Part shown: piece after piece, positions 1 through 43,660 of the stretch
How positions within the stretch are numbered: the stretch's first letter is position 1
Layout of the letters: the number at the start of each line of letters is the position of its first letter
Notes under the pieces: model-generated
Seen by the model: only the letters and a program-made list of their open reading frames with translations
What the model was told of the DNA's origin: nothing
The model's database searches: none
Position numbers and translations under genes: made by a program
Origin: Candidatus Micrarchaeota archaeon
Lineage (GTDB): Archaea; Micrarchaeota; Micrarchaeia; Micrarchaeales; CABMGC01
NCBI GenBank assembly: GCA_021848095.1
Contig: JAJZMZ010000024.1
Location: 1 to 43,660, forward strand
Length of the DNA: 43,660 nt
Direction of reading: 5' to 3'

Positions 1-1396
1 TTTCATATAATGTTATCGGATACAAACCAGGGTTTGCATTTGAGTTAGTACTGACTTGGAAACTTACATTTGCACTTTGACCTGGTGCTAATGAAGCTAT
101 ATAGTAAGAACTTGTTACAGGTATTATCGGATAACTACTTTGTAGAGAGATTTGTATGTTCTTTGCATCTATATTTCCAGTGTTTGTTATAACTAAATTC
201 AAAGGTACCGTTGTTGCTCCCGGAGTTATTGAGTATGTTCCATTAGTTATGTTGAATGTGGATGACGAAGCTACGTTTATTGGAATTGTTTGATTTTTTT
301 CAAATACTGATTTATAATTTGCAGATAAATAACTCAAAGCAGAGTAGAAAGAAGCATTATTTGAGCTATAATTAGAAGCTGAAATTAATAATGACTCTTG
401 CACCGTTTGACCTGGAGCTATACTACCTATAAAGAACTTTGAAACTGAGCTTAAAACATTTATTCCATATCCTGAGTAAAAGTTAGCCGTTACATTTTCT
501 GCTGTTCCAGTACCTATGTTAGATATTCCTAAAACTAAACTTTGGTTATAGCCTTTGTATAGCGTTTGAGGTTGTTCTGATAACACATTAATAACTATAT
601 TTGGATTGTTTATCAATACAGATAAACTTTGATTTTGATTTTGCATGTATGGTTTTCCTGTTTCTGTTTGATATGAAACCTTTATTGGCATTTTATATGT
701 TCCATTAGATATAAACTTACTTGCTTGATATGTAGAGGTTAATTGCACCGATGAACCGTCGCCTAAATATCCAATATTAAATGATTTTGCACCTATTGGG
801 GTAAAACTTGATGTATTTAATAATGAAATTGATATATTTTTAGCTGCGCCATATCCAGAGTTTAAAACATTCAAAGAAACTGAAAAATCTTGTCCAGGTA
901 TTATGCTACTTGGTTCTGCAGTTACTGTTATATTTGGAGCTCCGTTAACATAAAATGTTATTGGTATAGTTGAGGAACCAGTTACCGTTTCAGTTGTTCC
1001 TGAGACTGTTTCGGTTGTTTGGTATGTTGCTAATACATCTAAAGTATATGTACCTGAAGGTGTACTTTTTGGTATATTTATGTTGTAATTAAAGTATGAA
1101 CTTGAACCTCCATAAATTCCTTGTGACATACTACTTATCAAATAAGAGTTAGTTGGTGAGAAGTTCAATATAGGATAAGATCCTTGTAACTGTAAGTTAA
1201 CATTGTTCAATGTTGACGAGTATGAGTCATATATCTGAAAAGATACATGTATCTGAGAACCCGCGGATATTGGATTTGGAGATATCTGTAAGTTAGTCAC
1301 AGATAAAGCATTGTTTATATTTTGTGCGCTTACTAATGCCGGCATAAGTAAGGCAATTACTGCACAAAACATTCCTATTGCAAAATTTTTCTTCAT
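1..1396 (-). CDS. Secreted S-layer/COG1361-like Ig-domain surface protein (partial, runs off the left edge)
   Basis: Not in the ORF track. Read manually from ATG at 1396 (GTGA RBS upstream): MKKNFAIGMFCAVIALLMPALVSAQNINNALSVTNLQISPNPISAGSQIHVSFQI... It has a Sec signal peptide and repeated beta-rich modules (e.g. L.V.NxGxGxAxNV, IPKSTPSGTY). I saw no stop in the stretches I translated, and the ORF track's omission fits an ORF running off the edge. Confidence 0.75.
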   Translation of the reverse strand, partial: MKKNFAIGMFCAVIALLMPALVSAQNINNALSVTNLQISPNPISAGSQIHVSFQIYDSYSSTLNNVNLQLQGSYPILNFSPTNSYLISSMSQGIYGGSSSYFNYNINIPKSTPSGTYTLDVLATYQTTETVSGTTETVTGSSTIPITFYVNGAPNITVTAEPSSIIPGQDFSVSLNVLNSGYGAAKNISISLLNTSSFTPIGAKSFNIGYLGDGSSVQLTSTYQASKFISNGTYKMPIKVSYQTETGKPYMQNQNQSLSVLINNPNIVINVLSEQPQTLYKGYNQSLVLGISNIGTGTAENVTANFYSGYGINVLSSVSKFFIGSIAPGQTVQESLLISASNYSSNNASFYSALSYLSANYKSVFEKNQTIPINVASSSTFNITNGTYSITPGATTVPLNLVITNTGNIDAKNIQISLQSSYPIIPVTSSYYIASLAPGQSANVSFQVSTNSNANPGLYPITLYE

Positions 1397-1427
1397 TTTA
1401 TCACTTTTTATCATAATATCACTTTGT

Positions 1428-2537
1428 TTAATCAATTGTACTCTTAAATAATCTAAAACTCATTATAACTATTATAAGAGAAAATATAATCATAATACTG
1501 AAATCTGTAACTATATGGCTTAATGGGAAGTATCCAGATAACATAACATCTCTTATTCCGCTAGTCGCATATGTTAAAGGATCTCCTATGCTAAATGGCT
1601 GTATAAAAGCTGGAAAAGATGATGCAGGAAAGAACGCCCCTGAAAGAAACCACGTAGGTAGTGTTATTGCTTGTGCTACAATAGCGTATAACTCAACTGT
1701 TTTTATTCTTGATGCTACTATTAAAGCAATAGCGTTGAATGATAGCGAAACAAAGAATATCAGTGCTATTATCCATAAGAAGCCTATTACTCCCATAGCT
1801 ATTCCAGCTCCAAAAACAAATCCTAAACATAAAGCAAGTATGCCATACAATAATGATTGTACAGTTCCTGCTAGTAGCTTTCCTAATAAAATTGCATCCT
1901 TATTTATCGGAGCAACTAAAAATGACTTTATAGTGCCTAACTGCCTATCTACTATTATTGAAAATCCACTTCCGAAGATTGAACCGAACGCAGTTGCCAT
2001 TATTATTACACTTGCAATTATGAAGTCACGATAATTACTTGAGGCTCCGGTAGTTGGATTAGATGAAACTATTGGTGCCGTCTGTTGTTGTTTTTGTTGT
2101 ATAGCGCTTCCGAAATTAGATGCAGTACCTTCTATGAATGGAAGTATTGCACTTACTGTACTAAATTGACTATTTGAGTAATAAACATAAACTGACGGAT
2201 TCCCATTTTGGTTTTGAGGAAATGTTGGAGCTATAGTTATTATTGCAGTAACTTCTCCATTTTGAAGTAACGAAAGAGCCGTTTCTTGATTGGTAAGTGT
2301 TAGTATATTTATCATATTTTGTCCTTGAAGTGCATTTATAAATTGAGTTGAAATTTGATTATTTGCTAAATTTACTACAGCGACAGGAACATTTGATACA
2401 GATGTACCTAAGTTTCCAAAAAATAATATAATTATAAGTGGGAACATTAGAGAACGTATAATATTAGTTCTAAGATTGCTTTTGAAAACTAACATCTCTC
2501 TTTTTGCAATCGTTATTGAATCGGAAAAAAGTGTCAA
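1428..2537 (-). CDS. ABC-2 type exporter permease
   Basis: N-terminal TM, extracellular loop, then 5 TMs; motifs DRQLGTIKSFLVAP and FLSGAFFP..DPLTYA; TTG start; adjacent to an ABC ATPase. Confidence 0.92.
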   Translation of the reverse strand: MTLFSDSITIAKREMLVFKSNLRTNIIRSLMFPLIIILFFGNLGTSVSNVPVAVVNLANNQISTQFINALQGQNMINILTLTNQETALSLLQNGEVTAIITIAPTFPQNQNGNPSVYVYYSNSQFSTVSAILPFIEGTASNFGSAIQQKQQQTAPIVSSNPTTGASSNYRDFIIASVIIMATAFGSIFGSGFSIIVDRQLGTIKSFLVAPINKDAILLGKLLAGTVQSLLYGILALCLGFVFGAGIAMGVIGFLWIIALIFFVSLSFNAIALIVASRIKTVELYAIVAQAITLPTWFLSGAFFPASSFPAFIQPFSIGDPLTYATSGIRDVMLSGYFPLSHIVTDFSIMIIFSLIIVIMSFRLFKSTID

Positions 2538-2542
2538 ATAAA

Positions 2543-3532
2543 TTACCTTCTAAATCTTGCCTGAGAAGCAACATTTTCTGATGATGTACTGTCCCTGAAG
2601 CTAGCTCCTGTTAGTTTTATAAAAACATCATCCATCGTTGGAAGATGAACACTATATGCAAGAACATGAATTTTTTCTTTTTCTAAATACTGTGCTATTT
2701 TAATTGATAATCCCATTGAATCTTTTTGAATGTCTCCTTTAATTATGTCTCCCTCTACAGATAACTTCAACTTGAATTTATTTGATATTATTTTTGTTGC
2801 TTTATCCACATCCTCTGGTTTAAGTGTTATTTCAAGAACATTTCCTTCAGAGACCATTCTTTTTAACTCCGAAGCAGTACCTATTGCTTTTATCTCTCCA
2901 TGATCAATTATAGCTATTCTATCACATAATGCATCTGATTCTTCCAAATACTGTGTAGTTAATATTACAGTTATTCCCTTATCGTTTAATTTTCTAATAC
3001 TATCCCACATGCCCACTCTACTCTGCACATCTAAACCCGTTGTTGGCTCGTCAAGTATTAGTATACTAGGTTCTTGCAACATTGATTTTACAAGATTTAA
3101 TCGTCTTTGCATTCCTCCCGAAAATGTTCCAGCTGCTTTATTCGCAAACTCTTTTAGATTCGCATCTTCTAATGCCTTGTTAACTCTTTTTTCAATTTCA
3201 TTTTCAGGAACGTGATATAACTTTGCAAATATTGTTAAATTATCTCTTGCCGAAAGATATCCATCTACCACTGTTTCCTGTGTCATAAAACCTATTAACT
3301 GCTTAACTTTAAGTGAGTCCTCAACATTGTCATAACCCTCGATTGTTATACTTCCTGAAGTTGGTTTTAACAAACCTAAAATCATATTTAATGTTGTTGT
3401 TTTTCCTGCTCCATTTGGTCCTAAAATACCAAATATTTCTCCTTTTTTGATATTGAAAGAAATACCTTTAACTGCTTGGAATGTACCAAATGTTTTTTTA
3501 ATATTTTTAATATCTACTGCAGAATCATTCAT
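2543..3532 (-). CDS. ABC exporter ATP-binding protein (DrrA/NodI-like)
   Basis: Walker A GPNGAGKTT, signature FSGGMQRR, Walker B ILILDEPT, C-terminal PTMDDVFIKLTG. Confidence 0.95.
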   Translation of the reverse strand: MNDSAVDIKNIKKTFGTFQAVKGISFNIKKGEIFGILGPNGAGKTTTLNMILGLLKPTSGSITIEGYDNVEDSLKVKQLIGFMTQETVVDGYLSARDNLTIFAKLYHVPENEIEKRVNKALEDANLKEFANKAAGTFSGGMQRRLNLVKSMLQEPSILILDEPTTGLDVQSRVGMWDSIRKLNDKGITVILTTQYLEESDALCDRIAIIDHGEIKAIGTASELKRMVSEGNVLEITLKPEDVDKATKIISNKFKLKLSVEGDIIKGDIQKDSMGLSIKIAQYLEKEKIHVLAYSVHLPTMDDVFIKLTGASFRDSTSSENVASQARFRR

Positions 3533-3881
3533 TCATTTCAACCATTAACTCTTTTAACGAGTTTAAGTAATCCTCAACTATGGATTTAAATTTTTTTGAT
3601 AACCTTCTTCCTTTTGGCGTAAGCTCAAGGACTTTTTGTGTTTTTATTTTTTTGTTAACTGTAGATTTTATCAAACCTAATTTTTCCATTGCTAATATTA
3701 CGTTATAAATATCATTTTTTGTAACGTCTAAAGAAATTTTTTTATTTGATTGTATTTCTTTCATTAAAGCGTATGTATGTATCTTCTTTTTTTCTAATTT
3801 TTTAATTATTAAAATTCTTAATATTCCACTTTTAAAATTTTTATTTACGCAAGTGAAATCCATTTTAATATTATTTTTCAT
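3525..3881 (-). CDS. PadR-family winged-helix transcriptional regulator
   Basis: G.LRILII..L....HTYAL, IY..L..MEK.GLI, LTPKGR pattern; overlaps the ABC ATPase start. ATG at 3881 chosen over the TTG at 3890. Confidence 0.8.
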   Translation of the reverse strand: MKNNIKMDFTCVNKNFKSGILRILIIKKLEKKKIHTYALMKEIQSNKKISLDVTKNDIYNVILAMEKLGLIKSTVNKKIKTQKVLELTPKGRRLSKKFKSIVEDYLNSLKELMVEMNE

Positions 3882-4023
3882 AAGTATCAATTAGTTTAAA
3901 TTTAAAATAGTATTATATGGAGTGTAATATTTATATATTGATATGATTTATGAACAGTTATTGAAGTATATCATTAATGGAACTTAAAACAAAAAGAATA
4001 TAAAAAAGCAATATCCATATATA

Positions 4024-6828
4024 ATGGATAAAATGTTAGATATTAATTTTATTGAAGCAAAATGGCAACGTGAATGGGCCAATGCAAAACTTTTTGAGTC
4101 AGAAGTAAATCAAAAAAAACCATTTATGATTACAGCTGCGATACCTTATCCTAACGGTCCTCAACACATAGGACATTTTAGAACATATGGAACGGCAGAT
4201 ACACTTGCTAGATATAAAAGAATGAAAGGTTTCAATGTCCTCTATCCTTTTGGTTTTCATTTGACAGGAATACCGCTTTTAGCACAAGCAAATAAAGTAA
4301 AGGAAAGGGATCAGAACATAATTAATGACTTTAAAAGTTTTGGTATTTCTGATCAAGAAATAGAAAAGATGTCAGATCCTCTTTATATGGGTACTTACTT
4401 TGCAAGTGAAGTAGAAAGTGGCATAAAACTTTCAGGTTTCAGTATAGATTGGAGAAGGAGATTTACAACAATAGACCCAAAATTCAGCAAGTTTATAGAG
4501 TGGCAGTTTGAAATTCTTAAAGAAAAAGGGTGTTTAGTTCAAGGAAGTCATCCGGTGGGGTGGTGTAAAAAAGAAAGTAATGCTGTAGGTATGCACGATA
4601 CAAAAGGAGATGCTGAACCTGAGATAGAACAAGAATCAGGAGTAATATTCGATATAGTAGGAGAAACATATGGATTAATATGCGCAACATATAGACCAGA
4701 AACAATTTATGGTGTTACAAATGTTTTCGTTAAACCTGAAACTACATATTATATATGTAAGGTAAATGATTCACAAAATATTATTGTATCGGATAAAACT
4801 TATGAGAAATTAAGTTTCCAATTAAAATTAGAAAAGATATCTGAAATAAAAGGACAAGAGTTATTAAATAAAAAATGTATAAATCCGTTATCTAAAGTAG
4901 AGATACCAATTTTACCGGGATCATTTGTAAAGGAAGATTTAGGGACAGGAAGTGTAATGAGTGTACCTGCACATGCTCCATTTGATTACGTTGCATTAAA
5001 AAAACTATATAACTCTGGTTACTTAAAAGAAGAGGTTAAACCTGTAGTTGTATTAAAAATAACAGGTGTCGAAGCTGAGATACCCTCAATATATTACCTA
5101 ACAAAGGTATCTGGAGATATTAATTCTTCTGATGAAAAGATAGAAGAAGCGACTAAATTAGAATATAAAGAAGAAGCACATAAAGGAGTAATGACATTTC
5201 CAGGTTATGAAAATGTATCTGAGTTAGAAACAAGAGAAAAGATAAAGAATGCATTATCTGTAGATAAAAAATACTTTCCGATTTATATTTTAGCAAATAA
5301 AACTAAGGTTTTATGTAGATGTGGTACTGAGATAGTTGTTAAAGTAATAGACAATCAATGGTTTATAAACTATGGAGATGAAACTTGGAAAAGTTCAGCA
5401 ATGAAGTTACTATCTGAGATAGATGTAATTCCATTAAAATCAAAAAATGCTCTTTCATCAGCTATAAATTGGATAAATTTAAGAGCGGTTGCAAGAGCAC
5501 AAGGATTAGGAACTAGATTCCCATTAGATAAAAATTACATAATAGAATCACTTTCTGATTCTACAATATACATGGCTTATTATACAATAGATTATATAAT
5601 AAAAAGTGTTGATGATGAAAAACTTACACCTGAATTTTTTGATTTTGTATTTAGAGGGATAGGAAATATAGAAGATATATCGAAAAAAACAGGAATAGAT
5701 TATGAAGTAATTAAAAAATCACGCGAATCATTTACTTATTGGTATACAAATACGTCAAGAGCTTCAGGATTAGATTTAATTTTTAATCATCTTACGATGT
5801 ATATTTTTAACCATGTACTAATTTTTGATAAAGAATACTGGCCTAAACACATTGTTATAAATGGTTTAGTAATGATGAATGGAGAAAAAATGAGTAAAAG
5901 TTTGGGAAATGTACTTTTAGTCAAAGACGCAATTAAAAAGTATGGTTCAGATATTTTAAAGTTAGTTGAGATAGGCAATGCCGATCTTTTTAATGACTCA
6001 GACTTCAATGTAGAAACAGCAAATAGTGTTAGAGATAAATTAGAGTTCTTTTTTGATTGTTGTGTGAAACTTAATGAAATACCTAGCAATAAACTTGAAC
6101 AAATTGATTATTGGTTATACTCTAAATTAAACAATAAAAAAACTATAATAACAAATGCAATGGAGAAATTAGAGTTAAGAGATCTTGTAACAAATATAGT
6201 ATTTAATACCTCAATAGAGTTAAAAAGATACTTTAGCAGAGGAGGGAATAATGCAATTGTATTGAAAGATTATCTTTCAGATGTATCATTGATGTTACAA
6301 CCTATTGCACCACACATATCAGAAGAGTTATGGCACATATTAGGAAATACAACATTTACAACAACTGAGAAGTGGCCTGAAACAGATAAAGAATTAATCG
6401 ATATGAAAATAGAGGAAAAAGAGCAAGAAATAGACTCATTAATAGATGACATAAAACAAGCATATGAGTTAACAAAGAAAAAAATACCCAACATATCTTC
6501 ATGTAATATTATTGTTGCTAGTCAATGGAAACGTGATGCACTGAACTCTTTAATTGAAACCAAAAAAATAGATGCAACAATTACGTCTTTAGGAGATAAA
6601 GTAAACAAAGAACAAGCAGCAAAGTATCTCTCGCAATTATTTAAAAAAGTAAATGAATTAAAAATGTGCAGTATAAGTGAGCAAGATGAGTATGAGTCTT
6701 TAAGTTCTTCAAAAGAATACATCTCAAAAATAATAGGAATTCCAATAGAAATTCAAAGAGAAAATGATTCTATCTCACAGAGAGCGGGTAAGGCTACGCC
6801 GATGAAACCAAGTATAGAAATACTTTAG
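4024..6828 (+). CDS. leuS: Leucine--tRNA ligase (archaeal type)
   Basis: PYPNGPQHIGH, KMSKS, CP1 editing motifs (TYRPETIYG, GTGSVMSVPAHAPFDY), IESLSDSTIYMAYY, C-terminal A.PMKPSI. Confidence 0.97.
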   Translation: MDKMLDINFIEAKWQREWANAKLFESEVNQKKPFMITAAIPYPNGPQHIGHFRTYGTADTLARYKRMKGFNVLYPFGFHLTGIPLLAQANKVKERDQNIINDFKSFGISDQEIEKMSDPLYMGTYFASEVESGIKLSGFSIDWRRRFTTIDPKFSKFIEWQFEILKEKGCLVQGSHPVGWCKKESNAVGMHDTKGDAEPEIEQESGVIFDIVGETYGLICATYRPETIYGVTNVFVKPETTYYICKVNDSQNIIVSDKTYEKLSFQLKLEKISEIKGQELLNKKCINPLSKVEIPILPGSFVKEDLGTGSVMSVPAHAPFDYVALKKLYNSGYLKEEVKPVVVLKITGVEAEIPSIYYLTKVSGDINSSDEKIEEATKLEYKEEAHKGVMTFPGYENVSELETREKIKNALSVDKKYFPIYILANKTKVLCRCGTEIVVKVIDNQWFINYGDETWKSSAMKLLSEIDVIPLKSKNALSSAINWINLRAVARAQGLGTRFPLDKNYIIESLSDSTIYMAYYTIDYIIKSVDDEKLTPEFFDFVFRGIGNIEDISKKTGIDYEVIKKSRESFTYWYTNTSRASGLDLIFNHLTMYIFNHVLIFDKEYWPKHIVINGLVMMNGEKMSKSLGNVLLVKDAIKKYGSDILKLVEIGNADLFNDSDFNVETANSVRDKLEFFFDCCVKLNEIPSNKLEQIDYWLYSKLNNKKTIITNAMEKLELRDLVTNIVFNTSIELKRYFSRGGNNAIVLKDYLSDVSLMLQPIAPHISEELWHILGNTTFTTTEKWPETDKELIDMKIEEKEQEIDSLIDDIKQAYELTKKKIPNISSCNIIVASQWKRDALNSLIETKKIDATITSLGDKVNKEQAAKYLSQLFKKVNELKMCSISEQDEYESLSSSKEYISKIIGIPIEIQRENDSISQRAGKATPMKPSIEIL

Positions 6829-7328
6829 TACCTTTCAGTAAGTACTTTTTCGCAGGCGTTAAAGAATTCTTTTGAAAGATTTACTACCGTTTTATTAAAA
6901 ACACGTAGCCTTACAAAGATTAGATGACTATCGTTTAATTTAGGTATATTTTCTTGAGATTCAGATATTTGTTCAATTATATTATCTCTAAAAACATCAA
7001 TATTTCTACTTAAAAATTTGAGTACAGGTAACCTGTTTGCTAAAGTAGTATCTGCCAAAGAATATGTTGATTTAGAAATAGATTGAATTGAATCAATTGC
7101 AAATTTAGAACAGGATATTATTGTATTTGTTGATCTTTCTAAAAGTGTGTATTTATATGATTGATCTGCATTTGCTCTACTTAAAACTTTTAAATGTTTT
7201 TTGAATGAAAACTCATTAAAATCAGTAAAGTATTTATCTAAATTAGCAATATTTGAAGATACAACTTTGTTTTGCCAATCTCTAATTACAATTTGGTTTT
7301 TTGTTAAGTTTGGTTTCTCTGAAGACAT
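6825..7328 (-). CDS. Hypothetical soluble helical protein (likely paralogue of 7341..7922)
   Basis: 167-aa ORF with a GGTGA RBS upstream; its stop overlaps the convergent leuS stop; no recognisable family. Confidence 0.7.
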   Translation of the reverse strand: MSSEKPNLTKNQIVIRDWQNKVVSSNIANLDKYFTDFNEFSFKKHLKVLSRANADQSYKYTLLERSTNTIISCSKFAIDSIQSISKSTYSLADTTLANRLPVLKFLSRNIDVFRDNIIEQISESQENIPKLNDSHLIFVRLRVFNKTVVNLSKEFFNACEKVLTERY

Positions 7329-7340
7329 AAATTTTCACCA

Positions 7341-7922
7341 TTATTGATTTTTATAAATAAAATTAATGTAATCATCTAGTGATTTAGATAATTTTTTATT
7401 TTCATAATTAAGTATTTTTAATAAACTAGTTGTTGAACGAATAGGGTCGTTTTCCGTTTGTTTTTCAATGCTAATTAAATGATCTTCATAAAAATTAAAC
7501 GAAACTAAACATAAACTATTCAGGTGGGATATTTTACTGACATTTGCAATTGAATTAGAATTATGAGATAAATCTGAATTTGTAACTTCATATAATATTC
7601 TAAAAAATCTACTAAATACTATATCATCACTTACAAAAATTTCATAACAGTCTCTAACACATTGTTCAAGTAAGTATACATCTCCAAAATTATCTTTTTT
7701 ACTTGAAGTAATTTGTAAACAATCAGTTGTTCTAGAACGTATTAACATTTTAACATTATGTATTGATAATTTTGCCTTTTCTTCTTTTTCAGAATAAGAT
7801 CGGGCTTTTTTAATTACTCCTTCACGAACATAATTTTCAAGTCTGCTATACTTAACTTTTAATTTTTTAAGTGAATCACGAGACCAACTTTCTGAGTCTC
7901 CTAATTGTGTAGTAATGGGCAT
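7341..7922 (-). CDS. Hypothetical soluble helical protein (likely paralogue of 6825..7328)
   Basis: 193-aa ORF preceded by a BRE/TATA-like element; no recognisable family. Confidence 0.7.
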   Translation of the reverse strand: MPITTQLGDSESWSRDSLKKLKVKYSRLENYVREGVIKKARSYSEKEEKAKLSIHNVKMLIRSRTTDCLQITSSKKDNFGDVYLLEQCVRDCYEIFVSDDIVFSRFFRILYEVTNSDLSHNSNSIANVSKISHLNSLCLVSFNFYEDHLISIEKQTENDPIRSTTSLLKILNYENKKLSKSLDDYINFIYKNQ

Positions 7923-7951
7923 TGGATCAATAAAAATTATATTTTATTTGA

Positions 7952-7967
7952 TATAAATATCTTTCTT
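7952..7967 (-). promoter_or_regulatory. Putative archaeal BRE-TATA promoter (AAGAAAGATATTTATA)
   Basis: Purine-rich BRE plus TATTTATA about 30 nt upstream of the ATG at 7922. Confidence 0.5.
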
Positions 7968-7968
7968 A

Positions 7969-8661
7969 TTAAAAACCACGAAATAGTACTCCCCTGTATA
8001 AGTTAGACATTATAAATGCAATGACTAACAAGAATCCTATGTTATATATCATACCGGTTACTGATAAACCAATAAATGGACTTAAATATAGTAAAAGAAT
8101 AACTGTAGAGATTAATGTAATTACATAAATAGGTTTATTCCAGCTTAAAACCTTACTTCCATCAAGTGGATATATTGGAAGCATATTGAAAAAAGCTAAC
8201 CATAAATTAATGAATGCAGTAAATACTAATGTTGCTTCTATGTATGTATTAAATTGTATTAGAAATGCTAATGCAAACACAATAAAGAACAGTATCAAGT
8301 TTGTTAAAGGACCTACTAGTGAAACTATACCGTTTTCTTTTTTTGTGAAGTTATTCGTGTAGATCATTGTTGCTCCGGGCATTGCCATTAAAAATCCAAT
8401 AAAACTGGTTACAAGGGCAATTATTATACCAAAATCAGATCTTTTGAATGCGGCTACTGCTCCAAAACGCTGTGCTGAAATTTTATGCATGTATTCGTGT
8501 AATATAAATGAAACAGTAACTGCAATTAATGCCATAGGAAAGTAATATATGAAATTTTTAAATCCTAAAATAATAGAAAATGCTATAGATAAAGCTATGT
8601 CTGCTATTATTAAGTCAGTAAGCTCTTCTTTTGTGGGAATATTACTTCTAGCGTTTGCCAT
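7969..8661 (-). CDS. Site-2 protease / peptidase M50 family intramembrane zinc metalloprotease
   Basis: HEYMH zinc motif, SLVGPLTN, FNMLPIYPLDG; multiple TMs. Confidence 0.93.
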   Translation of the reverse strand: MANARSNIPTKEELTDLIIADIALSIAFSIILGFKNFIYYFPMALIAVTVSFILHEYMHKISAQRFGAVAAFKRSDFGIIIALVTSFIGFLMAMPGATMIYTNNFTKKENGIVSLVGPLTNLILFFIVFALAFLIQFNTYIEATLVFTAFINLWLAFFNMLPIYPLDGSKVLSWNKPIYVITLISTVILLLYLSPFIGLSVTGMIYNIGFLLVIAFIMSNLYRGVLFRGF

Positions 8662-8752
8662 ATATTAACACATTAATTAAACAAATGTTAATATTTAAAC
8701 AATAAAGTTTAATAACTCTCTTTAACAAAATAAATAAAATAACTACAATTAA

Positions 8753-8845
8753 AGCCCCATCGTCTAGTGGTCACCTTTTAATTAGGACATAAAAGGACGG
8801 CAGGCTCTGGACCTGCAAACGCCAGTTCGAATCTGGCTGGGGCTA
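8753..8845 (+). tRNA. tRNA-Gln(CUG) with ~20-nt D-loop intron (~8773-8792)
   Basis: Acceptor AGCCCCA/TGGGGCT (A1-U72 typical of archaeal tRNA-Gln), D stem GTCT/GGAC, anticodon arm GCAGG-CTCTGGA-CCTGC (CTG at 8807-8809), T arm GCCAG-TTCGAAT-CTGGC. Removing the insert gives a 73-nt tRNA. Confidence 0.92.
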
Positions 8846-8857
8846 ATTTAAATATCT

Positions 8858-8869
8858 GAAAGTTTATAA
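8858..8869 (+). promoter_or_regulatory. Putative BRE-TATA promoter (GAAAGTTTATAA) for the kinase-like gene
   Basis: Consensus-like element just upstream of ATGs at 8878/8884, which would give a leaderless transcript. Confidence 0.4.
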
Positions 8870-8877
8870 CTTTAGAT

Positions 8878-9510
8878 ATGAACATGTCTTCTTCTGCTTT
8901 TAAAACAAAGCAATTCCCTTTAGAAAAAATAGATTTGTATTCTGTAGAGTTATGTTCGGGTTTAGAAAAAAGAGGATTAAAAAATAATAATGTATTTTTT
9001 AAGTGTATAAGATCAGACATATATCAAGATAATAGATTTCTTTTTGGAAAGGACGTTTTTGATACAGCTAGTTTTAAACATCCATTCAGATCAGAAAGAG
9101 CAGTAGTGGTCAGATACAAAGAGTTAGAGATAACAGGAGAGTTCAATCAACTTGAAAAGATATACAGAGTAATGCCTGAAAGTACAGCTATACCGATATG
9201 TTTAGTCACTTTTAGAAATAATGTAGTAGGTTATCTTGCTGAAAATGTAAGTGGAACACCTTTTCTTTCTTTAAAAAGAGATAAAAGAGTAAAATACCTT
9301 AATGAGTGTGTAATTCCAGTTATCTACAAACTGCATCAAAATAATATCGGACATGGAGATATATTGGTGGGTAACTCAGAAGGAGGAGGAAACATATTCA
9401 TAGTTGAGAATGGCATAAAATTAATAGACCCTCTACCTGGATATAAAGGAATTACAGATAAAGAAAGAATTGAATTTGACATAGAAAATATAAGACGTGT
9501 GTTGAGTTAG
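8878..9510 (+). CDS. Divergent protein kinase-like (RIO/Bud32/Kdo-like fold) protein
   Basis: LHQNNIGHGD...GNIFI...IKLIDP catalytic and metal-binding motifs; EFNQLEKI alphaC-like segment; LAENVSG hinge. Confidence 0.7.
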   Translation: MNMSSSAFKTKQFPLEKIDLYSVELCSGLEKRGLKNNNVFFKCIRSDIYQDNRFLFGKDVFDTASFKHPFRSERAVVVRYKELEITGEFNQLEKIYRVMPESTAIPICLVTFRNNVVGYLAENVSGTPFLSLKRDKRVKYLNECVIPVIYKLHQNNIGHGDILVGNSEGGGNIFIVENGIKLIDPLPGYKGITDKERIEFDIENIRRVLS

Positions 9511-9603
9511 GAGTAGAAAATAATGTCATAGTTTTTATATTTTTATCTTTAATATTATACTAAGTATTCTTAATAGTACTTAAAATTAATAATTATTGAT
9601 TTC

Positions 9604-10569
9604 ATGGCCGAGATAGATCTTTCATGGACAGAGAAGTATAGACCTTCTAAATTAACAGAAGTAATAGGTCAGGATGCGATAGTTGAAAAATTAAAGGCTT
9701 TTGTTAAAATTAAAAGTTTTCCTAGTATGATCTTTGCAGGACCTGCAGGAGTCGGAAAAACTACATCTGCAATAGCAATGGCAAAGGAGTTATATGGGAC
9801 ATCAATAAACGAAGCGTTTCTTGAGCTAAACGCAAGCGACTCGAGAGGTATTGAGGTAGTAAGAGGAAAGGTAAAAGAGTTTGCAAGAACAATTCCTTTA
9901 TCGAGTGGTTTAGTTAAGATAGTATTTCTTGATGAAGCCGATGCTCTCACGCCAGAAGCACAACATGCACTTAGGAGAACTATGGAAAAGTACTCAGCTA
10001 CAACTAGATTTATATTAGGAGCTAACTACTCAAGTAAAATAATAGACCCTATACAAAGTAGGTGTGTTGTTCTTAGATTTAAGCCATTGAAAGAAGAAGA
10101 GATGAAAGCTTATATAAAAAGAGTTGCAGCTTCAGAATCGTTGGATATTGATGAAAAAGCAGTTGAAGCATTACTTTATGTATGTGAAGGAGATTTAAGA
10201 AGATTAACCAATATACTTCAAAGTGCAGCAGTAACTGAAAAAAAGATAACAGAAGCTTCTATTTATGAAATTGCAGCTAGAGCTCGTCCGAAAGAAGTAA
10301 TTGCAATGCTTAGATGTGCAATTTCAGGAGATTTTGAAAAGGCAAGAACAGAGTTAAATACATTAACATTAGTACATGGTATGAGTGGTGAAGATGTACT
10401 AGTACAATGCTATAGAGAAGCTGTTTCTATGGATTTAGATGATAAAAAGAAGCTTCGTTTAATCTCACAGATAGGAGATTGCAATTACAGAATAGTAGAA
10501 GGTGCAAATGATAGAATACAGCTAGAAGCTATGCTAGCAAAGCTTGCTTTATTAGGAGAAAAAGCTTAA
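9604..10569 (+). CDS. rfcS: Replication factor C small subunit
   Basis: WTEKYRP, GPAGVGKT, LELNASDSRG, DEAD, SRC motif; no intein. Confidence 0.97.
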   Translation: MAEIDLSWTEKYRPSKLTEVIGQDAIVEKLKAFVKIKSFPSMIFAGPAGVGKTTSAIAMAKELYGTSINEAFLELNASDSRGIEVVRGKVKEFARTIPLSSGLVKIVFLDEADALTPEAQHALRRTMEKYSATTRFILGANYSSKIIDPIQSRCVVLRFKPLKEEEMKAYIKRVAASESLDIDEKAVEALLYVCEGDLRRLTNILQSAAVTEKKITEASIYEIAARARPKEVIAMLRCAISGDFEKARTELNTLTLVHGMSGEDVLVQCYREAVSMDLDDKKKLRLISQIGDCNYRIVEGANDRIQLEAMLAKLALLGEKA

Positions 10570-10589
10570 TAAAAAATTAAATTAAGTAA

Positions 10590-10778
10590 TTATAATTCTA
10601 ATATACTACTTCCGTTAATGTAGTTACGTTTTCCTTCTCTTAGAATTGGTTTTGTTTTTGAAGGTGTTCTGTCTCTAAGACTGTTTATTAAATCTGAAAA
10701 GTTGCTTGGATCTACGTTTATTCCAATATGCTTTTGAGAGTCTGTTACTGATTTTTTTCCTTGTATTACATTGTTCAT
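10590..10778 (-). CDS. Small hypothetical protein (62 aa)
   Basis: Fills an otherwise empty gap between rfcS and pdhA; ATG start; no homology recognised. Confidence 0.4.
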   Translation of the reverse strand: MNNVIQGKKSVTDSQKHIGINVDPSNFSDLINSLRDRTPSKTKPILREGKRNYINGSSILEL

Positions 10779-10896
10779 ATAATCGTAAAATGTTCTGTTT
10801 ATCCTGATTTATATACTCAAGTTTGCTATTCGTCTTTAAACGATGTAATAAAACATTATTTAAAAAACTACCGATAGAAAACTACCTTAATCATTT

Positions 10897-10911
10897 AGAA
10901 GTATTTAAATA
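10897..10911 (+). promoter_or_regulatory. Putative BRE-TATA promoter of the 2-oxoacid dehydrogenase operon
   Basis: AGAAGTATTTAAATA, followed by a GGTG RBS at 10935-10938 and TTG at 10944. Confidence 0.5.
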
Positions 10912-10943
10912 GTATTATTGTTTTTATATAAATCGGTGTTTTT

Positions 10944-12011
10944 TTGATAAGTGAAGCGTTTAATGGCTCAGTTAAATATCTTCAAATAATGAATGAAGAG
11001 GGAGAAATAGATCAGACAGTTATGCCACAGGACATAAGTGATTCTCAGATTTTAGAGATGTATAAAGGAATGATGCTTGCAAGAGCTGTCGATGCTAAAG
11101 TCCTTAGTCTTCAAAGACAAGGACGTGCAGTAACATATGCACCTTTACTAGGTGAGGAAGCGACACAGATAGGAACAGCAATGGCTATGAGAAAACAAGA
11201 TATCTTTGTTCCAGCTTTTAGACAACATGGAGTATTTATAGAAAGAGGAGTTCCAATGGACTCATTATTCTTATACTGGAGAGGTTTTGAGGAAGGAAAT
11301 GTTTTTCCAAAAGAGCTCAATGCATTTCCAATAATAGTTCCCGTTGCAACGCAGATGCCACATGCTACAGGAATTGCTTTTGCACAACGATATCTTAAAA
11401 AAGACTCGGCCGTTTTAGTTTATGTCGGAGATGGAGGAACTTCAGAAGGAGATTTTTATGAAGCAATTAACTTCGCAGGCGTTTGGAAAGTACCACTAAT
11501 AACAATAATAGAGAATAATCAATGGGCAATTTCACTACCTAGAAATGAACAAACAATGGCAAAAACATTAGCTCAAAAAGCTATAGCAGTAGGTATCGAT
11601 TCTATTCAAGTAGATGGAAATGATGTTTTAGCTGTTTATAAAGCAACTAAAGATGCAATAACAAACTCAAGTAAAGGCCCAATGATAATAGAGTGTGTAA
11701 CATACAGAATGGGTTTACACACTACATCTGATGACCCTACAAAGTACAGAACAGATATTGAGGTAGAAACATGGAAAAAGAAAGATCCTATTGAACGTGT
11801 TAAAAAGTATTTAGTTAAAAAAGGATTATGGAATGATGCAAGAGAACAACAAGAAACTGAAGCAATTTCTAAATTAGTTGATGAATCTGTAGAAAAAGCT
11901 GAAAGATTTAAACCAGATCCTAGAAGTATGTTTAGTACAGTTTACAGCTTTATGCCACAAACACTTCGTGAAGAGTTTGATGAAGCTGAGGCGAATAACT
12001 TTTGGCAGTAG
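10944..12011 (+). CDS. pdhA: 2-oxoacid (pyruvate/branched-chain) dehydrogenase E1 alpha subunit
   Basis: TPP motif GDGGTSEGDFYE...ENNQWAIS; YRMGLHTTSDDP loop; LQRQGR. Confidence 0.95.
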   Translation: MISEAFNGSVKYLQIMNEEGEIDQTVMPQDISDSQILEMYKGMMLARAVDAKVLSLQRQGRAVTYAPLLGEEATQIGTAMAMRKQDIFVPAFRQHGVFIERGVPMDSLFLYWRGFEEGNVFPKELNAFPIIVPVATQMPHATGIAFAQRYLKKDSAVLVYVGDGGTSEGDFYEAINFAGVWKVPLITIIENNQWAISLPRNEQTMAKTLAQKAIAVGIDSIQVDGNDVLAVYKATKDAITNSSKGPMIIECVTYRMGLHTTSDDPTKYRTDIEVETWKKKDPIERVKKYLVKKGLWNDAREQQETEAISKLVDESVEKAERFKPDPRSMFSTVYSFMPQTLREEFDEAEANNFWQ

Positions 12012-12019
12012 GTGTTTTT

Positions 12020-12985
12020 ATGCAAATGAATATGGTTTCTGCACTTAACAATGCATTAGATATAATATTGAAAGAAAATGACAAAGCGTTAATTTTAGGA
12101 GAAGACGTAGGAAAAGACGGTGGTGTTTTCAGAGTTACTGAAGGTTTATTAGAAAAGTATGGTGAAAATAGAGTAGTTGATACACCATTAGCTGAATCAG
12201 GAATTATTGGAACATCTATAGGGATGGCACTTTCAGGTTTACACCCTATATCAGAGATTCAGTTCGCAGGTTTTATGTTCTTAGGTTTTTCACAATTAAT
12301 AAATCACGCTTCTAGATATAGAACTAGAACACGATCTAATATGAGTTTACCAATGGTTGTAAGAACACCTGTAAGTGGAGGTGTCAGAACACTAGAACAT
12401 CACTCAGATAGTCCAGAAACGTACTACTCGCACATTGGTGGTTTAATAGTTGTGGAACCATCTACACCTTATGATGCAAAAGGTTTGCTTATAAAAGCGT
12501 CTAGAATGAATGATCCAGTTGTATTTTTAGAGCCAACAAAACTTTACCGTTTATTTAGAGAAGAAGTTCCTGAAGAACCATATGAAGTTACAATAGGAAA
12601 AGCAAAGGTAGTGAGAGAGGGCAGTAAATTAAGTATAGTTACATATGGAACTATGGTTCCGGTAGTTAAAAGTGTTGTTGAAAAGAAAAAGCTAGATGCT
12701 GAGATAATTGATTTGAGAACTATAAATCCAATAGATGAAAAAACTATTTTAGAAAGTGTTAGTAAAACAGGAAGAGTTGCCATTGTTCACGAAGCATCAT
12801 TAAGTTTTGGCGTAGGAGCGGAGATAGCAGCAAGAATTTCTGAAAAAGCGCTTTATAAATTAAATGCGCCTATTGTAAGAGTAGGTGGAAATAGTTTCCC
12901 ATATCCATATCCAGGATATGAAAACTTCTATGTTCCAAATGAAAAGAAGATATCTTATGCATTGGATAAACTGTTAAAGGGTTGA
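12020..12985 (+). CDS. pdhB: 2-oxoacid dehydrogenase E1 beta subunit
   Basis: GEDVGKDGGVFRVT, DTPLAESGI, EIQF, HHSDS. ATG at 12020 follows a GGTG RBS. Confidence 0.95.
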   Translation: MQMNMVSALNNALDIILKENDKALILGEDVGKDGGVFRVTEGLLEKYGENRVVDTPLAESGIIGTSIGMALSGLHPISEIQFAGFMFLGFSQLINHASRYRTRTRSNMSLPMVVRTPVSGGVRTLEHHSDSPETYYSHIGGLIVVEPSTPYDAKGLLIKASRMNDPVVFLEPTKLYRLFREEVPEEPYEVTIGKAKVVREGSKLSIVTYGTMVPVVKSVVEKKKLDAEIIDLRTINPIDEKTILESVSKTGRVAIVHEASLSFGVGAEIAARISEKALYKLNAPIVRVGGNSFPYPYPGYENFYVPNEKKISYALDKLLKG

Positions 12986-12988
12986 GTT

Positions 12989-14353
12989 ATGAAAGAGTTA
13001 AAATTTGTTGATGTTGGAGAAGGAATAACAGAGGGAAATATTAAAAAATGGTTGTTCAAAGACGGAGATTCGGTAAAAGAAGATACAACTATAGTACAGA
13101 TAGAAACTGACAAAGCAGTAGTAAATATACCTGCACCAGTATCTGGTAAGTTAAAGATAGTTGCAAAAGAAAATACAACACTTAAGACAGGAGATACAAT
13201 AGCATTTGTAGGAGATGATGTTTCTACAACAACACCTCAACAAACAACACAAGGACCATCAAGTAGTGTTATCAGTAAGGCAATACACGAACAAGAAAGT
13301 ATCAAGGAGTTTGGTTTTGCGCCGGATTCTGATGCTGCAATTAATGCTCCTTCAACTAGCACAGCACAGCCACAAAAAACTACGACACAACCGCAAACAA
13401 ACATAAATCAACAACAAACAAATACAATTCAACCACAAATGAATACAACAAAGCAACAACAAAAAACAGAGGTCATTGCAACACCAGGCGTAAGAAAACT
13501 TGCAAGAGACTTGAATATTGATATAAATACAGTAAAAGGAACAGGTCCTAATGGAAAGATACTTGAAAATGATGTTAGATCCGCTTCAATAAGTACAAAT
13601 AAGAAAACATCAATCCCTAAGTTTTCAGAAACATTAGAAAAGTCACACACAGAAGATATTGAAAGAGTTCCATTAACACAAACAAGAAAAGCAATAGCAA
13701 AGAATATGGAGTTATCATGGTCAATACCAAGAGCAGTGCATATGGATCACATAGATGTAACAAATCTTTACGATTTAGTAAAAAGGGAAAAGGAGAACAT
13801 GGCTAAAAGAAATGTAAAGCTTACTTTCTTACCATTTATAATTAAGGCAACAATAGAAGCAATTAAAGAGAATCCACGATTTAACTCTAGTTATGATCAT
13901 GAAAAACTTGAGATAATATTAAAAAAATATTACAATATAGGATTAGCAGCACAAGGTCCTGATGGATTAAAGGTTGTAGTTATAAAAAATTCTGAGAAGA
14001 AGAATATTTCAGATATTGCAAAAGAGATACAAATGTTGTCAGAGAAAGTTAAAAAAGCAGAGGTTTCATTAGAGGATATGTCAGACTCAACATTTACTAT
14101 AACCAATATAGGAAGTTTAGGAGGAGGAGATTTTTCAGTCCCAATGATAAATTATCCTGAAGTTGCAATATTAGGAATACATCTAATAAGAGATACACCT
14201 GTAGTCAAAGATGGTGAGATTCAAATAAGAAAAATACTTCCATTTTCACTTACATTTGATCACAGAGTAGTTGATGGAGCTGATGCAGTAGCTTTTGGTA
14301 ATGCACTGAAAAGATATCTAGAGGATCCTGATTTTCTAGAGTTAATTGCTTAG
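12989..14353 (+). CDS. pdhC: Dihydrolipoamide acyltransferase E2
   Basis: Single lipoyl domain (ETDKAVV), E3-binding domain (ATPGVRKLAR..GTGPNG), catalytic DHRVVDGA. Confidence 0.96.
   Translation: MKELKFVDVGEGITEGNIKKWLFKDGDSVKEDTTIVQIETDKAVVNIPAPVSGKLKIVAKENTTLKTGDTIAFVGDDVSTTTPQQTTQGPSSSVISKAIHEQESIKEFGFAPDSDAAINAPSTSTAQPQKTTTQPQTNINQQQTNTIQPQMNTTKQQQKTEVIATPGVRKLARDLNIDINTVKGTGPNGKILENDVRSASISTNKKTSIPKFSETLEKSHTEDIERVPLTQTRKAIAKNMELSWSIPRAVHMDHIDVTNLYDLVKREKENMAKRNVKLTFLPFIIKATIEAIKENPRFNSSYDHEKLEIILKKYYNIGLAAQGPDGLKVVVIKNSEKKNISDIAKEIQMLSEKVKKAEVSLEDMSDSTFTITNIGSLGGGDFSVPMINYPEVAILGIHLIRDTPVVKDGEIQIRKILPFSLTFDHRVVDGADAVAFGNALKRYLEDPDFLELIA
13367..13471 (+). repeat. Imperfect 21-bp (7-aa) tandem repeat x5 in the E2 linker
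   Basis: QPQKTTT / QPQTNIN / QQQTNTI / QPQMNTT / KQQQKTE. Confidence 0.6.
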
Positions 14354-14361
14354 TTGATTTT

Positions 14362-15741
14362 ATGGTAATGGGCTCTATACCTGAAAAAGTAAATCTTGCA
14401 ATAGTAGGTGGTGGTGTAGGAGGTTATGTCGCGGCTATACGCGCCGCTGAGCTAGGTCTTTCAGTAATTATAATAGAAAAGGACAAGATGGGTGGCCATT
14501 GCTTAAACTATGCGTGTATACCGTCTAAAACACTATTGCACATTGCTGATATATACCACAAAGCAAAGAACTCACAAAACTTCGGAATAGAAGCTGAGCC
14601 AAAAATAAATGCACAAAAAATATTAGAGTGGAGAATGGGCGTTTCTGAAAAGCTAGAAAAAGGTGTAGAATTTTTATGTAACTCTAATGGAATAGAGATA
14701 GTAAAAGGCGGAGCAACATTCATATCCTCTCAAAAGTTACAGATAACTAATGGAACTGAGATTGATTTTGATACCGCAATAATAGCAACCGGTTCTGTCC
14801 CAGTAGAGTTAAAGGGCTTTGAGTTTAATGACTACATACTTGACTATAAAAAAGCATTAATGCTTTCAACAATACCTAAAACATTAACAATAATAGGAGC
14901 AGGATATGTTGCAGTAGAGTTAGCTACACTTTATGCTAAGCTTGGTGTTTCTGTTTCTATACTTGCACGATCAACTATTCTATCACATTTTGATCCTGAA
15001 GCTGTTTCAATAATAGAAAAAAGCCTTGAAAAGTTAAATGTTAAAATTTACAAAAACTCAGTTCCTGAGTCACATACACAAACCTCAATTAAATTGAAGT
15101 CAGGAGAAGAAATACCGCACGAGTTAGTTGTTGTAGCAGTAGGATTAAAACCATACACTGATAATTTAGGTTTAGAAAATACTAAAGTAGTTGTAGATCA
15201 AAAAGGTTTCATAACTGTCGGACAATCGTTAAACACAGCAGATGAAAAGATATTAGCAATTGGAGATGTTATAGGGGAACCGATGCTTGCACATAAATCA
15301 ATGAGACAAGGGGTCATCGCGGCAGAGGTAGCTGCTGGAAAAAATGCCGGTTTCGACAATGTCGTAATACCAGCAGTTGTATTTTCAGACCCAGAAATTG
15401 GAATAGCAGGAGATGTTTCTGAAAAAACAGGAATTTACATTAAAAAGTTCCCATTAACTGCACTTGGAAGAGCAATAGCAATGAACAAAACAGATGGCTT
15501 TGTTAAGATTGCATATGATAAAAATAAAGTAGTGAAAGGTATTGAAATTGTATCGTCTGATGCAAATGCAATGGTTGCTGAAGCTGCGTTAGCCATAGAG
15601 ATGGGTGCAACATTAGAAGACATTGCAGATACAATACATCCTCATCCAACATATACTGAACAAATACAGGAAGTAGCAGAAGCAGGTTTAGGAAGACCAA
15701 TACATTTCTTTTATGGAAAAAATAATGAAAATGGTAAATAA
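14362..15741 (+). CDS. lpdA: Dihydrolipoamide dehydrogenase E3 (NADP-type fingerprint)
   Basis: FAD GGGVGG, redox disulfide GGHCLNYACIPSK, C-terminal HPHPTYTE; position in the E1/E2 operon. Confidence 0.95.
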   Translation: MVMGSIPEKVNLAIVGGGVGGYVAAIRAAELGLSVIIIEKDKMGGHCLNYACIPSKTLLHIADIYHKAKNSQNFGIEAEPKINAQKILEWRMGVSEKLEKGVEFLCNSNGIEIVKGGATFISSQKLQITNGTEIDFDTAIIATGSVPVELKGFEFNDYILDYKKALMLSTIPKTLTIIGAGYVAVELATLYAKLGVSVSILARSTILSHFDPEAVSIIEKSLEKLNVKIYKNSVPESHTQTSIKLKSGEEIPHELVVVAVGLKPYTDNLGLENTKVVVDQKGFITVGQSLNTADEKILAIGDVIGEPMLAHKSMRQGVIAAEVAAGKNAGFDNVVIPAVVFSDPEIGIAGDVSEKTGIYIKKFPLTALGRAIAMNKTDGFVKIAYDKNKVVKGIEIVSSDANAMVAEAALAIEMGATLEDIADTIHPHPTYTEQIQEVAEAGLGRPIHFFYGKNNENGK

Positions 15742-15743
15742 GT

Positions 15744-16511
15744 ATGAACGTATCTCTTTTCACTAAAAAAAAGTATCCAGAAATAGAAAGAAAGATAAGA
15801 AGTAACTTTGAGGTAGTAAAAAACGGAGAGATTTGCATAGCAATAGGAGGAGATGGTACATTTATTCATGCAGCACAAAAAACTTCCTGTCCCATACTTT
15901 TAATACGGGATAATACTGATGATAGTACAGGCTATTACTCAGATTTAGGAGTAGATAGAATTGATGAAGTAATACATTTATTAAAAAATAAAAATTATCA
16001 TGTTGAATTATTAGGTAAAAAACTTCTCTTAACGTATAAAAATAAAAAATATTATGCAATTAACGAGTGTTACTTATCAAACAGTGTTGGGGAAGTAAGC
16101 TTCAAAGTTTATGAGATCATAAACAACAAGCGTCAACATATATACCCATTTGTTGTAGGAGGAGATGGAGTTATAATAAGTAGTAAAATAGGTTCTACAG
16201 CTTATAATAGAAGTGCAGGAGGGCCTATACTTCTTGAGAATAATCTTTTTTGTATTACATTTATTAATCCCGATGGACCTTATAGAAACGCGCTTGTAGT
16301 AAACTCAAATAAAACAATTGAGATAGAGATTTCAAAGTATGAAGGAGTTCTAAGGTATGATAACTTTACTGTTGGTACTATTAGAAAAGGGGATTCTTTT
16401 AGAGTGAAATCCTCTGAAAAAGAAATTAAAATAATTAAGTTAAATGGAATTTACGAAACGTTCGGGGATAAATTAAAAAGAGTAATAAAAAGCAAGATGC
16501 AAAACGCATAG
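15744..16511 (+). CDS. nadK: NAD kinase
   Basis: GGDGT, NE motif (AINE), DGVIISS..GSTAYNRSAGGP. Confidence 0.9.
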   Translation: MNVSLFTKKKYPEIERKIRSNFEVVKNGEICIAIGGDGTFIHAAQKTSCPILLIRDNTDDSTGYYSDLGVDRIDEVIHLLKNKNYHVELLGKKLLLTYKNKKYYAINECYLSNSVGEVSFKVYEIINNKRQHIYPFVVGGDGVIISSKIGSTAYNRSAGGPILLENNLFCITFINPDGPYRNALVVNSNKTIEIEISKYEGVLRYDNFTVGTIRKGDSFRVKSSEKEIKIIKLNGIYETFGDKLKRVIKSKMQNA

Positions 16512-16549
16512 AATAAAGTAAACTTTTTATTTTTTTATTAAATAAATAT

Positions 16550-17182
16550 TTAAGTTGTTTGAGAACTTATTATATTCACTAGTGCAGGAATTGTGTAATT
16601 TGTAACTGAAGATGCGCTATAATTTCCAGTTGATAAAATAACTGCAAAGTAATTTTTATAATATCCTAAAATAAGAAATGATTTTACATTTCCATTATAA
16701 ATACGATAAAGTTCAGAATAATTTACGCCATTGTATGTTTTATTGTAAATTGGAGAGTATTGATGTGTTATTAACTCGTGATTTAAAGTGCTGTGATAAT
16801 TATTTGAAGCAGATGTATTAAGAATTGATATTAACTCTAATACCGAGTTAGACCCATAATATGCTACCTTCACTCCGCTTGTTATGTTTCTATTTGAGAT
16901 GTTTAAGTTATATAATTGGTTAATAAGTGTAATATTTCTAATTGTACTACTCCTCGTTAAGTTAAAATAATGATATGAACCTGAACCAACAGCAGAGCTA
17001 AGCTTGACATTTATTGGAACATTATTTATACCGTTTGAACTTTGATGTTGTACATTGTAATTAGTGCTAATCACATATGCAATTATTGAAAAAATAACTA
17101 TAACTAAAATTACAGCAATTGCAACATTCTTTTTAGAGTGTTTTGCTTTTGAATCAATATTGTTTATATTTGAGTTATACAT
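16550..17182 (-). CDS. Membrane-anchored Asn/Ser/Tyr-rich surface protein
   Basis: ATG at 17182 with GTGA RBS; basic residues then one TM (NVAIAVILVIVIFSIIAYVI); many N-x-S/T sequons. Confidence 0.7.
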   Translation of the reverse strand: MYNSNINNIDSKAKHSKKNVAIAVILVIVIFSIIAYVISTNYNVQHQSSNGINNVPINVKLSSAVGSGSYHYFNLTRSSTIRNITLINQLYNLNISNRNITSGVKVAYYGSNSVLELISILNTSASNNYHSTLNHELITHQYSPIYNKTYNGVNYSELYRIYNGNVKSFLILGYYKNYFAVILSTGNYSASSVTNYTIPALVNIISSQTT

Positions 17183-17186
17183 AATA

Positions 17187-20100
17187 TCACGGTAAAGGTT
17201 GCGCATTTGTAGATATTGCAATTCTTTGATAAGTCATATCGCCTAATCCGTTTGAACCATAGCCAAATTCAGTTCCGATAGGCAATGTGAATGTGCCCGT
17301 ATTAGCAAAGGAAACATTAAACTCGCCACTAGGTCCATTTTCAAATGTAGAGTTATAAGTAATTAGATCATAAATACTGTATACTGAACCTCCATTAGTA
17401 ACACTAGCAATACCAGAATATAAGTACTTACCATCCGGAGATACTATCATTTCTCCAGGTCCGCCAGTAAAACAACCACCACCATTGGCACCTGAATCAT
17501 AGTTTATTTTAACTATTTTTTGAAGTTGTGTATTTATCGTTGCAATTGCGCAATTAGAAAATGGAGTTGAATAACCTACAAAAACAAATGTTCCGTTAGT
17601 TGTAGATGTCATAGCATCTCTTTTGTTGTTGTAAATGGTATCATAGAAATTAAAATGAGGAAGTGATATCGTACTGAAAGCATTTGTATTCTTATTGTAT
17701 ATTGCAACTTCTCCGTTTTCTGGACTTAACATGTAAACATATGGTGTATTATTAACTGGAACTACAGGAGGATTTGTTAAAATTGAGTTAGTTGATTGAG
17801 ATAATAATCCCGAATCAGTTACTGTCCAATAACTATAAGTTATAAACTCATTTGGACTAGGTGGCGAAGAACAACTAAAAGCTCCGGCATCTCCAGTGCC
17901 CGCGGCGGTTTGAGTATCACTATTCCCATTTGCATTGTATGTTGAAGCTATAGTATCATTTAATGGATAATTGAAAACTATTTGAGCTGCCGTTGCGCCC
18001 ATACCTCCAGGAGCAGGACCAGGAGCATCACTATAATCATCTTGAAGTTGAGTTTGATAAGATAATACAGTCATATCGTTATTTTTTTCAAGCATTCCAT
18101 TTATATAAACAGTAGAAGTTGATGCAAAACCATAATTTGCTTCAGCAGCACAAACAGAACCAGAAGATGAGGACATAGATGAAAAAGCATCTATTGTTTG
18201 ATAAGGGGTTAGATATAAGTTTCCTGCAGCGCAAGGACCTCCTGAAGGGCAGTTTGCAGCTTGAGAATTACTAGTTGTTGCAGCCATACCAGATAAAATA
18301 ACATTTGTTGGAAACACTTGGGATAAAGTTTGAGCATAAAACTCGTAATTTACACTTCCTGAAGGGTATATTGAGAAGAAATTTCCATTTGGTTGTGAAA
18401 AATCAGCCACCATTGGTAAATAATACGTACTTGTTTCAGGAGTCATTGGATAACCAGAGTTATAAAAGTATGAAATTTGCGCTTCTGGCGCTACAATATT
18501 TGAGTTAACAATATTTTGTGTAGTATTAGCAGTAGTCAATAACGCTTGTCCATCATTTATAGTATTGCCAGTGTAGTTATAACCTCCAATTCTTAAGTTA
18601 TTTCCATCATAAAGTAATGCAGTAGGAGAAAATGTAGATGGTAATGTAACATTTTCTTTGTTTATTAAGTATGCACTGCTTATAATACTAACCTGTCCAA
18701 AGTTTGTAGAACCTGGATTATAATAATTTCCTGATTTCTGAGCGCCTGTTGTGTATATATTGTAGTTATTTTGTGGTGCGTATACAATGTCTGCATTTCC
18801 ATAAGTTTTAGGAGTATTTAAGTTATTTTCTAGGCCCAGAACACCATCTTGAGAACCTGATTTAAGATTATAAATTTCATAAAAGTTTCCAGAACCTACC
18901 GTTGTGCTTACATATAAATCAGTACTATTTGCACTTGAAACAAAGTTATATTGTGAGCCCGTAGCTAATGGAATAGAATCGGGATAATTAACGTAGGGAT
19001 CAGTGGATCTGAAGTTCTGAACACTCTTTACACTGGAAACGCCACTTCCACTTACTGGAAATGTGTATACGGTTTCGTTTGATAGTACAACATAAAGATC
19101 AGTAAGATTACTACTTAATGTTGCACCAACAGTATAGTTACTTAAAGATAATGCTACGTTTGTGTAGTTTATCTTTAACGATGTTGTGTTAAATGATGCT
19201 ATTGACGAGTTGTATTCAGATGAAGATGTTCCATTGACCATTGCAAAGTACATAAAGTTTCCATCTGTTACCATATTTATTATTCCAGAAGCAGAACCTA
19301 TTGAAGGTCCGAATTTGTTTATTAATATATTTGCTGCCATTGAGTTATTTTTGGTGGTATTTAATACATATAAATTAGTTGAGTTTGAAATAAAAGCATA
19401 ATTACCTAACATTATGAAACTTGTGAAGTAAGGATTATATGCTGCATCTGAAGCCGATGATCCGATAATATTAGTTAAGTTTTTAACTTGTATTTTATTG
19501 TAAGTGTAGAATAAATTAGAGGATGTCATAGCATCTTGCAAATCAGTTTTATTGATTATTACTAAATATGGGCCTTCTGGTGTATTAAAAGCTGATGATG
19601 TCCCTCCTATTAAGATGTAAAGTGAACCTGATGAGTTAAACTGCATTGAATAGCCATCTCCAGAAGCTACTCCTTGAATTATAGTCGTATTTGCAGTTGA
19701 GTTTGCTATTAAAGCTTCCTTAACTACTGATTCAGTAGATGTATTTATTATTACTAGAGCAGCTGTGAAACTGCTATTTCCATCATTATAAAACTTAGAT
19801 AAGTCATAAACATAACCGTCTCTAGAAACTGTAATGTAATTGTGATTAGATTCATAGTATGAGCTACCTATACTGTTCAACACATTGTTGTGGTACATAT
19901 CGCTTACTAGCCCTATCGTTTGTCCACCGTTATTATTGCTGTAGAAATAAGTATCCTTTGATGGATAGGTATAAGCTGGAACTGGATAATAGAAACCTGT
20001 TTGTTTATTGAAGTTTGCCGTTTCCACCGTATTGTCACTCATAGTTAAGGTGTTTGTTGATGCTGTTCCTGCATAACATCCTATACCAGTACAAGTCCAA

Positions 20101-21266
20101 TCATTAAATTCATAACCAGAAGCAGGAGTTTCAGATATTATTACTGTGTTTCCAGCTTGATATGAACCACTTGGTGGAGAGGCAGTTCCCCCATTTGTTG
20201 GATTAACATTAGTTGTTAAGGTGTAAGTTGCAATTGATTGTTGGAAGTTTGCTGTTTCTACAATATCTGAGTTCATTGTTATTGTTGCTGATTTTGTAGT
20301 TCCAGAGTAACAACCCGTTCCTGTACAAGACCAACCCGTAAATATATAACCTGATGCAGGAGTTTCTGAGATTGTAACTTGTGTTCCAGAGTAATAACTT
20401 CCTGAAGCAGGAGTCACCGTTCCTCCATTTGATGGAACTGAGTTTGTTGTTAAAGTATAAGTTGCTAATTGGTTGAAGCTTGCCGTTTCTACTATATTAG
20501 CATCCATAATTATTGTCGGATTAGTAGATGTTCCTGAGTAACAACCCGTTCCAGTACAAGTCCAATCGTTAAATGAATAACCCGTACTTGGAGTTTCTGA
20601 GATTGATACTGATTTCCCACTGTTATAACTTCCTGAAGTTGGAGATGTCGTACCTCCATTTGTTGGAGAAGGATATGTATTTAATGTATAAGTAGGCAAC
20701 GTTGTTGTTGTACTTAATAAAGAATTATATTGATAAATATATGTCAAACCGCTTCCTGAAGTTGTTAATGAAACTTCTTGTTTACTATTACTATTACAAT
20801 TTTGAGAGATACATTCAGAGTATGTTAAGTAAAACTGTGGACTTATCTCAGAACCTATTGGAAGTGTAAGACCAGTTACTGAGATAGTACATGTAATACG
20901 TTCACCTTGAAGAGCTGTAGAAGGTTGACAACTACCTTGATAATACTGTGAGTTAGGAGTAAACTTAATTGAAAATGAAGAAGAGGAAAAATATAAGGGT
21001 TTATTGACATTATTTGAAAACTCAATTAATGCAGATGTTCCAATTGAGTTAGAGTTTATCAAAAGTTGATAACATGGAAACTCTGGAGAGATATAACAGT
21101 ATGACGATGCATATGTTGTTTGATTGCTCGAGTAGTAAAAGTAAATGACGAGTACTGCAATTAATATTATTATTGCCCATGAGTAACTAAGAACATATTC
21201 TATTGCGGATTGCTGTTTTGAAGTTTTTTTTGTAGTGCCGTGTAGTATTTTTTTAGAAGATGCCAT
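17187..21266 (-). CDS. Giant (1359 aa) surface protein: class III (pilin-like) leader, 3 InlB-B/Flg_new-like repeats, probable beta-propeller
   Basis: N-terminus KQQSAIEYVLSYSWAIIILIAVL; repeats TYTL...GGT..P.SGSY..G..V.ISETP..GY.F..W.CTG.GCY.GT; C-terminal VSRDG / VSPDGKYLY YncE-like blades. Confidence 0.8.
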   Translation of the reverse strand: MASSKKILHGTTKKTSKQQSAIEYVLSYSWAIIILIAVLVIYFYYSSNQTTYASSYCYISPEFPCYQLLINSNSIGTSALIEFSNNVNKPLYFSSSSFSIKFTPNSQYYQGSCQPSTALQGERITCTISVTGLTLPIGSEISPQFYLTYSECISQNCNSNSKQEVSLTTSGSGLTYIYQYNSLLSTTTTLPTYTLNTYPSPTNGGTTSPTSGSYNSGKSVSISETPSTGYSFNDWTCTGTGCYSGTSTNPTIIMDANIVETASFNQLATYTLTTNSVPSNGGTVTPASGSYYSGTQVTISETPASGYIFTGWSCTGTGCYSGTTKSATITMNSDIVETANFQQSIATYTLTTNVNPTNGGTASPPSGSYQAGNTVIISETPASGYEFNDWTCTGIGCYAGTASTNTLTMSDNTVETANFNKQTGFYYPVPAYTYPSKDTYFYSNNNGGQTIGLVSDMYHNNVLNSIGSSYYESNHNYITVSRDGYVYDLSKFYNDGNSSFTAALVIINTSTESVVKEALIANSTANTTIIQGVASGDGYSMQFNSSGSLYILIGGTSSAFNTPEGPYLVIINKTDLQDAMTSSNLFYTYNKIQVKNLTNIIGSSASDAAYNPYFTSFIMLGNYAFISNSTNLYVLNTTKNNSMAANILINKFGPSIGSASGIINMVTDGNFMYFAMVNGTSSSEYNSSIASFNTTSLKINYTNVALSLSNYTVGATLSSNLTDLYVVLSNETVYTFPVSGSGVSSVKSVQNFRSTDPYVNYPDSIPLATGSQYNFVSSANSTDLYVSTTVGSGNFYEIYNLKSGSQDGVLGLENNLNTPKTYGNADIVYAPQNNYNIYTTGAQKSGNYYNPGSTNFGQVSIISSAYLINKENVTLPSTFSPTALLYDGNNLRIGGYNYTGNTINDGQALLTTANTTQNIVNSNIVAPEAQISYFYNSGYPMTPETSTYYLPMVADFSQPNGNFFSIYPSGSVNYEFYAQTLSQVFPTNVILSGMAATTSNSQAANCPSGGPCAAGNLYLTPYQTIDAFSSMSSSSGSVCAAEANYGFASTSTVYINGMLEKNNDMTVLSYQTQLQDDYSDAPGPAPGGMGATAAQIVFNYPLNDTIASTYNANGNSDTQTAAGTGDAGAFSCSSPPSPNEFITYSYWTVTDSGLLSQSTNSILTNPPVVPVNNTPYVYMLSPENGEVAIYNKNTNAFSTISLPHFNFYDTIYNNKRDAMTSTTNGTFVFVGYSTPFSNCAIATINTQLQKIVKINYDSGANGGGCFTGGPGEMIVSPDGKYLYSGIASVTNGGSVYSIYDLITYNSTFENGPSGEFNVSFANTGTFTLPIGTEFGYGSNGLGDMTYQRIAISTNAQPLP
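20010..20693 (-). repeat. Three intragenic tandem repeats, period 231-234 bp
   Basis: Units start at 20693, 20462 and 20228; the similarity is visible at DNA level (e.g. gagtaacaacccgttcc, acaagtccaatc, ggagtttc). Confidence 0.9.
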
Positions 21267-21294
21267 TTAATTACAACAATACTTAAGTAAAAAA

Positions 21295-21309
21295 CTTTAA
21301 ATACCTTTC
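21295..21309 (-). promoter_or_regulatory. Putative BRE-TATA promoter (GAAAGGTATTTAAAG) for the giant surface protein
   Basis: Consensus-like element about 30 nt upstream of the ATG at 21266. Confidence 0.5.
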
Positions 21310-21328
21310 TTATTTTGTTCTTTTCACT

Positions 21329-22003
21329 TTAATTGATATTCTTAATTATAGTTTTAAGTATGTTATAACCATCTGCAAATGTTCTTAATTTACCCGTTCC
21401 TGAGTCACGTTTTTTCTCAATACTGGGAATCTCTATAATTGATAAATGTTCTTTTGCTGCTTTTATATTTATTTCAGTTTCTATTGCAAATCTATCTTCT
21501 TTTAAATTTAATTTATTTATAACTGATTTTTTGAAACCCCTGTAACCGTAGCAAAGATCAGTATAATTTGATTTGAAAAAAAGATTTACTAAAAATACAA
21601 AAAATCTATTGCCAAATTTTCTTATGAAGGGCATATCCTCAGTCCCTCCACCTGCCATGAAACGAGAACCCATGCAAATATCATAGCCTATCCTTATACT
21701 ACTTATTATAAGTCGTAATTCTTTTGGGTCATTTGAAAGATCTGCATCCATCGATATTAAAATATCGCCATTTGCTTCTTTGAAACCCTTTCTTAAAGCT
21801 GAACCTTTTCCTTTGTTATCATAAATTACTTTTACATTAAATTTTTTAGCTAACTCCACTGTTTTATCTTTTGAATGACCATCAACAATTATTATTTCAT
21901 GGTTAATACCTTCAAGAATTGAGTTAACCTTTTCAAGAACATTTTCTATGTTGCCTTCTTCATTCAAGGTAGGTATAATTATAGAAACAAGATCTTTTTT
22001 CAT
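21329..22003 (-). CDS. Glycosyltransferase family 2 (DPM1-like polyprenol-phosphate glycosyltransferase)
   Basis: SIIIPTLNEE, IIVDGHSKD, GKGSAL, MDADLS, GSRF. Confidence 0.92.
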   Translation of the reverse strand: MKKDLVSIIIPTLNEEGNIENVLEKVNSILEGINHEIIIVDGHSKDKTVELAKKFNVKVIYDNKGKGSALRKGFKEANGDILISMDADLSNDPKELRLIISSIRIGYDICMGSRFMAGGGTEDMPFIRKFGNRFFVFLVNLFFKSNYTDLCYGYRGFKKSVINKLNLKEDRFAIETEINIKAAKEHLSIIEIPSIEKKRDSGTGKLRTFADGYNILKTIIKNIN

Positions 22004-22005
22004 AA

Positions 22006-22602
22006 TTACCATTTATATTTTTTAGGTATTTTTTTAATTGCTTCTTCGGTCATGAAGTTCAAACCAAAAAACAAAGGAGTTATATTTCCATCTTCAAAAG
22101 TTACTGCAGTTATACTGGCATAAGTTGGTCTGAAAGAAAAACTAATTAGGTGATCTGCAGTGTAAGCTGACGCAATTACAGAGACTATCGGATCATGGTG
22201 TGTTACTGCCAAAATGCAAGAGTTTTTTTCTTGAGATTTTATAAATGAGTTAACTCTTTTTTTCAAAAGTTCAAAAGGTTCTATTTTATCACCATAAAGC
22301 AACTTCCACCCATTATCAGTTACTTTTGTTCCTCGCATTTTTTTAAATTTTCTTTCAATTAATCTATTGTCAATTGTTTTTGGTTTTTTAATATGCTTAC
22401 AAATTATCTCAGCAGTTTGAATTGTTCTTAGAACAGGACTACAGAATACTTTATCTATTTTAAGTTGTTTAAGATCCGTTCCAGTATTATTTGCTTGCTG
22501 TCTGCCTGTTTTTGTTAAAGGATAAACTCCTAACTCATCAGACAGGATATGTTTTGCATTTGCTAAACTTTCACCGTGGCGTACAAATATTATTAAACTC
22601 AT
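22006..22602 (-). CDS. gpmA: Histidine phosphatase family; probable cofactor-dependent phosphoglycerate mutase (Thermoplasma/Sulfolobus type)
   Basis: RHGES, SPVLRTIQTA, LIER, THHDPI. Confidence 0.7.
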   Translation of the reverse strand: MSLIIFVRHGESLANAKHILSDELGVYPLTKTGRQQANNTGTDLKQLKIDKVFCSPVLRTIQTAEIICKHIKKPKTIDNRLIERKFKKMRGTKVTDNGWKLLYGDKIEPFELLKKRVNSFIKSQEKNSCILAVTHHDPIVSVIASAYTADHLISFSFRPTYASITAVTFEDGNITPLFFGLNFMTEEAIKKIPKKYKW

Positions 22603-22689
22603 TAAAATACCTAGATTAAATGTGGTAAGTATATTACCAGTAAATAATATAAATCAAATATATTAATAATATATTATTAAAGTGTATAA

Positions 22690-23751
22690 ATGAACTCAAT
22701 TAAATTTATAAAATTAGGATTAACTGCGCTTAAAAGTAATTTTTCTAATTTAGCTAAGCCGTACAAATTAACTTTTTCCATATCGTACTGGTGTCAGTCA
22801 CGTTGTTTAACTTGTAATATATGGCAGATTAAACCAGTAAATGAACTTACACTTGAAGAGATTAAAGAAGTTGCAGCTAAAAATAATTACTTAAAATGGA
22901 TAGAGATAACAGGAGGTGAGCCGTTTTTAAGAAAGGATATTGTTGATATTGTAAAGGCTTTCCACGAAAATTGTAAAGACCTTTTTGTACTTACTATGCC
23001 AACAAACTCATTATGTAATCATGATATGGTAGAAAGTAAATTAAAAGAAATTTTATCTTTAGGAATACCTAAAGTTTCCATAACTCTTAGTTTAGATGGG
23101 TATAAAGAACTTCATGATAAGATAAGAGGAATACCTGGGAATTATGATAAAGTAGTAGACATGGCAAAAAGATTAAAAAAATTAAAAGAAGAATACAAAA
23201 ACTTATTTTTTATATTTGGATATACTGTTAGCAAGTTCAATCAAGGTTCACTCGAAAAAACCATAGAAGAAGTAAAAAAAGAGTTGCAATGGGTAACACA
23301 TAACGACTTCCATATAAATGTTGGTCAAATATCAGATAGCTATTACAAAAATGGTGAGTTAGACATTAGAGCTGAAAAAACAGAGGTAGCTAAAGAAATA
23401 GATTTTATAATTAAAAAAAGAAAATTTGAGTTTGGTGCAATACCTATAATAGAAAATGTATTCCTGAAAAAGTTATACAATTACGTTTTAACAGGAAACT
23501 CACCTATGAAAAGTAGAAGTTTGGATGCATCTCTTTTTATGGACAGTTATGGAAATGTATATCCTTCAATAATGTGGGGCAGAATAATAGGAAATATAAG
23601 AAATTATAATTACTCTATAGAAAGTATGTGGCATAATGTCGATGCAGAAGAAGTTAGAAAGATAATAAATGAAGGTAAAGAACCTTCATGTTGGACAGCT
23701 TGTGAAGCATATCAAAGTTTAGTCGGGGATATGAAAAGTTTTATTTTTTAA
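22690..23751 (+). CDS. Radical SAM protein with degenerate SPASM/twitch domain
   Basis: CQSRCLTC (CxxxCxxC), TGGEPFLR, SLDG..HD.IRG, C-terminal GNVYPS...IGNI...CWTACE. Confidence 0.9.
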   Translation: MNSIKFIKLGLTALKSNFSNLAKPYKLTFSISYWCQSRCLTCNIWQIKPVNELTLEEIKEVAAKNNYLKWIEITGGEPFLRKDIVDIVKAFHENCKDLFVLTMPTNSLCNHDMVESKLKEILSLGIPKVSITLSLDGYKELHDKIRGIPGNYDKVVDMAKRLKKLKEEYKNLFFIFGYTVSKFNQGSLEKTIEEVKKELQWVTHNDFHINVGQISDSYYKNGELDIRAEKTEVAKEIDFIIKKRKFEFGAIPIIENVFLKKLYNYVLTGNSPMKSRSLDASLFMDSYGNVYPSIMWGRIIGNIRNYNYSIESMWHNVDAEEVRKIINEGKEPSCWTACEAYQSLVGDMKSFIF

Positions 23752-24485
23752 TTACTTGAAAGAAAGTTGTTTACTATATTTGCTGTTTCTTCTGGATTTG
23801 AGTAATGAGAGGTGTGTTTTGAGTTTTTAATAATTGAAACTTCACTATTTTTAATATCTTCATTGAAGATGTATGCAAATTTTTTATCTATTGTAGTGTC
23901 ATTTTCTCCCCATAATATTAATGTTTTTGAAGAGATTTTAGAAAGATCTTCCTTTGTTACTTGAGAAGAGCTAAACTCGTCGTCAATAATACTTTTTAAC
24001 ACATGTTCATTTGCATTAATCATTAATGCTTTAGCAAGTAAATCTTTTTTATATTGTTCTCTTTTATCAGTACCAACTACAACTTCAAAAAAATCTTTCA
24101 GACCACCTGCATCTTCAAGAACAAGTTTTTTTATATTTTGATTATTTATTGCAAGGATAGAAGCTATCCAACCCCCGTAAGAATGGCCCATTACTGAATA
24201 ATTTGTTATGCCTTCTTTTTTAATAATTTCTTCTATTATTTCTTTTTGATAAAGAACGTGATAATCTATATTTGGAGCTTCTGATTCACCATGTCCAAGC
24301 AAATCAGGCAAAATTAAAGTAAGACTTTTAGGAAGATACTCTACAAATTTTATCCAACTTTTAGAACTTGCAGCAAGTCCATGTATTAGTACAAGTACAT
24401 CACTTCCTTTTTTATTTGTTCTATAAAATATTTTACCATATTTAGTTTCTATTGTTTTACTTTCTAACTCTTCAAAAACGCTCAT
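23748..24485 (-). CDS. Alpha/beta hydrolase (esterase/lipase-like)
   Basis: HGLA, DLLGHGES, nucleophile GHSYGG, WGEND acid, KH.SH. Confidence 0.92.
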   Translation of the reverse strand: MSVFEELESKTIETKYGKIFYRTNKKGSDVLVLIHGLAASSKSWIKFVEYLPKSLTLILPDLLGHGESEAPNIDYHVLYQKEIIEEIIKKEGITNYSVMGHSYGGWIASILAINNQNIKKLVLEDAGGLKDFFEVVVGTDKREQYKKDLLAKALMINANEHVLKSIIDDEFSSSQVTKEDLSKISSKTLILWGENDTTIDKKFAYIFNEDIKNSEVSIIKNSKHTSHYSNPEETANIVNNFLSSN

Positions 24486-24496
24486 TTAATCAACAA

Positions 24497-25336
24497 CTAA
24501 ATTTTCTGATTTTCTAATAGTGACCTTAAAACTAACTTAAAATTACTTGATTCTTTCAATCTCCTATAAGAATAACTAATCCAATCTTCACCGAACGGAA
24601 GATATAAACTCATGTTATGTTTTTTTGCAATGTTTTTGGCCAGATTATTTCTTATGCCATAAAGCATTGCATACTTTGGTTCCTTATTGTATTTTTTAGA
24701 TAACTCAAACGATGATTTTATTATATTTAAATCGTGTGTTGCTAAAGTAAAGTTATCAGATTTTTCAAATAAATACTCCATTAAATGACTATAATTTTTT
24801 GTCGAGTCTTTCTTATCATAGGAAATTGATTTAGATTCAGTATAAGCACCTTTTACTAAACGTATAACTCCATTGTGTTTGAGTATTTTTATTAAATCAG
24901 AGTTTGTTCTTTTTAAATAAGATTGTAAACATATTCCAGTATTTCCTAATGAGTTGTATTTTAAATAAAGTGAAATGGTATTATTTACATAGATGTACTT
25001 TTCCATGTCTAACCAAACAAAAATATTATTTTTCTTTGCCGCCTTAATTATTTTTAAATAATTTTTATTTATAGTTTCTTTATTTACAAGAAGACCTAAC
25101 TGTGTTGGCTTAATGGCTATCGAAGAGTTAAGATTGTTTTGCTTTAATTTTTTAATTAACTGTAAATAAATATCAACAGATTGATTAGCGTCTTCTTTTT
25201 TGTAAGTATCTTCGCCTAGATAATTTATCATTGAGTTTATTCTTAACTTAGATAAATCAACAGCTGTAATTATAGCTTCATTTACTGTAGTACCTACAAT
25301 CCATCTACCAGCGAGTATCTTCTGTAAAATTGACAT
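24497..25336 (-). CDS. Monofunctional proline dehydrogenase
   Basis: IKPTQLG, LDME, QSYL, RLVKGAY, ATHD, MLYGIR, YLPFG..W..Y..RRL.E. Confidence 0.92.
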   Translation of the reverse strand: MSILQKILAGRWIVGTTVNEAIITAVDLSKLRINSMINYLGEDTYKKEDANQSVDIYLQLIKKLKQNNLNSSIAIKPTQLGLLVNKETINKNYLKIIKAAKKNNIFVWLDMEKYIYVNNTISLYLKYNSLGNTGICLQSYLKRTNSDLIKILKHNGVIRLVKGAYTESKSISYDKKDSTKNYSHLMEYLFEKSDNFTLATHDLNIIKSSFELSKKYNKEPKYAMLYGIRNNLAKNIAKKHNMSLYLPFGEDWISYSYRRLKESSNFKLVLRSLLENQKI

Positions 25337-25338
25337 CT

Positions 25339-26646
25339 TTACACTGTATCGTTTATCTCTAACTTTGTAAGTACTCTGTTTGGATTGTCATAATACTCTC
25401 TGCACATTTCATTAATTTGTTTTAATCCTCGTATTCCTCTCTTGTTCATTGCTTCTAATATTATTGCACGTCTTCTTTCTTCTCTTACTATCTCGCTAGG
25501 TGGCAATCCAGATAAGTTAGCCAATGTATCTCTATAAGTAACGCTAGGTAAGATGTCTGAACCTTTTCTTGTTTTGTAGTCGTATTTGTAAAGATCTGAT
25601 AAAAGAACTTGTGTTTCTATTCCAGAGATTTCTGAGATTTGTGTTATCTTTCTTGCAAACTTACCATCTAGATTTATTTGTGAGATTAAGACTAATGCAT
25701 CTATAAGAGGTATTATATCTTTTTCTATGTTCATAGGAGTGTGCTCTAATCTTGTTATTATATCTCTAGCTGTGCTTGCGTGAATAGTACTCATAGTTAT
25801 TTTACCTATATTCATTGCTGTCATCATATCTTTTGCTTCTACTCCACGTACTTCTCCTATTATTATTAAATCGGGCCTCATTCTTAAAGAGTTTTTTACT
25901 AATTCCTCTAAGGACACTTCAGTACTAGTTTCTAATCTTACACAGTTCTCCTGAGTATCTGTATTTAATTCATAAGTATCTTCTATAGTAATAATTCTTT
26001 GTTCTGGTCTGAAAAAACTAAACATTGAGTTAAGAAGAGTTGTTTTGCCAGCTGCAGGCATCCCTCCGATAAGCATATTTGCAGGTCTGATTTTCATTCC
26101 TTCGGAGTATAACCAAAATCTACCAGCCATGTTATAAGTAAGTTCTCCTAGGTTTATCAAATCAAGTATACTTAATGCATTTTCTCTGAAGTTTCTTATA
26201 GTTATATCTGCACCTAAAGGTGATTCTACTATATTAACTCTTGATTTGTTTGGTATGTGTATATCGTATATATTTTTATTTGCAGATACAACAGTTGCAT
26301 ACATTTTGAATTTTTTAACTAAACGTTCAAGAGTTCTTTTATCTGAGATAACTTCTGGTACCTTTATGGCTCCTTTTTCAGAGTCATAGATAAAGATATC
26401 CGTTGTATTGTTTACCATTACATCTTCTATTTTTTGATTGTTTATGTAATTTTGTATAGGATAAAAGTCATTTACATCTTTTATTAATCTTTCTAAATCA
26501 TCGTTAGAAATTTCTGGATCAATTATTTTTGCTGTTTTAGATATTATATTTTTAATATCAAAGTCAGTTTGAAAACCACTCAATTTAGTTGCGAGTGTAT
26601 TCAAAACTTCGTCTTCAAAATTTAGAAACGTTTCTTCGTCCATCAT
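25339..26646 (-). CDS. Type IV pilus / secretion ATPase (CpaF/TadA/VirB11 family)
   Basis: Walker A GMPAAGKTT, Asp box TIEDTYEL, LRMRPD, Walker B IIIGEVRG, STIHA. Confidence 0.93.
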   Translation of the reverse strand: MMDEETFLNFEDEVLNTLATKLSGFQTDFDIKNIISKTAKIIDPEISNDDLERLIKDVNDFYPIQNYINNQKIEDVMVNNTTDIFIYDSEKGAIKVPEVISDKRTLERLVKKFKMYATVVSANKNIYDIHIPNKSRVNIVESPLGADITIRNFRENALSILDLINLGELTYNMAGRFWLYSEGMKIRPANMLIGGMPAAGKTTLLNSMFSFFRPEQRIITIEDTYELNTDTQENCVRLETSTEVSLEELVKNSLRMRPDLIIIGEVRGVEAKDMMTAMNIGKITMSTIHASTARDIITRLEHTPMNIEKDIIPLIDALVLISQINLDGKFARKITQISEISGIETQVLLSDLYKYDYKTRKGSDILPSVTYRDTLANLSGLPPSEIVREERRRAIILEAMNKRGIRGLKQINEMCREYYDNPNRVLTKLEINDTV

Positions 26647-26725
26647 GGTATCAACATTATGTTTATGTATATCAATAATACAGTTATGTTTTTAATATTT
26701 ATTGCTTATTGATAGAATAGATGTA

Positions 26726-28459
26726 ATGCGATTCTTAAAATATGATGTTATAATTTTAGGTAGTGGAATAGGTGGATTTACAACTGCAATACATGCTTCT
26801 AACTTTGATAAAAAAGCAAAGATAGCCGTAATATCTAAATTACATGCGATGAGAAGCCACTCTGTTTCTGCTGAAGGTGGAATATCAGGTGTTTTATATC
26901 CACAAATAAATAAAGATTCTGAGAAGTTACATGCTTACGATACAATAAAAGGCTCTGATTATTTATCAGATCAAGATGCTGTTGAGTTATTAGTTAAAAA
27001 TGCTCCAAAGGAAATTGTATTCTTTGAACACTTAGGAGTACCATGGAATAGAAATGAAAAAGGAATTATACAAGAAAGGCCTTTTGGAGGTATGAGTGTT
27101 CCTAGAACTGCTTTTGCAGCAGATAAGACAGGATTTTTCATGATGCGCTCACTTTATGATCAAGTACAATCACTACCCAATGTAGATATTTTTCATGAGC
27201 ACTTCGCAACTAGAATATTTAGAACTAAAGACGCAGTAGGAGTTTTTACAATAGACTTAGCTACAGGAAAACACAGCGTTGTTTATGGAAGCTCTTTAGT
27301 TATAGGAACAGGAGGTTTTTCTAGAATTTATAAAATAACTACTACAGCACACTCAACAACTGGTGATGGAATAGCCTTAGCATATAATGCTGGCGCATCG
27401 CTTAAAGATGTAGAGTTTGTACAGTTTCACCCTACTGCACTAGTACCTAATGGTATTTTAATAACAGAAGCGGCTAGGGGCGAAGGTGGCTATTTACTAA
27501 ATAAAGATAATGAACGTTTTATGAAGAGATATGCAAGTAGTAAGATGGAGCTAGCTCCTAGGGATATTATCTCACGAGCAATAATAACAGAGATAAATGA
27601 AGGTAGAGGTATGAAGGATAAAGATTCTGGATTAGAGTATGTTTATCTTGACTTGAGACATTTAGGAAAAGAAGTGATAAACAAAAGGCTACCGATGATT
27701 AAAGAAATATGCATTAAAACCATAGGACTAAATCCTGAAGAAGAACCTATACCAGTAAGACCAGCTGCTCACTTCACAATGGGAGGTTTAAATACAGACA
27801 TAAATGGAAGAGTTTTAGATATTGAGCTGAATCACGTAAGTAATTTGTGGGGCGTTGGAGAGTGTGGTTGCGTAAGTGTACATGGAGCAAACAGATTAGG
27901 AAGCAACTCATTAAGCCAATGCTCAGTTTGGGGCAGAATAGTTGGTAAAGAAGTTTCAAACAATACACATGAGATAAAAAATGAGGATGTTAAAGAACTC
28001 GAGGTTTTAGCTGAAGCTGAAGACTCTCGATTGAAAGAGATGTTAAGTAAAAAGGGCATGTACACTGTATATGAACTTCAAGATGAAATGAAGGATGTAA
28101 TGGAAAAGTACTTCTATGTTTACAGAAACGAGAAGGAAATGAAAAAAGGTGTAGCACTTCTTGAAAAAATTCTTAAAAAATCTGCAAACTTAAGAATAGA
28201 AGATAAAACACATATATTCAATACTAACTTAAGAGATACTTTAGAGTTTCTAAATCAAATAGAACTTGCTTACGCAGTAGGAGTTGCTGCATACAATAGA
28301 AAAGAAAGTAGAGGTGCACATAGTAGAACTGATCATCCAAAGCGTGACGATAAAGCTTGGTTAAAACATACAATTTTAGCAAAAGAAGGTAGCGGAATAA
28401 AGATAAGTTATAGCGATGTTAAGATAACAAAGTGGGAACCTGAAGAAAGAAAATATTAG
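26726..28459 (+). CDS. sdhA: Succinate dehydrogenase / fumarate reductase flavoprotein
   Basis: GSGIGG, covalent-FAD RSHSVSAEGG, QFHPT, EAARGEGG, HFTMGG, HGANRLGSNSL, ESRGAH. ATG at 26726 preferred over the TTG at 26702. Confidence 0.96.
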   Translation: MRFLKYDVIILGSGIGGFTTAIHASNFDKKAKIAVISKLHAMRSHSVSAEGGISGVLYPQINKDSEKLHAYDTIKGSDYLSDQDAVELLVKNAPKEIVFFEHLGVPWNRNEKGIIQERPFGGMSVPRTAFAADKTGFFMMRSLYDQVQSLPNVDIFHEHFATRIFRTKDAVGVFTIDLATGKHSVVYGSSLVIGTGGFSRIYKITTTAHSTTGDGIALAYNAGASLKDVEFVQFHPTALVPNGILITEAARGEGGYLLNKDNERFMKRYASSKMELAPRDIISRAIITEINEGRGMKDKDSGLEYVYLDLRHLGKEVINKRLPMIKEICIKTIGLNPEEEPIPVRPAAHFTMGGLNTDINGRVLDIELNHVSNLWGVGECGCVSVHGANRLGSNSLSQCSVWGRIVGKEVSNNTHEIKNEDVKELEVLAEAEDSRLKEMLSKKGMYTVYELQDEMKDVMEKYFYVYRNEKEMKKGVALLEKILKKSANLRIEDKTHIFNTNLRDTLEFLNQIELAYAVGVAAYNRKESRGAHSRTDHPKRDDKAWLKHTILAKEGSGIKISYSDVKITKWEPEERKY

Positions 28460-28466
28460 TGTTTTA

Positions 28467-28874
28467 ATGACAGGAGTTGAGTTTAGAGGAAAACAGTCGA
28501 GTATTTTTAGACTTAGATTTTTTGATAAATTTGCATTAATACATATGATATTTTATCGAATAATAGTAGTGCTAGGGATAATTACCGGAGTAAGTATCTT
28601 TGCATATGCACTTTTTGGAGTTAAAGAGTTACTTTTAATTTCAGAGTACTTGATAATGTGTATTTGGATATTATTTACTCCACAGTTATATGAAATTGTA
28701 CAGGTTTTAAATCTTAAGATAACCAATGCACATATTTCAAAGTATATGAATAACTCATTTTTAATTAGCAATAATTTAAAGAAAAAATACCTTTTCTTAA
28801 GAACAATAAATGTCCTTTCAGTAATTATATGGATTATTCTTTTAATAATTTATTTTAAAATGTTGATTTTATGA
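28467..28874 (+). CDS. 3-TM membrane protein; putative atypical Sdh/Frd anchor
   Basis: Three hydrophobic segments; sits between sdhA and sdhB, with an ATGA overlap to sdhB. Confidence 0.65.
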   Translation: MTGVEFRGKQSSIFRLRFFDKFALIHMIFYRIIVVLGIITGVSIFAYALFGVKELLLISEYLIMCIWILFTPQLYEIVQVLNLKITNAHISKYMNNSFLISNNLKKKYLFLRTINVLSVIIWIILLIIYFKMLIL

Positions 28875-29824
28875 GAACATCAAAGTACTTTGCATTTTTT
28901 TATCTGTCTATGGGATTTCTTCCTTTGCTTTTTTTCTTACTTTTAGTTTCTACAGTTTACAATTACATATACTACAAAGAGTTACTTGTTTTAACAGGAG
29001 TTGATTTAATTGTATTTTCAGTTTTAGGCCTTTTAGAGATATATAAAAGAACTGAAAAAATAAAAACGAACACATTAGTTAAAAATTATATCAATACTGT
29101 AAAAAGTAATGATTACTCAATAATAGTTGGCGGATTTGACACTAAATCGAAGGAGATAAAGCAAAAACAATACAAAGTAAATGTCAATAAATACACATCT
29201 GTTTTAGATGTCCTCTTGCAAGTTAAGAAAAAACAACAAAACTCCCTCGCTGTAAGATACAGTTGTAGAATGGGAATATGTGGTTCATGTGGAATGGTAA
29301 TAAATGGAAAACCCGCTTTAGCTTGTGAAACTAACTTTATGAAAGTATCGAAAGATAAAGTAGTTACAGCTGAACCAATGCAAGCACACCCAATAGTTAA
29401 AGATTTGGTTACAGAGTTTAAAGATTTCTTTGATAAACACAGTAGTGTTGAACCACATTTAATAAGAGAAAATGTAAAGGAACAGATGACTGGAAAAACA
29501 CCTTATGATCAAAAACCAAGTGAGACAAATAAGTTCCTCCCATATTCATACTGTATAATGTGTGGTTTGTGTAATGATGCATGTCCTGTTGCTAACTCGA
29601 ATCCAGAGTTCTTAGGGCCGCAGGCATTGTCTCAAGCTTACAGATATCAAATGGACTCGAGAGATCAAAGTGAGGGCAGATTAACAGCTATAGATAAATT
29701 AACTGGATTATGGGGCTGTGAGTTTGCAGGCGCATGTTCTAAAGCATGTCCAAAAGGAGTAGATCCTGCATCTGCAATACAGTTGCTAAAGTTATCAACT
29801 GTCGAAGATGATTTGAAAAAATAA
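28871..29824 (+). CDS. sdhB: Succinate dehydrogenase / fumarate reductase Fe-S subunit with N-terminal 2-TM extension
   Basis: CRMGICGSC..C (2Fe-2S), CIMCGLCNDACP (4Fe-4S), CEFAGACSKACP (3Fe-4S); the first ~60 aa are two TMs. Confidence 0.93.
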   Translation: MRTSKYFAFFYLSMGFLPLLFFLLLVSTVYNYIYYKELLVLTGVDLIVFSVLGLLEIYKRTEKIKTNTLVKNYINTVKSNDYSIIVGGFDTKSKEIKQKQYKVNVNKYTSVLDVLLQVKKKQQNSLAVRYSCRMGICGSCGMVINGKPALACETNFMKVSKDKVVTAEPMQAHPIVKDLVTEFKDFFDKHSSVEPHLIRENVKEQMTGKTPYDQKPSETNKFLPYSYCIMCGLCNDACPVANSNPEFLGPQALSQAYRYQMDSRDQSEGRLTAIDKLTGLWGCEFAGACSKACPKGVDPASAIQLLKLSTVEDDLKK

Positions 29825-29841
29825 AAATAATGGTGTAAAAA

Positions 29842-31221
29842 ATGAAGCATAGATTAGAAAAGGATGCGATGGGAAGTATGGAGGTACCGTTTGATGCATA
29901 TTATGGTTCAGAGACATTTAGGACTATACAACACTTTAAAATATCAGGTCAAAAGGTAGATCTTGCATTAGTACACACATATGCAAAAGTTAAAAAAGCA
30001 ACTGCAACGGCAAATATGCGTGCAGGTAAATTAGATAAAGAAAAAGCAAATGCAATAATAAAAGCATGTGATGAAGTAATGTCAGGAAAGTTTGATGACC
30101 AATTTATTTTAGATCCTTTTCAAGCTGGAGCTGGAACAAGTTTAAACATGAATGTCAATGAAGTTGTAGCAAATATAGCAATAGAAAAATTAAATGGTAA
30201 AAGGGGTAATTACAAAATAGTTCATCCTAATGATCACGTAAATATGTCACAATCAACAAATGACACATATCCAACCACAGTAAATATAACATGTTACTCA
30301 CTTTTACATGAGTTATTATTACCAGTTTTGAAAAGTTTAGAAAAATCCTTTGACAAAAAAAGTATTGAGTTTTCAAAAATAATTAAGATTGGAAGAACAC
30401 ATTTACAAGATGCAGTGCCTATGAAGTTAGGAGAGGAGTTTGAAGCTTATTCAGGAGCTATTAAAAAATCAATAGAAAGTATTGAAAAATCTTCTTACTT
30501 TTTATTAGAAGTTCCCATAGGAGGAACAGCTGTTGGAACTGGATTAAATACAGGAAAGGAGTATCAAAAATTTGTTCTTGAAGAACTTAAAAAAGTAACT
30601 GGATTAAAATTAAGAAGAGCTAACTCCGTATTTACAGATATGTCTTTTAGACAAGATCAATTAGAACTTGCCAACTCACTTTTAACAACATCTGTTTTAT
30701 TAACAAAAATAGCCAATGACTTAAGATTACTTAGTTCTGGTCCTAGAACAGGAATTTCAGAGATAATACTACCTTCTGTACTCCCAGGTTCATCTATTAT
30801 GCCAGGAAAGATAAATCCAAGCATAGTTGAGATGTTGAATATGGTATGTTATAGGGTTATGGGTTCTGCAAGTACAGTTGCTGGAGCAGTTTCTGGAGCG
30901 CAGTTGGAGTTAAATGTATTCACTCCTGTAATTTCATATGAGTTAATAAACTCAATAAGAATACTTTCAAATGCAGTAAAGGCTTTTGATGTACAGTGTG
31001 TAAGAGGAATAAAAGCTAATACAAAAAATATTAATAAATATATAGAGATGGATCTTGAGGTAGTAACAGCATTAAATCAATACATAGGATACTCAAAGGC
31101 AGCACAGATAGCAAATATAGCATTAAAGGAAAATAAAAGCATACTACAGGTTTGTATTGAAAGAAAGATATTAGATAAAGAAACCTTAGAAAAAGTACTT
31201 AACCCTAAAAATGAGGTATGA
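29842..31221 (+). CDS. Aspartate ammonia-lyase / class II fumarase family
   Basis: GRTHLQDA, GSSIMPGKINP, HPNDHVN.SQSTND; QAGAGTSLNMN and QLELNV lean towards aspartase. Confidence 0.88.
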   Translation: MKHRLEKDAMGSMEVPFDAYYGSETFRTIQHFKISGQKVDLALVHTYAKVKKATATANMRAGKLDKEKANAIIKACDEVMSGKFDDQFILDPFQAGAGTSLNMNVNEVVANIAIEKLNGKRGNYKIVHPNDHVNMSQSTNDTYPTTVNITCYSLLHELLLPVLKSLEKSFDKKSIEFSKIIKIGRTHLQDAVPMKLGEEFEAYSGAIKKSIESIEKSSYFLLEVPIGGTAVGTGLNTGKEYQKFVLEELKKVTGLKLRRANSVFTDMSFRQDQLELANSLLTTSVLLTKIANDLRLLSSGPRTGISEIILPSVLPGSSIMPGKINPSIVEMLNMVCYRVMGSASTVAGAVSGAQLELNVFTPVISYELINSIRILSNAVKAFDVQCVRGIKANTKNINKYIEMDLEVVTALNQYIGYSKAAQIANIALKENKSILQVCIERKILDKETLEKVLNPKNEV

Positions 31222-31223
31222 AT

Positions 31224-31865
31224 TTACAATCTTATCGAGTAAGTATGTCGGTATACTTTTTTACCATGTTTAACTCCATATAGAGTATAAGAGTTTACGG
31301 TTTCTAGATTATGTGAAGATATATATGCAGATGCGAGTTTTTTATTGCTAAGATACACATCATATCCATTGTCAGCTTCCTTTACTTTTGCTATGAATTC
31401 ACCTCTTCTTTCAAAGTATTTATTTACTCGATCTATGAAACGTTCCATTCTTTCTTTGTTTCCGCGAAGTTGCATTACAGCTTCATAGTAAGAACCTGCT
31501 CTTCTACTACAACTCTCACATAACATTTTTTTAAATCTTAACTCTATTTTTTTCTCTACTGGTATTACTTCGCCATTTTTGTCTTTTCCAAATGATACAT
31601 CAGCTGTAGAGTCATCAACATTATAATCAATAAGTATTATTTTATAATTTTTAAATGCTGATTGTATTACTTCTTGCATATTCTGTCCAGTATCCTTTAC
31701 AAACTTTCCTTGAAGACGTATCTTTCCGCAGTTTTTACATAAAATAACTTCAGTAGATTCAGGAAGTGCTTCAGAGATATCTTTTTCTACACAATTTTTA
31801 CAAAACTGACCGTAGAACTGTACAGTATCGCTTGTTTTACCGCATTTTGGACAACGTTTACTCAT
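31224..31865 (-). CDS. nmd3: NMD3 family ribosome biogenesis protein
   Basis: Four CxxC pairs; C..CSR..GSYYEAVMQLRG; YRHTYSIRL. Confidence 0.9.
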   Translation of the reverse strand: MSKRCPKCGKTSDTVQFYGQFCKNCVEKDISEALPESTEVILCKNCGKIRLQGKFVKDTGQNMQEVIQSAFKNYKIILIDYNVDDSTADVSFGKDKNGEVIPVEKKIELRFKKMLCESCSRRAGSYYEAVMQLRGNKERMERFIDRVNKYFERRGEFIAKVKEADNGYDVYLSNKKLASAYISSHNLETVNSYTLYGVKHGKKVYRHTYSIRL

Positions 31866-31941
31866 TTCTAAACCAATTAACTAACATATTCTGTATATTT
31901 AGATATATCTATCTTACTACAAAATTAAAAATAGTAAGAAC

Positions 31942-33579
31942 TTACTCTTTTTTACTGTCTTCTGATTTTGAGTAGTGTCTTGAGATTATTGCGCCATACG
32001 CAGGTCTTGTTACTAATGCACCTAACAAAGCACCTAGTATTGTTGATTCTGCAAAACCTATGACAGTAACTAGTGATGAAGAGAACAACAATGGCATCAT
32101 AGCTATTACAAGAAGTATCGCATCAGCCCAGACAACGTAGAAAGCATGATGTAACTTTGATTTTATGCTTGCACCACTACCGCTTCCAGTTATTGTTTCA
32201 TCAGTTATTATAATCTGTGCGTCTACTCCTGTACCTACTACTGCAATCATACCGGCTACAGCTGATAAATCAATTGTACCAACTAAACCTATTACAGAAG
32301 TAATTATGAATAACTCAGCTACTGTAGTAAATATAATTGGTAGTATAAGAAACATCTTTTTATAACGTATTACAATAGTTATAGTTACTGCTAAAACAGC
32401 TAGAAGAATAGCTATTACGCTTATTATCTCGAACTGCGAACCTAGAGTAGGAGGTGTAGTGAATGGTGTTCCTACAATTACCTTAACTGGAAGTGCACCT
32501 CCAGTAAGTACGCTTGCTATTGTAGTAGACTCATTAACAGCTGTATTGAGTTTGTCTTGAACAGTTGTGCCAGTTGTTACAGCTCCATTAATTTGATATG
32601 CTTCATTTATTTGACCAGATGTAATACCTGGAGAAAGTACAGGAGCTGATAATAAACCTACTGCAGGCCATGTTTGAACAACGAGTGATGAAGTTGTTGA
32701 AGAGTTTGAGGCTTCATTTATAAATTGTGGAAGTAGTTGTTGTTGTGTTTTATAAACAACTGTGTAATTCATATTTGTAAGATTTTGAATTATTGAAGAA
32801 GGAGTGTTGTTAGCTAATATAACTTGATTGAAACGGTTTTTACTTTCATTGAAAAATGGATATAATGTTTTCCAGTTATTTCCATTTGAGCTTAATAACT
32901 GTACTGGAATTGTTTGCGAGCCGTACTGTAATGCAGTATTAATTGCTTTTATCTCTGCGGATTGTGTTGGAGCTAATCCAACTGAAACATTAGATGCAGC
33001 TAAGCTCAATAAAGATGAGTTTAATAATAAAATTGTGTTTGTAGGCCTGTCAAGATACATGTATATTGGTTTGTTTGCTTGGCCAAATGCTACCTTTGAA
33101 AACTTTTCAGCGCCCGTTTGTGTAACATAGAAGTTTACTTGCCAGGTTGCATTATTTCCACTGACACTTTGTGATGGCTGAATTCCTCCAGTACTACCGC
33201 CTAAGATATCAGAACCATTTATTGCGTCTTTGCCATTAACTATTCCTTCAAATATTCCTTGCTTTTGTATTACTGCAATTGTACTGTTTATGTCAGTTTC
33301 AGCAACTGACGGTATTATTATGTAAACCTCTGAGTTCCCTACACCCTCAATAGTAACTTGCTTCAAACCGAAAGTTGAAATTCTTTGTTGTAAGTTACTA
33401 ATTACAGAACTCATTACAGTAGGATTTACTTGTGTTTGAAGTGTTATAGGTATCTCTGTTCCACCAATAAACTCAGTTCCTAAATGTATTCCTGAAAATG
33501 CATCTGCAGTTCCTAAAAGTAATAAAAATATAATTAATGCAATTATTCTTTTGTCTTTTAAATAATTTATAACTGACAT
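31942..33579 (-). CDS. secD: Protein translocase subunit SecD (archaeal)
   Basis: LGTEFIGG, GALPV, PTLG, GTGVDAQIII; 1+5 TM layout. Confidence 0.92.
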   Translation of the reverse strand: MSVINYLKDKRIIALIIFLLLLGTADAFSGIHLGTEFIGGTEIPITLQTQVNPTVMSSVISNLQQRISTFGLKQVTIEGVGNSEVYIIIPSVAETDINSTIAVIQKQGIFEGIVNGKDAINGSDILGGSTGGIQPSQSVSGNNATWQVNFYVTQTGAEKFSKVAFGQANKPIYMYLDRPTNTILLLNSSLLSLAASNVSVGLAPTQSAEIKAINTALQYGSQTIPVQLLSSNGNNWKTLYPFFNESKNRFNQVILANNTPSSIIQNLTNMNYTVVYKTQQQLLPQFINEASNSSTTSSLVVQTWPAVGLLSAPVLSPGITSGQINEAYQINGAVTTGTTVQDKLNTAVNESTTIASVLTGGALPVKVIVGTPFTTPPTLGSQFEIISVIAILLAVLAVTITIVIRYKKMFLILPIIFTTVAELFIITSVIGLVGTIDLSAVAGMIAVVGTGVDAQIIITDETITGSGSGASIKSKLHHAFYVVWADAILLVIAMMPLLFSSSLVTVIGFAESTILGALLGALVTRPAYGAIISRHYSKSEDSKKE

Positions 33580-34728
33580 TTATCTCTCCTTTCTTTTTTT
33601 GAAGTAAAGTATCATGGCTGCGTTTCCGAACCATGTAGTAAATACGTCTCCGATTAAACCGAATAACACAACTCCTGCTATTTCATAATATGTTGGAACA
33701 TACGCAAATATTGAAACTACAAACAAAACTCCGAACGAAACTATGGCTGTTGTTGTCATAGTTATACCTGTTTTCATTGATGCGTAAGCTCTATCTTCTG
33801 GTGTTCCTTCGTGTCTCTTCATTATTCTTACTGCTGTTAATACATCTGTGTCTATTGAGTAACCTATCAACATAAGAAGTCCACCAATACTTGCTATACC
33901 CAAAGGTATTCCAAATAATGCCATTGCTCCTAATGCAAAGATCATATCATTTGCAGCGCCAAAAATTACTGCGAATGCAGGACCAACTGATCTGAATATA
34001 AAGAAAACTATAATTGAAATAAGTATGAATGCAGTTAGTATTACAAACTCTAACTGTGATAAGAAGTAACTACCCAGTGTAGGCGTTAACTGTTGATAAG
34101 AATAATGATTAAAGTTGACTAATTTATGAAGCTCTGATAAAATACTATTTTTGTAAATTGCACTTGCATTAGAGTAGGAGTTTTGTGCTAATGTATTTAA
34201 GTATCCAGGATCACTCGAGTTGATTTGTTTTTTACCTATGAATGGTTGTAGGTAATTTAACTCAGAAACAACCGTGCTTTTCATACCTACAATTGAAGCA
34301 TTTAAAGCTGATTGATTTTGATACAACAAAGTCTGAAGTGTTTTGTTTGAAGGTTGTTTTTTTAATGACTCAGATAATAAAGTTGCGTTAAGTTCTCTAG
34401 ATGAGTAGTTTTGGTTATAATCATAAAATGCAAGAAGTGAGCTTTCTGCCTTTGAGATGCTTTGGTTAAGTGTTAATGTTATTTGTATGCCTCCAGGGCT
34501 GTTTTGAATCGATGGAGCATGTGTATGAAGTGCTGATGATAACTCTGAAGATAATTGTGAAGGTACTACTGAAGAGTTTGTTTGTAATGTTATACTTATT
34601 CCTCCGCTTAATGTTGAGTCAAAACTCAAGTGAGTAGACATTATTAAACCAAAAATAAGTAGTATTAATGGAAGTACTATCAGGTACTTAGCGTTTTTAT
34701 GCTTGTAAATATTAGGTAAGGTTGCCAT
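33580..34728 (-). CDS. secF: Protein translocase subunit SecF (archaeal)
   Basis: LSGG, PTLG, FIFRS, LMLIGYSIDTDVL, TTWFGNA. Confidence 0.92.
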   Translation of the reverse strand: MATLPNIYKHKNAKYLIVLPLILLIFGLIMSTHLSFDSTLSGGISITLQTNSSVVPSQLSSELSSALHTHAPSIQNSPGGIQITLTLNQSISKAESSLLAFYDYNQNYSSRELNATLLSESLKKQPSNKTLQTLLYQNQSALNASIVGMKSTVVSELNYLQPFIGKKQINSSDPGYLNTLAQNSYSNASAIYKNSILSELHKLVNFNHYSYQQLTPTLGSYFLSQLEFVILTAFILISIIVFFIFRSVGPAFAVIFGAANDMIFALGAMALFGIPLGIASIGGLLMLIGYSIDTDVLTAVRIMKRHEGTPEDRAYASMKTGITMTTTAIVSFGVLFVVSIFAYVPTYYEIAGVVLFGLIGDVFTTWFGNAAMILYFKKRKER

Positions 34729-34809
34729 TAAATCAAATCATTATGCACATTATTCTAATTAAATATTAATCAATTTTACTTTTTTACTTTTAGATAAAGA
34801 CAGAAGTAT

Positions 34810-35115
34810 TTATCCGTATTTCTTCATAAGCTTTGTGTGTAAAGCTGTTACAAAACCATATATTACAATCATTAATGATAATATAAGTATCGCAAAGCCC
34901 ATCCCAAACTGTAAAGTGTAACCTAAAGTAGGCTGAAGTATTATTATCATACCTAAAACAAAAAGGTATATGCCCCAGTATATTGATTGGAATATGTGCC
35001 AACCTGAATGTCTTTCTCTATAATGAAGTACTCTTTTCATATAAGCTTCAGGGTTCATTGAACTTGAACTTCCTAAATGCGTGTCGTTAGTATGAAGATT
35101 TTCCCTTCTTGCCAT
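34810..35115 (-). CDS. Small 2-TM membrane protein
   Basis: ATG at 35115 with GGTGA RBS; two hydrophobic helices. Confidence 0.75.
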   Translation of the reverse strand: MARRENLHTNDTHLGSSSSMNPEAYMKRVLHYRERHSGWHIFQSIYWGIYLFVLGMIIILQPTLGYTLQFGMGFAILILSLMIVIYGFVTALHTKLMKKYG

Positions 35116-35234
35116 CTTTTCACCAAACATTAAGTATTAAACCTGAAGATATTTAAAAGATATGTATTTTATTAGAGAACATTAACTCAATAAAAAATAA
35201 AATAATTAAATAAAAAACTTAAATAAATTTAAAA

Positions 35235-37652
35235 TCAATCGCACTTCGTGTAACCACAAGCTTTACAGACGTAACAGCCATTTTCATGAACTACTGTTTT
35301 GTCATTACATTTTATACAAAGCTCCATCTCTATTTCATTAGATGTTTTATCTGTTATTGGAAGTTGTTGGCCTGTTTTTATTCCATTAGAAACCGTACCT
35401 TGAGTGCCTAAAGGTTCAGCATATATAGGTCGTGTCATTCCTGACATTATCTCAAGTGCTTTTGCTATTGCATCAGGTATACTATATAATTTTATACCAT
35501 GATCCCATGAAATTGATGAGTTTGCTTTGATTCCTTTCAAACTGGAAACAACTTCTTGAAGATTTCCTCCAACTTGTAGGTATTTACTTATTAGCCTGCC
35601 CATAGCTTCACAGTAACTTTTCTCATCGCTTCCTGTTTTACCTAAGTTTATGAAAACTTCTTTGACCTCTTCATTATCAAAGTTAGCTGTTACATACAAA
35701 GGACCTTGTGGTAATGACATTCTTAATGTGTGTCCAGAAACCATTCTTGGTCTTTCCCAAGGTTCTAATGAGAAGTTACTTTCTACTTCAGGAACTTCTT
35801 TAGCTTTTGTTTCTTTCTTAGCTTCTTTCTTCTCAGCTTCTTCATTTGTTATCAATATACCTTCTCTTGAGCCTTCTCTGTAAACTGTTATGCCTTTGCA
35901 TCCTGCTTTCCACGCTTGCATGTATATCTCTCCTACTTGCTCAGATGTTGTTTCTCTAGGGAGATTTACTGTAGATGAAATTGCACTGTCTATGTGTTTT
36001 TGTATTACTCCTTGCATCTTTACTCTGAACTGAGCTTCTATCTTGTGAGCAGGTATGAAGAAATCCGGAAGATCTTTTTCCTCTGAAATATTGTTTAACT
36101 GCATGTATTTATTTGCTAATGGATGATAAACCTTGAAGAGTCCTTGACTTAATGACTCCGATCTTCTTGTATAACTAAAGGCAAACACAGGTTCTACTCC
36201 GCTTGATGTTCCTGAAAGTACAGAACCGCTTCCTACAGGTGGTACAGTTAAGATAGCTACATTTCTTAAGCCATAGTTTCTTATCTTTTCTTTTGTTTCA
36301 GGAGCTAGTGTTTTTATAAACTCCATAGATAAGTGCTTTTCTTTATCGAATAATGGGAATGAGCCTTTCTCCTTAGCTATCTCTATACTTTCATCGTAAG
36401 CTATTGTTTTTAGTTTATTGAATAAGTCATCAACAAAGGCTAGCGCTCTATCCGAGTCGTACTTTATGCCTAGCTTTATGAGCATGTCCCCTAGTGCCGT
36501 TACTCCTACTCCTATTCTTCTGCTGTTCCTAGCCGCGAGGTTTTGTGCCTCTAGTGGGTGCTTTCCATCGTTGTAATCTAGAACATCATCTAAAAATCTT
36601 ACTGAGTATCTAGTTGCCTTTTCAAATGTTTGCCAGTCAAATGTTGCTTTAGGGGTAAACTCATTAATTACAAATGAAGCTAAATTAAGATTACCTAAGT
36701 CGCAAGCACCATAAGGCTGAAGAGGTTGCTCTGAGCAAGGATTTGTTGTTATTACATTCATGTCATTGTATTCACTAGGTGAGAATCTCTTTACTGTATC
36801 CCAAAAAATTAAACCTGGTTCTGCCCAGTCTCTTGCTGAGATTATTAATTGATTCCATAACTCTCTTGCATTTACACTCTTTTCTATTTTACCCTTTGAA
36901 GCATTTTCATATCTTAACGCAAACATCTTGTTTCCTTCTACAGCACGCATGAACTCATCAGTTATACGTACGCTTATGTTTGCATATCTTACATTTGTCA
37001 AGTCTTTTTTAATATTTATGAAGTTAAGTACATCAGGATGATCAACGCTTATTGTTATCATCAATGCACCTCTTCTTCCGCTTTGTCCTATTGTATGAGT
37101 TGTTTCACTAAAAATATTCATGAATGAAACTGAACCTGTTGAGTATACTGCTGAGTTATTTACTGGGGCACCCTTTGGTCTAAGAATGCTTATGTCAGTA
37201 CCTACTCCACCACCATAACTGTAGGTTCTTGCTGCTTCTTTACACCAATCAAAAATTGACTCTATTGAATCAGATTTGATAGGTATTACATAACAATTTA
37301 GAAGTGTTGCTTTTCTCTTTTGTCCTGCGCCGAACATTATTCTTCCTCCTGGTAAGAATCTGAAATCGCTAAGTAGCCATTTGAACTTCTCGGTCCACTC
37401 TGAGACCTTTTCTGGAGATGTTTCTGCCTTTGCTATCTCACTTGAAACTCTATCCCACATCTCTGGAGGTGTTTTTTCTATAGTTTTACCTGTGAGATCT
37501 TTAAATGCGTACTTTTCATAAAAAACTCTTGAACGTATCTCGTCCCCATTAAAAAAATCTAATGTTTCCTTAGGTAACTCGACAACACCTTTTTGTTCGT
37601 TGAGTTCAATTGTTTTCTCGACCACTTCAATATTTTTTTCGCCTTCCGCCAT
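35235..37652 (-). CDS. nrdJ: Class II (adenosylcobalamin-dependent) ribonucleotide reductase with C-terminal TSCPD-like domain and Zn ribbon
   Basis: PGGRI, NCY, GGVG, RRGALM, NPCSEQ, ACDLG, SSGVEP, ISSTVN, KGITVYR; terminal CxxC...CxxC; no ATP cone. Confidence 0.95.
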   Translation of the reverse strand: MAEGEKNIEVVEKTIELNEQKGVVELPKETLDFFNGDEIRSRVFYEKYAFKDLTGKTIEKTPPEMWDRVSSEIAKAETSPEKVSEWTEKFKWLLSDFRFLPGGRIMFGAGQKRKATLLNCYVIPIKSDSIESIFDWCKEAARTYSYGGGVGTDISILRPKGAPVNNSAVYSTGSVSFMNIFSETTHTIGQSGRRGALMITISVDHPDVLNFINIKKDLTNVRYANISVRITDEFMRAVEGNKMFALRYENASKGKIEKSVNARELWNQLIISARDWAEPGLIFWDTVKRFSPSEYNDMNVITTNPCSEQPLQPYGACDLGNLNLASFVINEFTPKATFDWQTFEKATRYSVRFLDDVLDYNDGKHPLEAQNLAARNSRRIGVGVTALGDMLIKLGIKYDSDRALAFVDDLFNKLKTIAYDESIEIAKEKGSFPLFDKEKHLSMEFIKTLAPETKEKIRNYGLRNVAILTVPPVGSGSVLSGTSSGVEPVFAFSYTRRSESLSQGLFKVYHPLANKYMQLNNISEEKDLPDFFIPAHKIEAQFRVKMQGVIQKHIDSAISSTVNLPRETTSEQVGEIYMQAWKAGCKGITVYREGSREGILITNEEAEKKEAKKETKAKEVPEVESNFSLEPWERPRMVSGHTLRMSLPQGPLYVTANFDNEEVKEVFINLGKTGSDEKSYCEAMGRLISKYLQVGGNLQEVVSSLKGIKANSSISWDHGIKLYSIPDAIAKALEIMSGMTRPIYAEPLGTQGTVSNGIKTGQQLPITDKTSNEIEMELCIKCNDKTVVHENGCYVCKACGYTKCD

Positions 37653-37883
37653 TTAAACACCAATTCCAGTTGTTGTGAATAAATATTTTACTTAAGTTTA
37701 AATAACTTACCTAGTTCGATGTTTATGCTAATGCCTTTTTTTTCAAATATTTGGTAAAGTATTTTTAACATCGACAAACCCTCTAAAATTAGATTAGTGG
37801 AAAAACAACAAAAAAAACGAAAAATATATTAATATATCAAGATTATTTGATACTTTCTTTACTTTAGAAATAATTAAATAGAA

Positions 37884-37954
37884 TGGAGGTACAGGGAATC
37901 GAACCCAGGTCTTCACCGTGTAAAGGTGACGTCCTACCATTAGACTATACCTCC
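37884..37954 (-). tRNA. tRNA-Val(UAC), intronless
   Basis: Reverse complement GGAGGTA-TA-GTCT-AATGGTA-GGAC-G-TCACC-TTTACAC-GGTGA-AGAC-CTGGG-TTCGATT-CCCTG-TACCTCC-A; 71 nt. Confidence 0.93.
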
Positions 37955-37963
37955 TTTGCTTTT

Positions 37964-39187
37964 TTATTTATTTTTTTTGTGAAAGTTACAAAACTTCTCT
38001 ATGCGTGAAAATGCTTCTTTGATTACATCTTCTTCTGGAAGTGTTACTAAACGTATAAAACCATCCATTCCGAAACCAGAGCCTCTTAATATCTCAAGAT
38101 GTTGTTCTCTTAGAAGCAACTCAGTAAACTCCTTATCAGTATGTATATTTAACTTATTTAGTTTTATACGCGGAAATATATAAAATGCACTGTTTGGTTT
38201 TACAACCTCAAGATACTCGCTTTCTTTTATAAGATCATAAGCTAAATTTGAAGTTTTCTCTATTCTTTTAAGAACCTCTTTTAAAACTTCTGTTCTTTTT
38301 TTAGTATTTGAAATACCTTCAGTGATAGCATACTCTGCAGGAGTGTTTGCAGATAATCTAGAGTTACAAAGCATAGATATTGCATTTTTTAGGGCTAATG
38401 ATTTTTTATCACTTTCCGGGATTATAGAAAAACCTATTCTAAACCCAGTTGCAAAAAGATTTTTTGATGCACCATTTAAGATCATATGAGGAACTCCTTT
38501 TGCTACTTGTGAAACAGATGTAAACTTCGCGTCATTAAATAATAACTCATCATATATTTCGTCAGAGATTAGAAATATGTCATTGTTTTTAGCTATTTCT
38601 ACCACTTCCTTTAATGATTTTTCTGAAGGAACTGTACCGGTAGGATTATTGGGATTTGTAACTAAAATGTACTTTGGTTTATTTTTTCCAGAGTTTTTTA
38701 TTGTTTGAATTAGAGACTCTGTATTTATGTCCCAATTGTTTGAAAACTCATGATTTGCAAAAATAGGGGTTGCTCCCTCCATTATTATATTTGGTAAGTA
38801 TTGTGTGAAGAATGGTGAAATTATAAGTGCTGTATCTCCTTTTGAAAGTAAAGAGGTATTAGTAAATTGAAGTGCTTCGCTTACTCCTTGTGTTATTATG
38901 ACATCTTCTGTATTGTAATTAACTTTATATAAATCATTATATCGTTTTGAAACTGCTTCTTTTAATTTTTTATTTCCTCCCCAACTTTCATAAAATGTTC
39001 TCCCTAACTTTAAAGCTTCTATATATTTTTCAATTATGAAATCTGGTGTTTTTACATAATTTACAGGATCTCCAACACTTAAACTTAGTATTTTATGGCC
39101 ATTTTTTCTTAGTGAGTTTGCTATATCGACTAACTCTGCCAAAGGATTTTCTATTTTAGAGATATGTTCAATTACAAAATCGTTCAT
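37964..39187 (-). CDS. PLP-dependent aminotransferase class I/II (Ala/Asp aminotransferase-like)
   Basis: GDP, NPNNPTG, SDEIY, NGASK...GFRIG, AFY.FP, R near the C-terminus. Confidence 0.93.
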   Translation of the reverse strand: MNDFVIEHISKIENPLAELVDIANSLRKNGHKILSLSVGDPVNYVKTPDFIIEKYIEALKLGRTFYESWGGNKKLKEAVSKRYNDLYKVNYNTEDVIITQGVSEALQFTNTSLLSKGDTALIISPFFTQYLPNIIMEGATPIFANHEFSNNWDINTESLIQTIKNSGKNKPKYILVTNPNNPTGTVPSEKSLKEVVEIAKNNDIFLISDEIYDELLFNDAKFTSVSQVAKGVPHMILNGASKNLFATGFRIGFSIIPESDKKSLALKNAISMLCNSRLSANTPAEYAITEGISNTKKRTEVLKEVLKRIEKTSNLAYDLIKESEYLEVVKPNSAFYIFPRIKLNKLNIHTDKEFTELLLREQHLEILRGSGFGMDGFIRLVTLPEEDVIKEAFSRIEKFCNFHKKNK

Positions 39188-39208
39188 TTAATATCATTGC
39201 TTCAATAC

Positions 39209-39877
39209 TTACTTGTTTTCTAGAATAGCTTCTTGAATTTCAAATACTCCTCTTTCGCCATTCCATTCTTTCTTTGATTTTAAAATTTTAATACTTTTTT
39301 TAAATAATGGACCATCGAGTACAAAGCTCTCTGCTTCTCCACCTTCAAATACAAGATTTATGCCATTTTTTTTATTTAGTATTTTTAACTCTTCGATTAA
39401 TTTGTTGTCTATTTTTCTTCCTAAATGAGTTTCATTAAGGCCTTCTGCGGCTACAGCAGAAATTATTACATTAAAGTTTTCTGATAACTCAGTTAACTCT
39501 GAAATAGGATCAATATGCCATAGCGGAGCAATGTTTTCTATTTTGTGTTTATCTGTTATTTTCTGTATTCTATCTGCTTGATATCTGCTGTATGTTGCAC
39601 CAGTAACTAAAAGAGTAACATTATTTTCTACTAGTGCTTTTTCTAAATCTTTTAACTCTTCTTCTTTTTTACCCTCTGTTTTGATAAAAATTTGTTTTAT
39701 TCCAAGAGCTTCTGCTTGTAAAGAAGTTTGTTTTGCGTTGGGATAATGGAACATGTAACTGAATTTATTTTCAGATAAAAATGTTATGAGAAGTTCTATT
39801 TTTATTCCTGAATTTACAACTTTATGAAGTGCTAATGTTGAGTCTTTTCCTCCGCTGAATAAACATGCATTTGTCAT
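39209..39877 (-). CDS. dph6: Diphthine--ammonia ligase
   Basis: SGGKDS PP-loop, SYMFH, S.YQ..R, APLW, EGGEAESFVLDGP.F. Confidence 0.9.
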   Translation of the reverse strand: MTNACLFSGGKDSTLALHKVVNSGIKIELLITFLSENKFSYMFHYPNAKQTSLQAEALGIKQIFIKTEGKKEEELKDLEKALVENNVTLLVTGATYSRYQADRIQKITDKHKIENIAPLWHIDPISELTELSENFNVIISAVAAEGLNETHLGRKIDNKLIEELKILNKKNGINLVFEGGEAESFVLDGPLFKKSIKILKSKKEWNGERGVFEIQEAILENK

Positions 39878-40494
39878 TTTTCTACCTTTGATAACTTTTT
39901 CTTTACGTGCTTAAGTGCTGAAAATGTATCTCTATCTAACTCTTCAAGTCTCATAGAAATATACTTTGCTTGTGTTTTCAATCCTGGAATAACTATGTAA
40001 TCAAGTGCATTAACTCTTCTCTTTGTTTTTTCGATTTCTAAAACTAAACGTTTTAATCCTTGTTCTCTTTGTGCTACATCTAATATTGTATTTAAAACTT
40101 CATCAAAAGAAGAACTTACATCTAAAACAGCTGTACTTTCTGATAACACTCTACTAGGAGATCTCTCGATTGTCATTTTAGAGGTTTCTGGAATTTTAAC
40201 CCCCATTATATTTTTAACAGAGATCTTTACAGAACCAGATTCAGGCATTTGCTCTGCGGCAGATTCTAACTCAAAATTACCTGCAAATGCAGAGGATAAT
40301 GCAACTGTTTTGTAAGCGCTTTGCATTATTTCATATAAATGATCTCTATCTTTTCCAGATTCTTTTAAAAGTTTAAGAAACTCTATAACTAAAGCTTCTC
40401 TTTTTCTTTTAAGTATAGAATAACCCTTATTTGCTGTTTTTGTCCTCTGCCTTGTACGTATAAGATTTATTCTTGTTGGATTTATCTTTTCCAT
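39874..40494 (-). CDS. atpD: A/V-type ATP synthase subunit D
   Basis: PTRINL, LKRKREAL, NIMGV, KTKRRVNAL..I.IP. Confidence 0.95.
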   Translation of the reverse strand: MEKINPTRINLIRTRQRTKTANKGYSILKRKREALVIEFLKLLKESGKDRDHLYEIMQSAYKTVALSSAFAGNFELESAAEQMPESGSVKISVKNIMGVKIPETSKMTIERSPSRVLSESTAVLDVSSSFDEVLNTILDVAQREQGLKRLVLEIEKTKRRVNALDYIVIPGLKTQAKYISMRLEELDRDTFSALKHVKKKLSKVEK

Positions 40495-40497
40495 TTA

Positions 40498-41880
40498 TCA
40501 TTTACCTTTTTTGTAGTATTTCTTTATGTGCTCTTCTTTTATTCTTGATAACTCACTTTCAGGAAGCATTGACAAAAGTTCCCAGCCTATATCAAGCGTT
40601 TGTTCTATTGATCTGTTATCATCAAAACCTTGTTTAATGAACTTATCTTCAAACGCTTCTCCAAAACTTAAGTATAGTTTATCACTATCACTTAATGCTT
40701 CTGCACCAACTATTGCGCTTAAGTCTTTCGCTTCTTGTGCTCTTGCATAAGCACCTAATAACTGATCTGAAACACCTTTATGGTCTTCTCTTGTTTTACC
40801 CTCTCCTATCCCATTTCCCATTAATCTTGATAATGAACCTATAGGATTTATAGGGGGATAGATGCCCTTATTGCTTAACTGTCTGCTCAAAAAGATCTGT
40901 CCTTCTGTAATGTAACCCGTAAGGTCAGGAATCGGATGTGTTAAGTCATCGCTAGGCATTGTTAAGATATCTAACTGTGTTATTGAACCTTTTTTGCCCT
41001 TTATTACTCCGGCTCTTTCATAAAGACTTGCTAAGTCGGTATACATGTATCCAGGATATCCTCTCCTTCCAGGAACTTCTTCTCTTGCGCTTGAAAGTTC
41101 ACGTAAAGCTTCTGCATAATTTGTCATGTCGTGTAGTATTACTAAAACATGCATGCCTTTTTCGTAAGCAAGATACTCTGCTGTTGTAAGTGCTAATCTA
41201 GGCGTTAGTATACGTTCTATGCTAGGATCATCTGCAAGATTTATGAATGCAACTGTTCTTTTTAATGCTCCAGTTCTTCTAAACTCATTTGTAAAGTACT
41301 CAGCATCATCATAAGTGATACCTATTCCTGCAAACACAACCGCAAAACTTTCATTTTTGTTTTTTACCCTAGCTTGTCTTGTTATCTGTGCAGCTAATTG
41401 GTTGTGTGGCAAACCTGAACCTGAAAATATAGGTAATTTTTGTCCTCTTACTAATGTGTTTAAGCCATCGATTGTTGAGATTCCAGTTTCAATAAAGTCA
41501 CTTGGATAAACTCTTGAAACAGGATTAATTGGAAAACCGTTTATATCTCTTTTATCCTTTGATTGTATAGGTGCTCCAGAGTCTCTAGGACGCCCTTGTC
41601 CATCAAAGATTCTTCCTAACATAGAGTCATTTACACCTATTGTAAATGTTTCTCCAAGAAAACTAACAGCTGTTTTGTTAATATTAATTCCACTTGTAGG
41701 GCCGAAAACCTGTACAACTGCTTTGCCATCGCTTGTATCCAATACTTGACCTAATCTATACTCCCCGGTTTGTAACTTTATTTTCACTATTTCGTTGTAA
41801 GATGCATTTTTTACTTGACCAACTACTATAAGAGGTCCTGCAACATTTTCTATTGTTTTATATTCTATATCAAACTTCAT
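40498..41880 (-). CDS. atpB: A/V-type ATP synthase subunit B
   Basis: [36 protein letters not shown]. Confidence 0.97.
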
Positions 41881-41895
41881 AAAATCACTTTTTAT

Positions 41896-43660
41896 TTATT
41901 TTTTTGAAAGTTCCTTTTCAGTTGGCTCTTCTAATGATTTTTCTTCTTTCATTAACATATTAAACTCTGAAGAAATCTTCGACATTATGTTCTTTATTGT
42001 GCTTTCTGCAGAATCTTCTTTTATACCCTTCATTCTTGATATCTCTGCTCTTACAGGTAGTGAAGCTATCTTATCAATGCTTACATTATTTTTTACAGCA
42101 TCTCTTGCTAACTTTGAAAACTGCATCATTGTTTTAAGCATTAGTGCTTGTTTTTTTAATGAGGTAAATGCATCAATATCATCGAATGCGTTTTGTCTTA
42201 AGTAATCTTCACGCAACATTCTTCCTATTAATAAGATTATTCTTTCTGTTTCTGGAAGTGCATCTTCCCCAACTAATTGAACAATATCTTTTAATTCTGA
42301 TTCTCTTTGTAATAATTTAGACATGTCTTTTTTATCGGATACAAACTCTTCTCCTACATTTTTAATGTACCATGGTTCAAGAGGATCTAAATACAATGAA
42401 TAACTGCTTAACCAGTTTATTGATGGGAAGTGTTTTGATCTTGCTAGTGATGCATCTAAAGACCAGAAGGTTTTAACTACTCTCAATGTACCTTGTGATA
42501 CAGGTTCGGAGATATCTCCTCCTGGTGGTGATACAGCACCTATAAGAGTTATTGAGCCTTTTCTTCCGTTTAGTGTTTCTACATTTCCTCCTCTTTCATA
42601 ATACTCAGCTAAACGTTTTGGAAGATACGCTGGATAACCTTCTTCGCCAGGCATCTCCTCTAATCTAGCTGAGATCTCTCGCATAGCTTCGGCCCAACGT
42701 GATGTCGAGTCTGCCATTATAGCTACATTGTAACCCATATCTCTTAAGTACTCGGCTATTGTTATCCCTGTGTAAATACTAGCTTCTCTTGCAGCTACAG
42801 GCATGTTACTTGTATTAGCTATTAGAACTGTTCTTTCCATCAATGGTTTCCCTGTTTTAGGATCTTTTAGATGTGGAAACTCTGATAAGATTTCTGTCAT
42901 CTCGTTTCCTCTTTCTCCACAGCCTATGTAAACGACTATCTCAGCATCGGAGTACTTAGCAAGTGAGTGCTGAATAACTGTTTTACCAGCTCCGAATGGA
43001 CCAGGAACAGCTGCAGTACCTCCCTTAGCTACTGGAAATAATGTATCAATTACACGTTGACCCGTTACTAAAGGCTCCTCTGATTTAAACTTCTTTTTGA
43101 ATGGCGAGGGTTTTCTTACCGATCTACTTTGTGACATAGTTATCGGATATTTTTTACCTCTTAACTCTACCTCAGCTATTTTTTCAAGTATTGTAAAGTT
43201 GCCTGATTTTAATGTAGATAACTTTCCTGAGATACCAGAAGGTACCATTATATAATGTTTAAGTGTTTCGGTTTCTTGTACATGGCCTAAAACCATACCT
43301 TCTTTTACAGGAGTTCCTTTTTTAAGTGATTTATCTGGTATAAAGTGATACTTCTTTTTTGTGTTTAATGGCTCAGCTTCTATTCCTTTTCCTATAAAAC
43401 TTCCGCTTTTCTTTTCTAAGATTTCTAAAGGTCTTTGTATTCCGTCGTAAATCATGCCCAATAAACCCGGTCCTAAAAGTACACTTAATGGAAGAGATGT
43501 TGTTTCAACTACCTCTCCTGGTTTCAAACCTGTCGTATCTTCATAAACCTGAATTACTGCTTTTGCTCCTCTGAGTTGAATTATCTCTCCAATTAACTTT
43601 TGTTTTCCTACCTTTACTACGTCATACATGCTTGCTCCAAGCATTGAATCTGCTATTACA
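41896..43660 (-). CDS. atpA: A/V-type ATP synthase subunit A (N-terminus beyond the window)
   Basis: [25 protein letters not shown]. The frame stays open upstream of 43644 (VIADS-MLGA), so the true start lies outside the window; no intein. Confidence 0.97.

Follow-up and report, generated by a model that had tools for sequence, protein, structure and literature searches.

A candidate NADP+-accepting 2-oxoacid dehydrogenase complex encoded together with an NAD kinase in a Micrarchaeota genome

A five-gene locus in a 0.81-Mb Micrarchaeota genome is predicted to encode a natural 2-oxoacid dehydrogenase complex that plausibly accepts NADP+ and hence may be a source of NADPH. On the sequence evidence set out below, we give this reading about an even chance of being correct. 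Textbook 2-oxoacid dehydrogenase complexes make NADH, and the NADP-linked ones of which we are aware all came from protein engineering or laboratory evolution. Neither a natural NADP-dependent pyruvate dehydrogenase (PDH) complex nor a paper linking Micrarchaeota with NAD kinase was found in the literature searched.

The five-gene locus and its 2-oxoacid dehydrogenase complex

The window, the whole stretch of 43,660 nucleotides that was analyzed, contains five head-to-tail open reading frames (ORFs), all on the + strand according to the ORF list, in the order E1α-E1β-E2-E3-nadK. The TPP-binding subunit E1α (10944..12011; start at TTG 10944 or ATG 10989) matches PF00676 with 292 bits and TIGR03181 with 444.8 bits (cut-off, 411.35). 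The E1β subunit (12002..12985), whose likely start is its first ATG at 12020, contains PF02779 and PF02780, completing a TPP-dependent E1, and scores 267 bits against NF006667 of NCBIfam, under the cut-off of 321. The E2 dihydrolipoamide acyltransferase (12989..14353) has a lipoyl domain (PF00364), a peripheral-subunit-binding domain for E3 (PF02817), and a catalytic acyltransferase core (PF00198), with a Thr/Gln/Pro-rich linker. The E3 dihydrolipoyl dehydrogenase (14362..15741) reaches 418.8 bits against TIGR01350 (cut-off, 408.8), and NadK (15744..16511), which has a shortened N-terminal domain and is the last gene of the predicted operon, reaches 44.1 bits against PF20143 (cut-off, 23.7). 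These Pfam and NCBIfam matches agree with the gene identities pdhA-pdhB-pdhC-lpdA-nadK proposed in a preliminary description. The complex is predicted to be of the PDH/branched-chain type, a name (PDH E1α, TIGR03181) that holds at the family level only.

The intergenic gaps are 8 bp between E1α and E1β (or a 10-bp overlap with the TTG at 12002), 3 bp between E1β and E2, 8 bp between E2 and E3, and 2 bp between E3 and nadK, where the junction TAA-GT-ATG places the nadK ATG 2 bp past the E3 stop. ORF coordinates and junction sequence thus bear out the earlier claim of five co-oriented genes with tiny gaps, and cotranscription as a five-gene operon is predicted. A TATA-like AT-rich box, TTTATATAAA (10923..10932, + strand), picked out by eye within the 374-bp intergenic region upstream of E1α, is a candidate archaeal promoter element. 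Also by eye, an oligo-T stretch (16521..16540, + strand) between the nadK stop and a convergent gene ending at 16550 would be the likely transcript end.

This is the only lipoate-dependent 2-oxoacid dehydrogenase complex encoded in the genome. No second E3 was found in the genome by PF07992 and tblastn scans, and GcvH was not found in it either. The means for lipoylating E2 are present in the form of a lipoate ligase (PF03099 match on contig C18), the orthologue of the LplA sited near the operon in relatives. The genome also contains the tricarboxylic acid (TCA) cycle enzymes citrate synthase, succinate dehydrogenase, and fumarase. Heath et al. reportedly described a four-gene 2-oxoacid dehydrogenase operon, E1α-E1β-E2-E3, in Thermoplasma acidophilum. 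It is said to have in common with our locus the gene order, a heterotetrameric E1α/β, a one-lipoyl E2 with a peripheral-subunit-binding domain, and a lipoate ligase located elsewhere, whereas the Micrarchaeota locus has nadK as a fifth gene and an E3 without the Glu of the NAD motif.

The nucleotide-binding motif of E3

In addition to its TIGR01350 match, the protein contains the redox-active CxxxxC (CLNYAC) and the C-terminal HxxxxE (HPHPTYTE) of E3, and its best solved-structure relatives are E3 enzymes (1EBD; E value, 6e-101). A mercuric reductase (MerA) function was rejected, the score for the MerA equivalog being 295 bits (cut-off, 454) and the C-terminal Cys pair being absent; on the whole protein, the MerA and glutathione reductase models of NCBIfam both fall far under their own cut-offs.

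The NAD(P)-binding βαβ motif of this E3 (residues 179 to 211; 14896..14994, + strand) reads GAGYVAVELA...SILARSTILSHFD and includes ILA202-R203-S-T-I-L-S-H209-FD. In an alignment with E. coli dihydrolipoyl dehydrogenase (Lpd) and glutathione reductase (Gor), Ala202 occupies the position of Lpd E205 and Gor V197, Arg203 that of Lpd M206 and Gor R198, Ala184 that of Lpd G187 and Gor A179, and Ala188 that of Lpd G191 and Gor A183. The canonical NAD+-specific pattern of E3 is absent, with Ala202 standing for Lpd Glu205 and GAGYVA (GxGxxA) for GxGxxG; the NADPH-type pattern of glutathione reductase and MerA is present, namely GxGxxA with Arg right after the β2 hydrophobic residue. The NADP-type fingerprint previously attributed to this E3 was confirmed in that it maps onto the residues separating E. 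coli glutathione reductase from Lpd. Over a 48-residue motif, the best solved match is the NADPH-dependent Tn501 MerA, above any E3, in an ungapped alignment (VLARNT versus ILARST) with equal loop length. While GxGxxAxxxA and the hydrophobic-Arg pair after β2 are shared with E. coli glutathione reductase and Tn501 MerA, the whole protein is an E3, with the His-Glu C-terminal motif and an E1/E2 operon. Of the three basic residues that form the 2'-phosphate site of glutathione reductase, Arg203 alone is in register; relative to Gor, K199 is deleted, H200 is replaced by Ser, R204 aligns with Ser208, and the basic residue is moved by one.

According to PMC8406311, wild-type E. coli Lpd has no activity with NADP+, and the single change E205A or E205G is enough to gain it, with NADP/NAD kcat/Km ratios of 0.6 to 1.9. 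Loss of the Glu lowers the NAD+ kcat/Km from 830 to between 5 and 13 per s per mM, more than 60-fold, and E205V with four further changes results in a 100-fold preference for NADP+ (PMC8406311). The motif is an imperfect predictor of cofactor preference.

Among the 120 nearest homologues, the Lpd E205 position is Ala in all, the third Gly of GxGxxG is Ala or Ser in all, and the residue after Ala is Arg in 106 and His in 14; a second basic residue lies at position 209 in 116 and at 208 in the other 4. The motif was found in all loci of families f1 and f2 and is fixed across the whole order. It is rare elsewhere: Glu or Asp is kept in 135 of 147 full-length 50%-cluster representatives, and Glu in 68 of the 71 readable named genome loci among the matches listed, which come mostly from bacteria, with three Thermoplasmatota metagenome-assembled genomes besides. 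All three Thermoplasmatota E3s among these matches have Glu, and that of T. acidophilum itself is not one of them. An ARS-type E3 also occurs in other families (f11, part of f8, and f29), where nadK lies on other contigs. Further NADP-like E3 motifs, YRG..R, QRS, and HRS, were observed in the same phylum.

An NADP+-reducing E. coli PDH complex was reportedly engineered by Bocanegra et al. in 1993. The E3 studied here shares with the engineered or evolved E. coli complex the replacement of Glu by a small hydrophobic residue, and it has Arg next to it as in the engineered variant, with matching Gly-to-Ala changes in the GxGxxGxxxG helix. In contrast to that complex, ours is natural, fixed across an archaeal order, and paired with nadK; the glutathione reductase-derived Lys/His/Arg trio is missing from it, one residue being deleted there and a basic residue occupying 208 or 209 instead. 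The pyruvate:NADP+ oxidoreductase of Euglena carries out the same net reaction, from pyruvate to acetyl-CoA with NADPH, but it is not related: PFOR and a P450-reductase-like domain are fused in this enzyme, which works without lipoate. NADP(H)-using dihydrolipoamide dehydrogenases are reported from anaerobic glycine-utilizing bacteria, such as Clostridium cylindrosporum and Eubacterium acidaminophilum. These would set a precedent in nature for NADP use by an enzyme of the E3 type, but they serve bacterial glycine cleavage or glycine reductase rather than an E1/E2/E3 2-oxoacid complex. No confirmation of NADP use by the clostridial E3 was found in the literature searched, including PMC3519856.

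Linkage of nadK and the NADPH context

A coordinate cross-tabulation of the 36 related genomes with both this E3 type and the canonical NadK showed that in 32 of them no more than 2 kb separates nadK from the operon. In 24 of these, nadK follows the operon immediately; in 4 it lies farther downstream, at about 0.4 to 0.75 kb, and in another 4 it is on the other side of the operon, upstream of E1α and divergently oriented. The flanks of the E1-E3/nadK block vary between genera. Adjacency of nadK and the operon exceeds chance, with a count that is inflated by shared ancestry because the linkage is confined to genomes of a single order. In eleven genomes of the same family that have the same E3 motif, including the two single-contig genomes G038 and G042, NadK was not matched by either PF20143 or a clade-specific model; these eleven are the published genomes, one further flagged genome being left out. 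Since these relatives carry the motif, the motif is independent of an adjacent or detectable nadK. The expected co-occurrence of fingerprint and neighboring nadK therefore held only for the linkage, which is conserved in 32 of 36 genomes, and not for the motif, which is present in 120 of 120 homologues and also where nadK is undetected. For the same reason, motif and gene context cannot be counted as the two independent signals that the preliminary description had taken them to be: the motif is fixed order-wide regardless of whether nadK adjoins.

The absence of nadK does not equal the absence of NADP, because the NadK-less relatives retain the NADPH-type thioredoxin reductase motif HRRDxFR; we rejected on this ground the argument that the lack of NadK in relatives disproves NADP use. 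In the genome studied here, scans gave a single NadK match and no second one. Its predicted NADPH consumers are a thioredoxin reductase (TIGR01292, 398 bits), with the NADPH motif VHRKDSLR (HRK..R), and an HMG-CoA reductase. Other candidate NADPH producers are also encoded, namely, an isocitrate-dehydrogenase-family protein, two malic-enzyme-like ORFs, and a glutamate dehydrogenase; the idea that the genome might lack any other NADPH source was discarded in view of these genes. G6PD, PntB, and STH were not found in the genome.

Proposed NADP+ use by the complex and its alternatives

In the proposed mechanism, Ala202 stands in place of the Glu205 equivalent by which canonical E3 keeps out the 2'-phosphate of NADP. 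The next residue is Arg, a feature shared with glutathione reductase and MerA, and a second basic residue always lies five or six positions on, so that use of NADP+ by E3 would be expected. E3 would then use NADP+, in preference to NAD+ or alongside it, to reoxidize the dihydrolipoyl arm of E2, in which case oxidation of pyruvate or another 2-oxoacid would yield NADPH. NadK, as a product of the shared transcript, would build up the NADP+ pool along with the complex itself. As first put forward, the NADPH-source reading keeps its genes, spacing, motif, and conserved linkage; it is weakened by the dependence between its signals, the other candidate NADPH sources, and the partial register with glutathione reductase.

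The strongest alternative is an ordinary NAD+-linked PDH or branched-chain complex, in which E3 prefers NAD+ despite the missing Glu and nadK is placed by genome compaction and inherited synteny, uncoupled from the complex. The eleven relatives without a NadK match, the restriction of the linkage to one order, and the single phosphate-binding residue in register are consistent with it, and closely spaced genes are typical of the entire window. It is also in keeping with the NAD+ activity of E. coli Lpd E205A, equal to its NADP+ activity (PMC8406311). However, given the more than 60-fold cost of Glu loss for NAD+ in that study, an NAD-specialized enzyme is not expected to fix Ala-Arg and GxGxxA in 120 of 120 homologues. 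Furthermore, nadK stays with the operon across at least three arrangements and changing flanks, and the thioredoxin reductases of the NadK-less relatives indicate that NADP is not necessarily absent there. Overall, we regard an NAD+-linked complex as unlikely.

It is improbable that the E3 is a dual-cofactor enzyme or works mainly in reverse, with NADPH reducing the E2 lipoyl group for thiol and peroxide defense and NADPH production not its main role. In mycobacteria, an Lpd-E2-AhpD-AhpC chain carries out such defense with NADH. An NADP-type motif suits an enzyme that works reductively, as glutathione reductase and MerA do, and the sequencing runs containing DNA of the locus, none of those listed being an RNA run, are labeled as metagenomes from mine drainage and sediment, a possible source of this DNA. 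In contrast, the complete E1α/β-E2-E3 operon conserved in relatives, often with a lipoate ligase close by, and the TCA cycle enzymes fit a working oxidative complex, and no AhpD or peroxiredoxin partner was noticed in the vicinity of the operon.

Least probable of all, and by our estimate very improbable, is that the last gene encodes a diverged member of the NadK/diacylglycerol-kinase fold with another substrate, so that supply of NADP+ by the kinase would fail: its N-terminal domain lacks about 33 residues relative to the NadK of a neighboring family, PF01513 (the NadK N-terminal domain) was not detected in it at an E value of ≤0.001, and its best score against the curated NCBIfam NadK equivalogs is 90.5 bits (cut-off, 260), but the 17 sequences aligned all keep GGDG, NE, and GSTAYxxSAGGP unchanged, PF20143 is above cut-off, and this is the sole NadK candidate in a genome with an NADPH-type thioredoxin reductase.

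We put forward more tentatively, as possible but somewhat doubtful, the broader proposal that throughout this Micrarchaeota order NADP+ serves as the acceptor for the single 2-oxoacid dehydrogenase complex, with entry into the TCA cycle as the main NADPH generator and the operon nadK setting the NADP pool. If this broader proposal is true, the complex would be the first of the PDH type to be NADP+-specific by nature, and YRG..R, QRS, and HRS would indicate repeated or ancestral NADP use in the enzyme family. If it is natural and clade-wide, evolution would have taken the engineers' route, from Glu to Ala or Val plus Arg, and the locus would supply metabolic engineering with ready-to-use components for oxidizing pyruvate with formation of NADPH. 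The supply of NADPH in DPANN archaea is usually left unexplained, and metabolic reconstructions of these organisms would then change.

The E1α-to-nadK locus

The window genome is 0.81 Mb in 41 contigs, of which the window is contig C7, with an estimated completeness of 91%, and the nearest protein homologues carry source labels such as Candidatus Micrarchaeota, Micrarchaeia, and Micrarchaeaceae archaeon. The G+C content stays between 27 and 35% all along the window, and the locus shows no break in composition. The plus strand has five open reading frames (ORFs) in head-to-tail order, encoding E1α (10944-12011; PF00676; TIGR03181, 444.8 bits against a cutoff of 411), E1β (12002-12985, first ATG at 12020; PF02779 and PF02780), E2 (12989-14353; lipoyl, E3-binding, and catalytic domains), E3 (14362-15741; TIGR01350, 418.8 bits against a cutoff of 408.8), and an NAD kinase, nadK (15744-16511; PF20143, 44.1 bits against a cutoff of 23.7). 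Across the junction from the E3 stop codon to the start of nadK the sequence reads TAA-GT-ATG, and the observation in the preliminary description was right in every particular. The spacer ahead of E1α is 374 bp long and AT rich and contains a TATA-like box; past the nadK stop there is an oligo-T run, directly followed by a convergent gene. The box (10923-10932) lies just 12 bp 5' of TTG 10944; perhaps E1α starts instead at ATG 10989, or its transcript is leaderless. An archaeal four-gene 2-oxoacid dehydrogenase operon is known from Thermoplasma and is the system closest to this locus.

The E3 cofactor site and its distribution

In an alignment of the window E3 and five relatives with dihydrolipoyl dehydrogenase (Lpd) and glutathione reductase (Gor) of Escherichia coli K-12, the window Ala202, Arg203, and Ser204 correspond to Lpd Glu205, Met206, and Asp208 and to Gor Val197, Arg198, and His200, and the window E3 lacks the residue equivalent to Lpd Phe207 (Gor Lys199), a deletion of one residue. 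Window Ser208, adjoined by His209, aligns with Lpd Pro212 and Gor Arg204, and Ala184 and Ala188 align with Lpd Gly187 and Gly191 and with Gor Ala179 and Ala183. At these seven positions, reportedly those swapped between the two E. coli enzymes by Perham's group, the window E3 is glutathione reductase-like at four and Lpd-like at none. When the 48-residue motif alone was compared with all solved structures, the top matches were NADPH-dependent mercuric reductases, above any E3, with ILARST of the window aligned ungapped to VLARNT of mercuric reductase; in contrast, the best matches of the full-length protein were E3 enzymes. Glutathione reductase and mercuric reductase (MerA) offer the closest natural NADPH sites, and the closest precedent for the cofactor site is engineered or evolved E. 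coli Lpd. In that enzyme, a single E205A or E205G change confers NADP+ activity that the wild type lacks, with an NADP/NAD ratio of kcat/Km of 0.6 to 1.9 and a drop in NAD+ efficiency from 830 to 5 to 13 per s per mM, and E205V with four more changes gives a 100-fold preference for NADP+ (PMC8406311). The NADP-dependent pyruvate dehydrogenases that our literature search returned were either engineered or the unrelated Euglena oxidoreductase, and no work tied Micrarchaeota to NAD kinase. Glycine-fermenting clostridia are reported to have NADP-using dihydrolipoamide dehydrogenases.

In every one of the 120 best homologues (63 to 100% identity) the Glu position is occupied by Ala, followed by Arg in 106 and His in 14; the third glycine position holds Ala in 91 and Ser in 29, and a basic residue is found at 209 in 116 and at 208 in 4. 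Within families f1 and f2 of the window's order, every extracted E3 carries the motif save those of two genomes with a degenerate site. Full-length sequences number 147 among the best 150 representatives of 50%-identity clusters from 1.84 billion proteins; Glu or Asp is present in 135 of these and neither in 12, 7 of which have Arg next. The motif was readable in 71 of the 80 named genome loci among the matches listed, with Glu in 68, three Thermoplasmatota included, and the three exceptions listed come from Micrarchaeota (two) and an uncultured archaeon (one). Other Micrarchaeota families have Glu-type sites, further Ala-Arg-Ser (ARS) sites, or other Arg-bearing sites. A quick tree places the f1-f2 E3 clade (support, 100) beside an ARS clade of family f11 (support, 92), with the other non-Glu types branching elsewhere, and gives no count of origins.

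The diversity of E3 cofactor sites within Micrarchaeota is unusually high: Glu-type genes occur in families f9, f10, f17, and f19, and other families show YRG..R (loci L042, L049, and L060), QRS (L044 and L048), or HRS (L097). Genomes G016 and G128 keep the whole E1α-E1β-E2-E3 operon, with nadK 27 to 29 kb away. Their E3 proteins (L040:3986-5356 and L041:3989-5359, both on the minus strand; 48% identical) show NDDYAA where GxGxxG/A is expected, and SEK follows strand β2; the dinucleotide site looks degenerate.

Linkage of nadK to the operon

E3 coordinates from 301 genomes of the phylum were cross-tabulated against the positions of NadK found by a clade-specific profile, and 36 published genomes had both an ARS-type E3 and a canonical NadK (E < 1e-80). 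The kinase gene is the direct same-strand 3' neighbor of E3 in 24 of the 36; it lies 0.4 to 0.75 kb downstream with one gene intervening in 4 (G101, G022, G125, and G159), divergent and 0.15 to 1.7 kb upstream of E1α in 4 of one genus (G010, G076, G179, and G240), and on a separate contig in 4 (G019, G040, G094, and G124); BLAST on the fetched loci bore out these gene orders. Because the genes bordering the E1α-to-nadK block vary from genus to genus, the block has been held together through rearrangements. The kinase gene is linked to the operon in 32/36 genomes having both, a figure that overcounts independent events since the genomes are kin. In 11 published genomes of the same family with the identical E3 motif, single-contig genomes G038 and G042 among them, neither PF20143 nor the clade profile found a NadK match; one flagged genome was left out of this set. 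Relatives therefore carry the motif without a recognizable nadK, and motif and adjacency are not the two independent signals they had been taken for. An ordinary NAD+ complex with a hitchhiking nadK is a possible, though rather unlikely, explanation.

G079 and G202 have only a weak, half-length NadK-like match; in sister family f2, E3 is present in 59/75 genomes and PF20143 in just 23/75, and ARS-type E3 is unlinked to nadK in families f11, f8, and f29. Many genomes without a canonical nadK have elsewhere a diverged NadK-like ORF with VGGDGT, DFFVER, and GSTGYYSY. This ORF of about 260 amino acids (L079:301-1098; L080:176-961, minus strand; L082:289-1053; L083:160-960, minus strand) has DFFVER where NE is expected and GSTGYYSY in place of GSTAYxxSAGG, and Pfam barely detects or misses it; it could serve as an alternative NAD kinase or phosphorylate another substrate. 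In five NadK-less relatives, a thioredoxin reductase retains the NADPH-type motif HRRDxFR, so the lack of a recognizable nadK does not show that NADP is absent.

Other genes recur near the operon. An FNR-like oxidoreductase (FAD_binding_6 and NAD_binding_1; about 245 amino acids) lies just 3' of it at eight loci (L015, L017, L018, L019, L021, L033, L036, and L039), directly 3' of nadK in L033; in the window genome, the orthologue is encoded on contig C1. An α/β hydrolase (about 245 amino acids; GHSYGG) is found 3' of and cooriented with E3 at 17/40 related loci (L005, L008, L009, L012 to L020, L032, L034, L036, L038, and L039), and at one locus it lies between E3 and nadK. The window orthologue (23748-24485, minus strand; 38% identity by tblastn) is 7 kb downstream on the opposite strand. 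The product of a 1359-amino-acid ORF (17187-21266, minus strand), probably a surface or adhesion protein of the episymbiont, is hydrophobic in an N-terminal segment and contains Thr/Ser/Asn-rich repeat modules of about 75 amino acids (TYTLTT...GYxFxxWxCTGxGCY).

Proposed function and metabolic setting

We consider it an even call that the locus encodes an NADP+-linked complex with NadK on the same message. In such a complex, E1 would decarboxylate a 2-oxoacid, most likely pyruvate going by the E1α family name, and acylate lipoyl-E2; E2 would form the acyl-CoA; and E3 would reoxidize dihydrolipoyl-E2 through the CLNYAC disulfide and FAD, passing the electrons to NADP+. Ala202 would let in the 2'-phosphate of NADP+, which Arg203 and the basic residue at 208/209 would bind, and NadK from the same message would phosphorylate NAD+ and so maintain the NADP+ supply. 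Of this picture, gene content, motif, and linkage are observed; cofactor preference, cotranscription, and physiological role are inferences. The window genome has a single E1/E2/E3 set, a single E3, and no GcvH above the cutoff, and E3 therefore serves the 2-oxoacid complex alone. A lipoate ligase is encoded on contig C18; in 10/40 related loci (L003, L005, L006, L007, L009, L014, L032, and L039 among them), a gene for lipoate-protein ligase (LplA-B_cat, 190.9 bits) is found no more than a few kilobases from the operon.

Consumers of NADPH in the window genome are a thioredoxin reductase (TIGR01292, 398 bits; VHRKDSLR) and HMG-CoA reductase. Searches of this 91%-complete genome found no glucose-6-phosphate dehydrogenase (G6PD), PntB, or STH-like flavoprotein. 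The idea that the genome might lack other NADPH sources was not borne out: candidates are an isocitrate dehydrogenase-family protein adjoining citrate synthase, two malic enzyme-like ORFs, and glutamate dehydrogenase. A mainly reductive or dual role of the complex is improbable. The window also codes for succinate dehydrogenase, fumarase, proline dehydrogenase, and A-type ATP synthase subunits, a gene content that fits an oxidative metabolism. Least probable of all is that the kinase gene product, with its PF20143 match above the cutoff, is not an NAD kinase.

A complex I NuoD-like gene is present in genome G000 (contig C8:35859-36608), and a Pyr_redox_2 scan of the genome returned no NDH-2 or STH-like flavoprotein. 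The route by which NADH would be reoxidized bears on which cofactor is to be expected for the complex.

Follow-up and report, generated by a model that had tools for sequence, protein, structure and literature searches.

Which coenzyme does the dihydrolipoyl dehydrogenase (E3) of a micrarchaeal 2-oxoacid dehydrogenase complex reduce? Textbooks present the 2-oxoacid dehydrogenase complexes as sources of NADH. NAD+ is the sole coenzyme named in the review abstracts consulted on these complexes. The E3 gene considered here lies in a stretch of 43,660 nucleotides (the window) from a Candidatus Micrarchaeota archaeon, and the first-pass annotation of this DNA had proposed that its product carries a coenzyme fingerprint of the NADPH type.

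The E3 gene and its operon

The features of the window that bear on this question are the following.

10944..12011, + strand: E1 alpha, ThDP-dependent 2-oxoacid decarboxylase (Pfam E1_dh, 4.1e-87; TIGR03181 PDH_E1_alph_x, 444.8 bits, cut-off 411)
12002..12985, + strand: E1 beta (Pfam Transket_pyr and Transketolase_C; NF006667, 267 bits, below cut-off), overlapping E1 alpha by 10 nt
12989..14353, + strand: E2 acyltransferase with one lipoyl domain (Pfam Biotin_lipoyl 3-72, E3_binding (PSBD) 162-197, 2-oxoacid_dh 223-450)
14362..15741, + strand: E3, dihydrolipoyl dehydrogenase, 459 aa (over the TIGR01350 cut-off)
14407..14424, + strand: FAD-binding GxGxxG, G16-G21 of E3 (G16, G18 and G21 invariant in both alignments)
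14500..14517, + strand: redox-active disulfide C47-LNYA-C52 of E3 (both Cys invariant in an alignment that includes E. coli Lpd and Gor)
14896..14994, + strand: NAD(P)-binding fingerprint of E3, comprising GAGYVAVELA, a helix, beta-2 and A202-R203-S204-T-I-L-S208-H209-F-D (from the sequence, alignments and model)
15643..15660, + strand: catalytic dyad His428...Glu433 (HPTYTE) in the C-terminal interface domain of E3 (H428 and E433 invariant in both alignments)
15744..16511, + strand: NAD kinase, 255 aa (Pfam NAD_kinase_C, 2.1e-11; GGDGT motif), 2 nt past the E3 stop

In an NCBIfam profile search the product of 14362..15741 passes the TIGR01350 model by a narrow margin (418.8 bits, cut-off 408.8), and it is the sole match over this cut-off in the host genome, which is ~0.8 Mb in size and 91% complete. 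Its best relatives among solved structures are 1EBD (6e-101) and 2EQ6 (2e-100). Conservation was assessed in its 120 nearest homologs (Micrarchaeota/"Marsarchaeota", 63-100% identity), referred to below as the clade. The motif CLNYACIPSK (C47..K56) is found in 118 of the 120 members, and the motif H.HPT..E, which is HPHPTYTE (H426..E433) in this protein, is found in all of them. The protein is otherwise typical of its family, the exception being the NAD+ fingerprint (GxGxxG and a Glu ending beta-2), which it lacks.

The genes for E1 alpha, E1 beta, E2 and E3 follow one another at spacings of -10, 3 and 8 nt, and the E2 is the only one in the genome (a single PF00198 match). Upstream of clade E3 genes, E2 is present at 14 of 16 loci and E1 beta at 12 of 16; several of the lacking loci end at a contig edge. 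The earlier description of the protein as E3-like outside the fingerprint, based on CLNYACIPSK, HPHPT and its operon position, is borne out by the motifs, the TIGR01350 match and the E1a-E1b-E2-E3 gene order.

The second-best NCBIfam model is that of mercuric reductase (MerA, TIGR02053, 295 bits), and the fingerprint is 47% identical to that of Tn21 MerA. The protein might on these grounds work outside the complex, as an NADPH-dependent reductase of disulfides or metals that resembles MerA, glutathione reductase or a lipoamide reductase and lies in the operon by chance. This seems most improbable: the MerA score falls far under its cut-off of 454 bits while TIGR01350 is passed, and the scores against the glutathione reductase models are also well short of their cut-offs (NF004776, 239 bits against 480; TIGR01421, 211 against 556). 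On inspection the sequence lacks cysteine at its C-terminus, and with it the Cys pair of MerA, as well as any N-terminal extension that could hold a metal-binding domain. The His-Glu dyad that characterises E3 and glutathione reductase is in place, the best 30 matches among solved structures are all E3s, and the E2 carries an E3-binding domain in a 91%-complete genome with no other E3. By these features of its sequence, the product of 14362..15741 is a genuine E3 serving the single E1a/E1b/E2 complex of the genome. A role for this E3 in a glycine cleavage system as well finds no support; GcvH was not found in the genome, where the sole weak match (18.6 bits) is the E2's own lipoyl domain.

The coenzyme fingerprint

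The motif reads exactly as it had been annotated, G179-A-G181-Y-V-A184-V-E186-L-A188 (GxGxxAxExA) followed by S199-I-L-A202-R203-S-T-I-L-S208-H209-F-D211, with residue 179 starting at 14896 and residue 211 ending at 14994. An AlphaFold2 model of the E3 (mean pLDDT 91.0) has strands at residues 174-178 and 197-201 and a helix at 182-193. This places A202 and R203 at the C-terminal end of beta-2 in the second beta-alpha-beta fold, the canonical position for discriminating between a 2'-OH and a 2'-phosphate.

E205, M206, F207, D208 and P212 of E. coli Lpd align with A202, R203, a gap, S204 and S208 of the micrarchaeal E3, and with V197, R198, K199, H200 and R204 of E. coli glutathione reductase (Gor). 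The glycines of Lpd GGGIIGLEMG that correspond to A184 and A188 are Ala in Gor too, A184 being equivalent to Gor A179. The loop after beta-2 is one residue shorter than in Lpd and Gor and has the length found in MerA.

The residue equivalences on which the first-pass annotation relied hold in alignments with E. coli Lpd, Gor and the Tn21 and Tn501 MerA proteins. Its Gor and MerA examples were also apt, as Gor has GAGYIAVELA and VRK and both MerA proteins carry LAR(S/N)T, aligned with the micrarchaeal E3 without gaps. An acidic residue at the ribose position, which would have spoken against the proposal, is absent from the aligned protein. With A184, A202 and R203, the sequence would be classed as having an NADPH-type fingerprint (GxGxxA, and at the end of beta-2 an Arg preceded by a residue that is not acidic). 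The annotation had further pointed out that the second 2'-phosphate-binding Arg of glutathione reductase is replaced. This is correct in that Gor R204 aligns with Ser208, although in the same sequence alignment the adjacent His209 is basic, and the replacement has to be qualified for the clade, in which 208 or 209 is always basic, the charge being mostly shifted by one position.

Conservation of the fingerprint

Position 202 is Ala and position 204 is Ser in 120/120 clade members. Position 203 is Arg in 106 and His in the other 14, and position 184 is Ala in 91 and Ser in 29, with Gly in none. Residues 208 and 209 are SH in 57 sequences, SR in 42, SK in 17, RT in three and RV in one; every member thus keeps a second positive charge, most of them one position further on. 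Position 205, three residues past the strand end, is Asp in 107 of the 120 and Thr in the protein of the window.

A wider sample consisted of 147 full-length representatives at 50% identity, 3 of 150 having been left out as shorter than 400 aa. A Glu or Asp is present at the strand end in 135 of these 147 more distant sequences. GxGxxG accompanies the acid in 134 of the 135, and only four of them have a basic residue at 208/209. The set fixed across the clade and the pairing of acid with GxGxxG among the representatives therefore indicate that the features of the fingerprint co-vary. Judged from these sequences, the conservation of the fingerprint exceeds chance and the Ala-Arg motif is not a one-off.

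Phylogeny and origin of the fingerprint

Nesting of the protein within the E3/LpdA family had been proposed as a check, and this is what the larger trees show. In a 167-row FastTree phylogeny rooted on Gor and MerA, the Ala-Arg clade (support 100) nests inside the E3s that have the Glu. The same nesting is recovered by IQ-TREE from 120 rows with residues 174-215 removed. In a 54-row tree that keeps the fingerprint columns, the non-acid sequences are basal, beside the outgroups. On a single origin of all non-acid variants the trees differ, as these form one group of 22 rows (support 93) in the 167-row tree and are scattered on weakly supported branches in the 120-row tree. The polarity of the change from acid to non-acid thus depends on the sampling and on the columns used.

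When the fingerprint segment (residues 176-213) is left aside, the NAD(P) domain shares 28-37% identity with those of six Glu-type E3s from near-relative genomes, 27% with that of E. coli Lpd and 19-21% with those of MerA and Gor. For the 38 residues of the segment itself, identity is 42% to Gor and 21% to E. coli Lpd, compared with the 47% to Tn21 MerA given above and 34-42% to the six near-relative E3s. A PDB search with the NAD(P) domain alone places E3s (47.0 and 46.7 bits) narrowly above MerA (44.1 bits). As the clade nests among Glu-type E3s and the likeness to MerA and Gor is confined to the fingerprint, the sequences point to local convergence with MerA and Gor as its origin. A domain swap from a MerA- or glutathione reductase-like gene was considered and ruled out, the NAD(P) domain being E3-like outside residues 176-213.

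Coenzyme preference

The positions altered in the micrarchaeal E3 are those exchanged in published specificity swaps of Lpd and Gor. As tabulated in PMC5817062, the swap in Lpd is E205V/M206R/F207K/D208H/P212R (Bocanegra 1993) and that in Gor is A179G/A183G/V197E/R198M/K199F/H200D/R204P (Scrutton 1990). In the kinetic data of PMC8406311, wild-type E. coli Lpd has no activity with NADP+ and a kcat/KM of 830 s-1 mM-1 with NAD+. The E205A exchange alone gives 6.5 with NADP+ and 5.4 with NAD+, which abolishes the preference for NAD+ and opens the use of NADP+. The same source describes the five-fold Lpd mutant as preferring NADP+ about 100-fold; its E205A and E205G enzymes arose by laboratory evolution.

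What the data show directly is the features of the sequence and where they lie in the fold, their conservation throughout the clade, the identity of the protein as an E3 and its setting in the operon. From its motifs and, by analogy, from mutants of an enzyme that is 36% identical, we infer which coenzyme it prefers and what part it plays in the physiology of the cell. In the proposed mechanism, the Glu that hydrogen-bonds the 2'/3'-OH of the adenosine ribose and repels a 2'-phosphate has been exchanged for Ala202. Arg203 and Ser204 would form the site for the 2'-phosphate jointly with a further basic side chain, which is His209 in this protein and Arg, Lys or His at 208/209 in the clade at large. 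The third Gly of GxGxxG has given way to the Ala that glutathione reductase and MerA also have, and the loop is shortened by one residue, to its length in MerA. Such a remodelled pocket suggests that the E3 has changed from an NAD+ to an NADP+ type, and we consider it reasonably likely that NADP+ is preferred over NAD+ and that the complex yields NADPH. The E3 would then reoxidise the dihydrolipoyl arm on E2 by reducing NADP+ ahead of NAD+, and the complex would probably make NADPH instead of NADH.

Several features of the pocket sit less easily with a preference for NADP+. Ser occupies the Gor R204 site, and His209 would be a weaker, pH-dependent ligand. The same weakness applies to the His that replaces Arg203 in the 14 members noted above. 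The single Lpd E205A and E205G mutants are only dual-specific (ratio 0.6-1.9) and slow, according to the kinetics reported in PMC8406311.

An E3 of dual specificity would use NAD+ and NADP+ about equally, or NAD+ with a modest preference, and would feed both pools. Ser208 in place of the second Arg of glutathione reductase is consistent with this, as are the weaker phosphate ligands at 203 (His in 14/120) and 209 (His in 57/120). We regard dual specificity as a serious but rather unlikely alternative. The clade has not only lost the Glu, it has also fixed Arg/His203, the Ser, GxGxxA/S and the second basic residue in 120/120 members, and this is most of the Lpd set to which the passages cited from PMC8406311 and PMC5817062 ascribe an NADP+ preference of about 100-fold.

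For a minority of Rossmann enzymes, the coenzyme assigned from motifs is wrong. The E3 might accordingly still be NAD+-dependent in effect, the change being compensated elsewhere (by Asp/Thr205 or backbone contacts) and without physiological meaning. The common Asp205 could in principle reach the ribose, which speaks for NAD+; the protein of the window itself has Thr at this position, and in 5X1Y, the solved structure of a mercuric reductase, Arg-Ser-Glu occurs with the spacing of R203-S204-Asp205 of the clade. Mercuric reductases of the 5X1Y kind use NADPH. That 120 sequences of 63-100% identity all keep Arg or His at 203 and a basic side chain at 208/209 is hard to explain unless these residues serve as phosphate ligands. 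Loss of the Glu also cuts the NAD+ kcat/KM of E. coli Lpd about 150-fold, from 830 to 5.4, in the data of PMC8406311. Continued dependence on NAD+ is in our judgement very unlikely.

The NAD kinase and the supply of NADPH

The gene that follows the E3 encodes the only NAD kinase of the genome (a single PF20143 match), which scores up to 1.2e-25 against NCBIfam NAD kinase models, all under their cut-offs. A preference for NADP+ would be served by this arrangement, as the adjoining sole kinase may supply NADP+ to the E3 in the subclade to which the window belongs. A kinase gene also directly follows the E3 gene at three other loci (L009, L011 and L012) and lies 1.6 kb away at a fourth (L015), all in this subclade. 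Of the clade loci, 14 extend 1 kb or more beyond the E3 gene; adjacency is immediate in three of these, at 1.6 kb in one and absent in ten, and it was seen at 0 of 64 non-clade loci, as scored by tblastn with the kinase of the window (E<=1e-5), a search that very divergent kinases may escape. The pairing of the two genes is probably a single evolutionary event. As a signature of the whole clade it is unsupported, being confined to the subclade.

The 91%-complete genome has no match to G6PD_C or PNTB. It encodes one protein of the isocitrate dehydrogenase family (Iso_dh) and has two malic-enzyme matches, and the E3 therefore need not be the source of NADPH. The proposal that it is the only possible source was set aside in view of these candidate NADPH producers. 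These matches and the absence of an adjacent kinase at most clade loci are to be set against the preference for NADP+.

A literature search found no natural NADP-type E3. The NADP+-using Lpd enzymes on record in PMC5817062 and PMC8406311, in the tables and text cited here, are engineered or evolved variants of the E. coli enzyme. We tentatively raise the possibility, for which the sequences leave somewhat less than an even chance, that the Micrarchaeota and related (Q/H/Y)-R lineages, including a Candidatus Methanoperedens genome, hold the first natural NADP+-specific 2-oxoacid (pyruvate or branched-chain) dehydrogenase complex. In the subclade of the window it would be co-transcribed with the sole NAD kinase; it might be a main generator of NADPH in cells without glucose-6-phosphate dehydrogenase and transhydrogenase, and it would be a natural counterpart of the E. 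coli Lpd switch. If this is true, models of flux and redox balance in the Micrarchaeota and other DPANN archaea would change, with acetyl-CoA formation contributing biosynthetic and antioxidant reducing power. The enzyme would also offer a natural, presumably optimised template for an NADPH-generating pyruvate dehydrogenase in metabolic engineering, and a clean natural experiment on coenzyme switching in a flavoprotein family with two dinucleotide-binding domains.

Comparison with known systems

The switched variants of E. coli Lpd belong to the same family and are altered at the same positions. At the sites of E205 and M206 the micrarchaeal E3 carries Ala and Arg. The acid of D208 has given way to Ser, and the Pro of P212 to a Ser that is followed by His. 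Unlike the listed mutants, it is natural, ancient and fixed in its clade, and it has in addition GxGxxA, the second Ala (xxxA) and a deletion of one residue in the loop.

The NAD+-dependent E3s from the PDH complexes of the bacteria Geobacillus stearothermophilus (1EBD) and Thermus thermophilus (2EQ6) resemble it in the order of their domains, in having the redox disulfide and the His-Glu dyad, and in partnering an E2 that contains a PSBD. They differ in the fingerprint, where they have GxGxxG and a Glu closing beta-2 (ILEG.., LIEY..) and the micrarchaeal protein has GxGxxA and Ala-Arg.

NADPH-dependent MerA (Tn21; Tn501, 1ZK7) has a beta-2 loop that aligns without gaps, the LAR residues and a GxxxxA-type motif, and ILARST is identical in Tn21. 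Overall identity outside the fingerprint is ~29%, and the micrarchaeal E3 has the His-Glu dyad and neither the NmerA domain nor the C-terminal Cys pair. In NADPH-dependent E. coli Gor, GAGY(I/V)AVELA is nearly identical, V197-R198 takes the place of A202-R203, and an FD motif follows the loop in both proteins. Gor has K199, H200 and R204 where the micrarchaeal E3 has the deletion, Ser204 and Ser208-His209, and overall identity is 28%.

The 2-oxoacid dehydrogenase complexes of the Thermoplasmata and Haloarchaea have been assayed with NAD+. Their operons are of the same type, with E1 beta and E2 upstream of E3, and their E3s are 38-42% identical to the protein described here. GxGxxG and the Glu are kept at all sampled haloarchaeal and Thermoplasmata loci (for example VVEMLDD.., VVEFLAQ..), and the characterisation of these complexes is therefore uninformative on the Ala-Arg clade.

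The nucleotide-binding loop of the E3

Window positions 14896-14994 encode residues 179-211 of the 459-residue dihydrolipoyl dehydrogenase (E3, the query). They read GAGYVAVELA and then, further on, SILARSTILSHFD, letter for letter as in the first-pass annotation. An AlphaFold2 model built on a 25-sequence alignment (mean pLDDT 91.0, pTM 0.87) has strands at 174-178 and 197-201 and a helix at 182-193, so that the Ala202-Arg203 pair immediately follows beta-2 of the second beta-alpha-beta unit. In Rossmann folds the position just after beta-2 holds the ribose-binding acid in NAD enzymes and Arg in NADP enzymes. E. coli K-12 lpd and gor and a Tn21-type merA were fetched and aligned with the query.

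Aligned residues of E. coli lipoamide dehydrogenase (Lpd), the query and E. coli glutathione reductase (Gor)
Lpd E205; query A202; Gor V197
Lpd M206; query R203; Gor R198
Lpd F207; query gap; Gor K199
Lpd D208; query S204; Gor H200
Lpd P212; query S208 (then H209); Gor R204

The adenosine-ribose position, at which an acid would have spoken against the first-pass annotation, is thus occupied by A202. Its caveat that the second 2'-phosphate-binding Arg of Gor is replaced also holds. As in Gor (GAGYIAVELA), two Gly of the Lpd motif GGGIIGLEMG are Ala in the query, A184 and A188. The mercuric reductases (MerA) of Tn21 (ILARSTLFFRED) and Tn501 (1ZK7) align with the query loop ungapped, its length is therefore MerA-like.

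Conservation among homologues

The nearest homologues, which share Ala202-Arg/His203 and are here called the clade, were sampled as the best 120 matches in a 90%-clustered database (63-100% identity to the query). Their sources, where named, are Micrarchaeota, Micrarchaeia, Micrarchaeaceae or Marsarchaeota, and the names on close homologues put the host of the query in Micrarchaeota. One pattern fits all 120 at positions 184-209.

Residues in the clade sample (n=120)
184: Ala 91, Ser 29
188: Ala 38, Gly 82
202: Ala 120
203: Arg 106, His 14
204: Ser 120
205: Asp 107, Gly 6, Thr 4, Glu 2, Arg 1
208-209: SH 57, SR 42, SK 17, RT 3, RV 1

All 120 thus have a basic residue at 208 or 209, with its position swapped in four sequences. 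The motif CLNYACIPSK is present in 118 of the 120 and H.HPT..E in all of them. The second Gly of GxGxxA is replaced in ten members (Ser 9, Ala 1; GASYVA and GAAYVA, in homologues P0017, P0041 and relatives), which is unusual for a dinucleotide-binding loop.

In an exhaustive 50%-identity library the whole clade is one representative (P0121, 64% identity) and the next match has 49%. We compared 147 of the 150 representatives listed, each at least 400 amino acids long, three fragments being dropped. Glu or Asp ends the strand in 135 of these 147 (Glu-type); GxGxxG occurs in 134 of the 135 and a basic residue at 208/209 in four. The strand-end acid is absent from the remaining 12, with Arg next in seven. 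Across these alignments the acid, GxGxxG and the 208/209 charge co-vary, as a coenzyme switch would predict.

Origin of the fingerprint

Tree 1 (FastTree, 167 rows) contained the query, 16 picked of the 120 clade members, the 147 representatives, and E. coli Lpd, Gor and MerA. With Gor and MerA as the root, it has a monophyletic clade (support 100) many nodes inside Glu-type E3s. The sister of the clade is another Ala-Arg sequence, P0137 (support 98), and a group of variants with (Y/Q/H)-Arg encloses the clade (support 93). Tree 2 (IQ-TREE 'quick', 120 rows) was built with query residues 174-215 taken out; the 16-row clade (support 100) is again deep within Glu-type E3s, and the remaining non-acid variants are spread over weak branches. 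Tree 3 (54 rows, mostly near relatives, fingerprint columns kept) has the non-acid rows basal, beside the outgroups. The nesting within E3s expected in the first-pass annotation is thus found in trees 1 and 2 but not in tree 3. In our reading, thin sampling and the shared fingerprint drew these rows towards the outgroups; the basal placement nevertheless means that the polarity of acid loss is not proven. Glu-type E3s occur in Micrarchaeota too (P0122, P0123).

Identity of the query by region of the NAD(P) domain
Outside the fingerprint: six Glu-type E3s from genomes of near relatives 28-37%; E. coli Lpd 27%; MerA 21%; Gor 19%
Fingerprint (176-213): the same six 34-42%; E. coli Lpd 21%; MerA 47%; Gor 42%

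The domain is E3-like outside the fingerprint and MerA/Gor-like only within it. These identities speak against a swapped NAD(P) domain and for local convergence.

Gene cluster and genome

The E3 gene lies in a tight, co-directional cluster of five genes with successive junctions of -10, 3, 8 and 2 nt; the first ORF beyond it is on the opposite strand.

10944-12011 (+), E1 alpha: Pfam E1_dh; TIGR03181 444.8 bits, cut-off 411
12002-12985 (+), E1 beta: Pfam Transket_pyr/Transketolase_C
12989-14353 (+), E2: Pfam lipoyl, E3-binding and catalytic domains
14362-15741 (+), E3, pyridine nucleotide-disulphide oxidoreductase: TIGR01350 418.8, above the cut-off of 408.8
15744-16511 (+), NAD kinase: Pfam NAD_kinase_C 2.1e-11; GGDGT motif; all NCBIfam NAD kinase models below cut-off

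In E2 a long low-complexity linker rich in Thr, Gln, Pro and Asn (residues ~78-160, window 13220-13470) runs from the lipoyl to the E3-binding domain. Upstream, a 321-residue ORF (9604-10569, +) with Walker A (GPAGVGKTT) and DEAD box-like motifs resembles the small subunit of replication factor C, which fits an archaeal origin. Downstream, a 1359-residue ORF (17187-21266, -) is probably a surface protein. It has a hydrophobic N-terminal segment, three tandem ~90-residue repeats (SGSY..G..V.ISETP..GY.F..W.C.G.GCY.G) and then a long Asn/Ser/Thr-rich region. A 223-residue ORF with a hydrophobic segment (16550-17221, -) lies just downstream and shares 35 nt with the 3' end of the larger ORF.

The assembly (41 contigs, 810,845 bases, 91% complete) contains one E3 over the TIGR01350 cut-off, one E2, one NAD kinase, one Iso_dh protein and two malic-enzyme matches. 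Profile searches of this 91% complete genome found no GcvH, G6PD_C or PNTB. Its runner-up TIGR01350 match (72.8 bits, 316-residue frame; G000:C31:10785-11402, -, in the same assembly) is a short pyridine nucleotide-disulphide oxidoreductase, which may be an NADPH consumer resembling thioredoxin reductase.

The NAD kinase, which starts 2 nt past the E3 stop, is divergent (best NCBIfam score 90.5 bits, cut-off 260). Among 16 clade loci in species-representative genomes (L009-L024), it directly follows E3 in three related MAG loci (L009, L011, L012), and L015 has it 1.6 kb downstream. One subclade (support 93, tree without residues 174-215) unites these four loci with the query and L021. Fourteen clade loci have 1 kb or more of sequence beyond E3; in 10 of them no NAD kinase follows, and none is near E3 in the 64 loci outside the clade. 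The linkage is limited to one subclade.

Other non-acid variants occur at six more loci (L025, L031, L032, L040, L044, L045), in most cases with E1b and E2 nearby. All haloarchaeal, Thermoplasmata and Bacillales loci sampled are Glu-type. In L031 (4001-5407, a Candidatus Methanoperedens nitroreducens MAG) and in L025, L032, L044 and L045 (Micrarchaeota MAGs) the beta-2 Glu is missing and the full loop length is kept. The order there is Gln or His, next Arg or His, and then Ser or Gly, and basic residues come later, as in IIQRSPRILTR and IVHRGDLLLKR. With E1b and E2 upstream of them, these may be additional NADP-type or dual E3s.

Coenzyme preference and comparison with known systems

As far as sequence can go, the NADPH-type reading of the first-pass annotation is supported. 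The protein is a bona fide E3 with a dinucleotide pocket converted to NADP type; it probably prefers NADP+, and the complex would then make NADPH. Several observations count against NADP+: Ser at the Gor R204 position, though a basic neighbour is always there, His for Arg at 203 in 14 of the 120, Asp205 in most relatives, and NAD kinase linkage in one subclade only. The solved mercuric reductase 5X1Y has an Arg-Ser-Glu arrangement; reductases of its family can therefore accommodate an acid at the spacing of 205. The main rival is a dual-specific E3, at about one chance in four; retention of NAD+ specificity and a role other than that of an E3 are both unlikely.

Full-text searches, which covered few subscription journals, turned up no 2-oxoacid dehydrogenase complex with a natural E3 described as NADP-type. 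NADP(H)-reactive lipoamide dehydrogenases were reportedly described around 1989-1990 from the glycine decarboxylase systems of glycine-fermenting clostridia and Eubacterium acidaminophilum, and the Thermoplasma and Haloferax complexes are said to have been assayed with NAD+. The NADP-type fingerprint is fixed across a whole archaeal lineage.

Engineered switches are known in this family. As tabulated in PMC5817062, the NAD-to-NADP set of E. coli Lpd is E205V, M206R, F207K, D208H and P212R (Bocanegra 1993), and the reverse set of E. coli Gor is A179G, A183G, V197E, R198M, K199F, H200D and R204P (Scrutton 1990). According to PMC8406311, wild-type Lpd has a kcat/KM of 830 s-1 mM-1 with NAD+ and no activity with NADP+. 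The values for NAD+ and NADP+ are 5.4 and 6.5 s-1 mM-1 in E205A and 12.8 and 7.8 s-1 mM-1 in E205G, both single changes gave in vivo NADPH supply by the PDH and OGDH complexes, and the five-fold mutant is reported to have a ~100-fold NADP+ preference. Compared with the Lpd switch sites, the query has the Ala and the Arg, with neither an acid at the D208 site nor Pro at the P212 site, and it additionally carries both Gly-to-Ala changes.

Follow-up and report, generated by a model that had tools for sequence, protein, structure and literature searches.

The question raised by this locus is how a micrarchaeal complex II would be held in the membrane. Complex II is classified by its membrane anchor, and a review recognises six classes (A–F). 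The window (the whole stretch of DNA analysed, 43,660 nucleotides) contains an operon with the order sdhA, three-helix open reading frame (ORF), sdhB and fumC, all on the forward strand; the first three genes had been placed in this order in a preliminary description of the sequence, and the ORF list bears this out. The flavoprotein subunit gene (sdhA/frdA, positions 26702–28459) specifies 585 amino acids (aa) when counted from a TTG at 26702, the likelier start being the ATG at 26726 (codon 9), where the proteins of relatives begin. Its product matched Pfam families FAD_binding_2 (PF00890; 1.2e-100) and Succ_DH_flav_C (PF02910; 2.7e-39), and scored 707.6 bits against NCBIfam TIGR01812, above the cut-off of 567.3, and 812.6 bits against NF004724, slightly below the cut-off of 826. 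Residue H52 (in MRSHSVSAEGG) aligned with the same His of E. coli FrdA and SdhA, a position which we take to be that of the His bearing covalent FAD. By these features SdhA reads as a flavoprotein subunit of the complex II superfamily (SQR/QFR). Next in the operon is a gene for a membrane protein of 135 aa (28467–28874), SdhC-like by position, followed by sdhB (28871–29824), the 317-aa product of which comprises a hairpin, a linker and an iron-sulfur domain; the two genes share an ATGA at 28871–28874, in which the ATG of sdhB at 28871 overlaps the TGA of the 135-aa ORF (28872–28874). The class II fumarate hydratase gene fumC (29842–31221; product matching Pfam Lyase_1 at 4.1e-93 plus FumaraseC_C) starts 17 nt downstream of sdhB, and is likewise the next gene after sdhB in six related loci (L002, L005, L007–L009 and L016). 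The reading favoured here, to which we assign a probability of roughly 0.7, is that the operon would encode a respiratory complex II (succinate:quinone oxidoreductase or quinol:fumarate reductase) with a five-helix bundle as its anchor, made up of two parts: the separate 135-aa three-helix protein and a hairpin of two helices which, in this lineage, forms the fused N-terminal part of SdhB.

The iron-sulfur domain of SdhB (aa 83–317 plus the stop codon, 29117–29824) was recognised by Pfam Fer2_3 (PF13085; 1.4e-27) and Fer4_8 (PF13183), and SdhB scored 220.1 bits against NCBIfam TIGR00384 (cut-off 88) and 238.9 bits against NF004616 (cut-off 228). Its 11 Cys form three cluster motifs (positions 132, 137, 140, 152, 228, 231, 234, 238, 283, 289 and 293) that align with those of E. 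coli FrdB and SdhB; with 2Fe-2S, [4Fe-4S] and [3Fe-4S] motifs, SdhB can be assigned to the iron-sulfur subunits of the complex II superfamily. The 2Fe-2S domain starts at about aa 93, which corresponds to position 13 of the Pfam profile, and no Pfam or NCBIfam match was obtained for aa 1–80. The sdhB frame is closed upstream of its ATG by a TAA at 28856, and its in-frame ATG, GTG or TTG codons are codons 1, 14 and 19, the next being codon 116, which already lies within the iron-sulfur domain. A soluble SdhB would therefore have no standard start codon. Both this lack of a start before the ferredoxin domain and the ATGA overlap had been pointed out in the preliminary description, and both were confirmed.

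The N-terminal hairpin of SdhB (aa 1–62, 28871–29056) contains two transmembrane-like stretches by hydropathy (aa 6–34 and 36–58), and a scan of the sequence found no His in SdhB before aa 173, in agreement with the two His-free helices initially proposed. An AlphaFold2 (AF2) model of SdhB alone placed hairpin helices at aa 5–30 and 35–66, with pLDDT values of 83–89 across aa 11–50; the iron-sulfur domain was poorly modelled (mean pLDDT 58.2), confidence being limited to the hairpin. In an alignment of 25 hairpins, fused and separate, M1 and Y11 were invariant and P18, L41 and G53 were present in at least 90% of the rows, while among 16 micrarchaeal rows E56 was kept in 90% or more. The hairpin bears two Lys or Arg residues before the helices, one between them and six after them, a distribution consistent with an N-in/C-in topology. 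The hairpin is followed by a Lys/Arg-rich linker (aa 63–82, 29057–29116), poorly conserved and of variable length (columns about 70–112 of the SdhB alignment), with low pLDDT at aa 63–67 and no in-frame start codon within it. With both ends of the hairpin facing the cytoplasm, its joining to the cytoplasmic iron-sulfur domain via a basic linker of ∼20 aa would be possible; a canonical three-helix SdhD/FrdD, the chain of which finishes at the opposite membrane face, could not be joined likewise.

The 135-aa ORF has three transmembrane-like stretches by hydropathy and, as noted at the outset, only two His (H26 and H89). Its AF2 model (mean pLDDT 86.9) shows a basic N-terminal segment, a short helix (aa 13–19) and three long helices (aa 21–50, 53–85 and 105–134). 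Although this protein had first been described as an orphan, it belongs to a family of 68 representative clusters, the longest of 148 aa save for one spurious match of 4270 aa, and among these 68 representatives no case of fusion to anything was found. In relatives, its gene always lies between sdhA and the hairpin. An alignment of 17 micrarchaeal orthologues showed R31, W67 and W122 to be invariant and R7, G8, R15, H26 and L69 to be present in at least 90% of the rows; H26 was also invariant in another 17-row alignment that included crenarchaeal relatives. In G004, which belongs to the same genus and has the fused type, H26 is replaced by Q; H89 is not conserved. No Pfam or NCBIfam family matched the three-helix protein or its 17 family members, and the family profile found no PDB sequence at E ≤ 10. 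Foldseek and VIA-align, run on the AF2 model, listed SdhC/SdhD chains, none with significance, and the nearest ESM Atlas clusters (0.86–0.87, under the 0.9 level for a lead) were unnamed.

Prediction of a complex between SdhB and the three-helix protein rendered a score of 0.80, the best of three controls reaching 0.00. A score of 0.80 is attained by 116 of 157 solved complexes and by 2 of 215 mismatched pairs, a calibration that is approximate here since our own alignments were used. The runs shared at least 98% of contacts, and the pLDDT of the three-helix partner was at least 86. In the predicted complex, aa 14–57 of the hairpin contact all three helices of the partner, and partner residues 1–31 and 87–104 contact SdhB segments 216–245 and 284–308, which are those with the [4Fe-4S] and [3Fe-4S] cysteines. 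The SdhB side of this prediction may have been remembered, complex II being a solved structure; the three-helix partner has no PDB match. The predictor is also able to align hydrophobic helices side by side, and the partner alone was scored. The three-helix protein is thus predicted by the model to pack both against the hairpin and against SdhB at its [3Fe-4S] end, beneath which its N-terminal segment and the loop between helices 2 and 3 would lie. The conserved polar residues H26 and R31 (three-helix protein) and Y11 and E56 (hairpin) would be found at the cytoplasmic face of the membrane, where they most likely form a quinone site. The direction of catalysis (succinate oxidation or fumarate reduction) is a matter of inference.

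Of the known classes, type D, the E. coli FrdABCD enzyme (1KF6, 1L0V), has the iron-sulfur subunit closest to the one found here. The best solved relative of SdhB was FrdB (1kf6_B; 165.5 bits, the next scoring 138.4), and SdhA was equally close to E. coli FrdA (420.5 bits). At two positions near the clusters that discriminate between FrdB and SdhB, the protein reads as FrdB, lacking the Trp that follows the first CP motif of E. coli SdhB and the His of its CxxxxxC motif; judged by sequence, the iron-sulfur subunit is FrdB-like. Like the type D anchor, the present one is composed of two parts; it shows no conserved pair of His residues and is therefore probably heme-free. However, FrdC and FrdD are both separate three-helix proteins, whereas here there are 3+2 helices with the smaller part fused to the iron-sulfur subunit; the gene order is A, B, C, D in type D but A, anchor, anchor-B here; and FrdC and FrdD show no sequence or profile likeness to the three-helix family (PF02300, PF02313; hhalign probability ≤0.3%, with E. 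coli FrdC, FrdD, SdhC and SdhD entered as single sequences).

Type C, represented by E. coli SdhCDAB (1NEK), offers a three-helix subunit of ∼130 aa with a basic N-terminal segment beneath SdhB, as here, and a weak fold resemblance without significance. Close to where helix 1 begins, the three-helix protein has the invariant R31, which shares its number with a quinone-site residue of E. coli SdhC (R31), although the match may be a coincidence. In type C the partner subunit has three helices rather than two and a His pair ligates heme, and neither is the case here; PF01127 (Sdh_cyt) found no match. In type B, the class of W. succinogenes QFR and B. subtilis SQR, a single polypeptide supplies all five helices and ligates two hemes through four His. 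Here the total of five transmembrane helices is the same, but there are two polypeptides and no conserved His pair or quartet, and W. succinogenes FrdB was a weaker match to SdhB (98 bits) than E. coli FrdB. As for type E (SdhE/SdhF), a search of the genome for its CCG domain (PF02754) at E ≤ 1 found nothing, and none was seen in the operon. In type F (M. smegmatis Sdh1), according to the review, the anchor has several helices and contains a Rieske Fe-S cluster embedded in the membrane; the Sdh1 SdhB (7d6v_B) was a weak match (95 bits), and no cluster-type Cys motif was seen by eye in the membrane parts analysed here. As far as can be judged from these comparisons, none of classes A–F accommodates a 3+2-helix anchor of which one part shares a chain with SdhB. 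A canonical anchor elsewhere, which the preliminary description had considered, was not found in the genome (91% complete): PF01127, PF02300, PF02313 and PF02754 had no match at E ≤ 1, and no other anchor candidate was detected. Nor was any description of a 3+2 anchor found in the literature consulted, which did not extend to the large survey of Karavaeva and Sousa (2023). The initial proposal of a new, probably heme-free 3+2 anchor was thus supported in the parts that could be tested; that it lacks heme is probable, and it may be new.

The anchor could also be a much-diverged type A/C SdhC/SdhD pair in which the third helix of SdhD was lost and one heme b is held by H26 together with a second ligand, contributed by the hairpin or by an adjacent protomer. 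This we regard as unlikely, although it is the strongest of the alternatives. It would account for the conservation of H26 and for the His near the C-terminus (EVFxHG) of most separate hairpins, and the top hit in the profile comparison was E. coli SdhC, at 9.5% only. Reversed-sequence controls scored similarly in hhalign, however, and nothing was significant; PF01127, like PF02300 and PF02313, matched none of the 17 members of the three-helix family at E ≤ 10. Type A/C anchors carry their heme b His ligands in the second helix of each subunit, and such heme ligands sit mid-membrane. No His is present in helix 2 of the three-helix protein or in the hairpin of the window, and the terminal His of the separate hairpins is gone from most rows of the fused clade. 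H26, replaced by Q in G004 as mentioned above, is placed not mid-membrane but at the cytoplasmic start of helix 1, in predicted contact with SdhB. Neither HemB nor cytochrome b, cytochrome bd or COX1 was seen in the 91%-complete genome, absences that are provisional. Since the alignments show no conserved His pair in the three-helix protein plus hairpin, and HemB and the common cytochromes were not seen, the anchor probably carries no heme; in the unfused forms, a heme could be held by H26 and the EVFxHG His. Among 40 relatives, cytochrome bd was present in none of the 12 fused-type genomes. In G004, however, the contig that carries the sdh operon also encodes a heme-copper oxidase, and this speaks against life without heme throughout the group; the idea of an obligate fumarate reductase in an oxidase-free chain was dropped for this reason. 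Under the favoured reading, the anchor would work like E. coli FrdC/FrdD while being unrelated to them in sequence.

Slightly less probable still is that the 3+2 helices merely tether a soluble-type SdhAB module, the electron partner of which is something other than quinone. No recognised quinone-site motif was found, and the equivalents of W164 and H207 of E. coli SdhB, which we take to be quinone-site residues, are absent. The positions concerned are FrdB-like, however, and FrdB works with menaquinol. A tether would also fit a genome in which no terminal quinol oxidase was found (at 91% completeness) and in which the only MenA-like prenyltransferase found was a weak match (72.9 bits versus a cut-off of 277); some Micrarchaeota are without quinone synthesis, according to a published study (PMC5498576). 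Against this, the genome retains quinone-linked enzymes, namely three Nuo L/M/N-type antiporter subunits and a proline dehydrogenase, the latter encoded in the window; the conserved polar residues are located exactly at the membrane face beside the [3Fe-4S] end; and a second conserved three-helix protein would be needless for a plain tether.

The fusion of the hairpin to SdhB could be followed among relatives. This type of SdhB is encoded by 72 genomes of the order, and in 58 of them the hairpin runs on in frame, without a stop, into the iron-sulfur domain; in the remaining 14, all of them unfused, the hairpin is a separate gene of 62–71 aa between the three-helix gene and sdhB. A separate hairpin gene occupies the same place in eight of nine crenarchaeal loci, the ninth (L052) having been missed by the script. 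The three-helix gene and the hairpin, fused or separate, overlap by 4 nt in the majority of parsed loci, the exceptions being L004 and L005 (1 nt), L012 (a 4-nt gap) and L028–L030. In a database search with SdhB, 119 of the 120 best matches were 315–347 aa long and 112 of the 120 covered at least 94% of the query. A tree was built from the iron-sulfur domain only (35 rows, hairpin columns omitted, rooted on three crenarchaeal rows). The 18 fused rows formed one clade (SH-aLRT 98), with one change needed; a single fusion event therefore suffices, which points to a single origin. The preliminary description had held that a separate membrane gene in relatives would refute its reading; such genes do occur in the deeper relatives and in Crenarchaeota, but their presence strengthens the reading, because a hairpin with its own gene in every unfused locus parsed would be a genuine subunit, fused once. 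The fusion is under selection.

The integrity of the fused frame was also examined in other samples. Over positions 28300–29400, contigs from three further samples of one study, and likewise a portion of one run of another study, had no inserted or missing letter, and one contig of X4 covers 28845–29400, from the hairpin through the iron-sulfur domain. The substitutions at 28892, 29097, 29106 and 29152 (all four translated by hand) created no stop codon. The fused sdhB is real and not an assembly error: an artificial junction of sdhB with a small membrane gene, through a lost stop, a frameshift or a chimeric assembly, is highly improbable and already contradicted, since, although the separate genes of deeper relatives overlap by few bases and a one-base error could join them, the fused frame is open in those 58 genomes, which stem from many assemblies, and in more than 100 protein clusters, the fused rows fall in a single clade, and in the alignment the fused forms have a linker of 20–40 aa that is missing from the split forms.

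A broader proposition is that the 3+2 anchor adds to complex II a seventh class, which would be free of heme, without sequence kinship to classes A–F and common to Micrarchaeota and a minority of Crenarchaeota-class genomes, its hairpin having been fused once to SdhB and the fused operon then passed between micrarchaeal families; we consider the odds of this to be about even. If confirmed, the anchor would be an added complex II class and a natural example of how anchor modules attach to a soluble SdhAB core, and SdhB would be the first case in which a hydrophilic subunit of the enzyme is linked covalently to the anchor. It would also explain the apparent lack of anchor subunits in these archaea. 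Reconstructions of Micrarchaeota and some Crenarchaeota see SdhA and SdhB and no anchor, because the three-helix gene is labelled ‘hypothetical protein’ in any source that names it, and SdhB is named with no mention of its membrane part; this annotation gap is closed by the present analysis. The finding thus bears on the membrane electron chain of ultra-small, host-dependent archaea that seemingly make no heme.

The sdh operon lies on the forward strand and comprises sdhA (26702-28459), a 135-aa ORF with three membrane-like stretches by hydropathy (28467-28874; here the three-helix protein) and sdhB (28871-29824; 317 aa), with the gene for a class II fumarase, FumC, behind it (29842-31221). 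SdhA, SdhB and FumC were all recognised by Pfam and NCBIfam; neither the three-helix protein nor residues 1-80 of SdhB matched any family in either collection. By hydropathy, SdhB begins with two membrane-like stretches (residues 6-34 and 36-58), forming a segment here called the hairpin (residues 1-62). The ATG of sdhB shares bases with the three-helix gene's stop codon (ATGA); the sdhB frame contains a stop five codons upstream of this ATG and, after codon 19, no ATG, GTG or TTG before codon 116, which is already within the 2Fe-2S domain. Within the membrane parts, histidine occurs only twice, as H26 and H89, both in the three-helix protein. ORF and codon scans and hydropathy thus confirmed throughout what the preliminary description had read from the sequence, namely the gene order, the His-free two-helix N-terminus of SdhB, the lack of a start codon in the linker before the ferredoxin domain, the ATGA overlap and the two histidines of the three-helix ORF. 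The sdhA ORF as listed starts at TTG 26702, its Pfam FAD domain beginning at residue 15; relatives start at the position of ATG 26726 (MRFLKYDV...), which is the likelier start.

A sequencing error that removed a stop codon could simulate such a fusion. Positions 28300-29400 were covered without any indel by contigs of three additional samples belonging to one study and, in part, by those of a second study; one contig (X4) spans 28845-29400, reaching from hairpin sequence into that of the Fe-S domain. Four substitutions were translated by hand; they changed or kept the amino acid, and none created a stop codon. Among 200 sampled genomes of the same order, 72 contained this type of SdhB (E <= 1e-40), which was fused in 58 (match beginning at query residue 25 or earlier, in a single open frame with no stops) and unfused in 14 (match beginning at query residues 71-90). 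In the protein database, 119 of the 120 best SdhB matches were 315-347 aa long, and 112 of these 120 covered at least 94% of the query. The fused SdhB is not an error. In each of the sequencing runs X3 and X4, two contigs cover the 227 bases at 28300-28526 (the 3′-end of sdhA and the 5′-end of the three-helix gene), one showing 1 difference and the other 22 substitutions; two strains coexist in these samples.

All 14 unfused genomes were parsed (loci L013-L017 and L037-L045); one of them, G037 (L017), is unpublished, and no conclusion rests on it alone. In every case the same hairpin is specified by its own gene (62-71 aa), located between the three-helix gene, which it overlaps as ATGA, and an sdhB encoding 248-255 aa, with which it shares a few bases. 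The profile of the three-helix family also reached distant relatives in Sulfolobales and Desulfurococcales assemblies, where the order is sdhA, three-helix gene (133-135 aa), hairpin gene (∼70 aa) and sdhB (∼251 aa); the family occurred in 11 of 151 sampled genomes of the crenarchaeal class, and the unfused operon was likewise present in all five loci from those 11 genomes that were parsed by script. Since relatives encode the hairpin separately, it is a genuine small subunit. The preliminary description had counted separate genes for this membrane part against its reading; such genes do exist in the unfused relatives, yet they support it. The fusion itself is shared by most of the 72 genomes, and not by the 14 or the parsed crenarchaeal loci.

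A tree was inferred from the Fe-S domain only, omitting hairpin and linker (∼residues 63-82), and comprised 35 rows: 18 of the 58 fused genomes, the 14 unfused micrarchaeal genomes and three crenarchaeal sequences as outgroup. The fused rows formed a single clade (SH-aLRT 98) and the fusion trait required one change, so that on this tree one fusion event would suffice. The fused genomes of a second family (nine of nine from one genus, g45 of family f3) nested among the fused rows from the window's family. G016, the sole unfused genome of the window's family, paired with an unfused one from the second family; the nesting and the pairing suggest that the sdh operon may have moved between families.

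Seventeen orthologues of the three-helix protein could be aligned over their full length. R31, W67 and W122 were invariant, and R7, G8, R15, H26 and L69 were shared by 90% or more; G004 (a fused-type genome of the window's genus) has Q in place of H26, and H89 is not conserved. With the crenarchaeal relatives added, H26, W67 and W122 were still invariant and residue 31 was R or K. A profile search of 1.84 billion representatives rendered 68 proteins, none longer than 148 aa bar one spurious 4270-aa match, so the family is small and, among these, never fused to any protein; where named by their source, members are called 'hypothetical protein'. None of the 17 matched a Pfam anchor family, and the family had no PDB sequence match at E <= 10. 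In profile comparison, hhalign probabilities against E. coli FrdC, FrdD, SdhC and SdhD were at most 9.5% (reversed controls, up to 1.3%); in the structural one, E. coli SdhC supplied the best Foldseek rows, at E 1.9-4.3, for the AF2 model (mean pLDDT 86.9; a short N-terminal helix and three long ones).

Complex prediction paired SdhB with the three-helix protein, as the preliminary description had envisaged, with a score of 0.80 versus 0.00 for the best of three controls; that mark was attained for 116 out of 157 solved complexes and for 2 out of 215 mismatched pairs, counts that are only a rough guide as custom alignments were used. Runs agreed in at least 98% of contacts, with a pLDDT of at least 86 for the three-helix partner. 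Hairpin residues 14-57 were predicted to touch all three partner helices, and partner residues 1-31 and 87-104 to contact SdhB residues 145-148, 171-177, 216-245 and 284-308, the last two stretches containing C228-C238 and C283-C293, the cysteines for [4Fe-4S] and [3Fe-4S]. The predictor may remember the SdhB surface from solved complex II structures; the partner has no sequence match to any solved chain. The prediction supports binding of the three-helix protein to SdhB and its hairpin.

In 25 hairpins, fused and separate, M1 and Y11 were invariant and P18, L41 and G53 almost so. E56, at the cytoplasmic end of hairpin helix 2, occurred in at least 90% of micrarchaeal rows and was His or Tyr in crenarchaeal ones; many separate hairpins end in EVFxHG, with a His that the window's hairpin and most fused-clade rows do not have. 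The hairpin has 2 lysines plus arginines ahead of its first helix, 1 between the helices and 6 beyond the second; in successive segments of the three-helix protein the counts are 5, 1, 4 and 1, and an N-in topology fits both. Both hairpin ends, together with the N-terminal segment and the helix 2-3 loop of the three-helix protein, would then be cytoplasmic, a topology that makes the fusion to SdhB possible. The C-terminus of three-helix SdhD/FrdD lies on the outside of the membrane.

Because the membrane domain lacks a conserved His pair, a bis-His heme b is unlikely in this enzyme. HemB, cytochrome b, cytochrome bd subunit I and COX1 were not detected in the genome, nor was any known anchor family; these absences are provisional since the genome is 91% complete. 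For the Fe-S subunit the best score was that of E. coli FrdB, at 165.5 bits; mitochondrial SdhB reached 138.4 and E. coli SdhB 120.4. The subunit is also FrdB-like at the two near-cluster positions that are Trp and His in E. coli SdhB. From the absent His pair, the absences from the genome and this likeness to FrdB, we propose that the enzyme may function like type D complex II (FrdC/FrdD), which works heme-free. Electrons would pass from FAD via the three clusters to a putative quinone site formed by SdhB and the conserved H26, R31, Y11 and E56.

The genome measures 0.81 Mb, the window being its contig 7, and the surroundings of the operon are common archaeal housekeeping and energy metabolism genes (SecDF, ribonucleotide reductase, A-type ATP synthase subunits). 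Nearby are a 2-oxoacid dehydrogenase operon with the full set of E1 alpha, E1 beta, E2 and E3 (10944-15738, forward strand) and a proline dehydrogenase gene (24500-25336, reverse strand), additional sources of reducing power; no terminal oxidase was found in the genome. A 1359-aa ORF (17190-21266, reverse strand), with three divergent InlB B-repeat (Flg_new_2) stretches as its sole Pfam match, is probably a large surface protein. The genome also encodes three subunits of the Nuo L/M/N type, as well as four prenyltransferases of the UbiA family, of which one is weakly MenA-like, far under the cut-off. Among 40 relatives, which are kin rather than independent and 58 to 97% complete (65 to 94% by another count), cytochrome bd subunit I was detected in 0 of 12 fused-type, 2 of 5 unfused-type and 9 of 23 other genomes; this distribution hints at an electron chain terminating in fumarate, against which counts G004, with a heme-copper oxidase and a fused sdh operon on one contig. 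Only G004 and G007, the window's closest relative, had a COX1 match; that of G007 (G007:C66:332-1633) contains seven in-frame TGA codons, and may be a pseudogene, lie on a contaminant contig or come from an organism reading TGA as sense.

A different complex II occurs in the same genus and order, in loci L018 (G018:C32) and L020 (G030:C7) and in G005, G006, G008 and G009 of the window's genus. Its SdhB is 27-32% identical to that of the window and is followed by a multi-helix protein of 238-240 aa and a 56-aa membrane protein, neither with a Pfam family; together these may represent another anchor type of these archaea that lacks annotation.

Neither a 3+2-helix anchor nor the fusion of an anchor part to SdhB is among the recognised classes A-F in the consulted sections of PMC10238741 and PMC13332983, and the corresponding sections of the Micrarchaeota papers treat SdhA phylogeny and complex II presence and do not discuss the anchor (PMC5864196, PMC5498576). 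A full-text literature search, whose scope excluded Karavaeva and Sousa 2023 and the Chen et al. 2018 supplements (each of possible relevance to novelty), found no description of this anchor. We rate the product of the operon as a known enzyme, complex II, with a previously undescribed anchor architecture.
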